Below are positions 1 through 11,176 of a DNA stretch of 11,176 nucleotides, piece after piece (position 1 is the first letter of the stretch; every line of letters starts with the position of its first letter). The notes under the pieces are model-generated. The model saw nothing but the letters and a program-made list of their open reading frames with translations. It searched no databases and was not told the DNA's origin. The stretch covers positions 1 to 11,176 of the IMG/VR virus record IMGVR_UViG_2667527959_000006. The stretch is one strand, 5' to 3'. The position numbers and the translations under genes were made by a program. This DNA comes from a virus (Duplodnaviria > Heunggongvirae > Uroviricota > Caudoviricetes).

Positions 1-7955: not shown

Positions 7956-8022
7956 AAGTTCCCTCCTACGTTGTCAGGAGGTAATGGTATGCAAAGTAAC
8001 TTCTCAACCGGTCATTTGTTGC
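7956..8022 (-). promoter_or_regulatory. lydC-lydA intergenic region: candidate phage late promoter and an RBS-occluding hairpin
   Basis: Minus strand reads ...GAGAAGTTACTTTGCATACCATTACCTCCTGACAACGTAGGAGGGAACTTGTG. AAGTTACTT is a 9-bp inverted repeat (4-bp arms) centred about 11-12 bp upstream of a TANNNT-type hexamer TACCAT. CCUCCU can pair with the lydA Shine-Dalgarno AGGAGG (6-bp stem, 8-nt loop). Confidence 0.3.
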
Positions 8023-8304
8023 TTAAGAGGCATTTCTATTGAGGTACGAATCGATAATCCTTTGTAACTTTTCAAGAATGAGCCTGTTATTGATGCTGCA
8101 AATAATAGTCACGCAATTCTGAAGACTTTCATCCATACCCTTATATTCCGCGAAATACATGCCTATAAAGCCTGCAAGTACGGCAGCAATACACTCGGCC
8201 ATCAATTGCCTGCATGACGCTTCGTAACGTTTTTCACGAACCCCATTCAGAAACGAATGCACCCCGCCAAGGATGGAGAGGAGCATTATTGTGAAATCAA
8301 ACAT
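8023..8304 (-). CDS. lydC: Holin-like small membrane protein (93 aa), paralog of LydA
   Basis: ATG preceded by GAGGAA 6 nt upstream. Aligns with LydA over the hydrophobic core: LSILGGVHSFLNGVRE...AAVLAGFIG...VTIICS versus LSVIGGIGTFLMDVRD...VAVTAGAVA...VTIASN. The name is from the P1 map as I recall it. Confidence 0.65.
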   Translation of the reverse strand: MFDFTIMLLSILGGVHSFLNGVREKRYEASCRQLMAECIAAVLAGFIGMYFAEYKGMDESLQNCVTIICSINNRLILEKLQRIIDSYLNRNAS

Positions 8305-8431
8305 AACTATTTCCTCAATAGTGAATTAAATCTCATTGGGAAACGGTATGTACTTTGTGATTTCCACACATACTGGTTTTTGTTAATTAAAATCAGCAGC
8401 TTGCTATAAATAACGATAGTGAGCAGAAAAT
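8305..8431. promoter_or_regulatory. Divergent intergenic region between lydC (minus) and cin (plus); probable promoters for both
   Basis: 127-bp AT-rich spacer between divergent start codons. Contains TATAAA (8405-8410) with a weak -35-like TTAATT about 16 bp upstream as a cin promoter candidate, and a GGTATG...CATAC inverted repeat (8345-8372). No element is confidently assigned. Confidence 0.35.
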
Positions 8432-8992
8432 ATGCTAATAGGCTATGTACGCGTATCAACAAATGAACAAAACACTGCTTTACAACGAAATGCCCTTGAA
8501 AGCGCAGGATGTGAGCTAATTTTTGAGGACAAGGCGAGCGGCAAAAAGGCTGAACGCCCTGGGTTAAAAAAGGTTCTTCGTATGCTTTCCAGAGGTGACA
8601 CCCTGGTCGTATGGAAGTTAGATCGTCTTGGGCGCAGCATGCGTCACTTAGTTGTGCTGGTGGAAGAGCTGCGTGACAGAGGCATTAACTTCCGGAGTCT
8701 CACTGACTCCATCGACACCAGTACACCAATGGGGCGCTTTTTCTTTCACGTAATGGGGGCGCTGGCAGAAATGGAACGTGAACTTATTGTTGAACGTACA
8801 CGCGCTGGACTTGATGCAGCTCGCGCAGAAGGTCGAATAGGTGGGCGTCGGCCTAAATACCAGAAAGAAACATGGCAGCAAATGCGGCGATTGCTGGAGA
8901 AGGGCATCCCCCGTAAGCAGGTTGCAATCATCTATGATGTGGCTGTTTCCACTCTTTATAAGAAGTTTCCGGCGTCATCATTTCAATCCTAA
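8432..8992 (+). CDS. cin: Cin site-specific DNA invertase (Hin/Gin/Cin serine recombinase), 186 aa
   Basis: MLIGYVRVSTNEQNTALQRNAL... carries the catalytic Ser of the resolvase/invertase family near the N-terminus; the C-terminal GIPRKQVAIIYDVAVSTLYKK is a helix-turn-helix. Very close to Gin/Hin/Cin as I recall them, and located next to an invertible tail-fibre segment. Confidence 0.95.
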   Translation: MLIGYVRVSTNEQNTALQRNALESAGCELIFEDKASGKKAERPGLKKVLRMLSRGDTLVVWKLDRLGRSMRHLVVLVEELRDRGINFRSLTDSIDTSTPMGRFFFHVMGALAEMERELIVERTRAGLDAARAEGRIGGRRPKYQKETWQQMRRLLEKGIPRKQVAIIYDVAVSTLYKKFPASSFQS

Positions 8993-9009
8993 ACCTTGGT
9001 TTAAGAGAA
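8984..9009. other. cix-type 26-bp crossover site (imperfect dyad around a central TT dinucleotide) at the boundary of the invertible C segment
   Basis: CAATCCTAAACC-TT-GGTTTAAGAGAA; reverse complement TTCTCTTAAACCAAGGTTTAGGATTG resembles the hix/gix/cix consensus (..AAACC-NN-GGTTT..). It overlaps the cin stop codon (8990-8992). Confidence 0.7.
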
Positions 9010-9039
9010 CTCGGTACCAGCGGTGAAAAGATCCCCCTG

Positions 9040-10554
9040 TTGAGCACGGCTAACACATGGAGTGCACGCCAGACTTTCAACGGCGGGATCACCGGGGCGC
9101 TGACAGGGAACGCCGATACCGCAACGAAATTGAAAACAGCCAGAAACATTAATGGCGTCAGGTTCGATGGTTCTGGTGACATTAATATCAATACTCTGGT
9201 ATCGCGCGGTCGCGTAACGGCCCTGGAGGCGAATGCACAGGGAACATCCGGGATTCAGCTGTATGAGGCATACAACAATGGCTACCCTTCCCCCTATGGC
9301 AATGTGCTTCACCTTAAAGGTGCCACCGCTGCTGGCGAAGGTGAGTTATTCATTGGCTGGAGTGGCACGAGCGGTGCCCATGCGCCCGTACATATCCGTT
9401 CGCGGCGGGATACTGATTCTGCCAACTGGTCTGAATGGGCGCAGGTCTATACGTCAAAAGATTCAATTCCCGGCGTCAATGCCAAAGGGGATCAGGATAC
9501 CTCTGGTAATGCGGCTACAGCGACCAAGTTGCAGACAGCATGTACTATCAACGGTGTCTCGTTTGATGGTTCTAAAAATATTGAGCTAACGGCTGAAAAT
9601 TTAAATCTTGAGCGAACAGTAGAATTAGCCGCTGGGTCATTGCAGAAAAATCAGAACGGCGCGGATATTCCTGGAAAAGATACCTTCACTAAAAATATTG
9701 GTGCATGTCGCGCTTTTCACAGTTCTATTAGTACAGGTGCAGGGAACTGGACAACGGCACAATTGATTGAATGGCTGGATTCTCAAGGGGCATTCAATCA
9801 CCCATACTGGATGTGCAAATGTTCATGGTCGTACGGCAATAATAAAATTATAACCGATACTGGCTGTGGAACTATTCATCTTGCAGGTTGCGTTATTGAG
9901 GTTATGGGTAATAAAGGTGCCATGACCATCCGTGTAACAACACCAAGCACTTCCAGCGGTGGCGGAATCACTAACGCTCAATTCACTTATATTAATCATG
10001 GTGATGCTTACGCTCCTGGCTGGCGACGAGACTACAACACGAAAAACCTGCAACCTGCATTTGCTTTAGGGCAGACAGGAAACAGGGTTGCAAATGATAA
10101 AGCTGTTGGCTGGAACTGGAATAGCGGTGTTTATGATGCAGACCTAAAAGGCGCATCAACATTAATTCTTCATTTCAATATGAACGCGGGTAGCTGCCCG
10201 GCTGTACAATTACGCGTGAATTATAAGAACGGCGGTATTTATTATCGTTCAGCGCGTGATGGTTATGGATTTGAGGCTGACTGGTCAGAGTTTTACACCA
10301 CAACCCGCAAACCCTCTGCGGGGGATGTTGGTGCATATACGCAGGCAGAATGTAACTCAAGGTTTATTACAGGTATTCGCCTGGGCGGTCTGTCATCTGT
10401 CCAGACATGGAATGGCCCCGGCTGGTCTGACAGGTCAGGTTATGTCGTTACGGGTTCAGTTAACGGGAACCGTGATGAATTAATTGATACAACACAGGCA
10501 AGGCCAATTCAGTATTGCATTAATGGGACGTGGTATAACGCGGGGAGTATTTAA
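9040..10554 (+). CDS. Tail-fibre variable cassette (Sv'-type), 5'-incomplete and silent in this orientation
   Basis: The frame is open from 8962, through the cix site, to the stop at 10552-10554; 9040 is only the first TTG and has no convincing RBS. The protein has two phage tail-fibre repeats (GNADTATKLKTARNINGVRFDGSGDININT; GNAATATKLQTACTINGVSFDGSKNIELT) and a Gly/Asn/Trp-rich C-terminal region typical of receptor-binding fibre tips. Confidence 0.75.
   Translation: MSTANTWSARQTFNGGITGALTGNADTATKLKTARNINGVRFDGSGDININTLVSRGRVTALEANAQGTSGIQLYEAYNNGYPSPYGNVLHLKGATAAGEGELFIGWSGTSGAHAPVHIRSRRDTDSANWSEWAQVYTSKDSIPGVNAKGDQDTSGNAATATKLQTACTINGVSFDGSKNIELTAENLNLERTVELAAGSLQKNQNGADIPGKDTFTKNIGACRAFHSSISTGAGNWTTAQLIEWLDSQGAFNHPYWMCKCSWSYGNNKIITDTGCGTIHLAGCVIEVMGNKGAMTIRVTTPSTSSGGGITNAQFTYINHGDAYAPGWRRDYNTKNLQPAFALGQTGNRVANDKAVGWNWNSGVYDADLKGASTLILHFNMNAGSCPAVQLRVNYKNGGIYYRSARDGYGFEADWSEFYTTTRKPSAGDVGAYTQAECNSRFITGIRLGGLSSVQTWNGPGWSDRSGYVVTGSVNGNRDELIDTTQARPIQYCINGTWYNAGSI
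9106..9195 (+). repeat. Tail-fibre repeat unit, copy 1 (protein-level repeat within the fibre gene)
   Basis: Residues 23-52, GNADTATKLKTARNINGVRFDGSGDININT; second copy at 9505-9591 (residues 156-184). The two copies are diverged at the nucleotide level. Confidence 0.6.
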
Positions 10555-10556
10555 TT

Positions 10557-11090
10557 ATGATGCACTTAAGAAATATTACAGCTGGCAACCCTAAAACAAA
10601 AGAGCAATACCAGCTAACGAAACAATTTAACATCAAATGGCTTTATACAGAGGATGGAAAAAACTGGTATGAGGAACAAAAGAATTTCCAGTATGATACG
10701 TTGAAAATGGCCTATGACCACAACGGCGTTATTATTTGTATTGAAAAGGATGTTTCAGCAATTAATCCAGAAGGCGCAAGCGTCGTTGAATTACCTGATA
10801 TTACAGCAAATCGCCGGGCTGATATTTCGGGTAAATGGATGTTCAAAGATGGCGTAGTGGTAAAGCGAACTTATACCGAGGAAGAGCAGAGGCAACAAGC
10901 GGAAAATGAAAAGCAAAGTCTGCTACAGCTCGTCAGGGATAAAACCCAGCTATGGGACTCACAGCTACGGCTGGGTATCATTTCCGCCGAGAATAAGCAG
11001 AAATTAACCGAGTGGATGCTCTTTGCGCAGAAAGTCGAATCCACAGACACCTCCAGCCTACCAGTAACATTTCCCGAACAACCTGAATGA
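10557..11090 (+). CDS. Tail-fibre assembly chaperone (U'-type), 177 aa
   Basis: ATG 2 nt after the fibre-gene stop; size and position are typical of Tfa/U-family fibre assembly proteins encoded directly downstream of the variable fibre segment in Mu/P1-type invertible cassettes. Confidence 0.75.
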   Translation: MMHLRNITAGNPKTKEQYQLTKQFNIKWLYTEDGKNWYEEQKNFQYDTLKMAYDHNGVIICIEKDVSAINPEGASVVELPDITANRRADISGKWMFKDGVVVKRTYTEEEQRQQAENEKQSLLQLVRDKTQLWDSQLRLGIISAENKQKLTEWMLFAQKVESTDTSSLPVTFPEQPE

Positions 11091-11093
11091 GAC

Positions 11094-11119
11094 AAGGCCC
11101 GATAGCGGGCCTTAATTTT
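11094..11119 (+). terminator. Rho-independent terminator hairpin after the U'-type gene, probably shared with a convergent gene
   Basis: AAGGCCCG (11094-11101) pairs with CGGGCCTT (11106-11113) around a 4-nt loop ATAG, followed by AATTTTG. It starts 4 nt after the stop codon. Confidence 0.55.
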
Positions 11120-11176
11120 GGCACTGTTGCAAATAGTCGGTGGTGATAAACTTATCATCCCCTTTTGCTGATGGAG

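Follow-up and report, generated by a model that had tools for sequence, protein, structure and literature searches.

Late promoters of the Lpa type in P1-like plasmid-prophages (the P1, JK004, and D6 lineages) may systematically be embedded in the 5′ arms of hairpins that occlude the Shine-Dalgarno (SD) sequence, or ribosome-binding site, of the first late gene. With such a design, late operons would be insulated from read-through transcription, both in the prophage state and early during infection, and would be translatable only from their own late start, and the holin gene lydA would be one instance of it, kept by compensatory evolution. We put the chances of this general rule at about even. 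The pattern across late promoters is a more interesting result than the lydA case, in which the late promoter LPdar overlaps an anti-SD (a sequence complementary to the SD) in front of the gene.

The window, the whole stretch of 11,176 nucleotides that was analyzed, is identified by its sequence as phage P1. The region is 99% to 100% identical to P1, P7, SJ46, and hundreds of P1-like plasmids. Genes on the minus strand follow the order lydC (8304–8023), lydA (7955–7626), lydB, hdf, darA, ddrA, and ddrB, with a spacer of 67 bp between lydC and lydA; the plus strand carries cin, from 8432 onward. The genes of the lysis locus are as follows.

8023 to 8304, minus strand: lydC, a holin-like protein of 93 amino acids, in the same orientation as lydA and the source of read-through in the proposed model
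7626 to 7955, minus strand: lydA, a holin of 109 amino acids with a GTG start, 99% to 100% identical to P1 LydA
7186 to 7629, minus strand: lydB, an antiholin, overlapping the lydA stop codon (ATGA) and preceded by a strong SD of its own, GGGAGG

LydA begins with V-L-D-T-Q-E, and its next methionine is residue 27. In SJ46, lydA starts with ATG in place of GTG. The following elements of the late promoter and of two hairpins were located between the lydC stop codon and the beginning of lydA.

7994 to 8002, minus strand: the −22 box AAGTTACTT of LPdar, an Lpa-dependent activator box, annotated as “-22 signal” or “-22 region of LPdar” in AJ000741 and AF234172
7984 to 7989, minus strand: the −10 hexamer TACCAT of LPdar, of the TANNNT type, annotated as minus_10_signal in AJ000741 and AF234172
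7975 to 7981, minus strand: the 5′ (anti-SD) arm CCUCCUG, in the discriminator/start region of LPdar, +3 to +9 after the −10
7975 to 7977, minus strand: the LPdar start expected from promoter geometry, at the seventh to ninth nucleotide after the −10
7962 to 7968, minus strand: the 3′ arm UAGGAGG, which holds the lydA SD AGGAGG (7967–7962), 6 nt ahead of the GUG
7940 to 7958, minus strand: a second hairpin, CUUGUG/CACAGG, enclosing the GUG start (7955–7953) and present in both RNA isoforms

The original prediction had placed all of its elements correctly (AAGTTACTT at 8002–7994, TACCAT at 7989–7984, CCTCCT at 7981–7976, AGGAGG at 7967–7962, and GTG at 7955). It had proposed the box and the hexamer as a candidate late promoter. 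By the match of these bases to the −22 region and −10 in AJ000741 and AF234172, they are the already annotated promoter LPdar and no mere candidate; the call was right, and this half of it adds nothing new to the public records. AAGTTACTT is an inverted repeat (AAGT-T-ACTT, with 4-bp arms and one central base), and 4 nt (tgca, read on the minus strand) separate it from the hexamer. The suspected likeness to other P1 late promoters holds as well. LPdar shares the 9-bp box, the 4-bp spacer, the TANNNT −10, and the lack of a −35 with P1 late promoters, for which LPs (Ps) is the archetype, and as a promoter it shows no difference from them. Its box is identical to those of LPs and LPhot, and the geometry box(9)-N4-TANNNT (9+4+6) is common to 10 of the 11 annotated P1 late promoters, the exception being LPhot with a 9-bp spacer. 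The pattern AAGTKACTT-N4-TANNNT has a single match in the 11-kb window, at LPdar, with 0.07 expected when one mismatch is allowed, and a sigma-70 scan found no −35/−10 pair at LPdar. Transcription from P1 late promoters depends, according to published genetics, on Lpa and the host protein SspA. LPdar is annotated as the head of the lydA-lydB-hdf-darA-ddrA-ddrB late operon. The literature gives P1 11 late promoters, which share a conserved Lpa box of 9 bp, and counts lydA and lydB as late genes; late expression is stated in PMC9025707.

RNA folding (ViennaRNA) confirmed the predicted pairing of CCUCCU with the SD AGGAGG, which is able to occlude the ribosome-binding site. The hairpin CCUCCUG-ACAACG-UAGGAGG consists of 7 pairs, the last of which is a G·U, around a loop of 6 nt (8 nt when only the 6 Watson-Crick pairs are counted). 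Folded alone, it has a z-score of −3.0 and a ΔG of −10.7 kcal/mol, a stability that was reached by 1 in 200 dinucleotide shuffles; in a 51-nt context, ΔG is −15.4 and z is −2.57. The predicted binding of the lydA SD to the anti-SD of 16S rRNA is −10.7 kcal/mol. The hairpin is thus real, with its place and its stability shown, and neither it nor its overlap with the promoter is annotated in the P1 and P7 records examined. Rfam 15 covariance models gave no match at E ≤ 1 in 7500–8500. The arms of the second hairpin (CUUGUG/CACAGG) are identical in a Salmonella plasmid relative and partly kept in Cronobacter phage JK004.

Promoter geometry places the late start inside or just past the 5′ arm. With the center of the box (7998) at −22, +1 would fall on 7976; with the hexamer at −12 to −7, it would fall on 7977; and the preference for a pyrimidine at −1 and a purine at +1 points to G7975. 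The sigma-70 holoenzyme starts transcription 6 to 9 nt after the −10. With a start at 7977–7975, transcripts from LPdar would leave out four or more of the six anti-SD bases (7981–7978), and at most three weak pairs would be possible in late RNA. An RNA starting at 7977 showed no significant structure (z of −0.8 to −1.0). A start at 7979–7978, or 5 to 6 nt after the −10, would leave 4 to 5 pairs, the arm at LPdar being the closest to +1 of all the cases described here.

These positions bear on the mechanism that the original prediction had put forward, in which the hairpin in the late LPdar mRNA throttles translation of the holin and thereby sets its dose and the timing of lysis. Such a role would fit the stable hairpin over the whole SD, the use of a GUG start with a second hairpin over it, the dose sensitivity of holins, and the 4 to 5 pairs that would remain with a start 5 to 6 nt after the −10. 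However, whether the start lies 6 to 9 nt after the −10 or is set to 7976 by the −22 box, bases 7981–7978 precede it either way, and at 2 other late promoters (LPsit and the LPs orthologue of JK004) the arm includes the −10, so that equivalent hairpins are impossible in late RNA. Tuning of holin translation on the late transcript is thus quite unlikely. The expected start comes close to the outcome that the prediction itself had named as refuting it, a start downstream of the arm with no alternative 5′ end, except that an upstream 5′ end is plausible in the form of lydC transcripts. The part of the prediction that probably survives is translational control itself, acting on read-through RNA instead of the late mRNA.

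The best-supported model is insulation of LydA translation from read-through RNA in the manner of T4 gene e, a reading with an even chance of being correct, in which we infer the start site, the read-through RNA, and the translational effect. The lydC-lydA spacer would act through LPdar, which overlaps the 5′ arm of a hairpin whose 3′ arm is the lydA SD. RNA started upstream, at the lydC promoter or by stray transcription of the prophage, would carry both arms and would fold into the −10.7 kcal/mol hairpin once the SD is made, preventing initiation of LydA. Late in infection, Lpa and host RNA polymerase would start at about 7977–7975, inside or after the 5′ arm, and the resulting mRNA would lack the anti-SD, expose the strong SD, and be translated into LydA. 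As an outcome, the lethal lysis protein would not be produced from early or prophage read-through RNA.

For T4 gene e (lysozyme), long early transcripts fold a hairpin that sequesters the SD, and a late promoter lies within the DNA for the 5′ strand of this hairpin, giving late RNA that lacks the strand and is translated; the same design has been documented for soc, 49, and I-TevI (PMC3014915). Both systems thus join a lysis gene with an SD hairpin to a late promoter overlapping the 5′ strand. T4, however, uses gp55-type late promoters (TATAAATA), with mapped 5′ ends and a measured repression of about 100-fold, whereas the P1 promoters are of the sigma-70/Lpa type and the design there is a predicted one. 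Unlike in T4, the stem in P1 has only 7 bp, the expected +1 falls within its arm, and the protected gene is a holin behind a holin-like gene rather than a lysozyme.

Likenesses to two other systems are more partial. The leader of the lambda holin gene S also contains an RNA stem-loop, sdi, which reaches into the ribosome-binding region and bears on the timing of lysis, but it chooses between two starts two codons apart. A dual-start leader was considered for lydA and rejected, as no second start codon precedes Met27, and the antiholin of P1 is a separate gene, lydB, rather than a product of a dual start as in lambda. In phage Mu, the ribosome-binding site of the late toxic gene mom is likewise locked in a hairpin, which the Com protein opens on the same transcript, whereas the choice of start site would avoid the hairpin for P1 lydA.

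The stability of the hairpin was also assessed in longer RNAs. It persisted in read-through contexts of 100 to 400 nt, with a probability of 0.00 to 0.14 that the SD is unpaired. When at least 56 nt of coding RNA is included, two further partners for the SD become available downstream, CUCCUGC (7916–7910) and GCUCC (7934–7930). With long coding context, opening of the SD at equilibrium costs about 9 to 11 kcal/mol in read-through RNA versus 8 to 10 in late RNA; because of the downstream CUCC partners, equilibrium accessibility therefore barely separates the isoforms. The argument from isoforms is therefore a kinetic one, in that the upstream arm is the first to be synthesized, and it also relies on the unfolding of coding RNA by ribosomes. 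The two downstream partners, of which CUCCUGC forms Ala-Leu-Leu codons, lie inside lydA on the minus strand and are usable by RNA that lacks the upstream arm.

Read-through from lydC would supply the long RNA in the gene e-like model. The lydC stop codon lies 42 nt before the 5′ arm, so that ribosomes terminating on lydC would be too far off to melt the hairpin, and a terminator scan found no terminator-like site between lydC and lydA (7956–8022). An intrinsic terminator was rejected, as the stem is followed by GAACUUGUG with no U-run. In the literature, lydC is a monocistronic unit for which an early promoter has been predicted (PMC9025707), and our promoter scan yielded one candidate for it.

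8432 to 8459, minus strand: sigma-70-like promoter candidate TTGATA-16-TAGCAT upstream of lydC, with the −35 conserved in P7

The annotation of P7 has a C1 operator, Op(lydC), a short way downstream of the lydC promoter region; no C1 operator was found upstream of lydC in the P1-type window within 3 mismatches. The candidate overlaps the start of cin, and P7 (locus L006, 196–212) has CAGCAT there, a weaker −10 than that of the P1-type window. A better −10 and no recognizable operator in the P1-type window raise the question whether lydC is repressed in P1 lysogens. In published RNA-seq of P1, lydA RNA is already raised at 10 min; fold changes are given for lydA and lydB, and lydC is unlisted.

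The position of the hairpin 42 nt past the lydC stop also suits a different reading, in which it marks the 3′ end of the lydC RNA as a terminator, processing site, or stabilizing stem-loop and has no part in lydA control. The description of lydC as monocistronic agrees with this, as does a true terminator upstream of the promoter at some distant lydA loci (L036, L045, L046, and L049). The stem, however, lacks a U-tract (GAACUUGUGCUU) and, at 7 bp, is too short to be an RNase III substrate, and the exact coincidence of the 3′ arm with the SD would be left unexplained. With these features and the empty terminator scan, we consider a role in lydC 3′-end formation highly improbable.

The pairing at lydA may also be a coincidence, a compositional by-product of a pyrimidine-rich −10-to-+1 stretch that happens to complement a purine-rich SD and has no selected function. 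This is the main rival to the gene e-like model, and we regard it as possible, if on balance doubtful. For an estimate of chance, the LPdar segment was paired with SD windows from about 110 further genes of P1. A Watson-Crick helix of 6 bp was found in 12% of these windows (23% when G·U pairs are counted), and the LPdar-SD duplex energy of −12.0 kcal/mol was equalled in 4.5%. LPdar alone thus gives p = 0.12 for the helix and p = 0.045 for the duplex energy, and since the arm is CU-rich, the match to a purine-rich SD could be partly compositional. By itself, the lydA hairpin is only mildly improbable, and the evidence for lydA alone is modest (p of about 0.05–0.12). Among 110 P1 genes, lydA ranks 9th for the opening energy of the ribosome-binding site and 16th for the long-minus-short difference in opening energy, and is an outlier in neither. 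In a strict test, which admitted no base from position 7 after the −10 onward, the LPdar arm was cut to CCUC and the signal was gone; the LPdar result therefore depends on the true +1. The frequency of 6-bp matches, the rank of lydA, and the two CUCC partners of the same SD in the coding region all favor coincidence, against which stand the z-score of the hairpin, the p-value for duplex energy, and the recurrence of the architecture at sibling late promoters.

At 3 further late promoters of P1, a segment is perfectly complementary to the SD region of the first downstream gene.

LPsit, 11 bp: 5′ arm CUCGUAGAAUC, spanning the spacer and the −10; 3′ arm on the SD, GAUUCUACGAG (AF234172, 46608–46626)
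LP23, 7 bp: 5′ arm CUCUUCC, directly after the −10; 3′ arm GGAAGAG (AF234172, 58825–58843)
LPpac, 7 bp: 5′ arm CUUUCGU, in the box end and spacer; 3′ arm ACGAAAG (AF234172, 90475–90493)

No stem-loop is annotated at any of these 3 promoters in the records compared (L003/L004). They are preceded by the co-oriented non-late genes simC, parB, and lpa, an association that was noticed after the fact and that is broken by LP26 of JK004. JK004 has a 14-bp helix at its LPs orthologue and a 6-bp helix at its LP26 orthologue. At LPsit and the JK004 LPs orthologue, the 5′ arm takes in the −10 hexamer itself, and those hairpins therefore cannot exist in late RNA.

Covariation was scored between P1 and either JK004 or the Salmonella plasmid and is clear at all 3 siblings. 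At LP23, 6 of the 7 pairs are kept despite 4 double substitutions. At LPsit, a G-C pair is replaced by A-U within the −10 hexamer, and at LPpac, U-A is replaced by G-C. For a test across promoters, each promoter segment was paired with its own (cognate) SD window, and the null was drawn from SD windows of about 110 other genes in P1; no single p-value can fall below about 0.009.

P1 late promoters (n = 11): Fisher combined p = 0.014 for the Watson-Crick helix and 0.058 for the duplex energy
JK004 late promoters (n = 7): Fisher combined p = 0.0017 for the Watson-Crick helix and 0.0029 for the duplex energy
D6 late promoters (n = 8): Fisher combined p = 0.031 for the Watson-Crick helix and 0.0035 for the duplex energy

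As a negative control, 25 annotated P1 sigma-70 promoters gave Fisher p = 0.9 (Watson-Crick helix) and 0.57 (duplex energy). The T4-like reading of the lydA hairpin draws support from these siblings, because they carry SD-complementary arms with compensatory changes. Mixed-sequence helices of 7 to 14 bp with such changes, and the absence of the architecture at the sigma-70 promoters, likewise argue against coincidence.

The late-promoter consensus of D6 differs, being AAATCACAnACT-N3-TAnnnT. Its promoter-embedded arms include those at R (CATACT followed by CUCCUU/AAGGAG) and prt (GCCGCAAA/UUUGCGGU). In D6 (MF356679; L140/L141), the consensus was seen upstream of lydA, R, pmgB, 23, prt, 26, 7, and orf16; it was also seen upstream of lydA in Enterobacter and Citrobacter plasmid-prophages.

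Variation at lydA itself is sparse. The block from the promoter to the GTG is invariant in 80 P1-type loci from IMG/VR except for three singletons, and 477 plasmid and 20 phage records also match the P1-type locus. This invariance of the block in Punavirus leaves room for coincidence; the sole natural variant at the arm (A7982 to C, in locus L098) speaks against it, as it gives a helix of 8 bp. In JK004 and the Salmonella plasmid, the closest relatives that diverge, the local lydA hairpin is missing, a further point in favor of coincidence. All that these two offer is a CU-rich, long-range partner lying upstream of the box, in which one change is compensatory and one disruptive. Other anti-SDs lie right after the −10 at more distant lydA loci, in Enterobacter (TAAGTT followed by CCCUUCUG, with CAGGAGGG as its partner) and in Citrobacter (ACCUUUC or ACCCUCU, with GGAGGGU as partner). 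Pooled lydA orthologues on their own gave a weak signal (Fisher p of 0.05–0.5). A scan of the genome collection with a three-sequence LydA alignment (P1, JK004, and the Salmonella plasmid) found one P1-like locus only.

If the mechanism holds, it would account for the survival of a plasmid prophage that carries a lethal holin gene 67 bp past a co-oriented gene with no terminator in between. The wider pattern, if true, would be an apparently undescribed general rule, by which a late promoter of a P1-like phage forms part of a hairpin concealing the ribosome-binding site of its first gene, and it would extend the classical mechanism of T4 gene e to temperate phages with sigma-70/activator-dependent promoters. 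Phagemid and transduction systems use late promoters and leaders of P1 for gene expression, and inclusion of the upstream arm would then decide how leaky such constructs are.

Several further observations were made at these loci. The overlap of lydB with the lydA stop codon (ATGA) and the GGGAGG lie within 7626–7641 on the minus strand; read-through RNA could give the antiholin LydB without the holin LydA, and the embedded-promoter design may also allow this. A mosaic junction lies at about 8010–8015 of the window, just upstream of LPdar, where at least 6 unrelated upstream contexts meet the invariant promoter-lydA block, among them P1-type lydC, a lydC of 90% identity, P7-type lydC, the tail-fibre gene U′, and others. 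Loci of the L065/L067 type in IMG/VR have an inverted repeat with 11 bp of perfect match, CATCCTCCACG...CGTGGAGGATG, which directly precedes the LPdar block and lies about 60 to 130 nt upstream of the lydA start. The terminators at the distant lydA loci L036, L045, L046, and L049 are strong and intrinsic (GC stem plus T-run) and stand immediately upstream of the late promoter; they could be another way to block read-through, and L045 is without any anti-SD arm. Finally, the pmgC orthologue of JK004 (gene_12; MZ188976, 12016–12058; L136) is annotated with a GTG start that is apparently 42 nt too far downstream, and an upstream ATG with a good SD lines up with the start of P1 pmgC.

Follow-up and report, generated by a model that had tools for sequence, protein, structure and literature searches.

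The left end of a P1-like C-segment host-range switch with cin, cixL and a silent Sv'-U' tail-fibre cassette, interrupted by IS26

Identity and gene content

The DNA analysed (hereafter the window) is the whole stretch of 11,176 nucleotides that makes up positions 1 to 11,176 of IMG/VR virus record IMGVR_UViG_2667527959_000006. A megablast search of positions 8300-11176 against phage records returned phage P1 as the best match, with 99.4% identity over 98% of the query. Positions 4801-11119 of the window are collinear with positions 28029-34347 of the P1 record (NC_005856) at 99.08% identity and without gaps, window coordinates being obtained by subtracting 23228 from the P1 coordinate, and positions 917-4872 are collinear with the preceding P1 region at 97.9%. 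The genes hxr, ddrB, ddrA, darA, hdf, lydB, lydA and lydC were located on the minus strand, while cin, Sv' and U' lie on the plus strand. By alignment the window is identified as belonging to a P1-like phage-plasmid which is 99.1-99.4% identical to P1 NC_005856 from hxr to U'. Over the region from cin to U' the closest record was a 454-kb plasmid of E. coli ATCC 98082, with 100% identity. The features assigned between the cin promoter region and the right end of the window are as follows.

8310-8393, plus strand: cin promoter region (P2cin at 8310-8336, P1cin at 8361-8393), transferred from predicted promoters in the NC_005856 annotation
8432-8992, plus strand: cin, serine DNA invertase of 186 aa; open reading frame with Pfam Resolvase and HTH_7 matches, annotated cin in P1
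8450-8521, no strand: putative recombinational enhancer (sis) in the 5' part of cin; in the P1 annotation, 'enhancer of Cin-mediated C-segment inversion'
8984-9009, no strand: cixL, 26-bp crossover site with 12-bp half-sites around a central TT (8996-8997), left boundary of the C segment; identical to P1
8986-9608, no strand: C-segment inverted repeat (0.62 kb), left copy, encoding the N-terminal part common to Sv and Sv'; reverse match near cixR
8997-10554, plus strand: Sv', silent alternative C-terminal segment of tail fibre S; 'Sv prime' in P1, in frame with Sc after inversion
10557-11090, plus strand: U', predicted tail-fibre assembly chaperone paired with Sv'; Pfam Caudo_TAP (E=1.3e-35), U prime in P1
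11120-11176, plus strand: left end of an IS26 lying between U' and U, within the invertible segment; terminal repeat GGCACTGTTGCAAA...

The invertase gene and its control region

The product of cin matched the Pfam families Resolvase (E=4e-51) and HTH_7 (E=1.9e-18), and the Ser10 motif YVRVST could be read directly from the sequence. An N-terminal resolvase domain with the active-site serine, followed by a C-terminal helix-turn-helix domain, is the arrangement of a small serine recombinase, and Cin is predicted to be one. It matches P1 Cin at 185 of 186 residues, the sole change being K145 instead of E.

Within the 5' part of the gene, positions 8450-8521 are identical to the annotated P1 enhancer at 70 of 72 bases and were designated a putative recombinational enhancer by homology alone. 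The recombinational enhancer of the Cin, Gin, Hin and Pin switches acts in cis and is Fis-dependent. The two cin promoters were carried over by adding 4800 to their coordinates in the P1-derived locus L001; a promoter scan of the window picked up neither P2cin nor P1cin. One related locus (L021) was considered as a natural flip of cin itself and was rejected, a different resolvase gene having replaced the 3' part of cin there.

The crossover site cixL

Positions 8984-9009 read CAATCCTAAACC TT GGTTTAAGAGAA. Within this 12+2+12 arrangement a perfect 14-bp palindrome, TAAACCTTGGTTTA, occupies positions 8990-9003, flanked on either side by six outer bases of only partial symmetry. The cin stop codon (TAA, 8990-8992) lies inside the left half-site. 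The presence of a 26-bp cix-like dyad at these positions, with the cin TAA contained in it, had been proposed in an earlier note made from the window's sequence, and both statements were borne out.

The exact 14-mer occurs once in the window; when up to two mismatches were allowed, three matches were obtained against 0.41 expected. The two-mismatch core matches, at 7106 and 10353, were rejected as cix sites, as they fail over the full 26 bp. A 26-mer scan with three distinct P1 half-sites gave 24/24 at 8984-9009, at most 16/24 in the rest of the window and 15-18 in shuffled sequence. The 24/24 score is circular, two of the reference half-sites being derived from 8984-9009 itself, and the informative part of the scan is the absence of a second site from the window. 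A further cix site, as would be expected of a p15B-like multiple inversion system, was sought in the window by the same scan, and none scored above shuffled sequence.

The 38 bp comprising cixL and its flanks (8978-9015) are identical in the window and in P1. In window coordinates, the P1 record places the 'recombination site cixL' at 8987-9006, a Cin protein-binding site at 8983-9013, and the crossover, which is also the left boundary of the C segment, at 8996/8997. As judged from this comparison, positions 8984-9009 are base for base the annotated cixL of P1 and the only such site in the window. Two related loci (L020 and L022) match the window up to position 9009, precisely where the 26-bp site ends on its inner side, and continue with another cassette. 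The cix site is thus also a boundary of cassette exchange between relatives.

The Sv'-U' cassette

The reading frame which encodes the fibre segment is frame 1, and cin is read in frame 2. Following a stop codon at 8959-8961, the fibre frame is open from 8962 to its stop codon at 10552-10554. No ATG, GTG or TTG occurs in it from 8962 until the TTG at 9040, and the nearest purine-rich motif upstream of this TTG is GGTGA at 9022-9026, 13 nt away, which is too far for a Shine-Dalgarno sequence, so that there is no credible ribosome-binding site. These results agree with the earlier description of a fibre frame which runs open across the site, in a frame other than that of cin, and has neither a start codon nor a ribosome-binding site of its own there. 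One part of that description has to be narrowed: the frame is indeed open from 8962, but it is fibre-coding only from 8997; positions 8962-8996 are the last bases of cin in another reading frame, where the openness is incidental. Position 8997 is the third base of a junction codon (8995-8997) split by the crossover, and Sv' comprises 519 codons when this one is counted.

The Sv' product gave a weak Pfam match to gp37_C. The downstream gene, U', is identified by its Caudo_TAP match as a probable chaperone, giving the cassette a chaperone of its own, and the exact U' protein is present in many P1-like contigs. Positions 8986-9608 match the cixR-proximal 623 bp of both P1 and the ATCC 98082 plasmid in reverse orientation at 99.0% identity. 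In P1 the two copies of this repeat are identical at 617 of 623 positions, with a perfect stretch of 562 bp. By this match, positions 8986-9608 are identified as one copy of the inverted repeat of 0.62 kb already known from the C segment.

The stretch from the TTG at 9040 to 10554 might alternatively be read as an independent tail-protein gene of 504 aa, in which case the palindrome would be no more than a chance dyad, or one resembling a terminator, where cin ends. A 504-aa 'phage tail protein' is indeed annotated here in related records by PGAP and other gene callers, and cin transcripts could read into the frame, no terminator-like site having been found between cin and the ORF. Against this stand the lack of a Shine-Dalgarno motif at a useful distance from the TTG and the fact that the frame is open and conserved for 14 codons further upstream, exactly to the crossover; this 14-codon stretch belongs to the inverted repeat common to the expressed Sv. 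The dyad, moreover, is the site to which Cin binding and crossover have been mapped in P1. An independent gene is for these reasons very improbable, and the comparison with relatives given below weighs against it as well.

The partner site and in-frame fusion to Sc

In P1, cixR is located 4256 bp downstream of cixL in inverted orientation, and the invertible segment measures 4256 bp. The sequence of P1 cixR is TTCTCTTAAACCAAGGTATTGGATAA. On the opposite strand, the inner half of cixR and the bases next to it repeat the inner half of cixL exactly (TTGGTTTAAGAGAACTCGGT...), and the last bases of Sc make up the outer half of cixR, TTATCCAATACC; the sequence given for cixR together with the end of Sc is TTCTCTTAAACCAAGGTATTGGATAACAGCAA. 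Nine related loci, fetched by means of the exact U' protein, each carry one inner half-site per strand, in inverted orientation and 4246 or 4286 bp apart. An inverted partner at about 4 kb downstream, which the earlier note had named as the feature to look for, is therefore found in P1 and in nine relatives, at distances of 4256, 4246 or 4286 bp. In the window itself, a second inverted cix site was sought in the 2.1 kb downstream of cixL and was absent; IS26 intervenes at 11120. The constant part Sc likewise lies outside the window.

Frame continuity was examined by inversion in silico. P1 Sc is 1361 bases long, that is, 453 codons plus two bases, and the segment supplies the third base. Joining P1 Sc to window positions 8997-10554 produced 973 codons with a single, terminal stop, that is, one open frame of 972 aa, and the fibre segment is thus in phase with the constant part. 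Across the Sc-Sv' junction the product reads ...AVIQY followed by LGLRELGTSGEK... (also given as ...AVIQY followed by LGLRELGTSGEKIPLL...).

The same fusion occurs in nature. In CP122833.1 and in JBCEZN010000021.1 a 972-aa tail-fibre gene precedes the same U', and the last 520 aa of its product differ from the Sv' of the window at no position in the former and at one position in the latter. In both records cin adjoins the other cassette, and by their arrangement the two are identified as carrying the switch in the opposite orientation. Both orientations of the C segment therefore exist among sequenced relatives. The claim that the variable fibre segment is expressed only after inversion onto the constant 5' part is supported by the in-silico fusion and by these natural 972-aa fibres. 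The sequence which gene callers report as a separate tail protein is here the C-terminal part of a 972-aa fibre, and the 504-aa call from TTG 9040 is an annotation artefact.

Proposed operation of the switch

We conclude, with a probability of roughly 0.93, that the window carries the left end of the P1 C-segment host-range switch, consisting of Cin, cixL and the silent Sv'-U' cassette. The orientation seen is C(+) in the terms of the P1 record; it is that shown by the assembly, and the segment can be mixed within a population.

In the proposed arrangement cin reads towards the segment, its last codons and stop forming the outer half of cixL, while the inner half is the first part of Sv'. The Sv'-U' genes would face away both from Sc, the constant part, and from the late promoter of R-S-U and, as Sv' has no start codon of its own, the cassette is predicted to be silent in the orientation seen. 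By analogy with the Gin/Hin family and with P1 itself, cixL and the inverted cixR would each be bound by Cin dimers, which would cut the central dinucleotide with the help of the enhancer in cin. Strand exchange would then invert the segment and place Sv'-U' directly behind Sc, in frame. S' fibres would be made after such an inversion and would confer a different host range.

None of this is new as a system. Cin-mediated inversion of the C segment between cixL and cixR has been described, as has the different host range of P1(S') (bioRxiv 10.1101/2022.07.24.501295; PMC6906374), and the P1 system has been known since the early 1980s according to references cited in the first of these. The cixL and Sv'-U' switch is already known in full detail and is textbook P1 biology.

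The IS26 insertion and the state of this copy

Homology to P1, and to all P1-like matches, ends at window position 11119. Two related loci (CP181948.1 and L013) contain IS26 copies whose left end is identical to the final 57 bases of the window (GGCACTGTTGCAAATAGTCGG...); in them this 57-mer lies 63 bases upstream of a gene for a 234-aa DDE_Tnp_IS240 transposase, and IS26-annotated matches to the 57-mer number in the thousands. Among contigs with the exact U' or DdrB protein, none has IS26 directly after U'. The element entered 29 bp past the U' stop, at the first base of the stop codon of U, which is convergent. The convergent U of the other cassette would start at 11119, and IS26 cuts it off from view. 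Because the element lies inside the segment, cixR cannot be found in this genome at its usual spacing of about 4.2 kb; it would be either at least 5.1 kb away or deleted.

Two outcomes may be set side by side. A simple IS26 insertion is predicted to generate an 8-bp duplication, TTAATTTT, and to leave U, U', Sv, Sv' and all other genes as well as both cix sites intact, adding only 828 bp and extending the segment to about 5.1 kb; the sequence predicted after the right end of IS26 is then TTAATTTT TATTCAGGCTTTTGTGG. An IS26-mediated deletion or rearrangement, on the other hand, would remove U, Sv, cixR and perhaps Sc, freezing the switch. In that case cin, cixL and Sv'-U' would be the remnant of a switch whose cassette can never be expressed, and the site a fossil. 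We regard such a remnant as a serious possibility, though one given somewhat less than an even chance.

Several observations point towards it. IS26 lies within the segment, and the U'-IS26 junction had no covering match among E. coli complete genomes and PLSDB plasmids and no exact match in the genome_contigs (species-representative genomes), viral_contigs and metagenome_contigs collections. The right junction predicted for a simple insertion (the IS26 end, a gap of 0-12 bases, then U) was not found in genome_contigs, a weak negative given that this collection holds one genome per species. IS26 truncates cin in the relative CP181948.1; six contigs with identical DdrB have no cin beside lydC (L014-L017, L019 and L023), and IS26-mediated loss of cin or of the C segment has been reported in P1-like plasmids (PMC6906374). 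Both ends of the window lie 57 bases inside an insertion sequence, IS1 at the start and IS26 at the end, which suggests that it is the whole contig of a short-read assembly. It also traverses the 623-bp repeat without a break, at which short-read assemblies usually break if both copies are present, and this may lean towards loss of the partner, depending on the assembly method.

On the other side, a simple insertion with the TTAATTTT duplication would entail no loss of genes or sites, and cin, cixL and the enhancer are essentially intact. The collections searched exclude the source genome, so the junction negatives say little. An orphan half-switch, with the C segment split by IS26 and the partner site and Sc gone or relocated, is put forward only tentatively, its chances being a little under one half. 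The IS26 insertion inside the segment is the sole non-textbook feature of the locus.

Comparison with related systems

The P1 C segment (NC_005856, 31660-36490) is the same element, with cin, enhancer, cixL, Sv' and U' in the same order, on the same strand and in the same frames. Compared with P1, the window shows 58 substitutions over 6.3 kb, carries IS26 at the stop codon of U (11120), and has an IS1-family element in place of the isaB region at its other end.

The G segment of Mu, inverted by Gin, is a switch of the same kind, with a serine invertase, 26-bp sites, an Sc part fused to Sv or Sv', and the chaperones U and U'. The distal 1.5 kb of the Sv'-U' region of the window is 88-89% identical to Mu S'-U', whereas the proximal part of Sv' is not common to both; the match begins at query position 1339, which corresponds to approximately 9638 in the window. 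In Mu the crossover site beside gin is at the 5' (promoter) side of the gene; that of P1 lies at the opposite end of cin, overlapping its 3' end and stop codon.

The Min system of p15B and the C segments of P7 and D6 also belong to P1-family phage-plasmids in which a Cin-type invertase gene lies beside fibre cassettes; cixL of D6 was annotated by homology with P1. The p15B system has six crossover sites and many cassettes, whereas the window has a single cix site and none inside Sv'-U'. The Hin/hix system of Salmonella shares the recombinase family, the 12-2-12 site architecture and an enhancer inside the recombinase gene. There, however, hin lies inside the invertible segment and it is a promoter which is moved; unlike in the P1 C segment, no alternative coding ends are fused to a constant part.

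Implications

Reading of the raw sequence alone was enough here to recognise a classic case of programmed DNA inversion, together with its start-less cassette and the overlap of crossover site and stop codon. The S' fibre encoded by the cassette is of practical use: with P1(S'), efficient transduction of Shigella flexneri 2a and 5a and of E. coli O3 is obtained (bioRxiv 10.1101/2022.07.24.501295). The IS26 insertion is in keeping with reports that the cin/C-segment switch is being eroded in P1-like plasmids from multidrug-resistant E. coli (PMC6906374). If the partner site and Sc have indeed been lost or displaced, the window would represent a host-range switch which an insertion sequence has frozen, from a P1-like phage-plasmid lineage in the course of being broken up by IS26 and IS1.

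Apparent exchange of fibre cassettes and decay of the switch in relatives

Comparison of the window with related loci indicated that relatives appear to swap fibre cassettes at cix. In two of these loci, L020 and L022, homology stops at position 5293, corresponding to window position 9009, exactly at the inner boundary of the 26-bp cix site. Beyond it lies a different, shorter cassette set consisting of a 150-aa ORF and Caudo_TAP genes.

In a third relative, CP181948.1 (L011, 7211-8030), an IS26 cuts cin short at approximately codon 52, with cixL, Sv', U', U and S all retained. The switch of this locus is locked through loss of the invertase. In JBAOKI010000060.1 (L021), homology to the window reaches only position 8665, at 93.8%, and the place of the 3' part of cin is taken by a different resolvase-family gene (4953-5513), which lies beside the fibre cassettes on the strand opposite to cin. 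The adjoining Sv ORF is, at 569 aa, longer than usual.

Automated annotation placed a 504-aa "phage tail protein" with a TTG start inside Sv' at the following positions:

Window, 9040-10554
ATCC 98082 plasmid (L002), 6741-8255
L006, L010, L011, 8484-9998

This ORF is not a separate gene but a fragment of the start-less Sv' cassette.

Cin and its promoter region

The Cin protein carries Lys at residue 145 (window 8864-8866) vs Glu in the P1 reference (E145K). The DNA of the E. coli ATCC 98082 plasmid is identical at these positions, and this plasmid therefore has the same variant.

A cix-like right half-site, GGTTTTTGTTAA, was located at window 8362-8387, within the predicted P1cin promoter, in the stretch that separates its -35 and -10 boxes. 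It is a candidate match for cixPp, the quasi-site at the cin promoter in the older P1 literature, but when the window was scanned with the P1 half-sites, the full 26-mer at 8362-8387 scored below chance level.

Insertion sequences and the wider lineage

Positions 11120-11176 of the window are the left end of IS26, within the invertible C segment, the insertion point being exactly the U stop codon, 29 bp past the stop codon of U'. No match to this U'-IS26 junction (window 11120) was found in any collection searched (E. coli complete genomes, PLSDB plasmids, and genome, viral and metagenome contigs). At the left end of the window, positions 1-57 are an IS1 end matching the IS1 of P1 itself. The adjoining 58-916 showed no match to the isaB region of P1; they match sequence annotated as IS1-family transposase, with 99.9% identity to another site in the ATCC 98082 plasmid and approximately 95-96% to many IS1-family copies.

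In the cin-U' region, this plasmid (L002, NZ_CP034659.1) is the window's closest relative; at 454,520 bp it is unusually large. It contains the pieces of the window in a different arrangement, matches the IS26 end at approximately 19 places, and has an ISSen4 inserted between lydA and lydC.

The collection indexes the exact 995-aa DdrB of the window in 444 blocks, for the most part on contigs of 5-10 kb (loci L014-L023 were fetched), and its neighbours are often a porin gene, sucrose-utilisation genes, or IS1, IS3 or IS26. This distribution and these neighbours suggest a widespread P1-like remnant lineage eroded by insertion sequences.
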